From a virus: a DNA stretch of 64,000 nt. The notes under the pieces were generated by a model that worked only from the letters and a program-made list of their open reading frames with translations, was not told the origin of the DNA and did not search any database. The stretch is from IMG/VR virus record IMGVR_UViG_3300037311_000355; one strand, written 5' to 3'. Shown one piece after another: positions 1 through 64,000 of the stretch (position 1 is the stretch's first letter; each line of letters opens with the position of its first letter). Made by a program: the position numbers and the translations under genes.

Positions 1-301
1 TGGCGTTTAGGGTTTCCGGCGGCGTTCCGGCGGCGATGGTGAAAAACGTGCCTGCCTCACGGCTGGAGCCGTGGAGAAGCGCGGAGTCGGCAACGATGAG
101 CTGGAGGCCGTTTGCGGCGGCGCCAATGGCGCCGGTCATGTTGATTTCCAGGCCGCGGATCACGTAGCTTTCGCCGGCGCCGGTGACGACGCCCGCTAGT
201 AACTCGTCGAAATCATTGGCAACCGCGGACTCCACGGCCCTGAGATGGGGTACGTCTACGCGGGCCTGGCTGATGAAATTGAATTGTCGCCTAACGCTCA
301 T
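1..301 (-). CDS. 5' part of a virion (baseplate/tail-associated) protein running off the left edge; MSVRRQFNFISQARVDVPHLRAVESAVANDFD...
   Basis: Manual translation (not in the ORF track). ATG at 301-299, GAGG SD at 308-311, CAATCTTT motif at 321-328, open to the window edge, follows baseplate genes. Confidence 0.7.
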   Translation of the reverse strand, partial: MSVRRQFNFISQARVDVPHLRAVESAVANDFDELLAGVVTGAGESYVIRGLEINMTGAIGAAANGLQLIVADSALLHGSSREAGTFFTIAAGTPPETLNA

Positions 302-320
302 TTAAGACCTCTGACATGAT

Positions 321-328
321 AAAGATTG
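321..328 (-). promoter_or_regulatory. putative late-promoter motif CAATCTTT
   Basis: One of 13 copies of (C/T/A)AATCTT(T/A) lying 5-62 nt upstream of mostly virion-type gene starts. Confidence 0.55.
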
Positions 329-399
329 CTCTTTTGAAAAAAAGCCGCGGAGGTTATATTTAAAGCAAGGGCGCGCCAGGGCGCGCAAAAGAGGTCCTC

Positions 400-735
400 T
401 TGGGCGGAAAAGCAAAAAACGGTCGCGGTGACAGGGAATTTACTAGAGTTCAAGAATTGTCCCATGAAAACAAGAGGTTGAAAAGGGAAATTGACCGCCT
501 TCGCAAACAGCTGCGAAGACCTCAGGAATCCGAATGCGAGGACTGCCAAGACAGACGCCCGGCGCCGGAAATCGTAGAGACCAGAGGTCCGGATCGCACG
601 TGTTACAACTGTCGCGAGCACCGCCTGGTGATGATAAAATACAGCAAGGGCGCCGACCTCTGGTATATTCGCGCGTGTCCGGGGTGCAAATATAAGACCC
701 GAGGCAAGCGCTACGAGCCTGGCGTGCGTGACTAG
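400..735 (+). CDS. coiled-coil + zinc-ribbon hypothetical protein
   Basis: Heptad-like LSHENKRLKREIDRLRKQL; CxxC pairs CYNC and CPGC; fills the gap between two minus-strand genes. Confidence 0.6.
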   Translation: MGGKAKNGRGDREFTRVQELSHENKRLKREIDRLRKQLRRPQESECEDCQDRRPAPEIVETRGPDRTCYNCREHRLVMIKYSKGADLWYIRACPGCKYKTRGKRYEPGVRD

Positions 736-737
736 CG

Positions 738-1169
738 TCATTGGTTGCGGTCGAGGGGCTCAAAAGGCACCAATCCTTTGAAAGCAAAGCTCATCCGAAC
801 CACACCCTTAGTGGCGGCCTGGTGAGACTGTTGGGAAACCTTGGCTCTGGGAACGAAAAGCAAGTCCTCGCCGGTTCTGCGGTCCTGGATACGAATGGAA
901 ACGTAGGGCGCCGATAAAAGTTGGGTGACAAGCCCGCGAGCGCCGACGGCCTGCAAACCTCCGCTATGGGTGACGCGAAGACCCTGGATTTGCCCCGACA
1001 CCGAGTTCCGCCCGGGGGCGATTTCCTGGGGCAGCACGGAGTCGATGCCGTAGATTTCTGACTCCCCGTAATCCATGGACCACGACACGCTTTGTGCCTG
1101 CGGGTACAGGGTTTGGTTGATGAAAATTCTTACGTCGGCGCCTACCATTGTTACTCTGCCAGCCATCAC
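738..1169 (-). CDS. tail-tube-like protein (tube initiator / baseplate hub paralog of the tube gene at 48477)
   Basis: Aligns by eye with 48477..48926 (TMVGADVRIFINQ vs TMTGARAVISVDNQ; SIRIQDRRTGE vs TISIKDRQTGD). Confidence 0.7.
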   Translation of the reverse strand: MMAGRVTMVGADVRIFINQTLYPQAQSVSWSMDYGESEIYGIDSVLPQEIAPGRNSVSGQIQGLRVTHSGGLQAVGARGLVTQLLSAPYVSIRIQDRRTGEDLLFVPRAKVSQQSHQAATKGVVRMSFAFKGLVPFEPLDRNQ

Positions 1170-3196
1170 TCACCCCATATCCTTGTTTTGTCACTGTCCG
1201 GGGTGCCATATTTGGCCAAGCCGATGTCGTTGGGATAAATGACGGTAATCATAACCTGGATACCCGTTGCTGCCACGGCGTTGATGAGGTCTTCGGCGTA
1301 GACGCGCCCGGCAACGACGTCGGTGAGATAGAACTGGTAGTCGCTGCCGTCTTTGGCGAGTACTACGGGCGAGTTTTGCGCGACCAGGGCAACGTCGGTG
1401 TTGACACCGTGGTTGTTTTGGATGTTGTAACTGGGGTTGACAAGCAAGGAGGTCTGACTAGGCCGGGACAGGTACGGAATCGGACCTTCTTGTCTGCTGG
1501 TGCCATAGCCTAAAATCAAATGTCCGGGGGCGTCGGGGAACTGGCTTGCGTCGGCGACCCTGATTACGCGTCCCGACGACGGCGTTACCGCGGCCTGGGC
1601 AAGGGTGCCGATGTGGGAGACGGTAAACGGCTGGCTTAGGTCGTAGATATACGGTCCTAGGTTGTTTGCGCTTGTGTCGTCGGGGTTCGGGGTTTCAACG
1701 ACCACGGTCTCGGGGTCCACGCCTTGCTGAAACACGGAAACCGATAAACCGGTTACGCTTACGTTTGCGGCGTCGGTGGCGGAGCCCGGGTTTAGGTTTG
1801 CGATCCTAACCACGGAAGCCGGAGGCGGGGCAGCGCTGAAATCCGCGACGCCTGTAACTGCTGTGGCTAGGGCCTCGGCGACCTCGGATGCCGTAGAAGC
1901 CGCGCTTACGTCAACGCGAATCCCGGTTTTGCCAACAACTGCGGGGTCGTTGAGGTCGGCGCCTGTGGTGTCGAAGTACACGTAGTACTCCGTGGAGTCG
2001 AGTGCGGAGTTTAGTAGAAAATAGGATCCGTCGACGATAGACGCCTTAGGCGGGCACGTGACGTCGGTGATTTCGTTGCTGCCGTCGATGTATTGCGTTG
2101 ACGTAAACACGGGTTCGCCGTGGACGTGGGCGGCGCCCACCCTGGATCGGCGTACTACCCTGGTAGTCGCAGGTATGAACACTTCTAAAAGCCTGGCTTG
2201 TTCCTGGTACACGGCGGCGAATCGGTTTTTCGTCGAAAGCGTGTGGCGGAAGGGTTGGAAAAACAAAACCGCGTCTGCGGTGCCCTGGACGGCGATTTCT
2301 GCGCTGCCAAGCGGGTTGTCGATTTCAAAATAGGCCTCGCCGATGTCGCCGCCCTGGGCGGCTTTGACCAAAAACGTGCCGCGGTTTTCGGGTTCAAACG
2401 CAGATCCAAACACGTTTACGTAGTCGCCGGCTCTGACGCGTCCCACGAAAGGATTGCTGCCCGCGGACCAGGTAAATCTAATGGTGCTGCCGTCGGCTAC
2501 GGTTAGCGTCCACTGGGTGTCGGCGCCGTTTAGCGTGGGTCTGGGTTTGTCGAAAACGAGTTCGTTTTGCGCGCGCCCACCCCAGACGGTAACCGACGAA
2601 CTCGGCCCTCGGGTGTCGCTGATTAGAACAACATAGGCGCCGTCGCCGTCGTCTTTGGCAAACGCGCGACCGGTTTTGCCCTGACTGCGCAAGGCACGCG
2701 TGACGGCGTCGGCGACCTCTTGGGCCTTGGCGGCTGAGATGTTTTGAAAGTCCTGGGCCTCAAACACGATGTCCGCTATCGGTCCGCCATCAAAGGAAAC
2801 CCGGAGCGTGTCGCCGTCTTGTAGTTGATATGGCTCAAGATTTGCGCTATTAGACGTTGCTTGCGTCGCCTCTTCGCCAAACAAAATCGCAAGCAGGTTC
2901 ATGATAAGGTCTCGGACTTGTTTGCGATTCACGACAGCGATGCCGATTTCCCGAAACACGTCGTCGCTGAGGCCAACGGCGGCGGGCCTGATAAGCCCGT
3001 AGTCGGCGAGGCGCTGGTCTAGGTAGCGCCCCGACGCACGACTGATGTAGATCTGATCGCCGACGGCTTGCGAGTTTTCCGTCAAGTACTGCGAAGCCAC
3101 GGCAAGCGTGCGAAGCAGTTGATCCACCGCAGGCCCGCGAATGGCGGGATTCAAAAACGCGCGTAGTTTTTTATACTCGTCGTCCACGGATGCCAA
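1166..3196 (-). CDS. baseplate wedge protein, 676 aa
   Basis: Directly downstream of the baseplate J-like gene; N-terminus YLDQRLADYGLIRP...LSDDVFRE resembles tail I/gp7-like wedge starts; shares modules with the J-like protein. Confidence 0.65.
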   Translation of the reverse strand: MASVDDEYKKLRAFLNPAIRGPAVDQLLRTLAVASQYLTENSQAVGDQIYISRASGRYLDQRLADYGLIRPAAVGLSDDVFREIGIAVVNRKQVRDLIMNLLAILFGEEATQATSNSANLEPYQLQDGDTLRVSFDGGPIADIVFEAQDFQNISAAKAQEVADAVTRALRSQGKTGRAFAKDDGDGAYVVLISDTRGPSSSVTVWGGRAQNELVFDKPRPTLNGADTQWTLTVADGSTIRFTWSAGSNPFVGRVRAGDYVNVFGSAFEPENRGTFLVKAAQGGDIGEAYFEIDNPLGSAEIAVQGTADAVLFFQPFRHTLSTKNRFAAVYQEQARLLEVFIPATTRVVRRSRVGAAHVHGEPVFTSTQYIDGSNEITDVTCPPKASIVDGSYFLLNSALDSTEYYVYFDTTGADLNDPAVVGKTGIRVDVSAASTASEVAEALATAVTGVADFSAAPPPASVVRIANLNPGSATDAANVSVTGLSVSVFQQGVDPETVVVETPNPDDTSANNLGPYIYDLSQPFTVSHIGTLAQAAVTPSSGRVIRVADASQFPDAPGHLILGYGTSRQEGPIPYLSRPSQTSLLVNPSYNIQNNHGVNTDVALVAQNSPVVLAKDGSDYQFYLTDVVAGRVYAEDLINAVAATGIQVMITVIYPNDIGLAKYGTPDSDKTRIWGE

Positions 3197-3199
3197 GCG

Positions 3200-6100
3200 T
3201 TATCCTATCTGTGAAACCGTGATGTCAGCGACGGCGTCGATGATACGCGATTTTTCGTTTTGAGCGATTCTAATGGTGTCGTTTAAGCTGTTATATAACG
3301 GACTGTCAATGGCAACCGCCCTAACTCCTGGTATCGAGTTTACGACGGCAATGATGTCGGAAATTGCAATGCTTTCTCCAATAGGATTACCTTCGATTAG
3401 CGACGCCACTGAGGTCCTCACCTGTTCGACGATTTGCGAGAACGGGATTCCGGTCTCAATTCTTGCGCTAATGGAGACCTGCACCCTGCGAATCAGAGGC
3501 CCTCGAATGAAGATTTCCGCGCCAGCCGCAGATACTCCGGGATACGTGGTGTTATCTCTGGGGTCGCCGTAGACGATTCGATTCGCCTCTCCGATGAGGC
3601 CGGTATGGTAGCGGTAGCTGTCCAAGCCTTTTCTAAGTACGGTAGAAAAACTGAGTTTACCCACGGCTTCGATTACCGCGCCGGCGTCGGCGTTGATTTT
3701 TTCAAACTGATTCCTGGATTTCAGGCACACCAGGGCTCGGTTGGAGTTCGAGGGGTCCGCGCACACGTAATGGATTTGCTTGTACCCGCGATAGGGTTGG
3801 GCTTCGCGGACAAAAACGGAGTCCTCGATGTCAAAAAGGCTTTGCGGCTCCTGGGCGGCCATGGTGCCAGCGACGACGACGGTGTCGTCGTCGAGGACGT
3901 CTTCGATGAGCCAATCGGCGCGGTTTTGCGCGCCAAGAGCATCTGTGGTGATACTAAGCGTGTCGCCGGGCTGCGTGGCTTCGTATTCGAAAAACAACAG
4001 CTGGGGCCTGTGAAACTCCAGAACGTCAGAAATCGTGATCCCGGATTCCGCGACAGCGCTGGCGTTTACGGCTTCCAGGAACGCGTGCTGGCCTTGTTGG
4101 AGGATTTCCACGTCGAAGTCGCCGCTGACGCTTACGTTTGCGGCGTCGGTGCAGGGACCCAAGGCTTGGTTTTCCACGACTACGGTGTTAGCCGACGCCT
4201 GTGCGGCAAAATCGGCGACGGCATCGACGGCTGCGGCTACGGCATTTGCCACCGCTGTCGCGGAATCCGAGGACAGAACCGCGACTTGAATGCCTGTTTT
4301 GCCAACAACCATGGGGTCGCCGCCGCCGGAGTCGACGTTGAACCATACGTAGTATTCTGTGGCGTCTTCGGCAGCGTTGAGGAGGAAATATTCGCCGCTG
4401 TTAATCGCGGAGCCCGCGGGTAGCGAAAACCTTGAGATCTCCGCCTTGCCGTCCTGGGCTCGGGAAATCATAAAAGTGCCCTGATTTGCGGCGGCGAAGT
4501 CGGTTCCCGTAGTGATTTCGTCGCCCGGCCTTAGCAGAGAAAACTGCGGTTCGGTACCAACGCCGGTCCATTGTAGTCTGAAGTTGTTGTCGGAGGCCAA
4601 TACATCGAATTCCGTAGTGCCGTCGTAGGCGGTTGCCACAGGATTTGCGGGCAAGGCCACCAATTCGTCGACGCTAGACGGGTTTTCGATGTAAAAACTG
4701 TTGGCAAACCTGCGAATGACACGGAATCTGCCTTGGTTTAGAGCGTTAAAAGGGGAGGCGATGACAACGGTGTCGCCTTCGGAGACCTCGGAGTCGCAAG
4801 AGAAGTCGCCGCTGGCATATGCGGACCCCACAAGGGTCGCCGAACTCACGGAAGCCCCTGGTGCGCCGGCGTTATTGGTGTAAGACGTAGTCAGAGACGA
4901 GCTTGGCGTGTCCGCGGTCACGACTACGGTGTTGGAAACCGCCTCAGCCTCGACGCCAGGCACGGTTCCAAGCACGGCTGCCAGGTTTTGCGCGGTTTCC
5001 GCAGCTGTTACGCCTACAGCAAAGTCTAGTCCGGCTTCAAACACGTTGCCGTCGACCTCGAAGTCGTCGCCGGCGACGTCGGCGTTGTCGGTGATGGTAA
5101 ACACGGACTGCGAGAGCTGGTTGCGCCCCAGGGGATTCAGGATTCTGAGTGTTTTGCCGTCGGCGCTGCGTCCGGTTACAAGGAATCTGCCATTGTTTTG
5201 GGATTCCGTCATGTTTTGCACGTCAATGAAGTCGCCAATGGAGACTTCGTTGAAATTCATGGGGCCGGTAAGCACAAGGATTTCGAATTCCGATCCCGAG
5301 CCCACGGAATAGATGTTCAGCGTTCCCGGTGCGGTGTCGTTGAGATTTAGCGCGTGCAGGAATTGCGGCTGCGAGCCCTGGCCGTCCCAACTAACGCAGG
5401 TAAGCAAGCCTTGTTTTTCCACTTTAAAGCTTCTCAGCTGGGTTCTGACGTGGTTTCTAGGTCTGCCGAAATGCCTGCTGTCTAGGGTGCGGTTAAATAG
5501 TTGGAAAACCGAAGATCCAACAGCCGGTACGCCCGGCATCGCCGACGCAAGCGCGGTTTCGCGGATCAGCGCGGCCTTGCGCTGGGGATTTGCGGCTTGG
5601 GCGAGCACCCATTGATCGCTGTGCAGGTTTTGCGCGCTACCCGAAGACGTGGTTAACAGAGAAAAACTGTTGTCGATGGCAATCGCGGATCCGATAACAG
5701 AGGCCAGGGCTTCGTTGGCGGCGCCGCCGATGACCTGCACGCTACCTTCGCTGCCCAAAAGCTGGGTTGCGATTTGAAGCCTGCGTTCGCGGCGGCTGGC
5801 GTCGATGTCGGCGACGGTTGTGGCGCCGGTAACCGCTAGCACGTTAAGAAGCCTGCGGACCTGGTCTATGGTGGCTGGTACGAGTTTGATTTCCGTGCCG
5901 GCGTTAAACGCATAGCCGGTCGCAGACGGCAACGCAAGCGGGCGCTTAAACGTGAATTGCGGAGATCCGCCGAGATTCGAAGCCGCAATCCAGTTGATGC
6001 CGTCTTGGAGTTGGACGGAGTCGGAGGCGAAGTCGTTGTTTTCAGCGGTGCTTAGCCCAATGACGCCTGCGCCCGTGGTACCGCCATCGTCGACTAGTTC

Positions 6101-9100
6101 GGCACCTACGATGTCGGAGAGCTGGGACTGATTGACGTATTCGACGATTTCCTCAGCAGTGGTCGGCAGGGCGGCGTAGAATTGAAACACCGACGCCGAA
6201 AGCGTGGCCTTGTCGTATTCCTCAACGGCTCCTGGCGCGCGCGCGACGGAAAAACTGTTAGCGGTTGGCGTGAAGCCGATTTCTGTGCTAACGCGGTAGA
6301 CGCCGGTGTTTTCCACACTGATTTCTGAACCCTGGGCGATCCTCACGTACTCGCCTCCGGCCAGGGCGCCAAGCGCGGGTGCGGTTCCGGCGCCGGTCCA
6401 CGTAAACGTGACCTGATCCACGCCTGCTACTGGTATGTTTGGCGTAACAGTGATATCCCATTCCGTGGTGCCATCGATGGCGGTGGGAATGGCAGCCGCG
6501 CTTTGGAGTACGATTTTTACATCAACGCTGTCCGACGCCGACACAAAGTGTGAAATAGGGCTGTTGGGCGCCGACGGGTACGCGTATCCGACGGTGATTT
6601 TTTCTCCGCTGCGCCCCCAGGCGCGGCTGCGGTACAAAATCGCGTCTTCGGCGGCGGGGGGATCGAGAACCGCACGTGCCTGCATCAGCGCCTTGAAATC
6701 GGAGAAATCAAAGCTGGCGCCAAAAAACAACGAAAACGCCGTCGTTGGACCGGCGTCGGCGTCGTAGGCGTTGAAGGTGTTGGGATTGTTTGGGATCGTG
6801 GTATTGGCGACCGCGGTTCTGAAAAACGGCATTGCAAAAGTCTTATCGGTGGCGTCGCCGTCGAAAATAGCCACAACGGAATCGTTGTGGCCGAAGTCAA
6901 GTGGGTTTGCCGCGTACAGGCGATCCCCGACTCGGAGGCGCTTCACCAGATCGTCGTTTTCGATAGAAACCAAATCAGCGACGACAAGCGTGGAAACGGT
7001 GGTTTCCCTGGGTTGTAGCACGTCTTGGGAACCCTGATAGGGTTGCAACGTGCCTACGATGACGTTGGGGTCGAGACCCAAGGCTTCCCAGTCATCGGTT
7101 ACCGATACCGACGAGATGTAAGTCGACGGCGGCACCGCACTGGCCTCCGCGTCGACCTCGCTGTGGACGAAAAGCGGGAACTCGCCCTCTTGGAATCCGC
7201 TTTCCAGGAAAGCCGTTAGGCTGTCGTTGCTGTTTGCGGTTTGTGCTTCGGGAAAAAGCAGCGCCTGTCCGCTTTCGTCTGCGGTCACGCAAAGCACGGC
7301 ACCGGAGGCGTCCAGGGTAAGCGACTCCGCGACTAGGATTTCTTCGTCGATGGCGGAAAACGTGATGCCTCTGCCCTGGGCTTGGAGTTCGGCTGCGATG
7401 GCGTTGATGGTTTTAACACCGGCGCCGACGGTAAATTTTTGCGGCACCTCTGCGGTGCGCACCACTGCAAAACCCTGCTGGTAGAAAATCCCCGATTCCA
7501 CAACGGCGGCTGCAAACTCGGAAGCCGTGACCTTGATGTCTACGGTGGTGGTCGTCGACGCCGTTACGCGACCTTCTAATCGGTTTGCCGCGCTTAACTC
7601 CGCGCTCCACACGATGACGTAATCGCCGACGGCGACGTTGGAAAACGCACCCGCGACCGCGGTGGTGTATCTGATGATATCCGTTGATGGCTTGCTTACA
7701 GCAATCAGGGTGTCGCCGCTTAGGCCCGTGTTGACGATTTCCGCGTCGGCGTCGTCGACTAAAAACCACAGGTTTGCCGCCACGCCCAGGGTGAGGCTGC
7801 CGCCTAAGATGCGTTGCGCCTGCAGGCGGGCCGCGGTGTCTGCGCTGCCAGCCGTGAGTTCGTCGCCGGCGTCCAGGGGTTGGGCGAGCTTGATTTGTGC
7901 GGTGTTGCGGCTGAATTCGTAATCGGAGGCGCGACCCTGGGATTCCAGACTTTCCTGACCGCCAAACACGCCTTTGATCACGAGGTCCGAGGACGCGTCG
8001 ATGACGACGCTTGCGCGATTGCTAGCGCCTAGATTTGACACCAGGCGGATCTGTTCGCCGATAACCGAGGCCGTGACACCGGTGATTTTGGCGTTAAACA
8101 CGTTTGCCCAGCTTTCCAAGGAATTAGACGCCGACACCGACAGATACGTGCCTTCGGCGATAAAATCGGCGTCGGTGATGGTGTAGGCGATGGCGGCGGT
8201 GCCGTCTACGGCTACGATTAACGTGTCTCCGCTGGCCAGCGACGGCGACCACTCGGCTTGTCTAAGGCTGGTTACGATAGCAATGGCGCCGTCTTTGCTC
8301 AGAGGTGTCTTGTTTTTAAACAACCGCAGGGTTTCGATTTTATTTGAAGGGAATCCTACGAGTTCCGCCACACTGCGTCCGGCCTGGACGTCGGCGATTT
8401 GCAAGTCTTCGTTGTCTTCGTTCTTTGCGGCGACGACGAGTTTTAGTCCGCCCTCTGCGGTGTAGGCCTCAAAGCCGAGATCGGCGTTGGCGTTGATGCT
8501 TGCCACAAGTTCGTATGCGGTGGCGGCGCCGGCGCTGATGAAATCCTGGGCTTGAAAGATGTGCTCGCTTACGATGCCACCCACGGCAACTGCCAATCGG
8601 TCTCCGTCCTTGACGTCAAAGGGCGCGCTTAGGTTGGATTCCAGATATGCCTTGGCAACCGATGACTGCCTGCCGCCGGTTTCAAGCTGGAAGTTGGTCT
8701 CGCCGCCGAGCGCGGAGTCGACAATGAATTCCACGCCAACGCCTTGGGTTTTTTCCTCGTAACCCGTGCCGTCGTCGATGAAAAGTGTGGTTTGTCCGCC
8801 CGCGGTTACGATTTCCGCGGAAACCACGCTTGCGTTTTCGTCGGCGGGAGTTGCGCCGATGACGGCGTTTTTAACAGCGAGGCTGGTGCCCAAGCCTTTG
8901 CTGAGCCGCGCGCGTTTGATTCTGATTCTGAGTTCTTCGTCGGTTTCCACGTCTCTGCCGGTCTTGAAGGGCAGAGGGTTGGTGACGGCGGCACCGGCAA
9001 ACGGTGCTGTGCTAAAAGCCCTGATGGCGCCGATGGCTGCGTTTCCTTTGGCGCCGAGTTCTTGGGCGCTAACCGGCACGCCTGGCGCCTCGGTTTCGCC

Positions 9101-9745
9101 GTCGAGAATCGCCGCCGGTTGATCTACGGTGTAGTTGATATCTGCGTTGCCGCCGCTGCCGGGCACCTTGACAACGGTGCCGACGGGAATCGCGCGCACG
9201 CCGCCTTGGGCAAGCGTAATGGTTTCGTTGATGTTGTGAAACTTAGTCGTCGGCGAGGACAGTGTGATAACCCAAAAGCCGCCGGTTTGCGTGGCGGCGG
9301 AGTACGCGATTGGCCCCTCGACGTTTGGCGTCCCGCGCCCGATGTAAACGCTGCCCGTGGGAGGGAACTGGCTTGCGTCGCTGGCGTTTACCGACAAGCT
9401 GCCGGGGTTTACTGGCTGACCGCCGGCGTAGACCTTGGTTGAAATCTTAGCAAAACTGGTGTCGGAAAACGTCACCTGTCCCGTCGCCACCCGTGCCGGA
9501 AGCTCTCGGAGCCCCTCGTCTCTGGCGATGGTGCGGAGCCGGTCGCCGGCTGCGCGGTCCACGCTTTGGTCGCGGAGCACTTGAAACAAGTCGCCGCTGG
9601 CCCTGGCGACGGCTAATGCTACGGCCTCGGAAAACGACACCAACGCGCCTCCGGTGCCGAGGTCGTTGACCCCGGTTTCGGAGATGTATTGGTTGAGCAT
9701 TTCGCCTAAGATTTTATCGTAGGATTTCGGTTGCGGAGTCGCCAT
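3200..9745 (-). CDS. very large baseplate J-like wedge protein, 2181 aa
   Basis: N-terminal DQSVDRAAGDRLRTIA..GLRE.PARVATG.VTF and GRDVETDEELRIRI motifs; C-terminal IGESIAISDIIAVVNSIPGV.AV motif; AGGA SD. Confidence 0.8.
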   Translation of the reverse strand: MATPQPKSYDKILGEMLNQYISETGVNDLGTGGALVSFSEAVALAVARASGDLFQVLRDQSVDRAAGDRLRTIARDEGLRELPARVATGQVTFSDTSFAKISTKVYAGGQPVNPGSLSVNASDASQFPPTGSVYIGRGTPNVEGPIAYSAATQTGGFWVITLSSPTTKFHNINETITLAQGGVRAIPVGTVVKVPGSGGNADINYTVDQPAAILDGETEAPGVPVSAQELGAKGNAAIGAIRAFSTAPFAGAAVTNPLPFKTGRDVETDEELRIRIKRARLSKGLGTSLAVKNAVIGATPADENASVVSAEIVTAGGQTTLFIDDGTGYEEKTQGVGVEFIVDSALGGETNFQLETGGRQSSVAKAYLESNLSAPFDVKDGDRLAVAVGGIVSEHIFQAQDFISAGAATAYELVASINANADLGFEAYTAEGGLKLVVAAKNEDNEDLQIADVQAGRSVAELVGFPSNKIETLRLFKNKTPLSKDGAIAIVTSLRQAEWSPSLASGDTLIVAVDGTAAIAYTITDADFIAEGTYLSVSASNSLESWANVFNAKITGVTASVIGEQIRLVSNLGASNRASVVIDASSDLVIKGVFGGQESLESQGRASDYEFSRNTAQIKLAQPLDAGDELTAGSADTAARLQAQRILGGSLTLGVAANLWFLVDDADAEIVNTGLSGDTLIAVSKPSTDIIRYTTAVAGAFSNVAVGDYVIVWSAELSAANRLEGRVTASTTTTVDIKVTASEFAAAVVESGIFYQQGFAVVRTAEVPQKFTVGAGVKTINAIAAELQAQGRGITFSAIDEEILVAESLTLDASGAVLCVTADESGQALLFPEAQTANSNDSLTAFLESGFQEGEFPLFVHSEVDAEASAVPPSTYISSVSVTDDWEALGLDPNVIVGTLQPYQGSQDVLQPRETTVSTLVVADLVSIENDDLVKRLRVGDRLYAANPLDFGHNDSVVAIFDGDATDKTFAMPFFRTAVANTTIPNNPNTFNAYDADAGPTTAFSLFFGASFDFSDFKALMQARAVLDPPAAEDAILYRSRAWGRSGEKITVGYAYPSAPNSPISHFVSASDSVDVKIVLQSAAAIPTAIDGTTEWDITVTPNIPVAGVDQVTFTWTGAGTAPALGALAGGEYVRIAQGSEISVENTGVYRVSTEIGFTPTANSFSVARAPGAVEEYDKATLSASVFQFYAALPTTAEEIVEYVNQSQLSDIVGAELVDDGGTTGAGVIGLSTAENNDFASDSVQLQDGINWIAASNLGGSPQFTFKRPLALPSATGYAFNAGTEIKLVPATIDQVRRLLNVLAVTGATTVADIDASRRERRLQIATQLLGSEGSVQVIGGAANEALASVIGSAIAIDNSFSLLTTSSGSAQNLHSDQWVLAQAANPQRKAALIRETALASAMPGVPAVGSSVFQLFNRTLDSRHFGRPRNHVRTQLRSFKVEKQGLLTCVSWDGQGSQPQFLHALNLNDTAPGTLNIYSVGSGSEFEILVLTGPMNFNEVSIGDFIDVQNMTESQNNGRFLVTGRSADGKTLRILNPLGRNQLSQSVFTITDNADVAGDDFEVDGNVFEAGLDFAVGVTAAETAQNLAAVLGTVPGVEAEAVSNTVVVTADTPSSSLTTSYTNNAGAPGASVSSATLVGSAYASGDFSCDSEVSEGDTVVIASPFNALNQGRFRVIRRFANSFYIENPSSVDELVALPANPVATAYDGTTEFDVLASDNNFRLQWTGVGTEPQFSLLRPGDEITTGTDFAAANQGTFMISRAQDGKAEISRFSLPAGSAINSGEYFLLNAAEDATEYYVWFNVDSGGGDPMVVGKTGIQVAVLSSDSATAVANAVAAAVDAVADFAAQASANTVVVENQALGPCTDAANVSVSGDFDVEILQQGQHAFLEAVNASAVAESGITISDVLEFHRPQLLFFEYEATQPGDTLSITTDALGAQNRADWLIEDVLDDDTVVVAGTMAAQEPQSLFDIEDSVFVREAQPYRGYKQIHYVCADPSNSNRALVCLKSRNQFEKINADAGAVIEAVGKLSFSTVLRKGLDSYRYHTGLIGEANRIVYGDPRDNTTYPGVSAAGAEIFIRGPLIRRVQVSISARIETGIPFSQIVEQVRTSVASLIEGNPIGESIAISDIIAVVNSIPGVRAVAIDSPLYNSLNDTIRIAQNEKSRIIDAVADITVSQIG

Positions 9746-9762
9746 AGTGTTCCTATATCAAC

Positions 9763-9770
9763 AAAGATTG
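9763..9770 (-). promoter_or_regulatory. putative late-promoter motif CAATCTTT
   Basis: 17 nt upstream of the ATG at 9745. Confidence 0.55.
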
Positions 9771-9784
9771 CATTTGCGCGGTTA

Positions 9785-12406
9785 TCATTGGTTTAAAACA
9801 AATCCCACAGGAACCACGCCGTTGCCGTTGGCGAGTTCGACCGCCAGTCTTACTCCGACCTGTGGTCCTTTTATTGTGATTTCAAGCCTTTGCAGGGCTC
9901 CGAATCTGAAGTCTTCTTCAATGGCGGCTTTCAATGACTGATAGATGTCGGCGGCGGCGATGTCTGCGTTGCTTATGCCGTGTTGGAGTCCGGATCCGAA
10001 GCTCGGATGTTTGATAAGCCTGCCTAGTGGGGTGGCGAATTTAAGCCAAAGCGCTTGTATGATGTTTGCCATGCCAAAACTAAGCCTGATCTCCGCAAAG
10101 GAGTCAAGGGCCAAATCACCGCTTTCCGTGAGCTTCCAATCGATCTTGCTGAGACCTACAAGGGGGTCGCCTTTGGTCACGGGCACGGGCCTGGTGTTGG
10201 GCTGCTCGTCGGCGGGCAGGTCGCTGGGTATAAAAATCTGGTTTTGGCTGTTGACGGTTCCCGGCAGGTAGCCACGGATTCTCGCGCCCGCGCTTAACGT
10301 GTACGGCGACAGGTCGTCGAGACCGTCGAGGGTAATGAGATAGTTGGTGTCGCTGATTCTTTCGATGTTTACAACACGTCTGGAGCGCAGGGGCTGCCCG
10401 CTTGCGATCAACGTAAGTCTTTGATTTACGTAAAGATTCTGATTTGAGGCGACGTTGATCTGTCTCCCACTTGCGTTAGATAGCAGCGGGTATTCGAACC
10501 CGCTTTCGTCGATGTAGGGGCTGCGGAGCGCGTTTAGGGTCGCGATTTCAAGCCAGCGATCGGGGTCGCCTAAATAACGGGCAGCGATTTGCTCGATGGT
10601 GAGCCCAAACGGAACCGGTACTCTGATCTTAGCCGCGGTGGTGTCGAAAGTGATGTCCGAGGCCTGGGCTAGTTCTGCCACGTATTCCATTGCGGATTGA
10701 ATTCTGCCGTCGTCGATGTCGTTGGTAACCGTGAGATCGCTGTACGCCTGCACGGTGTTGTAAATGGCGGCAAGTACGGCGTACTCGTCGATGGTGATGG
10801 GTTGCACGCGCTCGCGTTTCGTCGGCCTTCCGTAGACGCGGTTGTAGGTGTCGTCGCCGTCGCCGAAGGCGTTGCTGATCTGTAGCGCGAGATCGAGCAT
10901 GGTTTGACGGTGGCGTCTGAGGTCGTCGACGGTGAGTAGGGACACGCGCTCGACTTCGGCGTCGATGGCGTCGCGCTGGCTTGGGCTTAGCTTAAGGGTG
11001 TCAACGCCGACGGCGTCAAAAAGGTCAAAGTTTTGCTCCGGCGATTGAAACGCGTTTTGCGTGGGATCCACGGCTAACGCCGACCTCTGACGCTGACCGG
11101 CCTGCCCACGCTGTACCGCTGCCGTGTTTAGTCCCTCGCGCTGCTCGCGTTGGCCGGCGAAGCCTTGAAGCTGGGTTTTAAGTGTTTGCTGGGAAGCCAG
11201 GGACTGAAAGCTCGTGGAGTCCAGAGTTGCCAGTGCGTCGCTGACGGCGGCGAAGCTGTCGCCGATGAGCTGCGATGGTAGGTCGGCTACTGTGGCCGGT
11301 AGGCTTGCTAGTTCTTTGATGAAAAGCGCGGTTTCCCTGAGTGCGTTAAAAGGGGTCTGGAAATCACTTCTTACCGCCCTGACGAGGTTGTACGCGGTTG
11401 CAAGCGCGCGTCTGGTCTCGCGTACCGCGTTTAGCGCGGATTGAAGGATTGACGGCGTGAGGCCGGGCAGGCTTGGCGGAGGGCTGGAGTCCACGCTTTC
11501 CACTGTTATGCGGCGCCAGGCTTTGAGTTGCATGCGGTATTTGATTTCCGCCGGCGACTCAATGCTTTGCAGCCAGTCGAAAAGCATGGGGGTGACAATA
11601 AATGATTGATTTTGCTTGGGAATGTCAAGTACAAGCCTAAGTGTGGAATTTCTGGGGTCGCGCTTGAGTTCCGCGTACTGCTCCAGGAACTGGTCGAGCA
11701 AAAGCGCCTGCGCGTATCCGGTACCTGTCGCACCTTCCGGGGTTTGCGCGGGCGGAATCACCGCCGACGCCGACTGCGGGTGTTTGTTGTCGGCGATGCG
11801 GGCGAGGCCTTGGATTTGGTTGGCCAAAGCTCCTGCGAGTTGCAAAGACGAGCCCGCGGCGGCCTGGATTTCGGCTTGAATGCGAGCCTCGGGGCTTTGT
11901 GGCTTCGGTCCCTGATCCAGGGTGGGTCTAAACGGCCACACGCCCATGGTGCCGGCGAAGTTGATGAGCTTAAACCTGACGCCGCCGTGCTCTTCGACGA
12001 CGCCTTTTAAGGTGGCATAGCTTTCAACGGCAAACGGTGTCGAGATCTGCATCTGTTGGGGCGTAATAGGCAGTCTGAACTCCCATTTGTTGCCAACGGG
12101 TTCAAAAATGATGTTAAAACCACCCGTGGGTAGCTGCTCTTTTCTTGAGTTTATTTGCCCCTGTTTGCCTACGATCTTATTGCCGTTTGCGACGTCGACG
12201 ACGAGCAATCTATAAGGATAGAGCTTATCCCAGCGATCGGGCTCGATGGTAATGGGTTTGAAAAACGTGCCGGGCGTGCCCTCGGGTTTCCAGGGCGCCG
12301 CCGCTGATCGGGCTTGATTCGACGACTGTTGTCCAATCAGGTTTCTCGCTGACGCGGCTGCGGAATCGATGAGATTTGCCGGGGATGGAATCAATCTATT
12401 ACTCAT
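9785..12406 (-). CDS. baseplate protein with LysM/tail-X-like domain and C-terminal gp25-like domain, 873 aa
   Basis: PFGLTIEQIAARYLGDPDRWLEIATLN is LysM-like; C-terminal NIIQALWLKFATPLG.LIKHPSFGSGL...AAIEEDFRF is gp25-like. Confidence 0.7.
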   Translation of the reverse strand: MSNRLIPSPANLIDSAAASARNLIGQQSSNQARSAAAPWKPEGTPGTFFKPITIEPDRWDKLYPYRLLVVDVANGNKIVGKQGQINSRKEQLPTGGFNIIFEPVGNKWEFRLPITPQQMQISTPFAVESYATLKGVVEEHGGVRFKLINFAGTMGVWPFRPTLDQGPKPQSPEARIQAEIQAAAGSSLQLAGALANQIQGLARIADNKHPQSASAVIPPAQTPEGATGTGYAQALLLDQFLEQYAELKRDPRNSTLRLVLDIPKQNQSFIVTPMLFDWLQSIESPAEIKYRMQLKAWRRITVESVDSSPPPSLPGLTPSILQSALNAVRETRRALATAYNLVRAVRSDFQTPFNALRETALFIKELASLPATVADLPSQLIGDSFAAVSDALATLDSTSFQSLASQQTLKTQLQGFAGQREQREGLNTAAVQRGQAGQRQRSALAVDPTQNAFQSPEQNFDLFDAVGVDTLKLSPSQRDAIDAEVERVSLLTVDDLRRHRQTMLDLALQISNAFGDGDDTYNRVYGRPTKRERVQPITIDEYAVLAAIYNTVQAYSDLTVTNDIDDGRIQSAMEYVAELAQASDITFDTTAAKIRVPVPFGLTIEQIAARYLGDPDRWLEIATLNALRSPYIDESGFEYPLLSNASGRQINVASNQNLYVNQRLTLIASGQPLRSRRVVNIERISDTNYLITLDGLDDLSPYTLSAGARIRGYLPGTVNSQNQIFIPSDLPADEQPNTRPVPVTKGDPLVGLSKIDWKLTESGDLALDSFAEIRLSFGMANIIQALWLKFATPLGRLIKHPSFGSGLQHGISNADIAAADIYQSLKAAIEEDFRFGALQRLEITIKGPQVGVRLAVELANGNGVVPVGFVLNQ

Positions 12407-12419
12407 TGGGCCTCTGAGA

Positions 12420-12427
12420 TAAGATTA
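12420..12427 (-). promoter_or_regulatory. putative late-promoter motif variant TAATCTTA
   Basis: 13 nt upstream of the ATG at 12406. Confidence 0.4.
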
Positions 12428-12455
12428 TCACCGCTGTTTTATTCCCAAGGACCTT

Positions 12456-12599
12456 ATGGCCGACCCAAAACACCTGTTATTTCTTGTGCTTGCAAACGTG
12501 TTTGGGTGGCTGGGGTTTTACGGCATACAAAAGTTGCAAAGTAGACCTCCGAGTGTTATTATGGAAAACAGAGCTAAAAAGCTCAGGAGGCGCAAATGA
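12456..12599 (+). CDS. small membrane protein, 47 aa (MADPKHLLFLVLANVFGWLGFYGI...)
   Basis: Manual translation; AAGGA SD; one hydrophobic segment; ATGA overlap with the next gene. Confidence 0.55.
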   Translation: MADPKHLLFLVLANVFGWLGFYGIQKLQSRPPSVIMENRAKKLRRRK

Positions 12600-13159
12600 G
12601 AGCATTGGTATCCGCCCTTGTTTTTGCCATCTTAGGTGGTTGTGCCATGCCTCCGCAGGGCGCGCTTTCCAAGGTCAGCGGTGTACACCCCGAACTTAGG
12701 CCTTACTTGGGGTTTTTTGGCACCGCAAACCTAAGCGAATCCCAGCGCCGGGTTTTAGATACGCTTTCCGCGGGATTCGTGACAGACATGAACTCCGGTG
12801 TCGCGGACGAAAAAAACCTCATGCGTTTTCGCATCATAGGTATGTGCGCGAAGTTCTCCGACGGCAGGCGAGAGATCTGGATCGATGATTTTTTCTGGTC
12901 GTTGGCCACCGAAGAGGCCAGGTTACAACTCATGCTCCACGAACTTGGACATTGTGTGCTCGACCGCGGTCACGACCACGAAAACGGCACCTATAAGAGG
13001 TCCCAGGACCAAAAAAGACCCGCGGACCAGAGGGACTACGAAAGCAACGGCTATCTCTGGGACGGCTGCCCGATGTCTGTGATGTACCCCTCGCAGGTCT
13101 CCGATCTTTGTTTTTCCAAACACAACGACGCCTATCTCAGAGAGCTAATGGGACTTTAG
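12596..13159 (+). CDS. lipoprotein zinc metallopeptidase (metzincin-like)
   Basis: Lipobox-like ..AILGG-C; HELGHCVLDRGH zinc motif; Met-turn-like CPMSVMYP; AGGAGG SD. Confidence 0.75.
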   Translation: MRALVSALVFAILGGCAMPPQGALSKVSGVHPELRPYLGFFGTANLSESQRRVLDTLSAGFVTDMNSGVADEKNLMRFRIIGMCAKFSDGRREIWIDDFFWSLATEEARLQLMLHELGHCVLDRGHDHENGTYKRSQDQKRPADQRDYESNGYLWDGCPMSVMYPSQVSDLCFSKHNDAYLRELMGL

Positions 13160-15651
13160 GTCAAGTCTTTGTAAAGCCTCGCCCACTCGTTGGGCCTGTA
13201 TTTTGCCGCCACGGGCTGGCTGAGGTCAAAACTGTTGCCGTTGATGGCGACAATGGTGGCAGAAACCTCTTCTTGGGTGTCGCTGACGACAAATACGTTG
13301 TCGCCGACCTGGAAGCCGCTGGAGTCCTTGACGTGTACGGCCTTGGTGGCGTTGGTGGGCGCCGACAGCAGCACGGCGTTGCACAGGAGTCGATAGGCGT
13401 TAAAAGCGAATTCCGCGTCCAAAATCGCCTGTTGTTGTCGGGCCAAGATGTTTTCGTGGGTGCGGACGTTAAAAGAGCTGCCGCCGATGCGGGAAATCAG
13501 TAGTTTCAGGTAGGGCCAGCGCTCCACGTAGATGCCAACGCCGTCTTCGGGAATGATTGTGGGGTCCAGGGTGCCGTCCGGGGCTAGTCTTACGACGCCG
13601 TTTCTCGTGGCTCCGTTGAAAAGCGCGTACTGGCCGACTACGACGGCGCGGTTGTCGGCGTAGACGGCGATGCCAAGCACTTGTCCGGGATTGGTTGCGG
13701 TTCCGACGTTTGTGGTGAATGTGGCGTCCAGGCTGCCGTTGGTGTTTAGTAGGTTAAGATCGGTTCGCGGCGAAGGCGTAACTGCACTGTAATTGCCGCC
13801 GATGAGGATTTTTTGGTCTGGTCTGACCTTGACTACGTTTACGACCGTAAGACCTCCGCCCACGCCGCCGAAATTTGCGTAAAACCCGGCGTCGTCGCTG
13901 CCGTCGGCGTTGAGCCTAGCCGCGCGCAGTCTTACGTTGCCGTTGACGGTGTTAAAACCGCCTCCTATGACTATCTTTCCGTCGGCTTGAATAGCCACGC
14001 TGGAAACCGTACCCGCGACTCCGGTACCGATGGCTGCGGCGAATCCGGCGTCTTCGCTACCGTTGGCATTGAGTCTAACCAAAGAACCTCTGGAAACCGA
14101 GTTTAAGGTGGTAAAGCTGCCGCCGACGACTATTTTGCCATCGGCCTGAATGGCAATAGAGCTTACCACGCTGTCAAATGCGGTGCCAAGGTTGGCGTAA
14201 AACGCCACGTCTTCGCTGCCGTCGGCGTTGAGTCGGATTAGGTGATTTCTAGCGTTGCCGTTGTAAGACGTAAATTGACCGCCGACCAAAACTTTACCGT
14301 CGGGCTGAACGGCGACGGCGAGAACCGACGCGTTGGGTCCGATAAAAAGCGGACCCATAAAGGCTTCGTTAAACAACTGGTCTTCGGTGCCATTGGAAAA
14401 CAGCTTGACGAGACCTCTTCTGGACTTGCTATTAAAGGTCGTAAAGGTTCCGCCTAAAAAAAGGTTATCAGAGGCATCGGCGACGACGGCGGCAATGGTC
14501 TGCGTTTGCGCCGCGGTGCCGATGTTGGTTAAAAACCGGTCGTCGATTTTGCCGCTTTCCCTAAGCTTGACGAGCCTTGGCGCCGGAGTGCCGTTGAAGA
14601 CGTTGGTGCCGGCAAAAGAAAGCACAACGCTGCCGTCGGAGAGCACGGCGGCGCCTCTGATGTCAGCGCTAGCCGAGGCCGTGCCTGTATTAACATCGAA
14701 GGGAAATCCGTTGTAGCCGGTTTCCGTGACCTCGCCGGTTACAAGGTCTTGGCTGGGTACGCCAAAATAGGTTTGGATTTGCGCCGCACGAGCTTGTTGC
14801 TCCGTGACCCGGTTGTCTAAGACAGCGATAAGCGCGTTGGCGACCGAGGTTTGCATTTTGGTCGGGCCGAGCGTAGACGGGTCTAGGGCGTAAAAGGCCA
14901 CGCAAGTCAGCTGGCCATGGCTGGGATTGGTGTCGGGAAGACCAAGCCAGGTTTCAACAGCAGCTATTGCCGCATCTAAGACGCCGGCGTAAACGGAGTT
15001 GCCCGACTTTCTCACGCCGTCGATTTCATTGGCGGGCAACTGATCGCGGTACAGCGTTAGGCGCTCCAACCAGGCCTCGGCGTCGGCAACCGCCTGTGCG
15101 ATGGTGGCGGAGACAGCAGCGGATGGCGTAAAGATGTCACCCGAGCATTCCAGGCCGGTTACAAACTCGATTTCGGGGATCCCAGATGTGTTGACCTCGT
15201 CGAGGGAGTTCCTAAGAGCTGTGATGAGATCGGACTCCAGTAGCGCGGAATTGGTATCGGCGACCTCGTTTGCGTTAAGTCCAAAACCGATGGTGCGCAT
15301 GTAGGGCTGCAAAACCAGCCACGGCGCGGACAGGCTGGGTGGCAACGCCATCGCATTTGTGGGATAAAACCTGCTGTTGGGGTCGAGATCAACGGCTGTC
15401 TCTAAATCGAAATCCGTGACATCGCTGCGGTCGTTGCCGGCGAATCCATACATGGAGCGGTATTCGTAGTGGTACGCGGATATGCGCGCGTTTACGACGT
15501 CGAAGGCGGCTTTGTTGGCGGCGTCAAGGGATTGCGCTTCCAATAGTGCCGCTTGTATGGCGGCAATTCCATCTTCGAGACCGCGGCGCCGGCTTCGGTA
15601 GTCGACGATTTTCTTCGAAATCGATATTCGGGCGGTTTTGCTCAGTGCCAT
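13156..15651 (-). CDS. virion protein with a delta-60 (DUF5122-type) beta-propeller, 831 aa
   Basis: About seven repeats of type AVAVQPDGKVLVGG.FTSYNG..RN.L.RLNADGS.D..F at about 13550-14680. Confidence 0.75.
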   Translation of the reverse strand: MALSKTARISISKKIVDYRSRRRGLEDGIAAIQAALLEAQSLDAANKAAFDVVNARISAYHYEYRSMYGFAGNDRSDVTDFDLETAVDLDPNSRFYPTNAMALPPSLSAPWLVLQPYMRTIGFGLNANEVADTNSALLESDLITALRNSLDEVNTSGIPEIEFVTGLECSGDIFTPSAAVSATIAQAVADAEAWLERLTLYRDQLPANEIDGVRKSGNSVYAGVLDAAIAAVETWLGLPDTNPSHGQLTCVAFYALDPSTLGPTKMQTSVANALIAVLDNRVTEQQARAAQIQTYFGVPSQDLVTGEVTETGYNGFPFDVNTGTASASADIRGAAVLSDGSVVLSFAGTNVFNGTPAPRLVKLRESGKIDDRFLTNIGTAAQTQTIAAVVADASDNLFLGGTFTTFNSKSRRGLVKLFSNGTEDQLFNEAFMGPLFIGPNASVLAVAVQPDGKVLVGGQFTSYNGNARNHLIRLNADGSEDVAFYANLGTAFDSVVSSIAIQADGKIVVGGSFTTLNSVSRGSLVRLNANGSEDAGFAAAIGTGVAGTVSSVAIQADGKIVIGGGFNTVNGNVRLRAARLNADGSDDAGFYANFGGVGGGLTVVNVVKVRPDQKILIGGNYSAVTPSPRTDLNLLNTNGSLDATFTTNVGTATNPGQVLGIAVYADNRAVVVGQYALFNGATRNGVVRLAPDGTLDPTIIPEDGVGIYVERWPYLKLLISRIGGSSFNVRTHENILARQQQAILDAEFAFNAYRLLCNAVLLSAPTNATKAVHVKDSSGFQVGDNVFVVSDTQEEVSATIVAINGNSFDLSQPVAAKYRPNEWARLYKDLT

Positions 15652-15953
15652 CAGTGGATCCGGTAGGGTATGATTAGAAACGAAGAAAAGACGTCGGCGA
15701 CCTCTCTTTTTCTAGCCTCGGTCTTGGCGTCGTCGTAGGCGTCCATTAACTCTATCAGAATTTTCTCGTAGCGCTGCAAAGCAACTGCTTTGGTCATCGT
15801 AAATTCTTGATTAAAAACACAAACATTTCTGTCAAAGACGAGGTAGAACTGCTCGAACTCAGCGTTGTGCCATCGACGCAGGTCGGCTGCGGTTTTAACT
15901 GGTACCGGCAAGTCTTTGCTCTTCTTTGATCTTTTCATATCAGCTCGCCACAA
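15651..15953 (-). CDS. hypothetical protein, about 100 aa
   Basis: Stop/start overlaps with both neighbours in the operon. Confidence 0.6.
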   Translation of the reverse strand: MWRADMKRSKKSKDLPVPVKTAADLRRWHNAEFEQFYLVFDRNVCVFNQEFTMTKAVALQRYEKILIELMDAYDDAKTEARKREVADVFSSFLIIPYRIH

Positions 15954-17010
15954 ACACTTTCGAACTAAACGGACCCACGGCCTGACTTACTACTGGCGCC
16001 CCCATGTTTCCGATTCCGATATATTGCGTGCTAAGCACGGGCGCCGGCGTTCCGCCTTGGCCGCCGAGAAACACAAGACCTTTAATCGTGGCTAGCGTGG
16101 CGTCGATCTCTATTTGCGGCGCCTTTAACACCAAGCCCACCTGGGCCTCGGCCTTTATTTGCTGAGCCTTTGCTTCCAACGATTTTTGAGTGCTGATTTT
16201 AAACGCCTCCGACTCCAGGGTTGCGCTGCCCGATGCTTGTATCAGCAACGCCTTCATTTTGGCGGAAAAGTTTTCTTTGGCCTCTAGGTCTATGTTGGTT
16301 TCCGTCTTTGCTGAGATGTCTTCCTTGGCGTCTAGGCTGATTTTGGCCGCCGCTGCCACGGACACGTTGCCCTCGGCTTCGGCGCGAATAGTAACGCCTT
16401 TGTTAGCAACCTGTATGCTGCCGTCGACCTCGATGTCAACGGAAGCCGGCTCCTGGTCTTCGTTGTCTTTTTCACCCTTGTTGTCGGTGCTGCCGCGCCA
16501 GGTCAGGCTCACGCTGCCGTCGTCGCGGATTTCGATTCCGACACCGTTGAACTCGCCTGCGAGCTGCCTGCCCTCGGTGAGCTTGGACTTGCGGTCGGGG
16601 TGACTGAGAAACCCGACGATGACGCCCTTGTCGGAGTTTTTGTCCAGACACAGTAAGAGAGCCACGGCACCGTCTTGGTTACCTACGTCTAAGCCTTCGG
16701 CAGGGCCTTCAAACGACTTTTGTTCGCGAATTCGGAATTCAAGGAAATCCGCGATTGCGCCCAGGCCGTCCGCGCTTATACAATTCCTGTACCGCATCGG
16801 CGTGATGCCGCGGTTTTCGTCTTGCTCGACGACGACGACGTCGTATTCCACGCAAAGCTTGCCTACGTTGGTGTCGGCGGCGATTTCGTGGGACTTCACG
16901 ACGACGCCGACCTTGAGACCGGAGTTGTTATACGTGCGGTTGAAGCCAGACAGGCGGTCGCCGAAGTCGGTGTCAAAGAGGCCCGAGGGTAGTACGGAAT
17001 CGTTGTCCAT
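15940..17010 (-). CDS. baseplate central spike (gp5/gpV-like)
   Basis: N-terminal OB-fold-like region, then beta-helix-like short repeats and a short apex; follows the hub gene. Confidence 0.7.
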   Translation of the reverse strand: MDNDSVLPSGLFDTDFGDRLSGFNRTYNNSGLKVGVVVKSHEIAADTNVGKLCVEYDVVVVEQDENRGITPMRYRNCISADGLGAIADFLEFRIREQKSFEGPAEGLDVGNQDGAVALLLCLDKNSDKGVIVGFLSHPDRKSKLTEGRQLAGEFNGVGIEIRDDGSVSLTWRGSTDNKGEKDNEDQEPASVDIEVDGSIQVANKGVTIRAEAEGNVSVAAAAKISLDAKEDISAKTETNIDLEAKENFSAKMKALLIQASGSATLESEAFKISTQKSLEAKAQQIKAEAQVGLVLKAPQIEIDATLATIKGLVFLGGQGGTPAPVLSTQYIGIGNMGAPVVSQAVGPFSSKVFVAS

Positions 17011-18827
17011 TAGCGTCTCCGGGTTCCCGGCGGATTAAAGCCGATATTGGGTTGGGCCGTGGCTTCGCTGCCCTCGGCACGCTCGCGGGCTGCCGTGGTG
17101 AGCTGGGCCTCGGAGATCCCGGGCAACAGGCGGTCGGCGCCGAAGTCTCGGATCTGTTCGGCGATGCCGTCGGGGTTGTCCATGTAGGGGAAGATCTTCT
17201 GGTCTTTCGATGACCTGAGATCGACGCCGTGACTGAGGGCAAGCGAGGTCTTGAAATACCTGCGGCCGTCCGGCGACACTCCAAAGGCGTGCTGGACGCC
17301 CTCGATGTGGTACACGCAGCCGTCTAGTTCGAGGTTGTCGCCGACGGCGATGGGTTCTTCGATACCCGCGGAAGTCACGCTGCCGTTCATTTTTAGATGG
17401 CCGCCGATGACGGCGTCGGCGATAAGATCGGTCCACAGCGACGCCGATAGGTAGGAGTCCTTGCCTCGTGCCGTGTTTTCCAGGTAGTCGAAGTTGGAGT
17501 TTATGACGTAAGGCCGCAATCCGCTGCGCTTGACGTCGCCGATGTCAAACCGGTAGTTTTTGGCCGCGATTTGGTCGCTGATCGCGGCCTGCTGGGCGTC
17601 GCCGGACATCTGATTGACGCGCCCGAAGACCTGCACGAAATTGATTCTCGCCGTTTCGTCGCGGCCCAGGTTGACCTCTGTTAGCAGTCCGGGGTCAATG
17701 CGCCACCGGGGTAGGTTGAGAAACCGAGTGACGGGAAACCCGGTCTTTAGTTTTTCCGACGTAAATGGCATCTGCCGCATGACAACCGTTGGCATCACGG
17801 CACCCCTGCGATTCACGCGGAAACAAGTGTATAATTCGTTGACAGGCGAGTTCAGGTATTGCCTAAGGATGTCCCATGCGCGGACCTGATTCCAGTAGTC
17901 GGCCTTGATAAGCGCGGCACCCGTGACGGGATCCGGGGTTTCGACAAACCTGCCGTTGACGGCGGCGACGACGGGATTCATGCCGGCGCCGATTTCCTGA
18001 CTGGCTCCGGCGGCGTATTTTTGCACTCCGAAAAGAAAGGTATAGATGTCTCTCGCGCTTTTCGCCCTTGGCAGACCAAGCAGCTGTCCGACGAGCTTCG
18101 GAACCTCGAAATGTACGTTTGGGCTCCGCAGAAGCTCGTTTTTAGCCCGCTGACCCTCGTCGCTGACGCCGTTGCCGACTACGGCGCCGATTAGGATCTG
18201 CATAATCTTTTGCACGTTATTGACGTTTTTGTTACCAACGAGCTGATTCCATTCGTTGCCCAGTCTAGTGATGAAAAGAAACTCGTTTTGCGCCTCCGCG
18301 GGCGTGAGCAAAAAGGGGTTGAAATATATGACGTTGTTGAATTCCGTGAATCCGTAGGCGTCGATTCTAAACACGAGGTTTTTTTTGCCGGTTTCCGCGT
18401 TGACTTGCAGGGTTTTTCGCACCGAATGCACTTTAAACAGACCCTTGAACCCGTCGTGCTCGCCGTTGACGGGTCTGCGGTTAAGCGCGGCTTCCGCGAC
18501 TTCGTCGGCGTGGGATTCGAAATCCAAAATGTTTGCAAACACGAAGTCTCCGGGAGCTACCGCGGCCTCGTAACTGATGTCGCCGGGAGCCAGTGTTGCC
18601 GACATCATTGGCGTATGCGTGCCCTTCTGATAGCTGATCTGGAGCTGGAGGCAGTCGTTTCTGACGACAAGCGGGTCCCGGGTGTCCAGGCTGTCTCCGG
18701 TGTAGTCTTTGGGGAAACGATTAGACCAGCGAACAAAAGTCAGCACGCACGCCGGCGACGTCTGGTGTTCGGAGTAGCCCTGGTTGCTTGCGTTGGCCTT
18801 GACGTCCTTTACATACGCTTTGCTCAT
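17010..18827 (-). CDS. baseplate hub protein (gp27-like)
   Basis: 605 aa between tape measure and spike; C-terminal GSVTSAGIEEPIAVGDNLE...YHIEGVQHAF. Confidence 0.7.
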   Translation of the reverse strand: MSKAYVKDVKANASNQGYSEHQTSPACVLTFVRWSNRFPKDYTGDSLDTRDPLVVRNDCLQLQISYQKGTHTPMMSATLAPGDISYEAAVAPGDFVFANILDFESHADEVAEAALNRRPVNGEHDGFKGLFKVHSVRKTLQVNAETGKKNLVFRIDAYGFTEFNNVIYFNPFLLTPAEAQNEFLFITRLGNEWNQLVGNKNVNNVQKIMQILIGAVVGNGVSDEGQRAKNELLRSPNVHFEVPKLVGQLLGLPRAKSARDIYTFLFGVQKYAAGASQEIGAGMNPVVAAVNGRFVETPDPVTGAALIKADYWNQVRAWDILRQYLNSPVNELYTCFRVNRRGAVMPTVVMRQMPFTSEKLKTGFPVTRFLNLPRWRIDPGLLTEVNLGRDETARINFVQVFGRVNQMSGDAQQAAISDQIAAKNYRFDIGDVKRSGLRPYVINSNFDYLENTARGKDSYLSASLWTDLIADAVIGGHLKMNGSVTSAGIEEPIAVGDNLELDGCVYHIEGVQHAFGVSPDGRRYFKTSLALSHGVDLRSSKDQKIFPYMDNPDGIAEQIRDFGADRLLPGISEAQLTTAARERAEGSEATAQPNIGFNPPGTRRR

Positions 18828-18830
18828 ATG

Positions 18831-21203
18831 CTACCTCCGCGGCGGCAGCGCCTGTGGCTGCGTTACGGCGCGGCGTTGCGCCTGGGTTACCGTGGATTGC
18901 GTGACCCCGGATTCCAGGATCTTGCGTTGGTCGGCTATGGATTTCGCGACTTGCAGTACGGCCTCGCCGAAGCTCTGGACGTCGGCTTTGGCTTTGTCGA
19001 TGGCGCCGCCGAGGCCGCCTACGGTTTCCCGGAGGAACGCGAGTTCGCCGCCCGCGGTTTGCGCGCTTTGGATGTCTGCGATGCGGCGCTCGCCGGGAGC
19101 GACCGCCATGGCTTCCGCGGCCTCTCCTGCCGCCATTTGTTCGCCGAATACGTTACCCAGCGCAAAGGACTCCTGAGCCCGGGTTCCCTGTGGCATTTGC
19201 GTGTATTGCGCGAGTTCGGTCTGATAGGTACCCAGGGTGCGCCTGAACGCCGGGTCTCTCATGGCTTCCGTCGGGCTTCGGCCCCTGGCCATCGATCGCA
19301 ATTGGTCCCTGAGTTCGTCGGCGCGGCGCGTGGGCGCGACCGAGGACATCTTCGCAGATACCAGGCTTTGCTGGAGTTCGCCGACGTCTACGCCGGCTTC
19401 TGCGGCCATGGCTTCAATGGCGGCGCCACCGGCTTGGATTTGCTCCACAGACATGCCGACAGCCATGCTTCGGCTCGCGCGGCCGAGTCGGCTTAACACG
19501 GGATCGCTTTGCATCGCTGCGGCTTGAAGCGCGCCTACGCTGCCCCCGCGTTGCGCGGTCACGGCTTGGAAGGCCTGGTAGCCGGTCTGCGCGGCTTGCA
19601 AGCCCTGGGTGCCGCGGTCGCCGACGAAGCCCGCGAACGTGGCGCCGATACGCGTTGCCGCACCCTCGTCCCTGGCGCCCGCGCCTGCGATGGCTTGGGC
19701 GGCGATTTGGGCAAATCTGCGGTTCTCCTCTACGAATTCGCTGCCGTTGAGACCCAAGCGCACGCCTTCGGCTAAGATCTTAACTGTTGCGCTGTCCTGG
19801 GATTGGTCTTGCAAGGTGCCGCCTAACATACCGAGGATCTGCGGGGCGTTGGTTAGGTCGCGGTCTCTGGCCATGCGGTTAGCAAAGGTGGAGGAATTAA
19901 TCGCTGCCCTCGTGCCACCGCCGGCTTGCATGACTTGCATGGCCGCGCGTTCGGTTTGGTCAATGGTGAATCCCTGGCTGGCCCCGCGTTGCAGGAGACC
20001 CGTGCCGCCTCGGAGGTCGGCGTCGCTGAGACCGAGCGCGCGTTGCAGCTGTAGGTCGCGCTGCGCGTTGCCCGACAGACGGTCGATGTATTCCTTTTTC
20101 ATCGGGTCCCTGCGCTGGAGGTCCTCGAAAAAGTTTTGACCGAATCCCGCTTGTTCGGCGGCCATCTGGGCTTCGAAGGCCTCGGAATACCTGCCGCCTA
20201 AAAGCCGGGTCATGTTTGCGCTGCCCGACATGCCGTAAGCCGCAGTTGCTGCACCGCCTATGCCGCCAATGATCGCTCCTGGAATCGCTCCGATTCCAAA
20301 GAATCCCGCACCAAGGGCTGCGCCGCCGGCGGCACCTGTGACACCAGCGCCTAAGATTCCAGCGACGCCGCCGGCGGCGCGCATGTTTGCCGCCCGCCTA
20401 CGCGCGGCCTGGGTGTCTTGGGCTTGTTGGGCTGCTCTGGCGCGTTCGGGGGCGAAAAGGCTTTCCTGTAGGCCCTGGCCGCGGATAAACGCGAGTCCGG
20501 GCTGTGCGGCTGCTGTGGCAGCCGTGCCTTCGGCCTGTGCGATTTGGCCCGGCATCTCCGCGTATTGGCCGTATAACATGCCGCCGATGCCGAGAGCGCC
20601 GCCGACGCCGCCTAAGAGCCCAGAGGCCGCGCCTGCCATCAGTCCCGGTTGCCTGATTAAGGCCCGAGCGGCGCCGCCCAAGCCTCCCATTTGATACCCT
20701 CTCGCCACGCGTTGCCAACCCTGTGGCTGGGCGTTGATAAGCTGTTGGCGTTGATCCAGGGCTTGGTTGGTGGCGGAACTCGTGGCTGCGATTTGCGCGC
20801 GGGTCTGCGACGCCGATTGCGACAGTCTGTTGATTTTTTCTTTGATTTCAACGTCTTCGCGACCAAGTTTAATCATGGCCTCCTGCTCTTTTCGCAGTGC
20901 CCGCATTTGCGCGACCTGGGTCGTCAGTTCTTTGTTAAGCTTTTCTTGTTCGCGGCTCTGTTGGCGGATAAACTTTTCCAGCTCCTGGCGGTGTCTGCGC
21001 TCGTCGGCGTCGACCTTGGCCTTCTCCTGGGGCGTGACGGCGGAACCCAGGCCGGCTTGGGACACGCGTTGCCGGGTTTCCATGAGGGCGCGCTGGCTAT
21101 CGGAGCCCGAGTAGATCTCGCGGAGCTTGCGCTGCATCTGTTCGACGCTTCTGTCGAATTCCGCGGTATCGATTTTACTGGAAAACCTGAGTTCTTTTTT
21201 CAT
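18831..21203 (-). CDS. tail tape measure protein
   Basis: 790 aa, Ala/Gly/Gln-rich, helical, with a hydrophobic Gly-rich segment; upstream of hub and spike. Confidence 0.75.
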   Translation of the reverse strand: MKKELRFSSKIDTAEFDRSVEQMQRKLREIYSGSDSQRALMETRQRVSQAGLGSAVTPQEKAKVDADERRHRQELEKFIRQQSREQEKLNKELTTQVAQMRALRKEQEAMIKLGREDVEIKEKINRLSQSASQTRAQIAATSSATNQALDQRQQLINAQPQGWQRVARGYQMGGLGGAARALIRQPGLMAGAASGLLGGVGGALGIGGMLYGQYAEMPGQIAQAEGTAATAAAQPGLAFIRGQGLQESLFAPERARAAQQAQDTQAARRRAANMRAAGGVAGILGAGVTGAAGGAALGAGFFGIGAIPGAIIGGIGGAATAAYGMSGSANMTRLLGGRYSEAFEAQMAAEQAGFGQNFFEDLQRRDPMKKEYIDRLSGNAQRDLQLQRALGLSDADLRGGTGLLQRGASQGFTIDQTERAAMQVMQAGGGTRAAINSSTFANRMARDRDLTNAPQILGMLGGTLQDQSQDSATVKILAEGVRLGLNGSEFVEENRRFAQIAAQAIAGAGARDEGAATRIGATFAGFVGDRGTQGLQAAQTGYQAFQAVTAQRGGSVGALQAAAMQSDPVLSRLGRASRSMAVGMSVEQIQAGGAAIEAMAAEAGVDVGELQQSLVSAKMSSVAPTRRADELRDQLRSMARGRSPTEAMRDPAFRRTLGTYQTELAQYTQMPQGTRAQESFALGNVFGEQMAAGEAAEAMAVAPGERRIADIQSAQTAGGELAFLRETVGGLGGAIDKAKADVQSFGEAVLQVAKSIADQRKILESGVTQSTVTQAQRRAVTQPQALPPRR

Positions 21204-21265
21204 CTAAGCCCTTAAAATTACTAGCTTTTGTTGGCACAGCAAACAAAGGCAGGGATTACAGTGTT

Positions 21266-21273
21266 AAAGATTG
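21266..21273 (-). promoter_or_regulatory. putative late-promoter motif CAATCTTT
   Basis: 62 nt upstream of the tape-measure ATG, at the strand switch. Confidence 0.45.
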
Positions 21274-21305
21274 CTGCCAAAATAATACTTGTTGTCGCCG
21301 CCCAT

Positions 21306-21612
21306 ATGGACTACTATCATCGTAATGACTCAGTTTATGCTGCCATTGAAACGCGGAATGCATCGGTCTTTGTATCCCGTGAACAACCTATGTGGCTTGG
21401 CGTTGCAATTGCTTATTTTGAGCCCTTTTTGTACAGAAAAACCAGAAAACAAGGGCTTGCCCGGCTTACTCAGCGCAGCCCGTGCTTTGCAGGAAATCCA
21501 AAAGTTGCTAGGCGCAAAACATATCTGGGATCCCGACCTCAGTAGGGACCTCAGAGACGCCATGGTGGCTTTGGTTTGCGAGCAAAACGCCGACGGTCTC
21601 GGGGCGCGCTGA
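21306..21612 (+). pseudogene. possible frameshifted small gene (MDYYHRNDSV... continuing as ...ALQEIQKLLGAKHIWDPDL...)
   Basis: The N-terminal part looks protein-like in one frame and the C-terminal part in another, with A/T runs near 21425-21450. Confidence 0.3.
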
Positions 21613-21613
21613 C

Positions 21614-21871
21614 ATGGGGACGCTTACGGAATTCAAAAGCATGGTCGACTTAATGTCTGAAAAACTCAGTGTCGGCGGCTGTCGTACTAATAAATTAAGG
21701 ATTAAGACGAGCTTGTCTAGCCCAGAAGACAGGCGGATTACGTACATCGTGCGATGTTGTTGCTCAAAAAAGCGGCCGTGCGGGCTAAAAAACCTTGTTC
21801 TGGCTGTAAAAGAACCAAACTGGCCTGCCTACACATATTCGGCGATTGCTAAAAACCTTTATTTATTATGA
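21614..21871 (+). CDS. small Cys-rich hypothetical protein (paralog of 22179..22436)
   Basis: LMSEKLSVGGC vs MLTENLVVGGC; ATGA overlap with the next gene. Confidence 0.6.
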   Translation: MGTLTEFKSMVDLMSEKLSVGGCRTNKLRIKTSLSSPEDRRITYIVRCCCSKKRPCGLKNLVLAVKEPNWPAYTYSAIAKNLYLL

Positions 21872-22131
21872 AAGAATGGAAAACAAATCCGTTTTGTTTC
21901 GGACTCAGGGACGAAATCGAGCTTAAGCTGCGCAAAGCCAAAGTAAATCTTGTCATTGCCGTGCCGGTTGCACGAAACACGTACACGCTATTGGTTTTTG
22001 GGAACAAAAAAAATCCAAAGAACGATTACAGGAGTTTTGACACCTTGTATTTAAGCGACGACAAGATCTGTGCGCTGGCATCCCTCGGTATTCGTTACGA
22101 ATACCTTGACAATTGTTTGAAATCGGTGTAA
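21868..22131 (+). CDS. hypothetical protein (paralog of 22433..22696)
   Basis: DDKICALASLGIRYEYLDNCL vs GDKIWSLRSHTMRYQYLDACL. Confidence 0.65.
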   Translation: MKEWKTNPFCFGLRDEIELKLRKAKVNLVIAVPVARNTYTLLVFGNKKNPKNDYRSFDTLYLSDDKICALASLGIRYEYLDNCLKSV

Positions 22132-22178
22132 AAAGACATAAGAGATCTGAGGCATTTTTGAAAACAGCTTGGGTGGCG

Positions 22179-22436
22179 ATGAAAACAGTAACTAATCCCT
22201 TTAGTATAACAAGCATGCTGACTGAAAACCTTGTGGTGGGAGGGTGTATTTTTGATAGCGTTGGCTTGCGAGTAGACAAAGAAACCAATACGGGCACCAT
22301 CGGCTGTGAGTGCCGGCGCTCAAACTTGGGCGGGCGCGGGTGCAGGCTTACGCATGTAAGCATTGATTTAACACCTAAACAGGTCAACATTAGTCACGCG
22401 CAGTGGAAAATAAAATATAGCCGGGCGGAACCATGA
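22179..22436 (+). CDS. small Cys-containing hypothetical protein
   Basis: Start revised to the ATG at 22179; ATGA overlap with the next gene; paralogy with 21614. Confidence 0.55.
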   Translation: MKTVTNPFSITSMLTENLVVGGCIFDSVGLRVDKETNTGTIGCECRRSNLGGRGCRLTHVSIDLTPKQVNISHAQWKIKYSRAEP

Positions 22437-22696
22437 CAGCAAAACCCGTCGAGCGCGAATTCGAAGACCTTCGCCGCGTGCTGGGCACCCGACTGGACGC
22501 CGGGGCCATTGGTGCCGTCATATCTGTGAGGATTGCCAAACAAACGAACGTGTTGTTGTTTTTTAACAAAGCCGGCGATACAAACATGTTGGATCTGCCC
22601 TATTTGCAGGTCGGCGGCGACAAAATATGGTCTCTGAGGTCGCATACGATGCGATACCAGTACTTAGACGCCTGTCTTGTGGCCGATGATAGATAG
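22433..22696 (+). CDS. hypothetical protein
   Basis: Paralogy with 21868; overlap junction. Confidence 0.65.
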   Translation: MTAKPVEREFEDLRRVLGTRLDAGAIGAVISVRIAKQTNVLLFFNKAGDTNMLDLPYLQVGGDKIWSLRSHTMRYQYLDACLVADDR

Positions 22697-22707
22697 GATG
22701 TGTGGTT

Positions 22708-22878
22708 ATGCGGTCTTCGACGGTGACACCTAAGACTTATAGCTTATCTGAGTTCATTGGACTGAGGTTGTGGCAAAACAGGTCGTTTGATCAATCTTTG
22801 TTTCTAAAACCCAATAAGCGCCTCCCTCTGTATGTTTTTGTTCTTAAAAATCGAAGCATAATTAGGCTTTTGCTATAG
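22708..22878 (+). CDS. small hypothetical protein, 56 aa
   Basis: Manual translation; AGGA SD upstream. Confidence 0.35.
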   Translation: MRSSTVTPKTYSLSEFIGLRLWQNRSFDQSLFLKPNKRLPLYVFVLKNRSIIRLLL

Positions 22879-22888
22879 CGGTGCAAAT

Positions 22889-23125
22889 TTGACAAAAAAG
22901 TACAACGAATTCACATACGAGGTAAAATTTTGGAGACAGCCGTATACAATCTTTGGTTTATGGCAGGTGTTCCGCCACTCTGATTTTTTTCAGAGACACG
23001 CAGTAACCGATCAGTATTCCTGGCATCGCCTTAGAACCCCCGATTTCGACTTCGTGGCCGATGGGTGGTTGCGGGCCAGGAAAGCGTACTCAAGCGCGTC
23101 TATGGGGGGGGGTAAAGATGACTGA
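22889..23125 (+). CDS. hypothetical protein
   Basis: ORF track; aromatic-rich; contains a G9 run at 23104-23112 near its 3' end. Confidence 0.45.
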   Translation: MTKKYNEFTYEVKFWRQPYTIFGLWQVFRHSDFFQRHAVTDQYSWHRLRTPDFDFVADGWLRARKAYSSASMGGGKDD

Positions 23126-23327
23126 ACCGGACAATAGATACCGCAAATTAACGTATACGGTTCCGTCCCATCTGTCCGAGGGGGCGGAAATAAGACAGTT
23201 CAATAGTTTTTGAACTGGGTACACGAGTCTTTTATAGGTGTTAAAAAACTGCCTCGGGAAATCAGGGGTCCCAAACCTTGGGTTTTTGTTGTAAAAATGC
23301 ACAGAGTGTGCCATAGAGATCTATGTC

Positions 23328-23606
23328 ATGAAGCAATTTACGGAGGGCACGGGTATAAAATACGAAAATTTTGAATCAACGACTGCACGGTCTTCCTTGC
23401 GCTCGTTTTCTATGCCGGGCGCGAGCATCTGGGTTTTGTTTTTATGCTCGGGTTTTGCCGGAAACTGTGAAAATTTGTTTAAGAAACAAAAGTTAGTACG
23501 CCTGATGCGGGCTAAGCCAAAGTGGCTTCGGGGTTGCGAAACATGCGATTTGGTTAGCCACTACGCGGAAAACGTAACCTATTATATGCCGGGTGGCGTA
23601 TTATGA
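23328..23606 (+). CDS. hypothetical protein
   Basis: ORF track; ATGA overlap with the next gene. Confidence 0.45.
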   Translation: MKQFTEGTGIKYENFESTTARSSLRSFSMPGASIWVLFLCSGFAGNCENLFKKQKLVRLMRAKPKWLRGCETCDLVSHYAENVTYYMPGGVL

Positions 23607-23890
23607 ACAAAAAACAGACCCTGGGTATGGCCGCGCAAGCAAAAAAACCACCGACGCCGTTTTCCTATCACCGGTGCGAACACCGGGGCCTGGACTGCTC
23701 GGGGCCTTGTTTGCTTGGTATTGGCAGGATGAACCATGTCGGCATTTTGATTGCGGAAACCGTAGTAGATCGAACGTACTCCTGGAAATGGGAGCGCTAC
23801 ACAAAACTCGACAACGTCTTGCTTTTTGCCGTGCAGGCCATGGCGGACTTTTGTGATCAAAACACCTCCGACTCCGCTTTGCATCGGTGA
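23603..23890 (+). CDS. hypothetical protein (KKPPTPF motif)
   Basis: ORF track; overlap junction. Confidence 0.5.
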   Translation: MNKKQTLGMAAQAKKPPTPFSYHRCEHRGLDCSGPCLLGIGRMNHVGILIAETVVDRTYSWKWERYTKLDNVLLFAVQAMADFCDQNTSDSALHR

Positions 23891-24141
23891 TCGTTTTTGC
23901 CATAGCCCGTTTTGGGAACTCGATGTCCGTTGCTTGATGCGGTATTGGTGGCCAAAAGAAATCAAGCCCTTTTTGCACCACCACAGGACGACCAATAACG
24001 AAAGCGCTTACGGAAACCCGGTAAAACAAGGGCTAAAAGAGCTATGCGAAAACATGCCATAGGCTTGGCGTTGAGCGCTGATTTGGGTTCTGGTATTATA
24101 AGCCAGACCAAAGATTGGAAGCAAGACAGGGCGGGCGGTCC

Positions 24142-24387
24142 ATGAAAGCCGGGAAAACATTGAGCGAGTTTTATTACCACGGCTGCTCGCGACTGGGGCG
24201 GTATTGCATGCCGCCGTGTATGTTTTCCGTTTATAAAATAAAAGATATCATAGACTTAGTCGCAGATAAACATAGGCGAAATCCGCCAGCCGTTTACCGA
24301 CAAAAACACATCCCATTAGCCCATGCGCTTTTTTGGGCCACAGATAGGGTGTTAGATATCGCGTGGCGCGAGGACACCGGCCCTTAA
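24142..24387 (+). CDS. hypothetical protein
   Basis: Start revised to the ATG at 24142. Confidence 0.45.
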   Translation: MKAGKTLSEFYYHGCSRLGRYCMPPCMFSVYKIKDIIDLVADKHRRNPPAVYRQKHIPLAHALFWATDRVLDIAWREDTGP

Positions 24388-24463
24388 ACCATGGCTTGAC
24401 ACCAGAGAAGGCCGTGTTAGGCTATAGGTCAGGCCCGGGTGCCCGGGAGTCTAGGAGTGCAAA

Positions 24464-24655
24464 GTGTTTGCGAAAAAAGCGCCGACGCCCTTTATTTTTG
24501 GGTCCATCTACACGAACAATCCCTTTGTCAGTCTGTACTACTTGGGAAGAAACGGCGGGGCCACGGAGGCCGCGAGAAAATACAGCGACCACGCCAGGTA
24601 TTTTATTTCCGCAGCGGTCGCGGGACCGCATAGCTTCGCGGGGGCCATGCAATGA
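24464..24655 (+). CDS. hypothetical protein (KKAPTPF motif)
   Basis: AGGAG SD before the GTG; ATGA overlap with the next ORF. Confidence 0.5.
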   Translation: MFAKKAPTPFIFGSIYTNNPFVSLYYLGRNGGATEAARKYSDHARYFISAAVAGPHSFAGAMQ

Positions 24656-24855
24656 CGGCAGGCCTCTTATTTAGGCTTGACAGCAACCTAGGGTGTGTTA
24701 AAACAAAAAAGAGCCACGATCTTAGGCTCAGCGAGGAGCGCCCAATGTTAGTCAAGCAGACGCCGACGTTGTTTTCTTACCGCACTAAATACAGATTCCC
24801 AGATACGCTCTCCGGCATCTACTGGATCCGCATCACAAACTCGGCGATATTTTAA
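24652..24855 (+). CDS. hypothetical protein (KQTPTLF motif); true start may be the ATG near 24745
   Basis: GAGGAG SD precedes the internal ATG. Confidence 0.4.
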   Translation: MTAGLLFRLDSNLGCVKTKKSHDLRLSEERPMLVKQTPTLFSYRTKYRFPDTLSGIYWIRITNSAIF

Positions 24856-24998
24856 CTACGTTGAAAATGGATTTCGCGCACTTGCAATTACCCCCTTGCT
24901 GTATACGCCTCGAAAAAAACCCAATTAAATGTGTTTTACAATGACAATATGTTGGATGCGCTATGTCCAGAAAAGTAAGGACATTATAGGAGCCTGCG

Positions 24999-25232
24999 AT
25001 GAGCAGTGCAAGTAATAGCCCTCAAGCATCGGAATTCGTAAGCGTTTCCGCGATGAGTAGGCCCATACAGTGTTTGGTTGCTTTGTTTAAAAGAGGCGCG
25101 ACAAACCAAGACTTGTTGTCCTTCAAACACAAGGAGTGGTTTTACGAATTCGTGCCCGAGCTGTCGCAAAAGGTTACGGCTGTGACTTTTTTTCAGATGA
25201 AATTCCACCACAACAAGATATTTGAACCCTGA
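24999..25232 (+). CDS. hypothetical protein
   Basis: AGGAG SD. Confidence 0.55.
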   Translation: MSSASNSPQASEFVSVSAMSRPIQCLVALFKRGATNQDLLSFKHKEWFYEFVPELSQKVTAVTFFQMKFHHNKIFEP

Positions 25233-25716
25233 GGCACACGTGAAACCCGAGACATCTACGCAGACGCGCACATTTACGCCCGGTGATAACTTGGATCAAG
25301 TCTTCAACCGACTGATATTTAAGCAGTTTTTTACCGCCGCGCTGCTCATGGATGGCGGTTTTCTGTCTTCTGTCGTCGCTTTCGTGGGTTCGCGACCCCA
25401 TGCACTGTCGGGCCGCGCGCGAGAGATTTTTTATCTTTCGCCGATACCTGGATTGCGCGGAGCTGGAAGGGGGCGTGCGATGACAGCTGTTACCGAGTTT
25501 TTATTGCCGGAGTCCATGCGATCCTCTTACGACTTCGGCGACGACATGTGCGCATTCGCCGAAGCGCTTTTCGAGCGCTGGGTTGTTAAAAACCAGCTTG
25601 GTTTTGCCCAGTATCAGGTGTTAACCCAGATGCGTGTAAACGAAATCCATTACCTGCTACGCGGATCCAACATAAAGGGTGCTTACTTGTGTGCCGCGTA
25701 TAAGGGGGAAATCTGA
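25222..25716 (+). CDS. hypothetical protein, possibly a fusion of two small genes (second starts MTAVTEFLLP near 25480)
   Basis: Internal ATG in ATGA context, preceded by GGAAGGGGG. Confidence 0.45.
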   Translation: MNPEAHVKPETSTQTRTFTPGDNLDQVFNRLIFKQFFTAALLMDGGFLSSVVAFVGSRPHALSGRAREIFYLSPIPGLRGAGRGRAMTAVTEFLLPESMRSSYDFGDDMCAFAEALFERWVVKNQLGFAQYQVLTQMRVNEIHYLLRGSNIKGAYLCAAYKGEI

Positions 25717-25717
25717 G

Positions 25718-25978
25718 ATGGGCGCTAAAAAAGATGAGCGATCTTTGGCTTTTGGCTTCCAAAGACTCAAAAATATCATAGAAAAAAATCTGTCAGACGG
25801 CAGTGTTTGGATTTCTACCGGTGCTGAAAAAACAAATTTTTATTTTGTAACAAAACACAAAAGCTCCTCGGGCTCTTTTTGGCGCAGTTACTCGAAACCA
25901 TTTGAATTAAAGCAGCGGTTGCCGCGCTTTGTTTTTCCCACGTTTTGGCGCCGGTGTCGCAGGCTTTTAGGTGTCTGA
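25718..25978 (+). CDS. hypothetical protein
   Basis: AAGGGGG SD; start revised to 25718. Confidence 0.5.
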   Translation: MGAKKDERSLAFGFQRLKNIIEKNLSDGSVWISTGAEKTNFYFVTKHKSSSGSFWRSYSKPFELKQRLPRFVFPTFWRRCRRLLGV

Positions 25979-26076
25979 GATCTTAGTGTTGCCAACGCTC
26001 TGTAATTGTTGGCAAATACAAATGTTGACTTATAGTCTCAGGTATGAGATCTTATAATCATAGGAAGCGAGGCCCT

Positions 26077-26391
26077 ATGAAGACGTTTTATCTCTATCGC
26101 AGAGAAGACCTGCACGGACACAGTGGTCTTGGCGTCGTCGCCGAGGGTGTGATTTTCGACAACGGCATGGCCTGCATGACCTGGCTTTCCGAGTGGGCGA
26201 CGATGACCATGTTTCCAAACATTCAGACCGTGGCTAGGTTGCACAGCCACGAGGGGCGGACGCTTGTCGTCGTCGAGGGGCGCAAAAAAGACGCCAAGCT
26301 GTTCCTACAATGCCGGGAAGCCGCGCGGACCAAGGCTTCGGTGGCGAAGGCCAAAAAAGAACACGGTAACATTGTTGATAAAAAGAACTAG
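26077..26391 (+). CDS. conserved phage hypothetical protein (F.L.R.ED..G.SG.G.VAEGV.F..G family)
   Basis: Motif recognised by eye; GAGG SD. Confidence 0.7.
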   Translation: MKTFYLYRREDLHGHSGLGVVAEGVIFDNGMACMTWLSEWATMTMFPNIQTVARLHSHEGRTLVVVEGRKKDAKLFLQCREAARTKASVAKAKKEHGNIVDKKN

Positions 26392-26394
26392 GTT

Positions 26395-26691
26395 TTGCAG
26401 CTCTATTGCGGCGTTGACTGCGGTGAGTTTTTCAGATACAGTGTTGGTATGGGTTTAACTGATTTCAAAGGCGACTTTGCTGGCATTGAGTTGGCGGTTT
26501 GGCGCCTTTCCGGAGTCATGAGGGCTCATTTTTCCGACCTAAGGTGGCGACACCTACGGGTCGCCAGATTCAAATACGAGCAACAATTACAATCCGCGCA
26601 CAGGTTTTCTATGATAGATTTTAGCGACCAGTTAGGCCGCAGATATGGATACAGTTTTTGTGCCGCCTGGGGTTGTGAGGACCTTAAATGA
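26395..26691 (+). CDS. hypothetical protein
   Basis: ORF track; ATGA overlap with the next gene. Confidence 0.45.
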   Translation: MQLYCGVDCGEFFRYSVGMGLTDFKGDFAGIELAVWRLSGVMRAHFSDLRWRHLRVARFKYEQQLQSAHRFSMIDFSDQLGRRYGYSFCAAWGCEDLK

Positions 26692-26936
26692 AGGCCGTTA
26701 GCAAATTCGAGTCTCCTTATTTGCCACAAATGTTTTTTGCGCCCCGCGATGGTTGTGTGGACCAGGGCTATATCGATGACCAAATTTGCGCGTTTTTAGA
26801 ATTTTGGGAATGGCAGAAACAGCTGCGCATACGCGATTTAGTTGTTTTTTCCGGTCTTAGGACTGGTTATGCTTTGTCTGTTCTGCGAAAAGCGTCGATT
26901 AGTGGCGGCCTAAAAAGGGCGGTCACAAATGACTGA
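26688..26936 (+). CDS. hypothetical protein (possible paralog of 26929)
   Basis: IDDQICAFLEFW vs LDSQVLSFLDYF. Confidence 0.55.
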   Translation: MKAVSKFESPYLPQMFFAPRDGCVDQGYIDDQICAFLEFWEWQKQLRIRDLVVFSGLRTGYALSVLRKASISGGLKRAVTND

Positions 26937-27168
26937 GTTCCAACCGCCGAGTAAAAATCAAGACCTAAGGCTTGTCGCCGGCGACCGCTATGCTAGGCTG
27001 GACTCCCAGGTATTGTCTTTTTTAGACTATTTTTTTCAACAAAATAGAAACACGCTTCGATCCTCGGGGTTGTTAGGGGTTTTTCCCGAAAACTCGGAAT
27101 TCGAGCTGTTAGTGCTTTTGTCCGTGGATTGTCGGCGCCGGTATGCCGAAGGGTGCGGTAACACATAG
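26929..27168 (+). CDS. hypothetical protein
   Basis: Overlap junction; similarity to 26688. Confidence 0.55.
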   Translation: MTEFQPPSKNQDLRLVAGDRYARLDSQVLSFLDYFFQQNRNTLRSSGLLGVFPENSEFELLVLLSVDCRRRYAEGCGNT

Positions 27169-27407
27169 GAGGTTAGGTGAAAGAGTTTTTACCGCCCCTG
27201 CATTGGGCTAGTGTGTCATACGAATTTCGCATAAACGAGTTTTTTTGGGCAGAATCTACGATTGGGCCAACAACAGCCCGACAATAGGCCCGGTTTTAGC
27301 ACATCTCAGGGTTTTTTATAAAGAAATAAGTTGTGGAAATTGCAGGTGCGCCGGTACGCGCTTAACTCCTGTGTTTTCATAAGCAGTTACTTAGAAGGGG
27401 GTCTGAA

Positions 27408-27674
27408 ATGAAAAACGGCAAGTTTTCGGGAAAACCCATAACGGTTTTTAAAAACGCCGTGCCTTCGCTGCTTACGCGCATAAAACTAACGAGAACCACG
27501 TTGCGCTCTAATTTGTCGGCGATTATTCGGCTAAAAACAAGCAGAGAGTGTTTGGAATTAATTGAAAACAAAAAAGACGTGAGTCCAATAGATTTGTTAT
27601 TTGAAACACGATCTGCTTGGGTTTGGGGTGTTAGAGAGGCCTACAAAAGCGTTTATTGCGAGGATCAGGCGTGA
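27408..27674 (+). CDS. hypothetical protein
   Basis: AAGGGGG SD; GTGA overlap with heptad gene A. Confidence 0.55.
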   Translation: MKNGKFSGKPITVFKNAVPSLLTRIKLTRTTLRSNLSAIIRLKTSRECLELIENKKDVSPIDLLFETRSAWVWGVREAYKSVYCEDQA

Positions 27675-28309
27675 ACATCTGGCACTTTGACAGCAGTGGA
27701 AACCGGGTTGCAGGGCCCCATCAGCGCATCACCGGCGACGTGTCTGGCCTCCGCGGCAACGTGTCTGGCCTCCGCGGCGACGTGTCGGGCCTCAGTGGCG
27801 ACGTGTCTGGGCTCCGCGGCAACGTGTCTGGCCTCCGCGGCGACGTGTCGGGCCTCAGTGGCGACGTGTCTGGGCTCCGCGGCAACGTGTCCTACCTCTG
27901 GGGCGACGCGTCTGCGATCAGCGGCGACGCGTCTGCGATCAGCGGAGACACATCTGGGATCTGGGGCGACGTGTCCGGGCTCTGGGGCCGCGTTTCCAGG
28001 CTCCGCGGCGACCTGTCTGGGATCCGCGGCGACGCTTCTAATATCTGGGGCGACGTGTCTGAGATCTGGGGCGACGTGACTGGGATCTGGGGCGACGTGT
28101 CTGGGATCCGCGGCGACGCTTCTAATATCTGGGGCGACGTGTCTGAGATCCGCGGCGACGTGTCTGGTCTGCGGGGCGACGTCTCTGGCATCCGGGGCGA
28201 CGTATCCGACATCCACGGCGACGCGTCGGGACTGTTTTTGGACTGCACAGGGCTTCTCGGTGCCATCGACGAGTCGGTAAACATAGGGGATACCAAATAT
28301 GAGCGATGA
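27671..28309 (+). CDS. GDVSG-heptad repeat protein A (24 heptads + LDCT cap)
   Basis: N-terminus IWHFDSSGNRVAGPH; 21-bp repeats at 27734-28237; start revised to the GTG at 27671. Confidence 0.8.
   Translation: MNIWHFDSSGNRVAGPHQRITGDVSGLRGNVSGLRGDVSGLSGDVSGLRGNVSGLRGDVSGLSGDVSGLRGNVSYLWGDASAISGDASAISGDTSGIWGDVSGLWGRVSRLRGDLSGIRGDASNIWGDVSEIWGDVTGIWGDVSGIRGDASNIWGDVSEIRGDVSGLRGDVSGIRGDVSDIHGDASGLFLDCTGLLGAIDESVNIGDTKYER
27734..28237 (+). repeat. 24 x 21-bp coding tandem repeat (consensus GGC GAC GTG TCT GGG CTC/ATC CGC/TGG) with 63-bp and 84-bp higher-order periods
   Basis: Counted from the translation and the DNA. Confidence 0.95.
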
Positions 28310-29381
28310 AAACCTGCCGTGTTTGTATAAGCGATCAAAAACCGGCGCCACGCTATTCTGGCGAGTGCACGTGGAGGCCGAACCCAGACACGCCGTGGTT
28401 ACCGAGTACGGCGTCGTGGGCGGCGCCACGCAGGTCGCCAGGGTCGAAGTCGGCGGCAAAAACAAAGGCAGGAAGTCGGAGACCACAGACGCCGAACAGG
28501 CGGTAAAAGAGGCGCGGCAACTGTGGCGGAAACGCGTGGAACGCCAGGGCTACAGCACCGACGCCGAGGCCAAACCGAGGTTTTCACCGATGCTAGCCCA
28601 GGTTTACCGCGCCGCCGCCACGCAATGGCCGCAATACGTGCAGCCCAAACTAGACGGCCACCGCGCCACCTATGACGGCGGCCTGTGGTCGCGGACCGGG
28701 GTCCGGATTGCCGGGCTCGGGGACCTGGAAACCGAAATCCAGGCCCTGCTTGGCGAGAAGTCTTTGGTGCTAGACGGCGAACTCTACAACCACGACATGA
28801 GGGCCGATTTCGAGGCCCTGACGTCGGCGATTAGGGGTTCCGCCGAAGACCGCGGCCAGGGGGCAGTGGAGTACCACGTCTACGACTGCTACGTGCCCGG
28901 ACTCGATTTCGAAGCTCGGATGAAGGTTTTAGACCAGGTCTTCGGCGGCCTGAGTCGCCGGGGTCGCGTGGTAAGGGTGGAAACCGTAGCTGCGGCGTCG
29001 GAGGCCGAGATGTGGGACCGGTTTCGCGACTTCCGCGACAGCGGCTACGAGGGCGCCATGCTTAGGGCTCCCCGGGGCCTCTACGTCTGCCAGAGAAGCC
29101 GGGACCTACAAAAGGTAAAGGAATTCCAAGATGCGGAATTTGAAGTCGTGGCTGTAAAAGAAGGCCGTGGCCGCGCCAAGGGGTCCGCGATTCTAACATG
29201 TGTGACCGCCGACGGTCTTAGGTTCGACTGTGTGCTAAAAGCAGATTTGGAAACCCGGCGCCAGGTCTTCCGCGACCGCGAGTCCTACGTGGGGGCGCGG
29301 CTAACGGTGGGGTTTCAAAAGCTGAGCAAAAGAGGGGTGCCCGTGTTTCCCGTAGGACTTAGGTTTAGAAAAGACCTGTGA
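28299..29381 (+). CDS. ATP-dependent DNA ligase with N-terminal WGR-like domain
   Basis: Motif I YVQPKLDGHRA, LDGELY, YHVYD, EGAMLR, LQKVKEF, and an OB domain ending GVPVFPVGLRFR. Confidence 0.92.
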   Translation: MSDENLPCLYKRSKTGATLFWRVHVEAEPRHAVVTEYGVVGGATQVARVEVGGKNKGRKSETTDAEQAVKEARQLWRKRVERQGYSTDAEAKPRFSPMLAQVYRAAATQWPQYVQPKLDGHRATYDGGLWSRTGVRIAGLGDLETEIQALLGEKSLVLDGELYNHDMRADFEALTSAIRGSAEDRGQGAVEYHVYDCYVPGLDFEARMKVLDQVFGGLSRRGRVVRVETVAAASEAEMWDRFRDFRDSGYEGAMLRAPRGLYVCQRSRDLQKVKEFQDAEFEVVAVKEGRGRAKGSAILTCVTADGLRFDCVLKADLETRRQVFRDRESYVGARLTVGFQKLSKRGVPVFPVGLRFRKDL

Positions 29382-29405
29382 TTTCAGGTATTTTGTAACC
29401 CGGTC

Positions 29406-29434
29406 TTGCCTGGGAACCGTTTTTGTGCTAGAAT
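29406..29434 (+). promoter_or_regulatory. sigma70-type promoter, leaderless geometry (TTGCCT-17-TAGAAT-6-ATG)
   Basis: Read directly; also TG extended -10. Confidence 0.65.
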
Positions 29435-29440
29435 TAAACC

Positions 29441-29761
29441 ATGACAGCAGATAAATGTGAGATCTATCACTTCGACGACAGCGGAAACCAGATCTGGGGA
29501 CCCAATAAGGACCTCCGCGGCGACGTGTCTGGTCTGCGGGGCGACGTCTCTGGCATCTATGGTGACGTGACTGGGATCTGGGGCGACGCGTCTGGGATCT
29601 GGGGTGACGTGTCTGGCATCTGGGGTGACGTGTCAGGCCTCCGGGGCAACGTGTCTAGTATCTACGGCGACGTGTCTGGGATCCGCGGCGACGTATCCTA
29701 CATACAAGGAGACGTGACTGGGCTATTTTTGGACTGCACGGCAATCAGAGGTAAAATATGA
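29441..29761 (+). CDS. GDVSG-heptad repeat protein B (10 heptads + LDCT cap)
   Basis: IYHFDDSGNQIWGPNKDLR N-terminus; repeats at 29519-29728. Confidence 0.8.
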   Translation: MTADKCEIYHFDDSGNQIWGPNKDLRGDVSGLRGDVSGIYGDVTGIWGDASGIWGDVSGIWGDVSGLRGNVSSIYGDVSGIRGDVSYIQGDVTGLFLDCTAIRGKI

Positions 29762-29961
29762 GGCCAATAAAGCAATCGATAAAAATTCCGCACCCCTGGT
29801 GGCACATCGTTTTCACTTTTTCTTTAGGCAAATACGTGGTTTATGCGATGCGGGGAAGCGTGGAGCGCAAGTGGTGTCCGATTTGCGGAATCGAATATAG
29901 GATCAAGCGCCCGGGGATCAGGGATAAAGTCGTTTACGTCGGCGATAGAAGCCCGGGCTAG
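29758..29961 (+). CDS. small zinc-ribbon hypothetical protein
   Basis: CPIC motif; GAGG SD; ATGA overlap. Confidence 0.55.
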   Translation: MRPIKQSIKIPHPWWHIVFTFSLGKYVVYAMRGSVERKWCPICGIEYRIKRPGIRDKVVYVGDRSPG

Positions 29962-30004
29962 GCGTTTATAAATTAACTGTTTTTTGCAACTAAAATGAGG
30001 TCCT

Positions 30005-30184
30005 ATGTGGGATTCCGACGAAAACCGAGACCGCGAGTGCCGGAAATGCGGTAACTGGGACCGCAACTGGCGGGACACCACGGAGTGCAGGTGCGAGGCG
30101 AAACCGAAGTCGAAACCGAAGCCCGTGGATGACAGACCCGAAGACGCTTGGGAGCACTGGCGACGGGGCTGGGGCGAGTGGTGA
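30005..30184 (+). CDS. 59-aa Cys/Trp-rich protein (MWDSDENRDRECRKCGNWDRNWRDTTECRCE...)
   Basis: Manual translation; GAGG SD at 29997-30000; CxxC and CxC motifs. Confidence 0.6.
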   Translation: MWDSDENRDRECRKCGNWDRNWRDTTECRCEAKPKSKPKPVDDRPEDAWEHWRRGWGEW

Positions 30185-30252
30185 TTGCCGGACATCGGGG
30201 CCGCCTGCGCGCGCAGACATTGGATTCCAGGCCTTCGCGGGAAAGCCGACCT
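30020..30252 (+). repeat. donor copy of a dispersed direct repeat (30020-30097 + 30179-30252) re-found at 30484-30637
   Basis: A 78-bp exact match and a 74-bp match with one extra CG, joined at a GCGAG microhomology. Confidence 0.95.
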
Positions 30253-30388
30253 ATTGCTAAGTCATTGATGTCATTACTAAATATTACCGCCGGGATTCAG
30301 TCGCAGATAAGACGTTGAAACCATTGCGGTTTTGCCAATACATAGGCGGCCTCGGCGACGGTTTACCGTTACCTGTTTTTGTCATGAG

Positions 30389-30417
30389 TTGACAACGGGC
30401 TTCGGTTTTGCTATCGT
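30389..30417 (+). promoter_or_regulatory. sigma70-type promoter, leaderless geometry (TTGACA-17-TATCGT-6-ATG)
   Basis: Read directly. Confidence 0.65.
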
Positions 30418-30423
30418 AGATAT

Positions 30424-30803
30424 ATGGCAAACGATAAAATCTATCACTTCGACAAAAACGGAAACCGGGTCCGGGGACCGCATGAAAACCGAGACCGCGA
30501 GTGCCGGAAATGCGGTAACTGGGACCGCAACTGGCGGGACACCACGGAGTGCAGGTGCGAGTGGTGATTGCCGGACATCGGGGCCGCCTGCGCGCGCGCA
30601 GACATTGGATTCCAGGCCTTCGCGGGAAAGCCGACCTCCACGGCGACGTGTCTGGGATGCAAAGCAAGGCGTCCGACCTCCGAGGGAGGGCGTCGGGGAT
30701 ATGGGGTTTGGTGTCTAAAATAAGAAAGAAACTTTTTGATTTTGGCAAAACTCTGAGATCTAAAATAACAAAGAAAGTCAGCGGCGGGAAAAACAAATCC
30801 TGA
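30424..30803 (+). pseudogene. GDVSG-heptad family member C, interrupted by an insertion of about 150 bp
   Basis: Family N-terminus MANDKIYHFDKNGNRVRGPH; duplicated segment with an in-frame stop at 30565-30567; then DLHGDVSGM... plus a basic tail in another frame. Confidence 0.8.
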
Positions 30804-30843
30804 CGTCAGCGCTGGTACAAGCACCTAAGACGCCGGGTACCAA

Positions 30844-30890
30844 ATAAGTTATGAAATCGGCGCCGCCGGACTTATAACTGATCTTTTTTC
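30844..30890. terminator. possible terminator/hairpin between convergent genes
   Basis: ATAAGT...ACTTAT arms around a CGGC/GCCG stem, followed by a T-run. Confidence 0.3.
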
Positions 30891-30915
30891 CGAAACCGGG
30901 CCCTATGACAGGGCT

Positions 30916-31239
30916 CTAGCTCTGGCCTACCGTTGGCAGCTCTTGCGCCCATCGCTGGAAGCCCAAGTGAGCCGCGGAGCCCGGCTCCAGGTAGGCCAAC
31001 GCGGTTTTATAGGCGCGGAAACCAGCGACTCCGTGTTTGCCGGCGTGGGCGCGCATCTTGGCCAAGCTGTGAACTTCCAAAACCGCGCCGCAGGTCTCGC
31101 ATCTGACGTGGGTCGCCCATCCGCGTTTCCGAGACCAGCCCTTGACGTAGGCGTCGCCGGGACTGGGCTGGGCGGCTGGAGTAAAGCCCAGAGCCCTGAC
31201 GGCGGCGAGATGGAATTCCGGATGCCTGTGGGCGGTCAT
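30916..31239 (-). CDS. hypothetical protein with C2H2-like Zn finger (CETC...H...H)
   Basis: Start revised to the ATG at 31239, overlapping the stop of gene D. Confidence 0.6.
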   Translation of the reverse strand: MTAHRHPEFHLAAVRALGFTPAAQPSPGDAYVKGWSRKRGWATHVRCETCGAVLEVHSLAKMRAHAGKHGVAGFRAYKTALAYLEPGSAAHLGFQRWAQELPTVGQS

Positions 31240-31601
31240 CGCTGGTCTCGGCGGGGTTTTTTGAGCCCAAGGGGCTCGGTTTCTAGGTCGGCAACAACTG
31301 CGGTGCAATCCGCGAACAACCCAGACACGTCGCCGCGGAGCCCAGACACGTCGCCGCGAAGCCCGGATACGTTGCCGTAGATTCCAGACACACTTCCGCG
31401 GAGCCCAGACACGTCGCCGCGAAGCCCGGATACGTTGCCGTAGATTCCAGACACACTTCCGCGGAGCCCTGACACGTCGCCCCAGATATTAGAAGCGTCG
31501 CCCCAAAGCCCAGAAGCGTCGCCGCAGATGTCTTTGTGCGGTTCCCAAATTTGATCTCCGTCGCGGTCTAAGTAATACAAAAAAATCTGCTTTGTTTTCA
31601 T
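31236..31601 (-). CDS. GDVSG-heptad repeat protein D (10 heptads + ADCT cap), inverted orientation
   Basis: IFLYYLDRDGDQIWEPHKDIC N-terminus; repeats at 31314-31523, with a 63-bp unit duplicated. Confidence 0.8.
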   Translation of the reverse strand: MKTKQIFLYYLDRDGDQIWEPHKDICGDASGLWGDASNIWGDVSGLRGSVSGIYGNVSGLRGDVSGLRGSVSGIYGNVSGLRGDVSGLRGDVSGLFADCTAVVADLETEPLGLKKPRRDQR

Positions 31602-31623
31602 GTCAGATATTCTATTACAGCGT

Positions 31624-32316
31624 TCATCCTAAGGTGTCGATGGCCAAACGGGCCGCGTTTTGTTCAGCTTCTTTCTTGGAAGAGCCTTTGGCCGTGGCCA
31701 GAGGGCGGCCGCTCATCCGCACCTCGACTTCGAAGACTTTGGCATGGTCGGGGCCTTGGGTGCCGAGCAAATGGTAAGAGGGAGTGGTCCGCCACTTGGC
31801 TTGGCTGATCTCCTGGAGCTGGGTCTTGTGGTCGTAAAAGGCCATGAGCTCACGCTCTTCGGAAAAGAGCGGCTCAAAGAGCTGGCGCACCACCGGATAG
31901 ACCGCGCCGAAGCCGCCATCCAGGTAAATCGCCGCAATCAAGGCTTCAAACGTACTGGAGAGAATGGAGGGCTTGAGCGCCCCTCCGGTCGCGGCCTCGC
32001 CCTTTCCGAGGCGGATAAACTCCTGGAGCCGGAGCGAACGCGCCACCTCGGCCAAAGTTTTTTCATTCACCACCGCGGCCCGCATCTTGGAAAGCTGCCC
32101 CTCACGGGAATTGGGGAAAGACTCGAGGAGGATATCCGAAATCACCACGTCCAGGACGGCGTCGCCCAGGAACTCCAACCGCTCGTTGTCCCGGAGACCC
32201 ACCGGAACCTTCGAAAGGTGCTCGTGCCCGAAGGAGGTATGAGTCAACGACTGCAGCAGGATCGAAGAATCCCCAAAGGTGTAGCCCAGCCGTTCTTGAA
32301 GGCGTTCGAGAGTCAT
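31624..32316 (-). CDS. rnc: ribonuclease III (catalytic domain + dsRNA-binding domain)
   Basis: ALTH-like SLTHTS, signature NERLEFLGDAVL, FEALIAAIYLDGG, and dsRBD DHKTQLQE...GPDHAKVFEVEV...GSSKKEAEQNAA. Confidence 0.97.
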   Translation of the reverse strand: MTLERLQERLGYTFGDSSILLQSLTHTSFGHEHLSKVPVGLRDNERLEFLGDAVLDVVISDILLESFPNSREGQLSKMRAAVVNEKTLAEVARSLRLQEFIRLGKGEAATGGALKPSILSSTFEALIAAIYLDGGFGAVYPVVRQLFEPLFSEERELMAFYDHKTQLQEISQAKWRTTPSYHLLGTQGPDHAKVFEVEVRMSGRPLATAKGSSKKEAEQNAARLAIDTLG

Positions 32317-32534
32317 GACTGCTGGCCTTCTTTGTTGTCTGTGATGCGAATCTTAGCAATCCTGCCGTAGTTTTTCTTTTCCACAACCATGGCGTGTCCG
32401 TGGGCCACCATTATTTCCGCGGCACGGTGCTGGAGCCGGTTCTCTACTTTTGCCCAGCCGTTTAGACTGGCGTCAAAAAACCAGGCTTCCAGGGCTCGGA
32501 TGTCTGCTTTTCTGCCGTAAATGGTTGTCTTCAT
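32313..32534 (-). CDS. hypothetical protein, 73 aa
   Basis: Leaderless-type promoter upstream; ATGA overlap with rnc. Confidence 0.65.
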   Translation of the reverse strand: MKTTIYGRKADIRALEAWFFDASLNGWAKVENRLQHRAAEIMVAHGHAMVVEKKNYGRIAKIRITDNKEGQQS

Positions 32535-32540
32535 AACACC

Positions 32541-32569
32541 AGACTATCATATGCCGGCGTGTTTTGCAA
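32541..32569 (-). promoter_or_regulatory. sigma70-type promoter, leaderless geometry (TTGCAA-17-TAGTCT-6-ATG)
   Basis: Read directly. Confidence 0.6.
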
Positions 32570-32647
32570 CCGGCGTCGCTAAAACCCCAGACCCGGCTTC
32601 CCGCGTTTCTTTACATGTCTTATAAGCGCGACGAGTGCAATTAAGCC

Positions 32648-32677
32648 TTGACTTAGGCGTTGATTTCCGGCTATGGT
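32648..32677 (+). promoter_or_regulatory. sigma70-type promoter, leaderless geometry (TTGACT-18-TATGGT-6-ATG)
   Basis: Read directly. Confidence 0.55.
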
Positions 32678-32683
32678 TTGGTT

Positions 32684-33049
32684 ATGGCAAAGCATAAAAT
32701 CTGGCATTTCGACGGCAACGGCAAAAGGATTTGGGGGCAGCATGAAAAAATCCGCGGCGACGTGTCCGGGATCTGGGGCGACGTGTCCGGGCTCCGCGGC
32801 TACGTGTCCGAACTCGGCGGCGACGTGTCTGGGCTCAGCGGCGACGTGTCGGGTCTCAAGGGAGGCGTGTCGGGTCTCAAGGGAGGCGTGTCTGGGTTTA
32901 GCGGTAACATGTCTGGAATCCGTGGCAATGTGTCTGGTATCAAGAGCAAAACCTGTGTTCATTGCAACGGAAAATTACCTAAAATTAAGACTAAAAACCT
33001 CACAAATAAAACCACATCTAAGTCTGGACGCAGGAGGCGCGTGAAATGA
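32684..33049 (+). CDS. GDVSG-heptad repeat protein E (9 heptads + CxxC + basic tail)
   Basis: MAKHKIWHFDGNGKRIWGQHEKIR; repeats at 32756-32944; start revised to 32684. Confidence 0.8.
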   Translation: MAKHKIWHFDGNGKRIWGQHEKIRGDVSGIWGDVSGLRGYVSELGGDVSGLSGDVSGLKGGVSGLKGGVSGFSGNMSGIRGNVSGIKSKTCVHCNGKLPKIKTKNLTNKTTSKSGRRRRVK

Positions 33050-33468
33050 AAGCTTTGATAGGCGAAGACATCAGGACCATAGATGTTAAAAACGACGACT
33101 ACTACACCTGGGTACACATAGGCGCCGGGGATATGACGGAATACGACGCCGAAAGACTGGCCCGTATCAGAGAGCTTGAGGTCAAATACGAGCGCGAGTG
33201 GTCGAAAATAACCGACGAAGGCAAACCCTTGGTACTTTACGTGTTGGCCGGCCACCTCGTGGCGGCAAATTTCGAGGAATTCGCGGAAATTTACCTAAAA
33301 AAAGCCGAAACCGAGCACCCGACTTACCTGCGCTCGCAGGTTTTCGAGCACCTGAAACAGTTTTCCAACTATCCCCGGCTTTGGCGTGCGATTGTAAAAA
33401 GATTTGACACCAGATATTCTGAAATCGCGTTCGCCTTGACAACTATGGAAACCGGAGACGAGGAGTAG
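33046..33468 (+). CDS. hypothetical protein, 140 aa
   Basis: AGGAGG SD; ATGA overlap. Confidence 0.7.
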   Translation: MKALIGEDIRTIDVKNDDYYTWVHIGAGDMTEYDAERLARIRELEVKYEREWSKITDEGKPLVLYVLAGHLVAANFEEFAEIYLKKAETEHPTYLRSQVFEHLKQFSNYPRLWRAIVKRFDTRYSEIAFALTTMETGDEE

Positions 33469-33495
33469 CGGCACCGAGGTGTTGAGAGGAAAACT

Positions 33496-33693
33496 ATGAA
33501 AAACAAAAAAATCTGGCACTACGACGTCGACGGCAAAAAGGTATGGGGACCCAACAAAGACCTCTGGGGCGACGTGTCTGGCCTCCGCGGCGACGTGTCT
33601 AGGATATTCAGCGACACCTCTGGGCCTCTAAAGCGTAAAAATAAGACCGCGGGCGTCAAAACAAAACCAAAACGCAAGCAAAAGAAAAACTAG
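33496..33693 (+). CDS. GDVSG-heptad repeat protein F (2-3 heptads + basic tail)
   Basis: MKNKKIWHYDVDGKKVWGPNKDLWGDVSGLRGDVS; GAGGA SD. Confidence 0.75.
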   Translation: MKNKKIWHYDVDGKKVWGPNKDLWGDVSGLRGDVSRIFSDTSGPLKRKNKTAGVKTKPKRKQKKN

Positions 33694-33719
33694 ACTGTTT
33701 TTTTGGAGTCTGCTATCCT
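33691..33719 (+). promoter_or_regulatory. sigma70-type promoter with leader (TAGACT-17-TATCCT, TG extended -10)
   Basis: Followed by an AGGAG SD and the ATG at 33739. Confidence 0.5.
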
Positions 33720-33738
33720 GCCTATAGGAGATCTTGAT

Positions 33739-34698
33739 ATGGCACACGAAATCGAATCCATGATGTTTGTAGGCGAAACCCCTTGGCATAGGCTTGGCAC
33801 GCGATTTATACAGCCACCGGGTGTCGAAGAGGCCATTGTTGCCGCGGGTTTGAATTGGAATGTAAAAACCGAACCCGTGTTCACCGCTGGTATGGAGGCC
33901 GTAGAAGCCAGGGTCACAAGACGGGATTCTGACAATAAAATTCTAGGCGTCGTTGGCAAAAACTACGAGCCCCTGCAAAACACACAGGCTTTTGACTTTT
34001 TTCAGCCTTTTCTGGATTCCAAACTAGCCGCTATTGAAACCGCGGGCAGTCTTAGGGGTGGCAAGCGAGTGTTTGTGTTGGCAAAAATTAACCGCGACCC
34101 GAGTGTAATTGTGGCCGAAGACATCGTGGAAAAATACGTGCTGCTTTCCAACAGCCACGACGGGTCTACGGCAGTTCGTGTCGGTTTTACTCCGATTCGC
34201 GTTGTGTGCCAAAACACGCTTGCAATGGCCCACGGCAACGAAAGCAGTGCTTTGATTAGGGTCCGACACACATCTAAGGTAAGAGCAAATGTGGAGGCCG
34301 TCAGAGAGATCATGGACGTCGCCAATAGTCGCTTTGAGGCCACGGCAGCACAGTACCGGTTTTTGGCGTCTCGGGAAATCAACGCCGCCGATTTAGAAAA
34401 GTACGTAAAAATTGTTTTCGGCAAAGAAAAGCTTGACGCTGTGGCAAAAAATCTTGGCGTCGTTGACGTATCTGGAAAGCGCCTGATGGCCGAAATCGTG
34501 CCGCTTTTTGAATCCGGCAGAGGAAACAGCCAAAACAAAGTGCGCGGTACGTATTGGGCCGCATATAATGCGGTAACCGAATACCTGCAATACTATCGCG
34601 GTTCCAGCGAAGACCTTAGACTCGACAGTCTTTGGTTTGGCCAGGCCGGTGCGGTAAACAAAAAAGCGCTTGAAGTCGCAATGAGAGTTGCGGCCTAA
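33739..34698 (+). CDS. DUF932 family phage/plasmid protein
   Basis: MAHEIESM.FVGETPWH.LG, YEPLQN..AFDFF, ETAGSLRGGKRVF, LLSNSHDGS..VRVGFTPIRVVCQNTL. Confidence 0.88.
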   Translation: MAHEIESMMFVGETPWHRLGTRFIQPPGVEEAIVAAGLNWNVKTEPVFTAGMEAVEARVTRRDSDNKILGVVGKNYEPLQNTQAFDFFQPFLDSKLAAIETAGSLRGGKRVFVLAKINRDPSVIVAEDIVEKYVLLSNSHDGSTAVRVGFTPIRVVCQNTLAMAHGNESSALIRVRHTSKVRANVEAVREIMDVANSRFEATAAQYRFLASREINAADLEKYVKIVFGKEKLDAVAKNLGVVDVSGKRLMAEIVPLFESGRGNSQNKVRGTYWAAYNAVTEYLQYYRGSSEDLRLDSLWFGQAGAVNKKALEVAMRVAA

Positions 34699-34703
34699 TC
34701 GTA

Positions 34704-35570
34704 TTAGCTAATGGCTATTACCGAAGACAGCAGAACCGCGACTTCTTCGCCGGCACCAGATGTCTGGTTTAAGGGGTAGCCCAAAATGGTTCCTGAAGAG
34801 CTTTGCTGAACCCTACCATCGGCGGCTCCGCGTACCTGATTGGGAGGCGGACTAATGTTGAAATCAGAGGGCGTAATAATTCCCGCGGATTGAAAAATTT
34901 GAATTCTTGCCGTGGAAATTAAAACCTGACCGGATTCCAATCCTTCAATTCGTCCCACAGGGAGATCAAAAGGACCGCCTGGTATGGGGTCCTGGCCGCC
35001 GCTTGTCGCCGCCAAATCATAGGTAGCTGGCACGGGCTGACCAAGTCCAAAATTGGTGATGTCGCCGGATGCGACCGGCGAAACCGTTATCACGTTTGCA
35101 AACACCGAAACCGCAAGCAGGCCAGCCCCCAGTTGGGCGTCAAATTCGGCCTGCAAAGCCGCGCCGGCGTTTTGGGCCTCCTCTTCGGCGTCTGAGCCCG
35201 GAGTCCAGTCAACGCCGCTTTCTAGCTCTACCGAACCGTACCTGGTATCGGAAAACCCTAAAAGCTCGCCCGGGTTGGACGGAGCGTTTACAGTAAATTG
35301 AATCTCGTAGGGCTCTCCCGGGTCGGCGTCGCGTTCCTGGTATACGAAAACACCGGCGCCTTCCGAAGGCCTTAACATGGCAAGCTTCCCTACGTCGGCT
35401 TCTGTTACCGGGGTTACGGAATTGTTGTCTAAGACAACGGTTGGCGACAACCCGCCGGGGCCGGGTCCGGGGCTTCCTTGGTTGGTTGCAATTGCCGATT
35501 CCAGCTCATCGGCCGCGGATTGGCTAGTTAACGCGTGTGCGAGCCTTTGTTTAGTGTCTTGTGATAGCAT
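34704..35570 (-). CDS. orphan virion decoration/fibre-like protein
   Basis: N-terminus MLSQDTKQRLAHALTSQSAADELE matches 47303..47986; CAATCTTT motif at 35598-35605. Confidence 0.65.
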   Translation of the reverse strand: MLSQDTKQRLAHALTSQSAADELESAIATNQGSPGPGPGGLSPTVVLDNNSVTPVTEADVGKLAMLRPSEGAGVFVYQERDADPGEPYEIQFTVNAPSNPGELLGFSDTRYGSVELESGVDWTPGSDAEEEAQNAGAALQAEFDAQLGAGLLAVSVFANVITVSPVASGDITNFGLGQPVPATYDLAATSGGQDPIPGGPFDLPVGRIEGLESGQVLISTARIQIFQSAGIITPSDFNISPPPNQVRGAADGRVQQSSSGTILGYPLNQTSGAGEEVAVLLSSVIAIS

Positions 35571-35597
35571 GGTATTATCCTAGTAGGGTTTGTAAAA

Positions 35598-35605
35598 AAA
35601 GATTG
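35598..35605 (-). promoter_or_regulatory. putative late-promoter motif CAATCTTT
   Basis: 27 nt upstream of the ATG at 35570. Confidence 0.55.
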
Positions 35606-35646
35606 CTCGCGAACACAAAAACCATAAAAACATGATAATAAAAAAT

Positions 35647-35823
35647 ATGGCGGAATTTTTATCTTTTTTGGTGTCTTTTTTGGTAGTACTAGTGGTTTCC
35701 GATACCGCGCTTTTTTCTTTAAAAGCTAGGAAATCCGGATTTATCGCATACGCGCTCGCTGCCGCATCCATTGGACTGTCTGGTGTGGGTTTGTTTTTTT
35801 CAATCCTAAGGACTCTGCAATGA
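35647..35823 (+). CDS. small two-TM membrane protein
   Basis: Two hydrophobic segments; ATGA overlap. Confidence 0.55.
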   Translation: MAEFLSFLVSFLVVLVVSDTALFSLKARKSGFIAYALAAASIGLSGVGLFFSILRTLQ

Positions 35824-36335
35824 CTGGTTTTAAAAAAAACGCCAAATATATGGCCTGGGCGCTTACCAAGGCTGGGTCTCCGTTCCACTATCGCAAGCAT
35901 TTCCTGGCATGCCCAAACCTTAGTTGGGGTTTGCTGAATTGGGAAGCCGATCTGGCGGTATTTACGAAGTCGGGCTTTTTGTGGGAAATAGAGATAAAAA
36001 TAAGCGAATCTGATTGGAAGCAAGACCAAAACAAGCAAAAGTGGACGTATATGGATCGCTGGCGGGACCGAGGAGATCTGACCCCTAAGCGCTTCTATTA
36101 CGCCGCGCCTCAGGGGCTTGCCGAACGCTGGTCGGAAATAGGCATTCCGGAATGGGCGGGAGTGGTTTCCGTTGAAGAAAGCCGGGGCAGGGTTAAGGCT
36201 AAAATTATTAAAGAGTGCAAAGACAACGGTGGCGCAAGGAAAGCCACGGAATCCGAGCTGTTAAGGGCGGCTCGGCTGTCAAGCATGAGATATTGGTCGG
36301 AAAACGCCAAAAAACTGGAAAAGGAGTCGTCGTGA
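35820..36335 (+). CDS. MmcB-like PD-(D/E)xK family protein
   Basis: WEADL.V...G.LWEIEIKIS.SDWKQD..K...PKRFYYAAP. Confidence 0.75.
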   Translation: MTGFKKNAKYMAWALTKAGSPFHYRKHFLACPNLSWGLLNWEADLAVFTKSGFLWEIEIKISESDWKQDQNKQKWTYMDRWRDRGDLTPKRFYYAAPQGLAERWSEIGIPEWAGVVSVEESRGRVKAKIIKECKDNGGARKATESELLRAARLSSMRYWSENAKKLEKESS

Positions 36336-36667
36336 AAACAATCAAATCATGGTCGCAGGACATACACAGGCTTTCGCTGGAAAAGGGTTGGTACGATCCC
36401 AGCAACCCCGAACGCACAGCCTTAGAGTTTCACATGCTTTTCGTGTCAGAAATCGCTGAGGCCACGGAGGCCGTCAGAACCAACAGTCCTTCGTTTTTTG
36501 TCTCCGATTCCGGAAAGCCAGAGGGAGAGCGGGTCGAACTCGCCGACGCCGTCATTAGAATCATGGATTACTTTGAAAGCCGGGGCTGGGATTTGGAAAC
36601 GGTTATGGCGGCCAAGCACGACTACAACAAGACCCGGCCTTACCGACATGGCGGAAAAACAAAATGA
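36332..36667 (+). CDS. MazG-like nucleotide pyrophosphohydrolase
   Basis: KGW..., SEIAEATEA.R, ELADAVIRIMD, K..YNKTRPYRHGGK; GTG start with AAGGAG SD. Confidence 0.85.
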   Translation: MKTIKSWSQDIHRLSLEKGWYDPSNPERTALEFHMLFVSEIAEATEAVRTNSPSFFVSDSGKPEGERVELADAVIRIMDYFESRGWDLETVMAAKHDYNKTRPYRHGGKTK

Positions 36668-36819
36668 AATCGCTGTCTTATTTCGTGTCTAATCTTGTAA
36701 AGGCGGCTATTTTGTCCGCGGGTCTGGTTATCATAGGCGCTTCCGTCCTCGTGGTGGCGGGAATAGTAGCCGGTGTCATGGACAAGGTGCTCGGGCACCA
36801 CGATCTCATGGGTTGGTGA
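36664..36819 (+). CDS. small membrane protein, 51 aa
   Basis: Manual translation; ATGA overlap; long hydrophobic segment. Confidence 0.5.
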   Translation: MKSLSYFVSNLVKAAILSAGLVIIGASVLVVAGIVAGVMDKVLGHHDLMGW

Positions 36820-36848
36820 TTGACAGCTGAGGTTTTTTGCTGTATCTT
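36820..36848 (+). promoter_or_regulatory. sigma70-type promoter, leaderless geometry (TTGACA-17-TATCTT-6-ATG)
   Basis: Read directly. Confidence 0.6.
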
Positions 36849-36854
36849 TTAGGT

Positions 36855-37040
36855 ATGGTAAAAATCACAAAGCTTAATTCGGAGTTCATTGCATCGGTAA
36901 AAAACAGGCTTGAGTCTGAAATCCGTGCCGCGGAGGTATTGTTTTTGTCGCCTTCGCAGGCTCGTGCGCAAGCGTTTACGCTTTCCGACATACAAAAACT
37001 ACTTTCTATTTTGGAGACCTCAGATGTCAATGCCGGATGA
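36855..37040 (+). CDS. small hypothetical protein
   Basis: Start revised to 36855 from promoter geometry. Confidence 0.55.
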   Translation: MVKITKLNSEFIASVKNRLESEIRAAEVLFLSPSQARAQAFTLSDIQKLLSILETSDVNAG

Positions 37041-37290
37041 GAAGCGACGGGCGCTGGCGTACACACAGGGTTTTCTTTACGCCTTACTAGACCCAAAACT
37101 AACCCCTGGTGTGAATTCAGAGATTCGCAGGACGGCCGCGCGTTGCCTTAGGCACTATCCTTCGGAACCCATGATTCCCGAATCCCAGGAACTCGGGCCT
37201 CCGCAGAGCTGGGACGACTATCGCAGCAGTATTAAATTTATGTCCGAACACAAAATGGTGCCGGAAAAAAGGCAGGGGCGAAACAAATGA
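37024..37290 (+). CDS. BPSL0761-like conserved phage protein
   Basis: MPDE..RAL...Q.FLY.LLDPK.TP.V..EIR..A.RCLRHYP; GGAG SD. Confidence 0.7.
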   Translation: MSMPDEKRRALAYTQGFLYALLDPKLTPGVNSEIRRTAARCLRHYPSEPMIPESQELGPPQSWDDYRSSIKFMSEHKMVPEKRQGRNK

Positions 37291-37350
37291 TTTTGTTACC
37301 GTTTTTGCCCACAGAGAGTCCTGAAATCGTTTTGTTCGAGGGCGGCTCAA

Positions 37351-38448
37351 ATGCCTGATCAAAATCCCTACAAAGAGCTTTTAAAGCTGAAACGCTTTGT
37401 TGCGAAAAAAATAAAAACAACCAAATTTGGGTGCGAATACACGTTTTTACCGGCGACGTCGGCGGCAAAGGGTCTTTTGCGCGAACTAGAAAACTCTTAT
37501 ACTCTTTTACGAGAAGATAGCCAGGGTGTTAAAAAGCTGAAAAGCGTGTTTCCTCACGCCTACGAAGACGACGGATGTCTGGAGATACCAACTAAACCAG
37601 TCAGAGGTGTGCCGGCGGCGATAAAAAATTACAACAAAGCAGTTTCTTACGCGCGTAAAATCGGATTTTTACCATATATGGAGTCCGTGGATAAAAAAGG
37701 GAACCTTATTGAGCTCGGGCGCGGCGGCGGGCACGTGCACATAGAATCTCCGCTTTCCTGGCAACAAACACAAGAACTGGCGTTGTTAATAAATCTTTTT
37801 TTGTGCGCGCATCCGGCTTTGGTCTGGGGGTTTTCAGACTGGAGCGACGACCAAAACGCGATGCTATTGGCTTCGGACCCCCTAAACATGACGCGCGCGC
37901 TGTCTGGTTTTTTTGCAGACAAAATACAAAATAACAACGCCGGCCTTGAGGACTTAAGCATTGATACCAAAACCATGTGTGTGGTGCCTAGGCGACTTGA
38001 AATAAAAAAAGGTCAGCCAAAGTATACAATTGAATTCAGATTTTTTGACATGCCGTATCTAGGTTCCAAACAAGCCCGCGACCACTTAATTACGGCCGCA
38101 ACGATTTTTTGGACCATATATGCGGCACAACACAACGTGATCAAAAGCAAATACATGTCATTTTTTAAATATTTATCTAAGGAAGGAATAGCAGAGCGTG
38201 TCTTTGAACGACTGTCGCTTTGTTTTTATCCCCTCGACGCTCATCGTGCTTTTATCGAGCAACAAAAAAAGGCCAGGGAAATAAAAAAACAACTACTCAC
38301 ATTTCAAACCGATGAACAAGCCGGACGTAACATGGAAGCCGTGCAAAACGAAATGTTTTTAGGTTTCTTACCCGACCTAGGTATCCCGCTTTCCGAGCAT
38401 TTTTTTACAAACCTAGCCACCAGGATTAGGCACGGCAAGCTGGTCTAG
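37351..38448 (+). CDS. putative amidoligase (COOH-NH2 ligase / glutamine-synthetase-GCL fold)
   Basis: FGCEYT, DDGCLEIPT, GGGHVHI, TIEFRFFD motifs. Confidence 0.7.
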   Translation: MPDQNPYKELLKLKRFVAKKIKTTKFGCEYTFLPATSAAKGLLRELENSYTLLREDSQGVKKLKSVFPHAYEDDGCLEIPTKPVRGVPAAIKNYNKAVSYARKIGFLPYMESVDKKGNLIELGRGGGHVHIESPLSWQQTQELALLINLFLCAHPALVWGFSDWSDDQNAMLLASDPLNMTRALSGFFADKIQNNNAGLEDLSIDTKTMCVVPRRLEIKKGQPKYTIEFRFFDMPYLGSKQARDHLITAATIFWTIYAAQHNVIKSKYMSFFKYLSKEGIAERVFERLSLCFYPLDAHRAFIEQQKKAREIKKQLLTFQTDEQAGRNMEAVQNEMFLGFLPDLGIPLSEHFFTNLATRIRHGKLV

Positions 38449-38846
38449 ATATCTTCGCCGACAACAGGCGGGGGCTCGTCTTCGAATACGCGAGTTTTTC
38501 CTCTGGGTTTTTTAGCCGTTTTGCTAGCACCAGCCCTGGCTTTTTCCCGCGCCTCGCGTTCTTCGCGCTCGATGAACTCCTGAAGCAGCCTTTCCTCGTT
38601 TTCGTCGTAGTCTGGATCGGCGATTTTGGCAAGGTGCTCTTCTAGGTCTCCGTTTTCCTCCAGCTGCGAGGCGCGCTCTTCGAAATACGCGGAAACCACG
38701 AGTTCGGGGTCGAGATTAAATACCTGATGAAGGGGTGTGAAAAAAGTCTTGCTGTAAAACCTACATATTTGGCGGTAGTACGCTGACTCGTCGGGGTCGG
38801 CGACGTTTGCAAATGCGATTTCCGCGTATTTCTTGTACTCGATCAT
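38445..38846 (-). CDS. putative tail assembly chaperone, second gene
   Basis: YYRQICRFYSKTFFTPLHQV..L; coupled (ATGA) to 38843; inference from the pair architecture. Confidence 0.45.
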   Translation of the reverse strand: MIEYKKYAEIAFANVADPDESAYYRQICRFYSKTFFTPLHQVFNLDPELVVSAYFEERASQLEENGDLEEHLAKIADPDYDENEERLLQEFIEREEREAREKARAGASKTAKKPRGKTRVFEDEPPPVVGEDI

Positions 38847-39325
38847 TCCATTTCTCGGATTTCTTTGTTTATGGCGTCGTCGGCTTTTCTTTTTTCAACA
38901 ACGGCCTTTATTCGATTTACGGCCTCTTCGTGTTTTTTTGTTAGTCTTTCCCGGTACGCTAGCTCGGCCTCCATGCTGGCCTGTAAAACTAGATTGATGA
39001 CCTCGACGTCAAGAATGTGTCCGCCGCCGAATCTCGAACCCTGTTGGAACCAAAACGGCGGCGCCTCGATCACACGCTGTCGGAGCTGAGATAGGGCAAA
39101 AGCAAAGCTTTCCTCTTCTGTCGTGGCCTGAGAGGAATTCGGCCCAAGAAGCTCCCTATAGTCTCTGCCGGCCTCTATGACTTGAAGAGGGGTGAGCGCA
39201 CATCTGAACTTAAAAGTGCCCATATAAGACTGCCCTATGGCCGATACGTGATTGAGATCCCATTCGGCTTCGGAACCCGAGAACTTAAAACTTTCGTTGG
39301 TAATCATTGACACCTCAGAATCCAT
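38843..39325 (-). CDS. putative tail assembly chaperone
   Basis: Y.GTFKFRC.LT...GRDYR.LLG...A.AL..L...IEAPPFW pattern; acidic, helical. Confidence 0.5.
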   Translation of the reverse strand: MDSEVSMITNESFKFSGSEAEWDLNHVSAIGQSYMGTFKFRCALTPLQVIEAGRDYRELLGPNSSQATTEEESFAFALSQLRQRVIEAPPFWFQQGSRFGGGHILDVEVINLVLQASMEAELAYRERLTKKHEEAVNRIKAVVEKRKADDAINKEIREME

Positions 39326-39369
39326 ATATCACGGGTCGTGGTTAAGGAAAATAAAATCTACGCTGTGGG

Positions 39370-39377
39370 CAATCTTT
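39370..39377 (+). promoter_or_regulatory. putative late-promoter motif CAATCTTT (plus strand)
   Basis: 26 nt upstream of the plus-strand ATG at 39404, so the motif follows gene orientation. Confidence 0.55.
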
Positions 39378-39403
39378 TAAGTTGAGAACAAAGAGAGCCA
39401 AAC

Positions 39404-39769
39404 ATGGAAATCCAAGACCTACAAATAGTCATTCCCGCGGCTTCGGCCGCAACCGCCCTGGCCGGCGTCGCAGGCGCGTGGTTTAAGGCAAAAAAAGACA
39501 TAAAAGCTGAAATCGCCAAGGATATTCAGGCCTTAAAAGACCATTACAAAGCCGAGCACGAAAAAGTCGATCTGCGCCTCGACGCGGTGCGAAATGAAAT
39601 CCTCGGATTGGAAAAAAAAGTCGAGCGTGACATCGAACACGTAAGGATGACCTACAACAGTGAGGTAAGAAACCTGACCGAAAAGGTCGAAGGCCTACGC
39701 GAAGAGGTAAGACAGCATCACGGCCAGCTTTTGGGCTTGCTTGCCAAGCTCGTCAGTAGCGAAGACTAG
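39404..39769 (+). CDS. N-terminal TM + coiled-coil protein (holin/antiholin-like)
   Basis: One hydrophobic helix followed by a long coiled coil. Confidence 0.5.
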   Translation: MEIQDLQIVIPAASAATALAGVAGAWFKAKKDIKAEIAKDIQALKDHYKAEHEKVDLRLDAVRNEILGLEKKVERDIEHVRMTYNSEVRNLTEKVEGLREEVRQHHGQLLGLLAKLVSSED

Positions 39770-40035
39770 TCCCTAGGTACTCCAGGGTAGCCGTCAAAGG
39801 CGTTCTGCGAGGAGCCCGGGCATCTGACCTCGTCGAGCCCTATGAGGTCCTGGGGCCTAACGGTTACCGCTTTTTGTGCCTGTCCCGGCGGCCAATAGAT
39901 CGCGTTTCCGTCGGCGTCGGCGACGTAGATAACCACGGCGCCGGTTTTGTCTGCGTAACACGTGTTGCTGGCCACGGGAGGCGCGACGCAAGACACGAGG
40001 GTCATCAGTGCCGCGAGCACAAAAAGCGCTCTCAT
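39766..40035 (-). CDS. small lipoprotein
   Basis: MRALFVLAALMTLVS-C lipobox-like signal; GGAG SD. Confidence 0.65.
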   Translation of the reverse strand: MRALFVLAALMTLVSCVAPPVASNTCYADKTGAVVIYVADADGNAIYWPPGQAQKAVTVRPQDLIGLDEVRCPGSSQNAFDGYPGVPRD

Positions 40036-40036
40036 G

Positions 40037-40357
40037 TTAGGCTCCCCTTAGGGCTTTGGCAGCCTTTTTAGCCTGTCTTTCCTGAGACTTCTGCATTTCT
40101 TCCATGGTTTCTACTTTGGCGTCAAATCTTTTGACTCCCACGGGACGAAAGACGGTGTTTTTTTCTGAAAAGTTGTCAACGACAGAAACCACGCGGCCGT
40201 CGTCGGCGAAAAGATTGTGATTTACGCCAACGATTTCCTGGAGTTCCTGAGTTAGCTCGTCGATTTCGTCGTAAAACGGTTTAACGGCCTCCAGGGCGTC
40301 TTTTAGTTCTACGATTCGGTTTACGATTTGCCGCACGTCTTTGGTTTCGTCTTTCAT
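40037..40357 (-). CDS. hypothetical coiled-coil protein
   Basis: GGAG SD; clean ORF. Confidence 0.7.
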   Translation of the reverse strand: MKDETKDVRQIVNRIVELKDALEAVKPFYDEIDELTQELQEIVGVNHNLFADDGRVVSVVDNFSEKNTVFRPVGVKRFDAKVETMEEMQKSQERQAKKAAKALRGA

Positions 40358-40528
40358 TTTTGTTCTCCGTTGTTGTTAACAATTTAACAGTTTTTTCCAA
40401 ACTAGTCAACTGATTTCTGAACAGCTCGCCCACGGCCCCCGACATATTGATGTTGGGGCGCGTCAGCGCTATCATGGCCATGAGATGCGGGAGGTCTGAT
40501 TTTTGATACATTTGGGTCTCCGGTTGGG

Positions 40529-40903
40529 TTACCGTTGGCTTTCTCGTCTCGCCGACACCGGCGTTGAGTGAGCAAACGTGTTTAAACGCACGAGGATGGC
40601 TTCCATTGCGTTTTTGGGCATATCTGGGGTTTCTACCGGATTGTCTTCGTAGCCTAGCGCGTAGCCAATCCTGGCGAGGCTGACGGGGATTTGAGACGCT
40701 AGCTTATAACCGCCTCCCGACCTCCCTCGTCTGGAAAGTAAAATCCCGGCAGCGACGAGCTTGGCGCAAATCGACTGGATAAAGACCTTGGTGGTGTTGG
40801 ATTCCAGTGCGAGGTCCTGCGAGGAAACAAAAACGTCTCCTCGGAGAGCAATAGACTCTAAAACCGAAACCGCGATTCTCACATCTTTGTTAATTCTTAA
40901 CAT
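40529..40903 (-). CDS. Rrf2-family winged-helix regulator lacking the Fe-S cysteine triad
   Basis: VSSQDLA......FIQSI.AKL..AGIL.S.RGRSGGGYKLA; GAGG SD. Confidence 0.8.
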   Translation of the reverse strand: MLRINKDVRIAVSVLESIALRGDVFVSSQDLALESNTTKVFIQSICAKLVAAGILLSRRGRSGGGYKLASQIPVSLARIGYALGYEDNPVETPDMPKNAMEAILVRLNTFAHSTPVSARRESQR

Positions 40904-40904
40904 T

Positions 40905-41114
40905 TCAATCCTCCGTTTTTATCACCCCAACCGCTATTTCCAGGTAGTCGGTGGGAACCAGTTTTGTTTTATCGCCGAATACAACAGCAGCCATCGAGCA
41001 AGGCCGGCCCAGCCACACGCCTTCTTTGATTTCACGCACCTCATAGGTGCGACCCAAAACCGCGCCTCTGAACCTGTGCTTGAAAACCGCGACAGCTGTT
41101 ACTTTTTCCGCCAT
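40905..41114 (-). CDS. small hypothetical protein
   Basis: Start revised to the ATG at 41114. Confidence 0.5.
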   Translation of the reverse strand: MAEKVTAVAVFKHRFRGAVLGRTYEVREIKEGVWLGRPCSMAAVVFGDKTKLVPTDYLEIAVGVIKTED

Positions 41115-41124
41115 TTTTCCGCCA

Positions 41125-41343
41125 TTATTCCGTTGCGGAGAAAATAAACGTGCCCCAGTTACCAAAATGCGCGCGTCGGTGCCCGTTGGCGGTCATCGAA
41201 GACACCGCGGCCTCCAATTGCTCGAAGTCGATTTCCAGGGCCTCATAGGCGATTCGACAGCAATCCGAGAAGCTGCCGGCAAAAACCTGGCGTCCATTGG
41301 CCTTAAGAACGAATCCGGATTCGGTTTCCAAGAGGTCTGCCAT
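41125..41343 (-). CDS. small hypothetical protein
   Basis: AGGAG SD; promoter TTGACC-17-TATCCT at 41391-41363. Confidence 0.65.
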   Translation of the reverse strand: MADLLETESGFVLKANGRQVFAGSFSDCCRIAYEALEIDFEQLEAAVSSMTANGHRRAHFGNWGTFIFSATE

Positions 41344-41362
41344 AGTAGGTTCTCCTGAATCC

Positions 41363-41391
41363 AGGATAGCAAAACCCGGTCTTTGGGTCAA
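41363..41391 (-). promoter_or_regulatory. sigma70-type promoter with leader (TTGACC-17-TATCCT)
   Basis: Read directly; likely drives the small-gene/Rrf2 operon. Confidence 0.6.
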
Positions 41392-41521
41392 CAAAAAAAT
41401 AATTTAAAAAAGTTGTCACGAAAACGAAAAATTGTGATACAAAGTAATATAAATAGAGGCGTCGCGATGCTTATATTTAGAAAAGAAATTTCCCAATAAA
41501 ATCAAGGGTCTGTGAGCCAAA

Positions 41522-41794
41522 ATGGAAGCGTTGAAAATTTTCCTCGGAATCCTGTCCGGATTTAAGAAATCCATTGTCATAACCATTACCCTGGCTCTGG
41601 GCATGTTTTTGCTGGTCAAGGGCTTCATAAACGGCGAACAGTTCGTCGACCTCCTCAAGGACTCCCTAATCGCCTATATTTCGCTTTCCGGTGTGGAAAC
41701 CGTGTCTGCGACGGCGGCGAAATGGGTGGCAACCCGTGCCACGAAGGAAATCGACGGCATCGATGACTCTTTGCAGGGGGACACCGACAAATGA
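41522..41794 (+). CDS. holin-like membrane protein
   Basis: Two hydrophobic segments, charged C-terminus; first gene of a coupled cassette. Confidence 0.55.
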   Translation: MEALKIFLGILSGFKKSIVITITLALGMFLLVKGFINGEQFVDLLKDSLIAYISLSGVETVSATAAKWVATRATKEIDGIDDSLQGDTDK

Positions 41795-42078
41795 CAGCAG
41801 CGCTGCAATCGCTTTGGAAAAACGATAAAGTAAGGTTTTTACTGTGGTTTATTCCGCTGGTGTGTTTGGCACTTATGGCCGTGTTTATTCCAGGCATCAG
41901 GGAAATCCTGGCCAGGAGCGCGCAACGCATCGTAGACGCCGCGCAACGGAAATCGGATCGCCTGCAATCCGAGGCTGGAAGGGCCGACATGAACGCCAGG
42001 GAAGCGGTTTCCAAGGCCGACGGCTATCGCAGGCTCCACGACAACACGGAAGGCGATGAAAATTGGCACCTAAAATGA
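41791..42078 (+). CDS. spanin-like protein (N-terminal TM + coiled coil)
   Basis: TM FLLWFIPLVCLALMAVFIPGI followed by a helical region; ATGA overlaps. Confidence 0.45.
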   Translation: MTAALQSLWKNDKVRFLLWFIPLVCLALMAVFIPGIREILARSAQRIVDAAQRKSDRLQSEAGRADMNAREAVSKADGYRRLHDNTEGDENWHLK

Positions 42079-42458
42079 AGGCCCTAGCCGCCCTTGTATT
42101 GATGTTTTGCACCCCCCAGCTAGGGTGGGGTAGCTGTGAGTTTAAAACCGGCGTAAAAGCCAATCCTGACGGCTCCTACACGTATTCCCGGGAGTGCCAT
42201 ATAGAGGTAGGCCTGATACGCGAGCGTCTCCAGTATAAAACCGCGGAGGCCGACGAGCTTCGCCGGGCCGTAGAACTCAAAGACCTCGCGTATAAAAGCC
42301 AGGCCCAGGACACCGCCAATTGGATGCTGGCCGCGCAAAAAACCAACGACAGATTGCAGTCTTATCAAAATTTTAACATTCTTAACCAGGTGCTGTTTTT
42401 CGGCGCCGGCGTGGGCCTAACCGTGTTATCGGTGTGGGCAGCCGGTCAGCTGAGATAA
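42075..42458 (+). CDS. secreted/membrane protein with signal peptide, coiled coil and C-terminal TM (spanin-like)
   Basis: Start revised to 42075; hydrophobic segments at both ends. Confidence 0.5.
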   Translation: MKALAALVLMFCTPQLGWGSCEFKTGVKANPDGSYTYSRECHIEVGLIRERLQYKTAEADELRRAVELKDLAYKSQAQDTANWMLAAQKTNDRLQSYQNFNILNQVLFFGAGVGLTVLSVWAAGQLR

Positions 42459-42459
42459 C

Positions 42460-42488
42460 TTGACTCCACGGGTTAGGTATGGTAGATT
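42460..42488 (+). promoter_or_regulatory. sigma70-type promoter, leaderless geometry (TTGACT-17-TAGATT-6-ATG)
   Basis: Read directly. Confidence 0.6.
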
Positions 42489-42494
42489 TGATTT

Positions 42495-43061
42495 ATGGAC
42501 ATGCTAACCATCTTGATCGCCGCCGCCAAACAAGCCCAGGTCCCCGCAGCCCTGCTTATCGCGATTTGCAGCCACGAAACCAAGATCAACAACGTCGTGG
42601 TTAAAAACGACGGCAACGGCGACAGCATTGGTTATTGCATGGTCAAGCACACCACGGCACAGATGATGGGCTACAAAGGCAAGGCCTACGGAAAGCTTAG
42701 GAAAAGCAAGTTGTTTCCCGGCAGCGTCTACGAAGCCGTTGGCGCCCCCGAAGGTCTCATGGACCCCGAAACCAACGCCAGGTACGCGGCTTTGTATTTG
42801 AAGAAACAATACGACCGCTACGGCGGCGACTTTTGCATGGCCGCCGCCGCCTATAACGCCGGCAAGTTCATGCCTAGTCGCAAAAACGCCAGACAGCCCG
42901 CGAACCGCAAATACGTGGATAAAATCATCTCTGTAATAGGCGACACTCCGGAAATCCGCGATCTCTTCAATTGCAGGCACTCACGGAAGCCAGCGAAAGC
43001 CAAACACGCCGAGATCGAAATAGATTTCCTGATTCGATCTATGTCGTCTGCAAAGCAGTAA
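42495..43061 (+). CDS. SLT-family lytic transglycosylase (possible endolysin)
   Basis: AICSHET catalytic Glu, SIGYCMVK..TA, L.DPETNARYAA.YL, AAAAYNAG. Confidence 0.85.
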   Translation: MDMLTILIAAAKQAQVPAALLIAICSHETKINNVVVKNDGNGDSIGYCMVKHTTAQMMGYKGKAYGKLRKSKLFPGSVYEAVGAPEGLMDPETNARYAALYLKKQYDRYGGDFCMAAAAYNAGKFMPSRKNARQPANRKYVDKIISVIGDTPEIRDLFNCRHSRKPAKAKHAEIEIDFLIRSMSSAKQ

Positions 43062-43524
43062 TAGCAGACTCTATGTCGGCCGGAGTCAGCAAATCTAGGT
43101 CTTTTTCTATTTTCGCGCCTTTGATTACTAGTATTTCGCCAATGAGTTCCGAACAGTTAATACCTGATTTCCACGGGTTATGCCTAAGGCGAAAAATATG
43201 GGCTAGCACGATACCGAGGTTTTGCGCGAATCCATAAGACACGCCGGCCTGATCGATACACCATGTCATGGTTTTTTTATAAACGTGGTCGGAAACCAGA
43301 AACTCATAGGATCCCAGCTCCCGGCTTTGTTTTTGCCACATTTTTGATCCCACGAATCTAACGCCGCCAAAAATGGCCTCGTAAATCACAGACCTGCCTG
43401 TAAGTGAGGAATCAAAACCCAGATATACGTGTGAATACGGCTTTTTAATCCAAAGCCTGATCAGCCAACTAAATACGGGAAACATTTTTTTCGGACGCGA
43501 GAATCCAATTCTTATGGTTTTCAT
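43039..43524 (-). CDS. permuted papain-like (YiiX/YebB-type NlpC/P60) amidase/peptidase
   Basis: His before Cys: PYSHVYL ... GVSYG ... INCSELI. Confidence 0.75.
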   Translation of the reverse strand: MKTIRIGFSRPKKMFPVFSWLIRLWIKKPYSHVYLGFDSSLTGRSVIYEAIFGGVRFVGSKMWQKQSRELGSYEFLVSDHVYKKTMTWCIDQAGVSYGFAQNLGIVLAHIFRLRHNPWKSGINCSELIGEILVIKGAKIEKDLDLLTPADIESAITALQTT

Positions 43525-43997
43525 GTTAGATAGTCCAAGATGCGCTGCTTAAAGGCAAGCATTCTTGTCTCTGTAATAAATGGTTCGAGATCTACAGGAA
43601 GACCGGCTAAAATTAGCCTATCGATTTCATTTACGACCTCATATAAAGAACCCGACTGCGCGTATCGCATGAGATCCGCGAGGTAATCAGCCACGGCTTT
43701 GGTTTTTCCCGCCTGCGTGATACCCATAGCTACGTTTTCACCGGCGAACTCTATAATGAGGCCGTTGGCAAAATTGATTGCGCCGGATATGATTTGAATT
43801 GCCCACTCGTTGGGTGAAGACGGGTCGTGGCTTGCCACTATAGCAGCTATGGCGTCGAGGTCCTGTTGGCTCAAAGCCGAAGCTGTATGCACGACAAGAA
43901 CGCCGTTGCAAAAACTTAGACCGGAGATTTGAAACGCGGAAAGCTCGGATTGCAATTTTTCAATTTTAACCGATTCTTTTTGAAACTCGTAATCCAT
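43521..43997 (-). CDS. tail fibre assembly-like protein
   Basis: Follows the fibre gene; AIVASHDP motif typical of fibre chaperone N-termini. Confidence 0.5.
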   Translation of the reverse strand: MDYEFQKESVKIEKLQSELSAFQISGLSFCNGVLVVHTASALSQQDLDAIAAIVASHDPSSPNEWAIQIISGAINFANGLIIEFAGENVAMGITQAGKTKAVADYLADLMRYAQSGSLYEVVNEIDRLILAGLPVDLEPFITETRMLAFKQRILDYLT

Positions 43998-43998
43998 G

Positions 43999-45117
43999 TC
44001 AAGACTTCCTTATTAGCGTGAGATAGCGACCGGTTGCAGACGCCGTTCCCGACGGCGTACTCCATCTGATTTCAACGGTTTGTGATCCATTTGTTACGAT
44101 TTCGGAATCCGCGCCCCAAAACATAGAAACGTTGCCCTGTGTGCCTCCGCGTTTAACCGAACTTTGGGTACTGGCCACCAGACTTCCGCCCAAATACAGG
44201 CCAAAAGTAATGCTTCCGTTTGAGCTACCGTGGGTAGCGTTTACCTTTGCTGTAACCAAATAGGTGCCTGCGGCCGGAGTCACTGACATCGTGTTCATAG
44301 CAATAGGTGTACCACTATTGGTCTGCGTAGTTGTGGTTGATTTTAACGTCTGCGATACGACAGGCACGGCGTCTGCGCCGCCGGGCGCGTGGCGGCTAGA
44401 GTGGGCCTCTACTACAACACCGTTTACCGACGCCACATTTGTCGCCTGATTGCTGGCAAAGTTAAGATTTCCGGTTAGATTTCTCGCGCCGTCGGTTCTC
44501 AGGTATTGACCGTGGTCGTCTGCACCTAAATTTGTAAGATTGCTGTGACTTATGGTGCCCTGTGGGGTGCCGGCGATGAGATCGATGATATCAGCCTGGT
44601 CAAAAATTTTTACCAAAACCAGAACTCGCTCGCCGATTTGTACCGATCCGCCGCTAATACGTCTCATTCTGGCGTCTACGGCCTGGGAGCCGTTTACAGT
44701 AACCGTTGCAGCGCTCAGCGAACCCGCGGATGAATTGTTTGTAGAAAGCGTGATAAGACCGATGATATTCGTCGTGTTTCTTATTTCCCTAACTGAAGAC
44801 GAAACCACGGATCCGCCGACGTATATCGCCACTTCCGCCTCTGTGTTAACCCCAGATGTTCCAATGGATCCGTTAAAAAGAACCAAATAGCGCCCCGCGG
44901 GCGGCGTAAGAGACATCGATGGTACGGCCACAAATGACGTCGAAGTTGTGCTGGCCGGAGACACTGAGCCTACCTGATAGAAGATCGAAGACGCGCTAGC
45001 GCCGAAGTTTTTAGCCTCTACTATGGCTGCGTGCACGTTTTGCGCGGAAAAACCGTTTCCGGAGCCACTAAAAGGTATGGATTCTGCGGTGGCGTGTCTG
45101 TTGTCTCGCCTCATCAC
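43999..45117 (-). CDS. tail fibre/spike-like protein with two similar beta-sandwich domains
   Basis: Internal duplication SMSLTPPAGRYLVLFNG vs TMSVTPAAGTYLVTAKV; HSNLTNLGADDHGQYL and HSSRHAPGGAD fibre motifs. Confidence 0.65.
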   Translation of the reverse strand: MMRRDNRHATAESIPFSGSGNGFSAQNVHAAIVEAKNFGASASSIFYQVGSVSPASTTSTSFVAVPSMSLTPPAGRYLVLFNGSIGTSGVNTEAEVAIYVGGSVVSSSVREIRNTTNIIGLITLSTNNSSAGSLSAATVTVNGSQAVDARMRRISGGSVQIGERVLVLVKIFDQADIIDLIAGTPQGTISHSNLTNLGADDHGQYLRTDGARNLTGNLNFASNQATNVASVNGVVVEAHSSRHAPGGADAVPVVSQTLKSTTTTQTNSGTPIAMNTMSVTPAAGTYLVTAKVNATHGSSNGSITFGLYLGGSLVASTQSSVKRGGTQGNVSMFWGADSEIVTNGSQTVEIRWSTPSGTASATGRYLTLIRKS

Positions 45118-45422
45118 CCACGCTCCGCCACAACTATGTTAATTGTAGCGTCGGCGGCCAAAACAAATACTCGTTGGTCGTCGCCGGCCTCAACAGTGAT
45201 CAGCTCGTCTTTGAAACAGGTAAAGCCGTTGTTTTGAAGGTCTACAGTAGACGGAGTACCAGATTCGTTGCCAAAAAACATATAAAACCGACCACTGCCC
45301 TGCACGGTTATAGCCTTGCGCTCAGGTAAGGGAAAGGCTTCGATTTTAAGCTCAACCACAGTGTTCTGAGTAACAGATAGTTTTGCCTGACGCGAGGGGC
45401 CGTCTAGTGGCAGAAAAGACAT
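45114..45422 (-). CDS. small virion protein (similar to the C-terminal domain of 45645)
   Basis: PLPERKAITVQ vs PLANRKYLFIR. Confidence 0.6.
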   Translation of the reverse strand: MSFLPLDGPSRQAKLSVTQNTVVELKIEAFPLPERKAITVQGSGRFYMFFGNESGTPSTVDLQNNGFTCFKDELITVEAGDDQRVFVLAADATINIVVAERG

Positions 45423-45424
45423 AA

Positions 45425-45643
45425 TTAAGCCCCCGCATCGACGTTTGTGTTTTCGTGAACTTTTTTGATTTCCAGTATGTTTGCGTCGATCTTAGACAAA
45501 ATGACTTTTTGCATGTAGGACAGCAGCTTAAAGTATGCGATGAGTTCTTCGGTATTCATTTCAAAACGCGCGTGTTTTGCTACCGAGTTTAAAAACTCAA
45601 TTGTTTTAGTTTTGTCTTCTTCGCAAAAAGTCGTTTTTGTCAT
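45425..45643 (-). CDS. hypothetical protein, 72 aa
   Basis: Operon position. Confidence 0.6.
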   Translation of the reverse strand: MTKTTFCEEDKTKTIEFLNSVAKHARFEMNTEELIAYFKLLSYMQKVILSKIDANILEIKKVHENTNVDAGA

Positions 45644-45644
45644 C

Positions 45645-46451
45645 TTAACTTAACTCCAAAGTCCGAATTTGTAGGTTCGCTTTGTTTGAAACAAAATGAA
45701 CCACAGAGGCAGCTCCGGCGCGAAGCTCGACAAAACTTCCTGGAGACACAGGAAATCCCGTAGCGGTTGTAACTCCGCTTTGTCCGATAAACGCAATCTG
45801 GTTGTCGTTGTTTCTAATAAACAGGTACTTACGATTAGCAAGCGGGCTTGCCACCACGGCTTGCGAGGTGTTGGCGACATCCAGGGTTTCGGCAGCAGCT
45901 GCGATTGCGGTGTTTGCAAGCGCGGCGTCGCTGACAGTGAGCGTGCCGTCTTGGCCGGCGATATGGACGTTTAGACCGCCGGAAACCGCGTCTTTGCTAA
46001 GCAGCTCCGCGTCTCCGCTGACGTCATCGATGGCGTACACGAATGCGTTGGAGTCCACGGCATTGACGTCACCCAGGTTTGCTGCCGCCAAAGTAGCCAG
46101 GCCACCGGCCGTGGTACGTTCGACTTGTTCGGTGATACCAGGAGCCGCGCTACGGCTGTGGTAAATCGCGCCAGCGCTGTCTGGGGTAGGGTTTGTGCCT
46201 ACATCGTAGACGCCGTCGATGTCTACGTTAACAACTAGAGGGCTTACTAGATCCACAGGCACCGGGTTGGCGCTGGTGTAGGGGTTGCCGTCTTCGTCGT
46301 GCAGGGACGCCGCTACGTTTAACCACTGCTCGCCGCCGATTGCCTGGCTTTGAATTAGATTTCCGGCCGCGTCTCGCACATATGCGCCTACGCTGTCGCT
46401 GGCGGCAATGGAATCCACGTCTGTGGTGTCAAAAATTAGTCTGTCTTTCAT
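45645..46451 (-). CDS. virion decoration-like protein
   Basis: GAGG SD; late motif at 46472-46479; NPVPV motif shared with 46508. Confidence 0.65.
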   Translation of the reverse strand: MKDRLIFDTTDVDSIAASDSVGAYVRDAAGNLIQSQAIGGEQWLNVAASLHDEDGNPYTSANPVPVDLVSPLVVNVDIDGVYDVGTNPTPDSAGAIYHSRSAAPGITEQVERTTAGGLATLAAANLGDVNAVDSNAFVYAIDDVSGDAELLSKDAVSGGLNVHIAGQDGTLTVSDAALANTAIAAAAETLDVANTSQAVVASPLANRKYLFIRNNDNQIAFIGQSGVTTATGFPVSPGSFVELRAGAASVVHFVSNKANLQIRTLELS

Positions 46452-46471
46452 TTTATATACCTCTTCAAAAC

Positions 46472-46479
46472 AAAGATTG
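46472..46479 (-). promoter_or_regulatory. putative late-promoter motif CAATCTTT
   Basis: 20 nt upstream of the ATG at 46451. Confidence 0.55.
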
Positions 46480-46507
46480 TCTTCGAAACCCTTTTACAAT
46501 GTTTGCG

Positions 46508-47227
46508 CTAGGTTGCGTACCAAATAGCGAGTTCTAGAAATCCGGGCTGCGCGGATTGAAAAAAAACCGTTAAATCAGAAGGTCTTATGTTGTCTACGAG
46601 ATAATAGGCGCCCTTGGAAATCGTATAAAACGCACTACCTCCGCTGGAGTCATAAATCCTCAGAGGCCCCTTGCCGTCTCGCATTTGAAGCCTTATCTTT
46701 CTCGCGCTGTTGGGTACGGCGTAGGAAAACTCGGTGTTTGCCGAAGCCACTGGCAAAACCACGACCAAAAGCGCGAGACTTTCTGCCATCTCCTCGCTTA
46801 CCGGCGCCACTGGCAGCGGGTTGCTGGGACCCCAAAACCTGCCTAATTCGTCTACGCCCACCACGCGCTTGGCAAGCGTGGGCTCCTCCTCGTAAACCGC
46901 CCTTTCGTGCTCGAATTGGGGTATATTAGGCCTGGCCTGAGCCGCGGCCTCGGCGGTGGCGGAATCGGAAACCAGGTACGCGCTGAGATCAAGGCGGCGG
47001 TTGATGTTTTCGCCGGGAAGACCGACGTAAAAAGAGTTCGCGGTAAAAAATCTTTTTACTTCTACGAGCAGCGGCTCAGGCTCCGCCGCGGACTTAATAG
47101 CTATTTTTTGCTTAACCTTTACGCCACGGGCGTCGGCAAGCGTTATAAGGCCGTTGGCTGTGCCGTCGGCGACAAATGCGCGCGGACCAAAGCCAAGCCA
47201 CAGTTTTTCCGTGATCGTAATAGCCAT
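46508..47227 (-). CDS. virion-associated hypothetical protein
   Basis: Late motif variant TAATCTTT at 47277-47284; NPLPV motif. Confidence 0.65.
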   Translation of the reverse strand: MAITITEKLWLGFGPRAFVADGTANGLITLADARGVKVKQKIAIKSAAEPEPLLVEVKRFFTANSFYVGLPGENINRRLDLSAYLVSDSATAEAAAQARPNIPQFEHERAVYEEEPTLAKRVVGVDELGRFWGPSNPLPVAPVSEEMAESLALLVVVLPVASANTEFSYAVPNSARKIRLQMRDGKGPLRIYDSSGGSAFYTISKGAYYLVDNIRPSDLTVFFQSAQPGFLELAIWYAT

Positions 47228-47302
47228 ACCTTTTCCATTGACCCCAGGGCCAGGGCACCCATGCGCCCTATATGGAAAAGATTAGCTGCGAAGCCGGTGT
47301 TA

Positions 47303-47986
47303 CTACGGCGTTACGGCTGCGGCAAAACCAACAGCCGCTGCTAGCGCGGACTGGATTTCATCGGCGGCACCTTGGCTGCCCAGTGCGTGCGCGAGACAGA
47401 GCTTGGTTTCGGCGCTGAGCTGCGAAGAACCAAGTGCGGATTGAGCGGCTGCGGTGTTGGCGTCGCTGGCGTCGCTGCCGCCCGATAGCGTAATACCCGC
47501 GGTGGGTACCTGGGAGCCGTCTCCGGAAACCAGAGAAACCTCGTTGCCAGGATTGCCGGTATTCCATGCCAAGATAAGGCCGTCGATGTCCGTCACGCTG
47601 TCCGCGATAAGCGTGATGTTGCCAGCGCTACCCGCGACGTCTGCCGAGATTTCTACGTCAGTAGTCATACCGGCGACTTGTCCGGAAAAGCTCGCGGCTA
47701 CTGCTGCCACCTCTTCGCCGTCGGCGTGTGCGGCCAAAACCGCCACAATAGCGGCAAGCTTTTCCGCGATCTCGCGTCCCGCCGCACCCTGTCGGTCTCC
47801 GGCAAGCCCGGAAGCCAGTCGGTTCTCTATAGACTCCGAAGCCCGGAGGTCAAGGGAATCCAGAATTACCTGGCTGTCGGCGGGCAAAGCCGGCGTAGCC
47901 GTGATTAGTCGTTTTTCGATTTCGTCGGCGATCCCGGCGTCGGTTACGGCGTGGGAGAGGCGAAGTTTGGTTTCCTGTGAAAGCAT
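47303..47986 (-). CDS. virion protein with a repeated LS.ETK.RL.HA helical motif
   Basis: Motif at both N- and C-termini; AGGAG SD; late motif at 48016-48023. Confidence 0.7.
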   Translation of the reverse strand: MLSQETKLRLSHAVTDAGIADEIEKRLITATPALPADSQVILDSLDLRASESIENRLASGLAGDRQGAAGREIAEKLAAIVAVLAAHADGEEVAAVAASFSGQVAGMTTDVEISADVAGSAGNITLIADSVTDIDGLILAWNTGNPGNEVSLVSGDGSQVPTAGITLSGGSDASDANTAAAQSALGSSQLSAETKLCLAHALGSQGAADEIQSALAAAVGFAAAVTP

Positions 47987-48076
47987 GGTCACTCCTGTTT
48001 AAATGGTACTGAATAAAAGATTGCAATCCGAAGCTATTTTTTTGAAAAAACCCAATAAAATCAAGAACAAACGTCT

Positions 48077-48105
48077 TTGACTTTGGTACGTATTTGTTCT
48101 ACAAT
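48077..48105 (+). promoter_or_regulatory. sigma70-type promoter, leaderless geometry (TTGACT-17-TACAAT-6-ATG)
   Basis: Read directly. Confidence 0.7.
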
Positions 48106-48111
48106 GTAGAT

Positions 48112-48480
48112 ATGAGCAACGACTTAATACCGGGTTTCTCTTATGAGTTTGCAAATAATGCGCTTGCCGAACTTAAACGGGTCATAGTTGACTTGCGTGA
48201 TTCCAGACAGCTCTTTCAAAACTTTGTGAGGCAGTACGCGAGCCCAGACGCCGAAGAACTAAGACTTAGGGATATTCTTGTCTCGCCAGCTGTTACTCCC
48301 GAGCACGCGTTTCGCTTTTTAAACACGCACTACCGGTCTCTGTGTCATCACGGCGTAGAGCCCAGGCAAATAGAACATTTTGTTACAAAAAACGGTATTC
48401 TAAAAGACGACTGTGTTTTTGCCGTCTTTTCGCTGTTGTCCGCCAAACATTACTACTTGTACGAAAAAAAATACGATTAA
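48112..48480 (+). CDS. hypothetical protein inserted antisense in the tail operon
   Basis: Start revised to 48112; converges on the tail tube stop. Confidence 0.65.
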   Translation: MSNDLIPGFSYEFANNALAELKRVIVDLRDSRQLFQNFVRQYASPDAEELRLRDILVSPAVTPEHAFRFLNTHYRSLCHHGVEPRQIEHFVTKNGILKDDCVFAVFSLLSAKHYYLYEKKYD

Positions 48481-48926
48481 GGCAGGCTGACCGCGCCCGA
48501 CTCTTCTTGATCGCCGCTTTCATCGCTGAGCTTGGTGCCGGTATATGTCACGCTTACCCGCGAAGTCGCTCTTGCGTTCACCCCGCCATTATAGGCCACG
48601 GGAACCGCGCCTGTAACGGTCATAATCAAATCGCCGGTTTGCCGGTCTTTGATGGAAATCGTAACAGTGCCGAGATTCAAAAGGTCCTGGAGCCTAGGCA
48701 TCTTAGGCAGCACGTGAACTCCCTGGCCAATAACTCGGAACCCAGAACAGTTTACGGAAATCGCCTCATAAGACGTGACGGCGATTTCGTCGGCGCCAAA
48801 ACGGCCCAGGATATGAATGGGCTCATGCCCGAGGTTTGCTCCGTAGGTGCAGCTTTCGTACAGCCCTACAACCTGATTGTCTACGCTTATAACGGCTCTA
48901 GCGCCGGTCATTGTTTTCGATGCCAT
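48477..48926 (-). CDS. tail tube protein
   Basis: 149 aa directly after the sheath; GGAGG SD; tube-type beta pattern. Confidence 0.8.
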   Translation of the reverse strand: MASKTMTGARAVISVDNQVVGLYESCTYGANLGHEPIHILGRFGADEIAVTSYEAISVNCSGFRVIGQGVHVLPKMPRLQDLLNLGTVTISIKDRQTGDLIMTVTGAVPVAYNGGVNARATSRVSVTYTGTKLSDESGDQEESGAVSLP

Positions 48927-48940
48927 TTAAGTATCCTCCG

Positions 48941-51469
48941 TTATTGCGCCGCCGAACTTTGAACCTGGCTGATTTCCAGTTCGATCGGAATGAAATAGAT
49001 AGTTGTGCTGAGCTTGATTTCGACGCCTACGGACATCGTAGGTCCGCTGATTTCGATTTTTGCGTTTTTGTAACCCAGCGCTGCGTCGTCGCTTGTAGTG
49101 ATGAGCTTAAGCCTTCTATAGCCGTCCATTTTATTAGAAAGGAAGGCAAGCGCAGAAGTTTGATCGACGTCGGCAAGCGACTGACCAACAAAGGCTCTTT
49201 GGAAGCTATCTGCGAGATCAAGGCTTACGATGTCGGCGGCGTACACGGCTTGTAAGCTGTTGTAGACGAAATTGTTGTCTAAGCCATATGTAGTCTGGTC
49301 ACTAACCCATTTCGTGCCTGCGGTTTCTGCTTGCAAGATCAATAGTCCGGACTCTAATGCCTGCTCGACGTCGCCAGGGCTTCCGCTGTCGAACCCCTGT
49401 GGGTCGACGTAAGAAATTACGTTGGCAAACTTATTTGTAATGCCCTTGTAAAAACCTGCGCCCTGCATGCCCGCGGCAACACAGGCCGCATACCAGGGCT
49501 GGAACTCCTGAACCTCGCCCTGGCTGTTGACCTGAGAGACGCGCTGGAAGGCCAGCGAACATCTAAAGCTTGCCAGGGTTTGCGCCTGCGATTTCGCCGT
49601 CGCGTAATCGGACTGAATGCCGCCAATTAAAATACGGTTTCTTTTCAGCTTAGGAGTGCTCATTTTTAACACATGAGACTTCGTTGCGACCAGAATCGCG
49701 GAAATCGTGTACGTGGAACCGGAGTCGGTTTCCGCGTCCGCGATGTCTTCGCTGGCGTCGCGGCTAAACAGAGGCACGACAAAGTTGGTCTGAACGCCTT
49801 CCAATGCGGTAAGCGCATCCAGGTAGTTGGCGCCAGTCGTGGCGCCCCTGAGGCCTCCGGAAAGAAAGTCCCCCAAAGACATCGGAGACGGCAACCCCTC
49901 TACCTCGTCGGCGCTGAAATCAACGGCCTGGCTTTGTGCGATTGCTCGCTTAAAGTTTTCCAGCGAACGCTTGATGCGACCCGGCTTTTCTCCAGCGATC
50001 GAAGACGCGATGCCCATGCCCGACACCTTATCGATGGCTAGTGGCGAAAGCTGTGTGGCTTCCGGCGTCGCAGACGCGCTGTATCCGGGTTGCGATGCCA
50101 AGAACTCCGCAAGCGCGGCACATGTCGAAAACGCCGACAGGTCGACGCTAAGGTTTGCCCCGGATCCGCCGGTAACCGAAGTCGTCAATTGGTTGCCAGA
50201 AATCGACAGCGACCCCGTAGTTCCCAGGTATCCAATCTCAATAGCGATTTCACCGGCAACGACTAGGGTTTCGCTGAGTCCGATGTCGGCGCGGGAAATA
50301 GAAACCTCGATTTCCGATTCCGCCGAGCTTTCATAGGTGCCCGCGGATAGTCCCAGGAGACCGAGGTCGCCTGGAGTGCTGTCGATGAGCTGCAGGGTTT
50401 TTCCAAAACCCTTTCTGTAGTTGGCGGAATCCGCGTCTACAACCAATTTAATTGTATTAGTCGCAGTCCCGGCTTCCGCGGAAATTCCCGAAGGAAGCAG
50501 GGAGTTGAGTTCGGCAATGAGTTCAGCAATGGTGTCGTGCTCGCTTTCGTCGGAACCCAGGGTCACAACTGCTGCGGCGCCGCCGTTAATGCGAAGACTA
50601 AAGCTCGCGCCGTTTAGCGCGGAGGCGTCGAAAAGCCCGCCTTGCTGAGACACGGTAATTGCAAACGCGCCTCCGACGTCTACGTTTTCCGCGTCGCTGG
50701 CCTCGCCGTTGTCGACGTTGGTAACCGTCACCATGGCACCAAGCACGGTGGCGGCAAAATCAGCCTCGGCGTTGATGGCCAATTGAGTAGCGGTTGCCAC
50801 TGCCGTATTTGCGTCTGCGCTGGAAATCGCAACTTCGATACCGATCCGCCCCGCGGGAGCCGGGTCTCCGCCGCCGGCGTCGACGTTAAACCACACGTAG
50901 TAGGAGTCAGATGCGCTGTCGAGCAAAAAATGTTGTCCGGTAGAAATGTCGGATCCCGCGGGAAGCGTGATGTCCGTGACTTCCGCGGTTGCGCCCGGAT
51001 TTGCCAGGGCAGCTACTGCAGTGCCCGTGACTTCTGGCGCGGATTCCAGCTGAGATGCGGTGATTTGGTATCGGATTTTATTGCCATCGGTACCCCAGTT
51101 TTTAGCCCTGAGCACGCCGTAGTCGGTGTCGACATCAGCGGAGGCTTTTTCTCCGGAGTTCGTTTTTAGAATATAAACACGGCTGACGGATCCCTGAATT
51201 CCGGCGTCGGCGCTGGGCGCGCTAAGGGCGCGCATGGCGTCTACAATGGGACCTGAAACGTATTTTTCCACGACTTGAGCAACCTGGTCAGGAGAGAAGA
51301 AGTTGTCTTTAAGGCTTTCCGAAGAAAACGCCGCCCCACCCTCGGCTTCGCCGATTACGGCAATGATGCCAGTTAATCCAAGGCCGACAGGCGTGGACTT
51401 AACAGTAGTGTTTACGTATGCGCCGGGAGTCACCGTGTTCACAAAAGGTGTTACTAATCGCTGTGCCAT
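48941..51469 (-). CDS. tail sheath protein (842 aa, with inserted domains)
   Basis: PGAYV, IIAVIGEAEGG, VVEKYVSGPIVDAM..L and a C-terminal sheath domain; AGGAG SD. Confidence 0.88.
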   Translation of the reverse strand: MAQRLVTPFVNTVTPGAYVNTTVKSTPVGLGLTGIIAVIGEAEGGAAFSSESLKDNFFSPDQVAQVVEKYVSGPIVDAMRALSAPSADAGIQGSVSRVYILKTNSGEKASADVDTDYGVLRAKNWGTDGNKIRYQITASQLESAPEVTGTAVAALANPGATAEVTDITLPAGSDISTGQHFLLDSASDSYYVWFNVDAGGGDPAPAGRIGIEVAISSADANTAVATATQLAINAEADFAATVLGAMVTVTNVDNGEASDAENVDVGGAFAITVSQQGGLFDASALNGASFSLRINGGAAAVVTLGSDESEHDTIAELIAELNSLLPSGISAEAGTATNTIKLVVDADSANYRKGFGKTLQLIDSTPGDLGLLGLSAGTYESSAESEIEVSISRADIGLSETLVVAGEIAIEIGYLGTTGSLSISGNQLTTSVTGGSGANLSVDLSAFSTCAALAEFLASQPGYSASATPEATQLSPLAIDKVSGMGIASSIAGEKPGRIKRSLENFKRAIAQSQAVDFSADEVEGLPSPMSLGDFLSGGLRGATTGANYLDALTALEGVQTNFVVPLFSRDASEDIADAETDSGSTYTISAILVATKSHVLKMSTPKLKRNRILIGGIQSDYATAKSQAQTLASFRCSLAFQRVSQVNSQGEVQEFQPWYAACVAAGMQGAGFYKGITNKFANVISYVDPQGFDSGSPGDVEQALESGLLILQAETAGTKWVSDQTTYGLDNNFVYNSLQAVYAADIVSLDLADSFQRAFVGQSLADVDQTSALAFLSNKMDGYRRLKLITTSDDAALGYKNAKIEISGPTMSVGVEIKLSTTIYFIPIELEISQVQSSAAQ

Positions 51470-51480
51470 GCTCTTCTCCT

Positions 51481-51786
51481 TTAAACTTTCTTCCTAAGGC
51501 CAAAATGTGCGAGGCCTGCTTCAAACTGATGTGCGGCTGTCATTTGAATCGCCTTCAAATGCGTCCACAGAATGTCTTCGATTTCTTTGCCGCGACCGTA
51601 TTCTTTTTTAGCCCTGGCCCAAAAAACACGAAACTCCTCGCGCTGCTGGGATTCATTTTTCAAACCACGCCTGGCCTTGGACTCCCGCTTTTTGCGCAAT
51701 TCCTGGCGAAGCGCGTCCTGAGACGCGAGCTTTTGTCTAATCGCTTCTTCTCTGGTTTTGGTGTCTGGGTTTTTAGGTCTTCCCAT
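51481..51786 (-). CDS. hypothetical basic protein
   Basis: Operon position, 1-nt overlap. Confidence 0.65.
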   Translation of the reverse strand: MGRPKNPDTKTREEAIRQKLASQDALRQELRKKRESKARRGLKNESQQREEFRVFWARAKKEYGRGKEIEDILWTHLKAIQMTAAHQFEAGLAHFGLRKKV

Positions 51787-52106
51787 TACTTGCTCCCCAG
51801 TGAATTTTTTGCCCTAACTGCCTTCATAAACGCGGAAAGCGGCTTTGGTTGCGATGCCTTGGAGATCTCAGGCACCTGAGGGATAGATTTTTCGTTCATC
51901 TTAGGCGCCTTAGGCTGGGGAATACTAAACTCGCGGCTTTGCGCGACGTTTTGGTTTTCCGGCGCCTGTTTTTCCAGACTTTTTCTGAGCACAAAGTCCG
52001 AAGCCGCCTTCTTTAGGCGATTGACGGTCTCCTGCCAGGCTTGATCGGCTGTGTATTCGGTTTCGACACCATTGGCTTTCATAGTATAAATATTGCCGGT
52101 TTTCAT
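51786..52106 (-). CDS. small protein rich in Phi-x-K-(S/A) motifs
   Basis: LKKAA, LRKS, ISKAS, FMKA; late motif variant at 52125-52132. Confidence 0.65.
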   Translation of the reverse strand: MKTGNIYTMKANGVETEYTADQAWQETVNRLKKAASDFVLRKSLEKQAPENQNVAQSREFSIPQPKAPKMNEKSIPQVPEISKASQPKPLSAFMKAVRAKNSLGSK

Positions 52107-52120
52107 AAAAAAACTAATTA

Positions 52121-52450
52121 TTACAAAGATTTAGGCTTTTTTGCAGGCCTGTCAGCAAGAAATTTTCTAAGCCTTGCCACACCATTGGTCCCGGATTCTC
52201 CTGGTCTCAAGCCAACAGCAGCCCTTGCTCGGGCCTCTTTTTGGTCATGCATGGCCTTGATATCGTTTTTCTTATTAAGCACGCTTTCCGCAGACGGAGG
52301 CAGGGCCTCTTCTGGCACTTGTTTTGTGTCATTGGGGTCCAAAACATCCCTTACCACCGCCTGCGCGGCTTGTTTGGCCGGCGCGGTTTCCATGGCTTTT
52401 GAAATCGCCTGGTGCAGTGCTTTTTTTAAAACTTTGTTGATTTCACTCAT
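52121..52450 (-). CDS. small protein with Phi-x-K-A motifs
   Basis: LKKAL, ISKAM; CAATCTTT only 5 nt upstream (52456-52463). Confidence 0.65.
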   Translation of the reverse strand: MSEINKVLKKALHQAISKAMETAPAKQAAQAVVRDVLDPNDTKQVPEEALPPSAESVLNKKNDIKAMHDQKEARARAAVGLRPGESGTNGVARLRKFLADRPAKKPKSL

Positions 52451-52453
52451 AAA

Positions 52454-53449
52454 TCAAAGATTGTCTTCGTCGCTGCCGTCGGAGGTTACCCATACCTGGT
52501 CTTCAGACAACTCCGGCACGGAATCCAGGTTTGACAGGATCTTTACTGAGGCGCCGCCGTAGCAATCCTCGTTGGCAACCACAGACTCTATGACCCGGTA
52601 CGGGGTTTTAAGCCAGCTTTGCTCCGCGACTCCGGAAAGCGTGACGTAACGACTAAAGACGCGGTCGGCACCCGGGCTGTCAACGTGTTGGTTTACCACC
52701 ATGTCAGAGCTGGAAATCGAAGACCTGTCGAGTCCGTTTTGTTCAAGCAGACCCTCTCTATACCTGAGAAGGATAAAAACAACGATTTGATGTAACCAAA
52801 GCAGCGCAGACGCGTCGCCCTGTACGTGACAGCCTATGGAATACGATTCGTTAAAAAAAGCGCGCTCTCGCCTGGTACGATAGATTTGGTACTGAGGCAC
52901 CACGGCCAGTTTTGACGCCGCAAGCTCGGCACCGGCTTCGATAAACACCGAAGAGTCGCTTTTTGACTCCACAACGTACCCGTTGCCGTTTGACGGATCC
53001 ACGACAACCATACCGGGCTCCACGACATCCGAAGACACGCCGTCTGGGAGACCGATTTCTCCGGTGTCGCCGTTGTAAAACGCAGGTACGAAAGGTTTGA
53101 CAATGTATGGAATAGGCCTACCTATAGCCGACGGCATGACATCCTCGACCTCGGTACTAAGATCTGAGTTTGTTTTTAAATCCAGGTCTTCGCTGCTGTT
53201 GCCCAACGCAATAGTAACGCAGGGGTACTCGTCTTTGTCGTTTCTGTACCTGAGCAAAACATCTATTTTGTTGTTTTGAATCCATTCCTTACACCGATCG
53301 ATCTCTTTTTGTCCGTATTTTTCCCTCATAAAGGGGTTTTTCACAAAAGCCGACATCATGTCGTCGATTAGCCACGGCTGTTTTTTCAGGTCTTCGAGAC
53401 CGAGTTCGATGCACTGTTTTATGACAACGTCGCCGAAAAAGAAGCTCAT
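52454..53449 (-). CDS. tail completion/terminator-like protein
   Basis: EYPCVTIALG, YSIGCH, WL..IV.FILLRY, FSRYVTL; upstream of the sheath. Confidence 0.6.
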   Translation of the reverse strand: MSFFFGDVVIKQCIELGLEDLKKQPWLIDDMMSAFVKNPFMREKYGQKEIDRCKEWIQNNKIDVLLRYRNDKDEYPCVTIALGNSSEDLDLKTNSDLSTEVEDVMPSAIGRPIPYIVKPFVPAFYNGDTGEIGLPDGVSSDVVEPGMVVVDPSNGNGYVVESKSDSSVFIEAGAELAASKLAVVPQYQIYRTRRERAFFNESYSIGCHVQGDASALLWLHQIVVFILLRYREGLLEQNGLDRSSISSSDMVVNQHVDSPGADRVFSRYVTLSGVAEQSWLKTPYRVIESVVANEDCYGGASVKILSNLDSVPELSEDQVWVTSDGSDEDNL

Positions 53450-54192
53450 TCAAACCTCGCCATAACAGCCGGAAGCACCTCGGACTCCCAGGTTTGTTCC
53501 GCCCACTGCAGTGCCCTGCCAAGAAAGTCTTTGGGTTGCAAACCGGGGTGGTGCCACTTGTCCATGCGTTTTTCGCTGATAACCCTAAACGTAAGAATGT
53601 CGCGTCTCACGCCACCCGAGGGGGTTTTGGTTTGATATATGGTGACCCCGCTAAGCGCGGGGTGACTAGCTTTTTGACTGGGCTCCGGACTGCTGAAATT
53701 AAATCTGTGCAGCGCACCCAGCCTTGGGCTGCCATCGGCGTTGTATTCGATCTTTTTGAAAGGCACGCCGGCTTTTTTAAGCTCAGATCTTATCTTGGCT
53801 TTCATGCCCTGGGCAAAACCAGACATTTGGGAATCCGGTTTGCTGTGCTCGAAGGGAATCGCGCGATAGCGGTGACCGTCTTTGGACACCTTGGCCCCGT
53901 TTTTAAGCAGGTCTTCGTGCATGGGCCCGGCTTTGCGACCGTCTTCGATAAATAGCGCGGGTTCGTCGACGCTCACCACCCAAATGCCTGAGCTGATTTC
54001 TTCAAAACCCAGGTTATCTAGGAATTTCTTGCGCGTCGACGACAGCTCTTTGTTAGCGGTCTCCACGACATGGGCGTGAGTCATGGCTGCCAACGACTTC
54101 ACGGCCTCATCTAATGCGGCCTTGACCTCGTTTTTAAACTCGCCCATTTCTGAGACAAAAGCTTCGGTATTGAAGAAAAACCTTAATGACAT
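53446..54192 (-). CDS. neck/tail-completion protein (HK97 gp10-like fold)
   Basis: A.FIEDG...GPM...LL, TFRVIS....KW.HPG....FL.RA. Confidence 0.6.
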   Translation of the reverse strand: MSLRFFFNTEAFVSEMGEFKNEVKAALDEAVKSLAAMTHAHVVETANKELSSTRKKFLDNLGFEEISSGIWVVSVDEPALFIEDGRKAGPMHEDLLKNGAKVSKDGHRYRAIPFEHSKPDSQMSGFAQGMKAKIRSELKKAGVPFKKIEYNADGSPRLGALHRFNFSSPEPSQKASHPALSGVTIYQTKTPSGGVRRDILTFRVISEKRMDKWHHPGLQPKDFLGRALQWAEQTWESEVLPAVMARFE

Positions 54193-54395
54193 CAGTACCT
54201 TTCGTGCGTGAGATCGCCGCCGGAATCCAAGGCCACGCCTTTTTTTCTATCGATCCACTTACGTCTTCCGGTTTGGTTGTCGACGACGATTTGCAAACCC
54301 TCGTACGTTATCGCACCCTCGGGAAGGGGTTTTTTGGCCACATGCGCTGTGCTTTGTCGAGTCGGAAGACGGGCCTTTTCAACCGACTCTAGGCT
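54192..54395 (-). CDS. 67-aa C-terminal extension reached by -1 frameshift from 54389..55624
   Basis: Open -1 frame SLESVEKARLPTRQSTAHVAKK...HERY with no start codon of its own; its TGA overlaps the next ATG. Confidence 0.7.
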   Translation of the reverse strand, partial: SLESVEKARLPTRQSTAHVAKKPLPEGAITYEGLQIVVDNQTGRRKWIDRKKGVALDSGGDLTHERY

Positions 54396-54401
54396 TTTGG
54401 G
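54359..54401 (-). promoter_or_regulatory. -1 programmed ribosomal frameshift cassette
   Basis: Slippery C-CCA-AAA (54401-54395), 5-nt spacer, GAGTCGG/CCGACTC stem (54389-54383 / 54365-54359). Confidence 0.7.
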
Positions 54402-55624
54402 AGCGATTGGCCCCCGGAATCGGATTGCCCGCCTTCTTGGGCGCCAAGCTCTTTGGCCATGGCGACCATGGTTTGCAACATGGCAATCACGCTTTTATAC
54501 GCATCTGGAGCCGCGGTTTTCATTTCGTCAATAACTGACTTGTTTTGTTTGAACTGCTCCAGGATTTGCGCGATTTTTTGTCGCAACTCGTCTGGGGTAG
54601 CAGAGCTTTCCAGCATTTCCTGCAAGGCGTAAAACTCCTCGCTTGGCCCGCCGTCTTCCGGCGCGCCCTGGTTTTCCGCGTCGCCGCCGACGGCGCCGGG
54701 ATCCGAGATGTCAGGAGACTCCTGGGCTTCAGGGGCTTGCATTTCGGGTTCCGGTGATTTTTCCGCGGTTTCCGTGTTTTGCTCTTCTTCGTTGGCGTCA
54801 ACGAATTTATCAGATTCCGGGATTTCAATTGCGCCGTCTTCGTTGGAACCACTGTGGTCGCCGCCGACATCCTCATCTTCGCTGTCTTCGGACTGCTCGT
54901 CTTCGCCTAAGATCTCATCTACGTGAGACTGCGTGCTGTGTTCGGCGCTTTTTTCTGATTCGCTTTCGTCAAAGCTGTCTTCTGTAGTCGGCGATTCAAA
55001 ACCCGGAGACCACTCGTTTTCGTCGTCGGCGTCGATTTCCGGCGGCATCTCGGTATGAGTTGGCCCCTCGTCGCGGTAGTCCTGCATTGAGTCGCCGTCA
55101 AATTCGCCGATGCCATCGGATTCCGAACGCCAGTGGTCGTCGCCCTCGATCTCATCGTCGGAATCCCCCATGACGTGATCGAGGTAGTGCTCGTTAATCT
55201 TATTTTCTTCCTCGGTACCGTCTTGGTGATTATGTGCGGCGTGAAGCGCGTCTTCGACTTCGTGGCTGTATGCCATGGACTGGTTTTTACCCGAAAGCTT
55301 GCCCGCCAACAAAGATTTGCCAGCCTGGCTAAGAGTTAGCCCGTGACCGACAGTAACCGTAATGCCGCCTGAGGCGTCTGTGAATTTCTGCCTTAGGTCT
55401 TCGATTTCTTCGCGATGCCTGGGATCCAGCATTGCCGTCATTTCATCGCCGCCACTGCTGATAACCGTGCCGCCGCGCTGGGTAACCCAGGAAATCGCGG
55501 CCTGAAGCCCGAGCCCGATGTGTTTGGAAACCGAATGCAGTGCCTCTACGTCGTCCATGAGAACCGCTTGCCCCACCTTGCCTCCGGCGTTATCAGCGTC
55601 TAGTGCGATAAAAAGTTTATTCAT
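54389..55624 (-). CDS. mCpol-like (minimal CRISPR polymerase / nucleotide cyclase palm) domain + long acidic linker + helical domain
   Basis: N-terminal FIALDADNAG...VISSGGDE...TVTVGHG...A.KSLL.GK..GKN; Asp/Glu-rich middle region. Confidence 0.7.
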   Translation of the reverse strand: MNKLFIALDADNAGGKVGQAVLMDDVEALHSVSKHIGLGLQAAISWVTQRGGTVISSGGDEMTAMLDPRHREEIEDLRQKFTDASGGITVTVGHGLTLSQAGKSLLAGKLSGKNQSMAYSHEVEDALHAAHNHQDGTEEENKINEHYLDHVMGDSDDEIEGDDHWRSESDGIGEFDGDSMQDYRDEGPTHTEMPPEIDADDENEWSPGFESPTTEDSFDESESEKSAEHSTQSHVDEILGEDEQSEDSEDEDVGGDHSGSNEDGAIEIPESDKFVDANEEEQNTETAEKSPEPEMQAPEAQESPDISDPGAVGGDAENQGAPEDGGPSEEFYALQEMLESSATPDELRQKIAQILEQFKQNKSVIDEMKTAAPDAYKSVIAMLQTMVAMAKELGAQEGGQSDSGGQSLPKA

Positions 55625-56435
55625 AACGTCTCCTGGCTTTTTTGTCTCTTAGTGTCGCAAGCAACAATTCTATGTTTTCCTGATCCCAGCTCTTGGGGAA
55701 ACTAAACGCCACCCCGGTTTCCGTTTTTCTGATGTAAATCTTTGCGTTGCGGTCGTCTCCCAAACACACGCATCCCGAAAACCCGCTTTGAGCAAAAACA
55801 CACATGCCGCAGTCCGGGCATTGCACGGATTCGTTTTTGGCAATCTCCACCTTAAACTCGGGTTTCCTACGGTTTACAAACGACTTAAGCTTGAGTTCGT
55901 TTTTTTTGCCCGCGGCGGCTATTTTTTCTTCCACCAAAGCCTCGATTTGAGACTTTTGTTCCATTTTTTGTTCAACCGCAGTGGCTACTATGGCCTCCAG
56001 TGCCGGCGATAGCTCAGCGCCTTCGGTTTTTTTAGGCGACGGCAGCTGTGAGTTTATGGCGTCGATGTCATAGAGTTCAAAAGTGGTCATTATAACCAAC
56101 CCCACGCCGGGCATGCTGCGGTTCCTAAAAGTTGCCAGCGACTTGCCCTCCTGGGAAATGGATCCGCTATAGACGTCGTTGGCGTGTTTGGTTACGGCAA
56201 GGACGGCCTTGGGCTCGACGGGAAGCTCTATGTCTTTGCCGGAATCCGACTCCATGCCCTGGAGTTCTTTTTGCAGAAGCGCAAGCACGGCTTTGGGCAC
56301 GATTTGAAGCGCGGTCTTAATCTCTTCGTGGTCGACAACAGTGTTTGTCTGTTGTTTCCAAACCTCGAACTTTTTAAGACTGTCTTCGCCAAATACGGCG
56401 GCGGCGAATTTTAGCGCGGAACCGATGTCACGCAT
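55617..56435 (-). CDS. hypothetical protein with C-terminal zinc ribbon
   Basis: CPDCG...CVC; coupled to both neighbours. Confidence 0.7.
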   Translation of the reverse strand: MRDIGSALKFAAAVFGEDSLKKFEVWKQQTNTVVDHEEIKTALQIVPKAVLALLQKELQGMESDSGKDIELPVEPKAVLAVTKHANDVYSGSISQEGKSLATFRNRSMPGVGLVIMTTFELYDIDAINSQLPSPKKTEGAELSPALEAIVATAVEQKMEQKSQIEALVEEKIAAAGKKNELKLKSFVNRRKPEFKVEIAKNESVQCPDCGMCVFAQSGFSGCVCLGDDRNAKIYIRKTETGVAFSFPKSWDQENIELLLATLRDKKARRRYE

Positions 56436-56896
56436 TACGCACCCGACTGTCTCTGGTTTGTTATGTAGGATTCGTCAAAAATTTCAAATACCTGAAGCGC
56501 GACGTTGTTTGTGATAACGTATTGCTTGTCGTAGGAGTTCAGATACGTCCAGGAAAGCGGCGCACACGGCACGCCAACCTCTCCGGTGATGGGATCCGTG
56601 ACCCCCGATGCCAACGCAGTGCCTGTGGAAGCGCCGCGAATCGTAGCCGCATATACGGTTGTGGCATTGGTGTTAAAAATCGCCAGTGCCGTACCGCGAC
56701 GCATGGCACGAATAGTGGTGGCGTCGGTGGTAAATCCGCTTGCGCCGTCGTTGAGAGGCACGAGATGCGGACCCACGGAAAGCTGCTTTTGAGCGCCTGC
56801 GGGTTCGTTGTACGTAATATTGTCAATGTCTCCGGAGCCGTTGGCGTCACGGTCCTTGATCTGACGAAAGATTTTAAACGGTTTTTGAACGGACAT
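56435..56896 (-). CDS. virion-associated hypothetical protein
   Basis: AGGAG SD before the ATG at 56896; late motif at 56916-56923. Confidence 0.7.
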   Translation of the reverse strand: MSVQKPFKIFRQIKDRDANGSGDIDNITYNEPAGAQKQLSVGPHLVPLNDGASGFTTDATTIRAMRRGTALAIFNTNATTVYAATIRGASTGTALASGVTDPITGEVGVPCAPLSWTYLNSYDKQYVITNNVALQVFEIFDESYITNQRQSGA

Positions 56897-56975
56897 ACGC
56901 ACTCCTATATAAGACAAAGATTGTCGGCGCTAAGGCAAAAACCACGTTTTCTTTAATTAAAACAAGCAATTGCGT

Positions 56976-57899
56976 CTACTCTGACTCAAAATCAGCGACA
57001 TTTACTTTTATCGGAGGCTGGGCTTGTGTGGGGCCTATTTGAGCCTCGGGTTTTTGCGCAACCCTGTTGTCTGCGGCCGGCGGAGCATCGGAGGCCTTGG
57101 GGGCGTTGACACGGTTATGGTACACGTATTCGCGTTGCACCACGGCGTGGTAGGGCATGCGTTGCGGGGCTCTGCTGCCGCCGTCGGTGACGTTGGAAAT
57201 CCTGATTTCATTGGGAATAGACACCACGTACCAAAACGCGCGATAGAGGTAACGCACGGCGTAGACGCGCCCCGCACGGGTTTCGGGATCGATTCCCGGA
57301 TTGCTACCCGAAGACAACCAGCTGATATCGCCGTCGGCGGTTATGCAAAAATCCACACCCTCTTGGTAATCCAGGCCCCTGCTGTCTTTTACGGATTCAA
57401 TTTTTTCAATGGGAAACATAGGCCGGTTTGGCACCCCGGGCACGTAATCCATTCTATGATAGTTGGCAACCAACACGTCGGCGTCTTGGTCTTTGATGTA
57501 GACCCGGTCTCCGACCTGCATGTAAATCCTGTCTCCGTCGGCGACTCCGGATCCGGTGTCGTAAAACCTGGGCATAATCAGCCGCGCCGTGGAGTTGTCT
57601 AATAGCCCAGAATCGCCCCAGGACTTCGAATTTGAATTCCCTACCAGAGTAGCGGTAAAACACCCGGCCTCGGAGTACGTCATGCCGTTTGAAGTGTTTT
57701 CATCTAAGGCGTCGGGCCTGCGGTAGTCGCCGCGGTCTTTGAGGCCCAAAACCGAAGGCATGGCCTTGTAATGACGAAAAGCCACACCCAGTCCCGTGAC
57801 AAACTGATCTTGTTTGTCCAAGTTAAAACTTGGCTGAAAGAGATCGCCGGGTCTGGCGATGGTGTCTATTTGGTTGCCCCTAGGCGTTCTTTTCGGCAT
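56976..57899 (-). CDS. neck / head-closure protein
   Basis: FD..V..LG..F.HYKAMP pattern, YxEGVDF and ...Y.VRY.YRAFWYV; position in the neck cluster. Confidence 0.6.
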   Translation of the reverse strand: MPKRTPRGNQIDTIARPGDLFQPSFNLDKQDQFVTGLGVAFRHYKAMPSVLGLKDRGDYRRPDALDENTSNGMTYSEAGCFTATLVGNSNSKSWGDSGLLDNSTARLIMPRFYDTGSGVADGDRIYMQVGDRVYIKDQDADVLVANYHRMDYVPGVPNRPMFPIEKIESVKDSRGLDYQEGVDFCITADGDISWLSSGSNPGIDPETRAGRVYAVRYLYRAFWYVVSIPNEIRISNVTDGGSRAPQRMPYHAVVQREYVYHNRVNAPKASDAPPAADNRVAQKPEAQIGPTQAQPPIKVNVADFESE

Positions 57900-58164
57900 T
57901 GGCTTTTAAATCGCAAATCAGCGATTGTATTTTTTCTTCGATATCAGCGGCGCCTTGTGCCGCGGTTTTAACCAGCCACGCGTATGCCGCGGTTTTGCAC
58001 ACCCTTTGTGCTCTGTTTTTAAGACGTCGGGACGCCAGGGTTGGTCTGCATTTGAAGTCAAAAACCGGGGGCTCAAAAACCTCTAGCCTTAGTCTGTGTT
58101 CGTATTCCGCGAGGCGCCTGGCAAACGCACCGCTTTCCACGTCGGCGTCGGTTACGGCTATCAT
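57880..58164 (-). CDS. hypothetical protein
   Basis: Start revised to the ATG at 58164 (ATGA overlap with the upstream stop). Confidence 0.55.
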   Translation of the reverse strand: MIAVTDADVESGAFARRLAEYEHRLRLEVFEPPVFDFKCRPTLASRRLKNRAQRVCKTAAYAWLVKTAAQGAADIEEKIQSLICDLKANAEKNA

Positions 58165-58706
58165 TTGACGACCTCTGAGGCTTTGACGACGTTTTCTCTG
58201 ACTCTCACGTACTCGCACCCCTCTTCTAGGGCGCGGGCGGCGGCAATGTGAGCTATGGCTTGAGAGGCGATATTTGACTCCGAACCCAGGGCGTCGATGT
58301 TTGTAGGCACGTCTAGTTTTAGCTCGTTTAGCAGAATTTCTGCGCCGTATCTGAGCCTCTCAACGCCGGATTTCGTGAGTACGAACTCGATTTCAGAGTT
58401 CTTCTTAAGACTGTATAGCGCGTATCCGTTTTTCTGTGCTTCGGCGGCCAACATGTAGGAGTGTTCGCGAACCTCTTTGTCTTCGGTTTCCGACTTCATA
58501 ATATAAGGCTGAAAACCGCGAAAGTTTTTTTCCACGTTGTATCTTACAATGGCGGGATGGCTGCCGGCGGCCAGCGCTTCTTCAGTGCCGCCTTGGCTTC
58601 CGATGGCGATGCAAAGCCCGCCTTTTAGTCTAGCCATTTTAACCGGCTTTCCGTTGAGTTCTCCGATTTCGTCGATGGACTCGACTTCCGATGGTACGAT
58701 TTGCAT
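58161..58706 (-). CDS. head-associated hypothetical protein (IMKSE linker motif)
   Basis: GAGG SD; late motif at 58721-58728. Confidence 0.7.
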   Translation of the reverse strand: MQIVPSEVESIDEIGELNGKPVKMARLKGGLCIAIGSQGGTEEALAAGSHPAIVRYNVEKNFRGFQPYIMKSETEDKEVREHSYMLAAEAQKNGYALYSLKKNSEIEFVLTKSGVERLRYGAEILLNELKLDVPTNIDALGSESNIASQAIAHIAAARALEEGCEYVRVRENVVKASEVVK

Positions 58707-58719
58707 GTTTACCTCTTAT

Positions 58720-59430
58720 CTAAGATTGTCGCGGCGTTACGTCGTGTTCTTCTCCGACGTCTACGGCGTCGTATAGGGCGACTACGTGCGGGAGCGTGGG
58801 GTGGCCGCTGTTATAAAACCCCTTGTATCCCGCGGACTTAAGTCTTTCGTGGACGTCGTCGATGTTTAGCGCGCCATGGGAGGCTTGCATTGAGACCCTG
58901 ACATGAGACTCGGGATCCGTGCCCAGATCATAGAGTTTATGCGTGGCGGGAAGCCGTACCTTGTATTTCGACCGCGAGCCCTGCGCGACCAGCGACTCCG
59001 GTGTCGTGCCCTCGCGGTAGAAAAACGTGTGCGGATGCCAGGTGTCGCGTCTCGCCGAGCGATCAACGCCGGTGCCCTTGAATCTGGGGTCGATTTGTTT
59101 CAGGCCTTGTTTGGGTGAGTAGTGTTCCAGCCTGATCTCTTCAGACTTTTCAAAGTCGAAATTATGCGAGAAATGCTCGCCGCTGGGAAGCGTGGAAAAC
59201 ATATCTTTGGGCGCTTGGCTGTAAAATTGCGTTCCCGAGCCGCGGACGATGGTCCCGGCTTTGGGTCCGTGATTGAAAACCATTTTGTGCGCGACGCCGT
59301 CGCTTTCGATGTGCGATTCCTGACCCGTGGTATGAGCAAGACGTCTAATGGCTGCCAATTGCTGCTTTGAGGGTCGGGAAACCAATATCGAGCGTTCCGG
59401 AGATCCGTAGTGTCCGCTAATCGAATGCAC
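58720..59430 (-). CDS. probable C-terminal continuation of the polyvalent protein; contains an ART-like domain
   Basis: Only a GTG start, 3 nt after the G9 run; HSISGHYGSPERSILV completes the domain begun upstream; LEHYSP...GTG...TFFY...LKSAGYKG is ART-like. Confidence 0.7.
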   Translation of the reverse strand: MHSISGHYGSPERSILVSRPSKQQLAAIRRLAHTTGQESHIESDGVAHKMVFNHGPKAGTIVRGSGTQFYSQAPKDMFSTLPSGEHFSHNFDFEKSEEIRLEHYSPKQGLKQIDPRFKGTGVDRSARRDTWHPHTFFYREGTTPESLVAQGSRSKYKVRLPATHKLYDLGTDPESHVRVSMQASHGALNIDDVHERLKSAGYKGFYNSGHPTLPHVVALYDAVDVGEEHDVTPRQS

Positions 59431-62400
59431 GTCCCCCCCCCTTAATAGCGCGTAGCGCAGCTATAGCGTCGTCGTGGGAGATTTGTTTTTTTATTTTGTC
59501 CGCATATGGCGAGTTTTCCACACTAAAAATGGCATGTGGGGCGCCCACGATGGGGTGCGAGACGCTTTTGTTTTCTGACTTTTTAATAGGCCTACGAGAT
59601 CGTAAAAAGTTTTGAGCAACGCGCTCCGCTTCTTCAGGGCTGGTAACCACCCCGGCACCGGCGTAGTTGTCAGAGGTATGTTCAATGCCGTTGTGAGTCA
59701 TTACCTGCTCATGAGTTAGATCATGGGCGTCCCACATATGAAGATGCCCGTTGGGGTCTCCAAAATAACGCATTGCTTCGGCCTTGGCTCCTTGAAACAG
59801 TTTTTTTGCCTGACCCGGGGAGGGGTTTTTATGAACCCTGTGGTTAAGTCCGGTTTCTACCGGAACCCTATATACGCTCTTATTAAGAGTTTCAACTTTT
59901 TTTACAGGCTTACCAAAGCCGCGGTTTTTTTGTCTCCACAGCGCTGCGCCCTCCTTGGACTGTGCTTCGAGATCGGGCACCATACGCAACCCGGTGCGCG
60001 ACTCCAGGCTTGCGTACATCGCCGACGCCAGGCCTTTTCTTTGGTGTTCAGGGTGTACGTCAACAATATTGGCTTGCATGGTGCCGTCACCGAGGTCTTC
60101 GGCGACGACGTGACCTACGACTCGCCCACTGCTATCCAGGGCTTGCATAGCGTGGGCGCCTGGCGTCGATTTGTCGTGCAAGATTTTATAGCCCTCGGAT
60201 TTCCAATCGCCCCTGGCGCCTTTTTTTATTTCAGATCCCTGTCTTGGAGCATAGGTGCCGTGTCTGACGAAATGATTAGCGTCGGCGTATCCGATTTCCG
60301 GCCTAGTTGGATGGGCGCTAGTCCCCTGAACTGGCGATCCATCGACGTGAGCGATTTCAAAATCCCGGGTCCAAAAACCAGCGCGATTGTTTTTGTCGTT
60401 TTGCGCGTCTGCGATTAAAGATCTAAGTTTTTGATGCGCGGGGTGTCTGCGGTTTAATAACACACTGGAGTGCCCTCTAACCGAGGGTTGTCCGGCCACG
60501 CCGACGGCAATCCAGCCCTCTTTTAATTTTGCATTCATGTGGGCGCCAAGTTCGCCCTCCGTCATGTAAATTCGGTCTTCGGGTCCTATTTTTAACGTCC
60601 GTCGCGCCAAAACGGTCGAGTGCGTTTCCCCAGGGTCCATGTGGCGGTATTTGCCTTCCGGCGAAATCCAGCCATGAATGGGATTAAGTCCGGTTTTATG
60701 TCGGAGGTTTTCCCACTGCTCTTTTTTAAGCGGATTTGTTTTTTTTGGCGCCTGTTTTTCCTTTTTATCCGGATAGTATTTGTCTATAAGCGCCCACATA
60801 CGCGCGGTTTCCCGGCGTTTTTTTTCAGCCCCTGCGTCTTTGGGGGCGCCGCCGTCTGCGCTTGCGGATTTCTTAACAGCCGGTCTTGTCACGTTTGGTT
60901 TTGATTGTTTTTTGCCCGACATCGCGGCTTCGGCGGCACGCACAGCTGCGTCTATGGCCCTGCCGTGCTCGGACCTAGCCTTTTGGTCTTCTTTTGCCGT
61001 CCTGGGTCGCTGCATGCGCAGCTCAGCTAGTTTTTTATCCGTCCAGGACTTGTAAAGCAATGCCAGGCTTTCGCTGGCCGCCAGTCTTTGATCCCCGGAT
61101 TCAGGCCTTAGCTCCAAGGCCGCGGCTGCCACGCGTTTCCAGCCGCGCTTCATGTCTTGAATCAGCGCACGGCTTTTGTTGGGATCCGAGTAACTGGGAT
61201 CCAGTTTTCCCGCGTGATATATAAATCGCTGTCTTTTTTCCGGATTTGACAGCACGTCTCGGGTTGTGTTTAAAACCTCTTGAACGTAGCCGGACTTCTC
61301 GGGTTTGTAACCCACCGTTGTCAAATAGTTGTGCATCGCGCTTTGATGTTCGGCGCTGAAGTGTTTGCCAATCAAATCCCGGAGCACGGCGTCGGCGTTG
61401 CCGTGACCGATTTTGTGGCCCAGGGCGTCCATGGCTTGGTGCCCGGCCTCGTGGGCCTGCGTGTATTCCAGGCGTTTCTGCGCCGACAGCCTGCCCTCGC
61501 TTTGGCCCGGATTTCTCACTTTGTTGTATTTGCCGCCGTAGGCGAAGGCCACGTCTTTGTCTTCGGATTCGCCCTGGATCTGTGCTCCACCTAATTTAGA
61601 GGGTGCGAAATTTCTTAGCACGCGCTTGACGTTTTGCTCGACACCGGCGTCGGTTAAAAACCTAGCCCTGGGGTGGTAGTTGATGACGCGCCTGGCCTGG
61701 ATCTCCCTTTGCCTAGGTGTGGTAACTATTGCCACCGAAGACGTTTTGTCGTCGATGCCGTAGCCGGGAAACCTAAGCCTGGGTTGAGATTTTTTTACAC
61801 CAAGCTTTTCCGTCCTAGTACCAGGCCTGCGCTGCCGACTGAGTATTTTCGCGTCTCTGGGGTCAAAAACCACGTAGTTGTGATGGTCGTCGTGTTGGTA
61901 TTTGATTCCTTTTATGCCTAGTTGGTGTAAATGCGCGCTGATTTCTTTATCCGACATATTTAGATAATGCCGGTGGCCGCCGTAAAACTCGCCGCCCTTG
62001 AGCTGCTCGCCGGTTAAAAACTGTCCGGGGCTTTTTGCCGCCCTGTCGTTGGCGTCGCGATACCCCTGCGTGCCGCGGATCGCGTCTCGGACCTTTTTAG
62101 GCTGCTTGGCTACCGGAAGATCCCAGTGCAGCATCTCGTGATCCGAGGGCCTGTCGACGCGATAGAGTCCGCCCTTGCCGGGATCTGACCTTAGATTGGC
62201 GTAGAAGCCGGCTTCGTTTTTGCTCGAACTCAAGTAAATTCCATGTCCTCTGCTGGTCCCGTGTTGGGAGCCCGCCTTGTCGGTGTCAAAAGATTCGAAG
62301 TCGTTTGGGCTGCCGTGGTAGGCCAACGGGGATTTGCGAAGCTCGCTTGCCGCCAAAGGCTTTGGTTTTTGTTGCTTAGCAGATTTGTAATTGGGGTGTT

Positions 62401-63838
62401 CTGCTACCGCCCATCTCACATCTGCGTCGGCGTCGGTGTGTAGCGCGTGTAAGATGTCAGAAGGAGCCAATTCATTAGACAGCGCAGCGGTATGGCCGCG
62501 GTAGCCGTGACTGATCTTATTATGAAATATTTTTTTCACGTTTTCAGCAGAGGTATTTTTTGTCGTGTGCGGCGACACCAGATATTCGTTTTCGTTGCCA
62601 AATTTTTGACTAGTCGCGTTTTTGTGACCGAGATCGTAGCTGTACCAGATGTTGTCCAAGGGCACCATTCGGTGTTTCATCGTATCGCCGAAACCCGTGT
62701 TTTCTACGTCGCCGTAGCTGTGCAGCTGGTGTTCGGGACCGGTTTTAAAGACACCCTTGTACCCCCTGGTAAGCGCGACATGAGGCCTGCCGTCGATGGT
62801 ATGTACTCGATGACTGGCATGAGCTAAGATGTTTTCTCTCAGCCTGTTTTTGTGCCAGCGCAATTGCCGGGCTATTTTTTTACCGTGGGCGGCGGCGAAT
62901 TCGTGAAGGTCTTCAATAGTTATGTGTGAATTTTTTTCCGCCGCACCGCCGCTCTGGTGCAGGTCCATAAAGTTTTTGTCGGCTCGGGCCGCGGATTTCG
63001 CGTTGGCGTAGTTTTTGCGGTTTTCCATGACATTGACGATGTATTTAAGCGCCAGACTCGCCGGGTGATGAGGACTGTGCTTGTAGTGTCTGAAAAGCGT
63101 GCTTGCGCTGGGTTCGCGGTTTTTGTAAAACTGAAACTCTTTTTCTATTTTTGTCTTCTTGCGCTCGGCTTTTTCAAGCCCGTCGCCGTCGTCGTTTTCT
63201 TGGTGTTCGCGGTCGTGTTTGGCCTGATCCCAGGGATCGTCGAATTCCACGGGTTTCGGCGACGCCGGAGCGGGCTCTGGCTTCCGGTTTTCATTGCCCT
63301 GTTTTTCACCGTCTTCGCTCGCCGCCAGTTTTTTACCGGAAAATGGCAGCGTCTCCACGGTTACCGCGCCTTCGCAATACACGGGATCGCTGAACCGGAT
63401 GTCGGTGAACCCGGATTTCACATGCTGGTCGTAAATGGATTTGGGAACCGTGACACGGGCTTGAAAACTAGGGTACGTGTATCCGGTGCCGCGGTGGCGT
63501 TTGTAGACGTTTTTATAGGCCTCTGGCATGCCGTGGAGCTTGATGTGATAGTAGGCGTTGCCGTCGGGACCCTGAAACACACCGGGCTCCTGCGTCAGTT
63601 TGTGCTCGCCGGGGTTGGGAAGGCCTCGGAAGTCGTCAAGATGGCGTCTCGCGTTGTCTTCGGGTTTGAATTGTTTCACTGTTACGTGATACGGCAAGCC
63701 GTTGGGCTGATGGCTTTCCCCGTTTACGGCGACAGGCACTATGATGCTGTGACGCTCGCTGGCGCGGCGCTTATAGGCGGCGTCGGTTTTTTTAAGCGCG
63801 CCCGCGGCTCCACGCAGGGCATCCCAGAGTTTTCCCAT
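59417..63838 (-). CDS. polyvalent multi-enzyme protein (2H phosphoesterase-like, R-S-E ART-like, HEAT/LRV repeat, ART-PolyVal-like, HExxH peptidase, GNAT, unknown domains)
   Basis: YHVTV; LTRG/LHSY/ENEYLV; AYHGS...GHGIYLS...EAGFYA; HEAGH; VDVHPEHQRKGLASAMY. Confidence 0.8.
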   Translation of the reverse strand: MGKLWDALRGAAGALKKTDAAYKRRASERHSIIVPVAVNGESHQPNGLPYHVTVKQFKPEDNARRHLDDFRGLPNPGEHKLTQEPGVFQGPDGNAYYHIKLHGMPEAYKNVYKRHRGTGYTYPSFQARVTVPKSIYDQHVKSGFTDIRFSDPVYCEGAVTVETLPFSGKKLAASEDGEKQGNENRKPEPAPASPKPVEFDDPWDQAKHDREHQENDDGDGLEKAERKKTKIEKEFQFYKNREPSASTLFRHYKHSPHHPASLALKYIVNVMENRKNYANAKSAARADKNFMDLHQSGGAAEKNSHITIEDLHEFAAAHGKKIARQLRWHKNRLRENILAHASHRVHTIDGRPHVALTRGYKGVFKTGPEHQLHSYGDVENTGFGDTMKHRMVPLDNIWYSYDLGHKNATSQKFGNENEYLVSPHTTKNTSAENVKKIFHNKISHGYRGHTAALSNELAPSDILHALHTDADADVRWAVAEHPNYKSAKQQKPKPLAASELRKSPLAYHGSPNDFESFDTDKAGSQHGTSRGHGIYLSSSKNEAGFYANLRSDPGKGGLYRVDRPSDHEMLHWDLPVAKQPKKVRDAIRGTQGYRDANDRAAKSPGQFLTGEQLKGGEFYGGHRHYLNMSDKEISAHLHQLGIKGIKYQHDDHHNYVVFDPRDAKILSRQRRPGTRTEKLGVKKSQPRLRFPGYGIDDKTSSVAIVTTPRQREIQARRVINYHPRARFLTDAGVEQNVKRVLRNFAPSKLGGAQIQGESEDKDVAFAYGGKYNKVRNPGQSEGRLSAQKRLEYTQAHEAGHQAMDALGHKIGHGNADAVLRDLIGKHFSAEHQSAMHNYLTTVGYKPEKSGYVQEVLNTTRDVLSNPEKRQRFIYHAGKLDPSYSDPNKSRALIQDMKRGWKRVAAAALELRPESGDQRLAASESLALLYKSWTDKKLAELRMQRPRTAKEDQKARSEHGRAIDAAVRAAEAAMSGKKQSKPNVTRPAVKKSASADGGAPKDAGAEKKRRETARMWALIDKYYPDKKEKQAPKKTNPLKKEQWENLRHKTGLNPIHGWISPEGKYRHMDPGETHSTVLARRTLKIGPEDRIYMTEGELGAHMNAKLKEGWIAVGVAGQPSVRGHSSVLLNRRHPAHQKLRSLIADAQNDKNNRAGFWTRDFEIAHVDGSPVQGTSAHPTRPEIGYADANHFVRHGTYAPRQGSEIKKGARGDWKSEGYKILHDKSTPGAHAMQALDSSGRVVGHVVAEDLGDGTMQANIVDVHPEHQRKGLASAMYASLESRTGLRMVPDLEAQSKEGAALWRQKNRGFGKPVKKVETLNKSVYRVPVETGLNHRVHKNPSPGQAKKLFQGAKAEAMRYFGDPNGHLHMWDAHDLTHEQVMTHNGIEHTSDNYAGAGVVTSPEEAERVAQNFLRSRRPIKKSENKSVSHPIVGAPHAIFSVENSPYADKIKKQISHDDAIAALRAIKGGGRAFD
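59433..59441 (-). repeat. G9 homopolymer separating two halves of one reading frame
   Basis: Nine C on the + strand; G8 would fuse 63838..58720 into 1705 aa. Confidence 0.9.
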
Positions 63839-63840
63839 GG

Positions 63841-64000
63841 CTATATGTTACTCATAAAAGCTTTTTTTGCAAAAATTCTTTTAATCTGACCCAAAAGCTC
63901 TGCTTTTCTTTTTTCCAAGTCGGCGATTCTGGTTTGAAATATCTGTACGCCGGGGTTGGAACGCGATTGACTGATGCCGTCTTGGCTAAGCGCTACGCTG
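63841..64000 (-). CDS. 3' end of a head-tail adaptor/neck-like protein entering from the right edge
   Basis: Manual translation SVALSQDGISQSRSNPGVQIFQTRIADLEKRK...MSNI*. Confidence 0.65.
   Translation of the reverse strand, partial: SVALSQDGISQSRSNPGVQIFQTRIADLEKRKAELLGQIKRIFAKKAFMSNI

Follow-up and report, generated by a model that had tools for sequence, protein, structure and literature searches.

Gene order and the putative cargo locus

The DNA analysed, a stretch of 64,000 nucleotides referred to here as the window, stems from an uncultured freshwater contractile-tailed phage. Its structural genes are arranged in the order portal, MuF-like protein, an acidic scaffold-like protein, major head protein (phrog_752), adaptor-like protein, cargo gene, neck genes and sheath. 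The cargo gene is read as two ORFs, designated P0001 and P0002, the second of which starts with a GTG codon (Table 1). Known phages gave no nucleotide match to the locus, and tblastn returned a single match only, at the level of the GNAT module. From its position directly after the gene for the 278-aa adaptor-like protein, the polyprotein would be transcribed together with the structural genes.

Table 1. Positions of the ORFs, modules and other features of the cargo locus in the window.
Feature	Coordinates	Strand	Residues	Basis or remark
Main ORF P0001	59417..63838	-	1473 aa	Starts 2 nt downstream of the adaptor-like (278 aa) stop codon
Module 1, 2H phosphoesterase/Acb1-like	63329..63811	-	10-170	Motifs and nearest clusters
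Linker KKLAASED	63311..63334	-	169-176	
Module 2, helical lobe and DRAT-like R-S-E ADP-ribosyltransferase (candidate)	62504..63163	-	226-445	Outside Pfam coverage
LRV/HEAT-like repeat	62363..62485	-	452-492	One motif (DVRWAVAEHPN) and predicted helices
Module 3, ART-PolyVal (PF18760)	61799..62341	-	500-680	Pfam
Module 4, putative zincin	61079..61771	-	690-920	Conserved motifs: HExxH (796-800) and E854; zincin-like by motif
Module 5, HGWISPxG ... H ... GW ... HPA	60239..60736	-	1035-1200	Conserved family without annotation
Module 6, GNAT acetyltransferase	59879..60226	-	1205-1320	Pfam; QRKGLA acetyl-CoA motif
Module 7, orphan His-rich stretch (HRVHKNPS)	59588..59866	-	1325-1417	
SAM lyase module (putative), split by G9	59140..59572	-	P0001 1423-1468; P0002 1-97	N-terminal strand and helix in P0001; GHY, PE and GQES in P0002
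G9 tract (C9 on the + strand)	59433..59441	-		Site of the frame change; reading as G8 or G11 joins both ORFs
Second ORF P0002	58720..59430	-	236 aa	+1 frame; SAM lyase remainder and terminal ART-fold module
Terminal module, diphtheria-toxin/PARP-like ART fold	58723..59139	-	P0002 98-236	HYS ... FFY ... YD ... GYxGF
181-aa gene	58161..58706	-		Conserved; last cassette gene in all four phages; three linker-motif copies

A first-pass annotation of the window had read the gene product as a polyvalent protein from the late operon, and the location of the gene between head or adaptor-like genes and neck or sheath genes agrees with this. Phage polyvalent proteins adjoining virion genes have been described (Iyer, Burroughs, Anand, de Souza, Aravind 2017, PMC5512222). 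With at least six recognisable modules, a setting among late virion genes and mosaic relatives, the gene product is a phage polyvalent protein, a known kind with some new parts. The comparison of module content across related phages, suggested in the first-pass annotation, revealed 2,628 relatives with mosaic module architectures. The slot that follows the adaptor-like gene and precedes the neck genes is conserved, and four phages encode the same modules in it as one, two, four or five genes.

Modules of the main ORF

The motif positions reported earlier were all found as described: HVTV (63677-63688), LTRG (62762-62773), LHSY (62714-62725), ENEYLV (62576-62593), AYHGS (62309-62323), HEAGH (61439-61453) and HQRKG (60032-60046). 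Neither the whole protein nor the profiles of four modules found a match in sequence searches of the PDB, and an NCBIfam search yielded nothing useful.

Module 1 had been read as a 2H phosphoesterase domain. The family assignment stands, with an invariant HxTxK, an intact first motif (H51-V-T-V) and 2H/Acb1 as the nearest language-model clusters, but only one of the two H-x-T/S motifs required of 2H/Acb1 proteins is present. The second motif is R128-V-T-V, the catalytic His found at this place in nine of nine homologues being replaced by Arg. Module 1 belongs to the 2H family by descent, yet probably lacks 2H activity, judging from these residues.

For module 2, the earlier proposal of an R-S-E ADP-ribosyltransferase (ART) gained ground: R358, S374 and E416-N-E418 are invariant among 46 homologues, and the AF2 model (pLDDT 87.8) has DRAT as its top Swiss-Prot fold match (E 2.5e-3, probability 1.0, 203 residues aligned). 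About 15 of the best 50 PDB rows for this model are ARTs; the matches are individually weak, with PDB Z scores of 4.1-4.3 and none above 4.4, and nothing in Foldseek searches of PDB and BFVD reached significance. The model lends moderate support to an ART fold, and in combination with the conserved residues it makes module 2 a candidate R-S-E ADP-ribosyltransferase (DRAT/C3/cholera-toxin clade) of the DRAT-like arginine type. The module is present in at least 84 of 172 relatives fetched, and only one of the 46 homologues touches the PF07357 model (E 0.007); the DRAT-like module defines a large ART family outside Pfam. The HEAT/LRV-like repeat announced downstream of it is visible as a single motif, but without a Pfam match in P0001.

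The H-Y type ART proposed for module 3 is supported by a PF18760 match above the cut-off (residues 507-664, 36.3 bits against 31.2), as is the GNAT of module 6 by PF00583 (22.2 bits against 20.7), with QRKGLA at residues 1266-1271. The zincin reading of module 4 was upheld at the level of its motif: all 13 sequences share H796, E797 and E854, and 12 of them H800 as well. The module itself gave no Pfam or PDB sequence match, however, and a Pfam scan of its homologues was also empty, so that we regard it as a putative zincin. Of the two His-rich domains that had been listed as unknown, the one with GWISPEG (module 5) corresponds to a conserved family without annotation, the Pfam scan of its homologues giving nothing and the language-model search staying below the useful range. 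For the other, HRVHKNPS (module 7), the sets searched contained no clear homologue.

A putative SAM lyase domain divided by a G9 tract

The fold of the remaining part, extending from the end of P0001 through P0002, was tested on a homologue, P0017, which is 48% identical. The P0017 model (pLDDT 90.6) matched the T3 SAM lyase 7ock_L with a Z score of 10.4 and an rmsd of 3.8 over 122 aligned residues, and 8bb1_E with a Foldseek probability of 1.0. At 26.9 bits (E 5e-6), the best homologue stayed below the cut-off of 28 for the SAM lyase family PF23780; neither ORF of the window matched the family on its own. Both the window copy and the homologues carry a GxY...E...QES signature (GHY, PE, GQES), which corresponds, as read from motif order, to the Gly-x-Tyr, Glu and Gln(-Glu-Ser) that are conserved ligand contacts of SAM lyases (PMC7877911). 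From model and motifs we assign the domain divided by G9 as a putative T3-type SAM lyase, which may plausibly act against restriction and BREX. This domain, straddling the tract, had escaped the first-pass annotation.

A third ART-like domain had been placed past the G9 run. The last 140 residues or so are indeed ART-like, but the stretch around G9 belongs to the putative SAM lyase. In the P0017 model, ART folds make up 26 of the best 50 rows and span residues 153-290, the whole last domain, with Z scores of 4.4-6.4. The H, S, Y, Y and D residues of the terminal module are invariant and may include the catalytic His, Tyr and acidic residue of an H-Y-E ART. Because a profile comparison with the single ART-PolyVal sequence gave no match, the ART assignment of this module rests on its fold. 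Structure models had been put forward as a check on the proposed domains; those made gave moderate support to an ART fold for module 2 and, for P0017, SAM lyase and ART folds.

The SAM lyase domain is not continuous in the window copy, where the frame change at G9 divides it. In 16 homologues the domain runs straight through the point matching G9, and P0001 and P0002 are therefore taken as parts of one gene, whose fused product would count 1705 aa with the tract read as G8. The earlier description as a single gene is correct in this sense, but the gene is not intact as sequenced. G9 is one of only two G/C runs of seven or more in the window, and the relatives lack a G run at the corresponding site.

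A short-read homopolymer error of the assembly, with a single uninterrupted 1705-aa ORF as the true gene, would account both for the absence of the run in relatives and for the restoration, by one base, of a domain continuous in 16 homologues. This explanation is nevertheless improbable, since the same G9 was obtained in two assemblies from different pipelines, which differ at 2 of 17,568 bases, at a depth of about 26x. Another possible reading is that the G run serves merely as the Shine-Dalgarno sequence for the GTG of P0002, but the SAM lyase in that product would begin without its first strand and helix. Taking the frame break as real, the main population as sequenced would produce a chain of 1473 aa, with neither a functional SAM lyase nor the last ART, and slippage to G8 or G11 would restore the 1705-aa form. 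No length variants of the run were found in the one DNA run that carries the sequence, available as contigs, and pattern scans of metagenome and viral collections gave no further copy. Since the gene is frame-broken and its 2H copy is without the catalytic His, part of the arsenal may be dead. The break provides a natural test of whether payload composition varies.

A linker motif and the proposed delivery of the modules

At every module boundary a linker of the form [LIVMF]-x-[KA]-[SA]-E was found. Besides the copy listed in Table 1, it occurs at residues 221, 495, 919, 966 and 1418 of P0001 and at residue 93 of P0002, giving seven observed sites against 0.6 expected. The locus as a whole has 10 sites in 1,890 aa, compared with five in about 17,400 aa for the rest of the window. 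The scaffold-like protein contains six to seven copies, and no strict site is present in the major head protein or in the nine neck ORFs of this phage. Two related phages display the same pattern, with one site in 21 neck or tail ORFs. Across 160 homologues, 262 sites were observed against 81 expected, 53 of these homologues having none; in this set, eight of 256 sites lie inside module cores (p = 4e-15). The junction between IKKSE and the following N coincides exactly with the initiator Met of nine homologues. The linker matches no characterised protease site exactly, and Lys is frequent at its P3 position. A Glu-ending motif common to scaffold and cargo and not to tail proteins is the distribution expected of substrates of a prohead protease.

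We consider it probable that the gene encodes a polyvalent cargo polyprotein which is cut by the head protease. The chain would carry, in order, a degenerate 2H/Acb1-like module, a DRAT-like ART, an ART-PolyVal, an HExxH module, a conserved module without annotation, a GNAT, an orphan stretch, a T3-type SAM lyase and a diphtheria-toxin-like ART. It would be built into the prohead, where the head-maturation protease would cleave every linker after its Glu, a specificity known from T4 gp21 and SPN3US gp245. The freed enzymes would leave the capsid along with the DNA and act ahead of any phage gene expression. They would probably deplete SAM, countering restriction-modification and BREX, modify host proteins by ADP-ribosylation and acetylation, and bind or hydrolyse cyclic nucleotides. 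The linker shared with the scaffold-like protein and the conserved cargo slot give indirect support to packaging and injection, as suggested for this protein before.

The polyvalent chain might also stay unpackaged, being made late and acting in the producing cell (late host shut-off, phage exclusion), with the linker as a simple joint or recombination seam. Such a role would fit the separate small proteins that the cassette genes of relatives can encode, with no obvious common targeting peptide, and the outcome of the search from terminase to capsid, where none of the genes was recognisable as a prohead protease. We find it unlikely, as a neutral joint fails to explain why the linker occurs in the scaffold-like protein and is missing from the capsid and neck ORFs of this phage, nor why it is so rare in the neck and tail ORFs of the two relatives. 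The gene, moreover, lies within the head-to-neck operon, and a SAM lyase is of use at the very outset of infection (PMC7877911). Cutting of the chain by its own HExxH module in place of the head-maturation protease, in line with the zincin-mediated processing proposed for polyvalent proteins (PMC5512222) and with the conservation of HExxH and the downstream Glu across 13 homologues, appears very unlikely, given that three syntenic phages without this module keep the linker in both cassette and scaffold-like protein and that the module is not picked up as a peptidase by Pfam or by sequence search of the PDB.

Two ORFs were considered as the prohead protease. A 213-aa ORF was rejected, its relatives being M15 cell-wall peptidases, and a 156-aa ORF upstream of the scaffold-like gene was unconvincing.

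Polyvalent proteins are thought to be the first strike of a phage. The boundary motif bears on how a 160-kDa chain could be loaded and activated: it offers a testable processing rule and a predictor of cargo proteins in uncultured phages. With a SAM lyase among the candidate capsid-delivered enzymes, SAM could be depleted before restriction or BREX acts. A more far-reaching proposal, in which the linker is a head-protease site, the slot a plug-in cargo bay and G9 a payload switch, all at once, is a speculative one to which we give little credence. If true, any linker-flanked module could be packaged, released by cleavage and injected, regardless of whether one gene or five encode the cargo; G9, heritable or slippage-driven, would set whether virions carry the SAM lyase and last ART, and the phage population would hold mixed anti-restriction payloads.

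Campylobacter phages possess hypermutable polyG tracts in receptor-binding genes, for which variation has been demonstrated experimentally. The tract described here resembles these as a long G run in a gene of the structural region, able to switch the reading frame; it differs in the kind of gene, and no length variation was observed for it. DRAT (dinitrogenase reductase ADP-ribosyltransferase; P14299; PF07357), the best fold match of module 2, shares its R, S and ExE residues with the module, which is only about 15% identical, occurs in a phage context and has an extra helical lobe and LRV repeat. The SAM lyase module has the same ferredoxin-like fold as T3 gp0.3 and Svi3-3 (7OCK, 8BB1, 6ZM9; PMC7877911; Z 10.4 and 6.2) and the same signature. 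The SAM lyase of T3 is the first early gene product, whereas here it is a module of a polyprotein from the late structural operon, split by a frameshift in the present phage and forming the N-terminal module of giant proteins in nine homologues.

In T4 and SPN3US, head-internal proteins, among them an R-S-E ART, undergo cleavage after a Glu and are ejected along with the DNA; the scaffold has many cleavage sites. The T4 Alt/internal proteins and the SPN3US/phiKZ ejection proteins are processed by the prohead protease (gp21; gp245), gp245 of SPN3US cutting after A-X-E (PMC10052503). These proteases trim N-terminal propeptides of single proteins, while the motif described here separates about nine modules in one chain, in a phage where no gp21/gp245-like gene was recognised from terminase to capsid.

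The closest parallel is found in the polyvalent proteins of PMC5512222, which are likewise giant mosaics of ART, GNAT, 2H and HExxH modules beside virion genes with fast module shuffling. The pairing of an ART with a GNAT is named there as a theme. Neither SAM lyases nor DRAT-like ART modules are mentioned in that study, both being predicted for this protein, and where it proposes self-processing by zincins, the boundaries here consist of a Glu-ending motif common to the scaffold-like protein. A further difference is that one conserved slot carries the same modules in anything from one gene to five.

One gene in two frames

The polyvalent chain is encoded by two open frames, with products P0001 and P0002. 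Stand-alone homologues of P0002 are 290–350 aa long and carry about 55 additional N-terminal residues (PHFLFSAENP...LK.AGYDAHEV.GHYG), which align to the final 45 residues of P0001 (PHAIFSVENSPY...LRAIKGG). The junction is crossed without interruption in 16 homologues and, by sequence comparison, the two frames are one gene.

The junction reads AAG-G9-AC-GTG, G9 being a run of nine G, and the GTG start of P0002 is located 14 nt ahead of the P0001 stop. With eight G the junction would read K-G-G-D-V-H-S and give a 1705-aa product; eleven G likewise bring both into one frame. Two contigs carry an identical P0001, one of 82 kb in Logan, from a freshwater metagenome, and one of 17.5 kb from JGI; they show 2 differences in 17,568 bases and both contain G9. 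The sequence was present in one public run only, in contig form with a depth of about 26x, and pattern scans of two collections gave no further copies. Relatives encode the glycine loop with GGT/GGC codons and have no G/C run of at least 7 there; the G9 tract is thus, judging from codon usage in the loop, lineage-specific and not a conserved slippage signal. One other G/C run of at least 7 occurs in the window, also a G9, in a stretch (22700-23330) with short ORFs only. Because a Shine-Dalgarno-like G-rich stretch precedes the GTG, separate initiation of P0002 is possible; on the model of the homologue P0017, the split domain would lose its first strand and helix in such a product.

Features of the polyvalent gene and its surroundings
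Feature	Location	Strand	Remarks
P0001	window 59417..63838	minus	open frame, 1473 codons
P0002	window 58720..59430	minus	236 codons, +1 frame relative to P0001, GTG start
G9 tract	window 59433-59441		P0001/P0002 junction; C9 on the plus strand
Second G9 run	window 23104-23112		
Linker sites	P0001 residues 171, 221, 495, 919, 966, 1418; P0002 residue 93		module boundaries
181-aa gene	window 58161-58706	minus	end of putative cargo slot
mCpol-bearing gene	window 54389-55624	minus	411 aa, neck region; PF18182 match
DUF6321 gene	L001 2309-4876, outside the window	minus	855 aa; opposite strand within head module
156-aa ORF	L001 5034-5504, outside the window	plus	directly upstream of scaffold-like gene
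Cpn60/GroEL-like chaperonin gene	L007 3564-5324, outside the window	plus	586 aa; upstream of 625-aa gene and portal gene
Intein-bearing gene	L005 1-272, related 146-kb phage		upstream of M15-peptidase-like gene; intein with LAGLIDADG endonuclease

Modules of the chain

Pfam matches were obtained for ART-PolyVal (ART, ADP-ribosyltransferase) at residues 507-664 (36.3 bits, cut-off 31.2) and for GNAT at residues 1211-1280 (22.2 bits, cut-off 20.7). An exhaustive search with residues 1-1200 gave 2,628 relatives; almost all are large proteins of mosaic build, and local searches divided them into modules. In module 1 (residues 10-170) HxTxK is invariant; the second HxT motif is kept in 9/9 homologues, but P0001 has Arg128 in place of its His. 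Among language-model clusters, those nearest to module 1 all belong to 2',5'-RNA-ligase/LigT/Acb1 families (score 0.93). By motif and cluster, module 1 descends from the 2H family, and its catalysis is probably impaired.

Pfam has no model for module 2 (residues 226-445), the commonest module, present in 84 of the 172 relatives fetched. Across 46 sequences, R358, S374 and E416-x-E418 do not vary. Foldseek against the PDB with its AF2 model (pLDDT 87.8) gave no significant row, the top rows being XopAI, Tre1, ART2.2 and C3, and a wide PDB search returned C3stau2, SpvB and ART2.2 at Z 4.1-4.3 over 120-133 residues, ARTs making up about 15 of its top 50 rows. Among Swiss-Prot models DRAT matched best (E 2.5e-3, probability 1.0, 203 residues aligned), and Pfam DRAT was touched by one homologue (E 0.007). 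Module 2 is read as an R-S-E ART, DRAT-like and divergent. After it comes one LRV-like repeat (DVRWAVAEHPN); LRV_2 matches are significant in homologues, with none in P0001.

Module 4 (residues 690-920), with HExxH, gave no Pfam or PDB match; all of 13 sequences have H796, E797 and E854, and 12 of them also have H800. Module 5 (residues 1035-1200) is a conserved family without annotation (HGWISPxG, H, GW, HPA). The sets searched contained no clear homologue of residues 1325-1417.

The C-terminal pair was examined on the model of P0017 (48% identical, pLDDT 90.6), which has two domains. For residues 19-148 the match to T3 SAM lyase had Z 10.4 (122 residues aligned, rmsd 3.8) and that to Svi3-3 had Z 6.2; Foldseek gave this domain a probability of 1.0 to 8bb1_E and 7ock, and Pfam PF23780 matched homologues slightly below cut-off (E 5e-6 and 1.4e-4). 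The conserved SAM lyase residues Gly-x-Tyr, Glu and Gln-Glu-Ser (Guo et al., PMC7877911) have same-order counterparts in GHY, PE and GQES. The domain divided by G9 is this SAM lyase domain, which the first-pass annotation had not recognised. Its proposal of a third ART-like domain past G9 is supported at fold level, since for residues 153-290 (P0002 residues 98-236) 26 of the top 50 rows are ART folds that cover the whole domain length. Among these 26 are MbcT (Z 6.4), diphtheria toxin (6.3), ParT (6.3), the anti-CRISPR chain 6kyf (5.5), PARPs, and a pre-ejectosome chain of cyanophage A4 (5.9).

Putative cargo slot and linker motif

Along the 82-kb contig come, in turn, chaperonin-like, 625-aa, 315-aa, portal, 177-aa, MuF-like and M15-peptidase-like genes, a reversed DUF6321 gene, the 156-aa gene, a scaffold-like gene with an acidic 258-aa product and the gene of the major head protein (phrog_752, E 4e-45). 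Then follow a reversed thymidylate-kinase-like gene, a 128-aa gene, a 278-aa adaptor-like gene, the polyvalent gene, the 181-aa gene, more neck-region genes including the mCpol-bearing one, and the tail sheath. This order is retained in three related phages. In the slot behind the 278-aa gene, L003 has a single gene of 2548 aa, L005 has four genes and L004/L006 has five. SAM lyase, 2H, R-S-E ART, ART-PolyVal-like, module 5, GNAT and terminal ART modules recur there in varied order and fusion. The first slot gene opens with the SAM lyase in all three, and the HExxH module is found in the window's phage only. The mCpol-bearing gene occupies the same position in the three relatives (450-491 aa).

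P0001 and P0002 contain 7 copies of the motif [LIVMF]-x-[KA]-[SA]-E, with 0.6 expected from shuffles, and LAASE by itself accounts for three. Together with the next ORF (1,890 aa in total) they hold 10 sites, against 5 in the remaining ~17,400 aa of the window. Within the head region, 6 sites fall in the scaffold-like protein, 4 in the DUF6321 protein and 3 in the 181-aa protein; none was found in the capsid protein, the MuF-like protein or nine neck ORFs. The scaffold-like protein of relatives has 7 and their polyvalent genes 5-6, with one site in total in 21 neck/tail ORFs of two relatives. Across 160 homologues 262 sites were observed (81 expected), only 8 of 256 lying within module cores, which make up 19.6% of residues (p = 4e-15). 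Linker-free homologues number 53 of 160, as expected if the motif is lineage-specific. The site IKKSE/N (slash, site) coincides exactly with the Met start of nine giant homologues, and KKLAASEDG of P0001 recurs among the four linker copies of the DUF6321 protein. In two small relatives (P0021, P0024) DUF6321 is fused to the terminal ART module.

A gene of 181-185 aa ends the slot in 4/4 phages, and its conserved linker-type site near residue 71 suggests that this protein is likewise processed. The 156-aa ORF has such a site 8 residues from its start (MKSLAKAE/ALIRGL), kept in L003 (IAKAE/ALMR), as if a short propeptide were removed.

Proposed processing and relation to known polyvalent proteins

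Prohead proteases with cleavage after Glu are established. T4 gp21 is one of them. SPN3US gp245, another, cleaves after A-X-E (PMC10052503). We infer that the linker is probably the head-protease site and the chain a cargo polyprotein, which the head protease would cut at the linkers, freeing the putative cargo modules. Against this, no prohead protease gene was recognised among the genes from terminase to capsid, and P3 is often Lys, unlike in established sites. That the HExxH module of the chain does the cutting itself is unlikely, since the linker is retained in relatives that lack this module.

The giant multi-module polyvalent protein seen in the first-pass annotation is borne out by Pfam, invariant motifs and fold matches; its interpretation is partly supported. 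It holds for the polyvalent class, the ART and GNAT modules, 2H by descent and the third ART, stands at motif level for the zincin and LRV calls, and required correction at the SAM lyase, at Arg128 of the 2H module and at the frame break. Iyer et al. 2017 (PMC5512222) described polyvalent proteins that carry ART, GNAT, 2H and zincin modules and are encoded next to virion genes, so the class is known and the chain is a member. A literature text search gave no paper linking SAM lyase with polyvalent proteins, reference lists aside. The chain differs from the proteins of Iyer et al. in the Glu-ending linker, shared with the scaffold-like protein, at every boundary, in its SAM lyase and DRAT-like ART modules, neither mentioned in PMC5512222, and in the frame break at the G9 tract.
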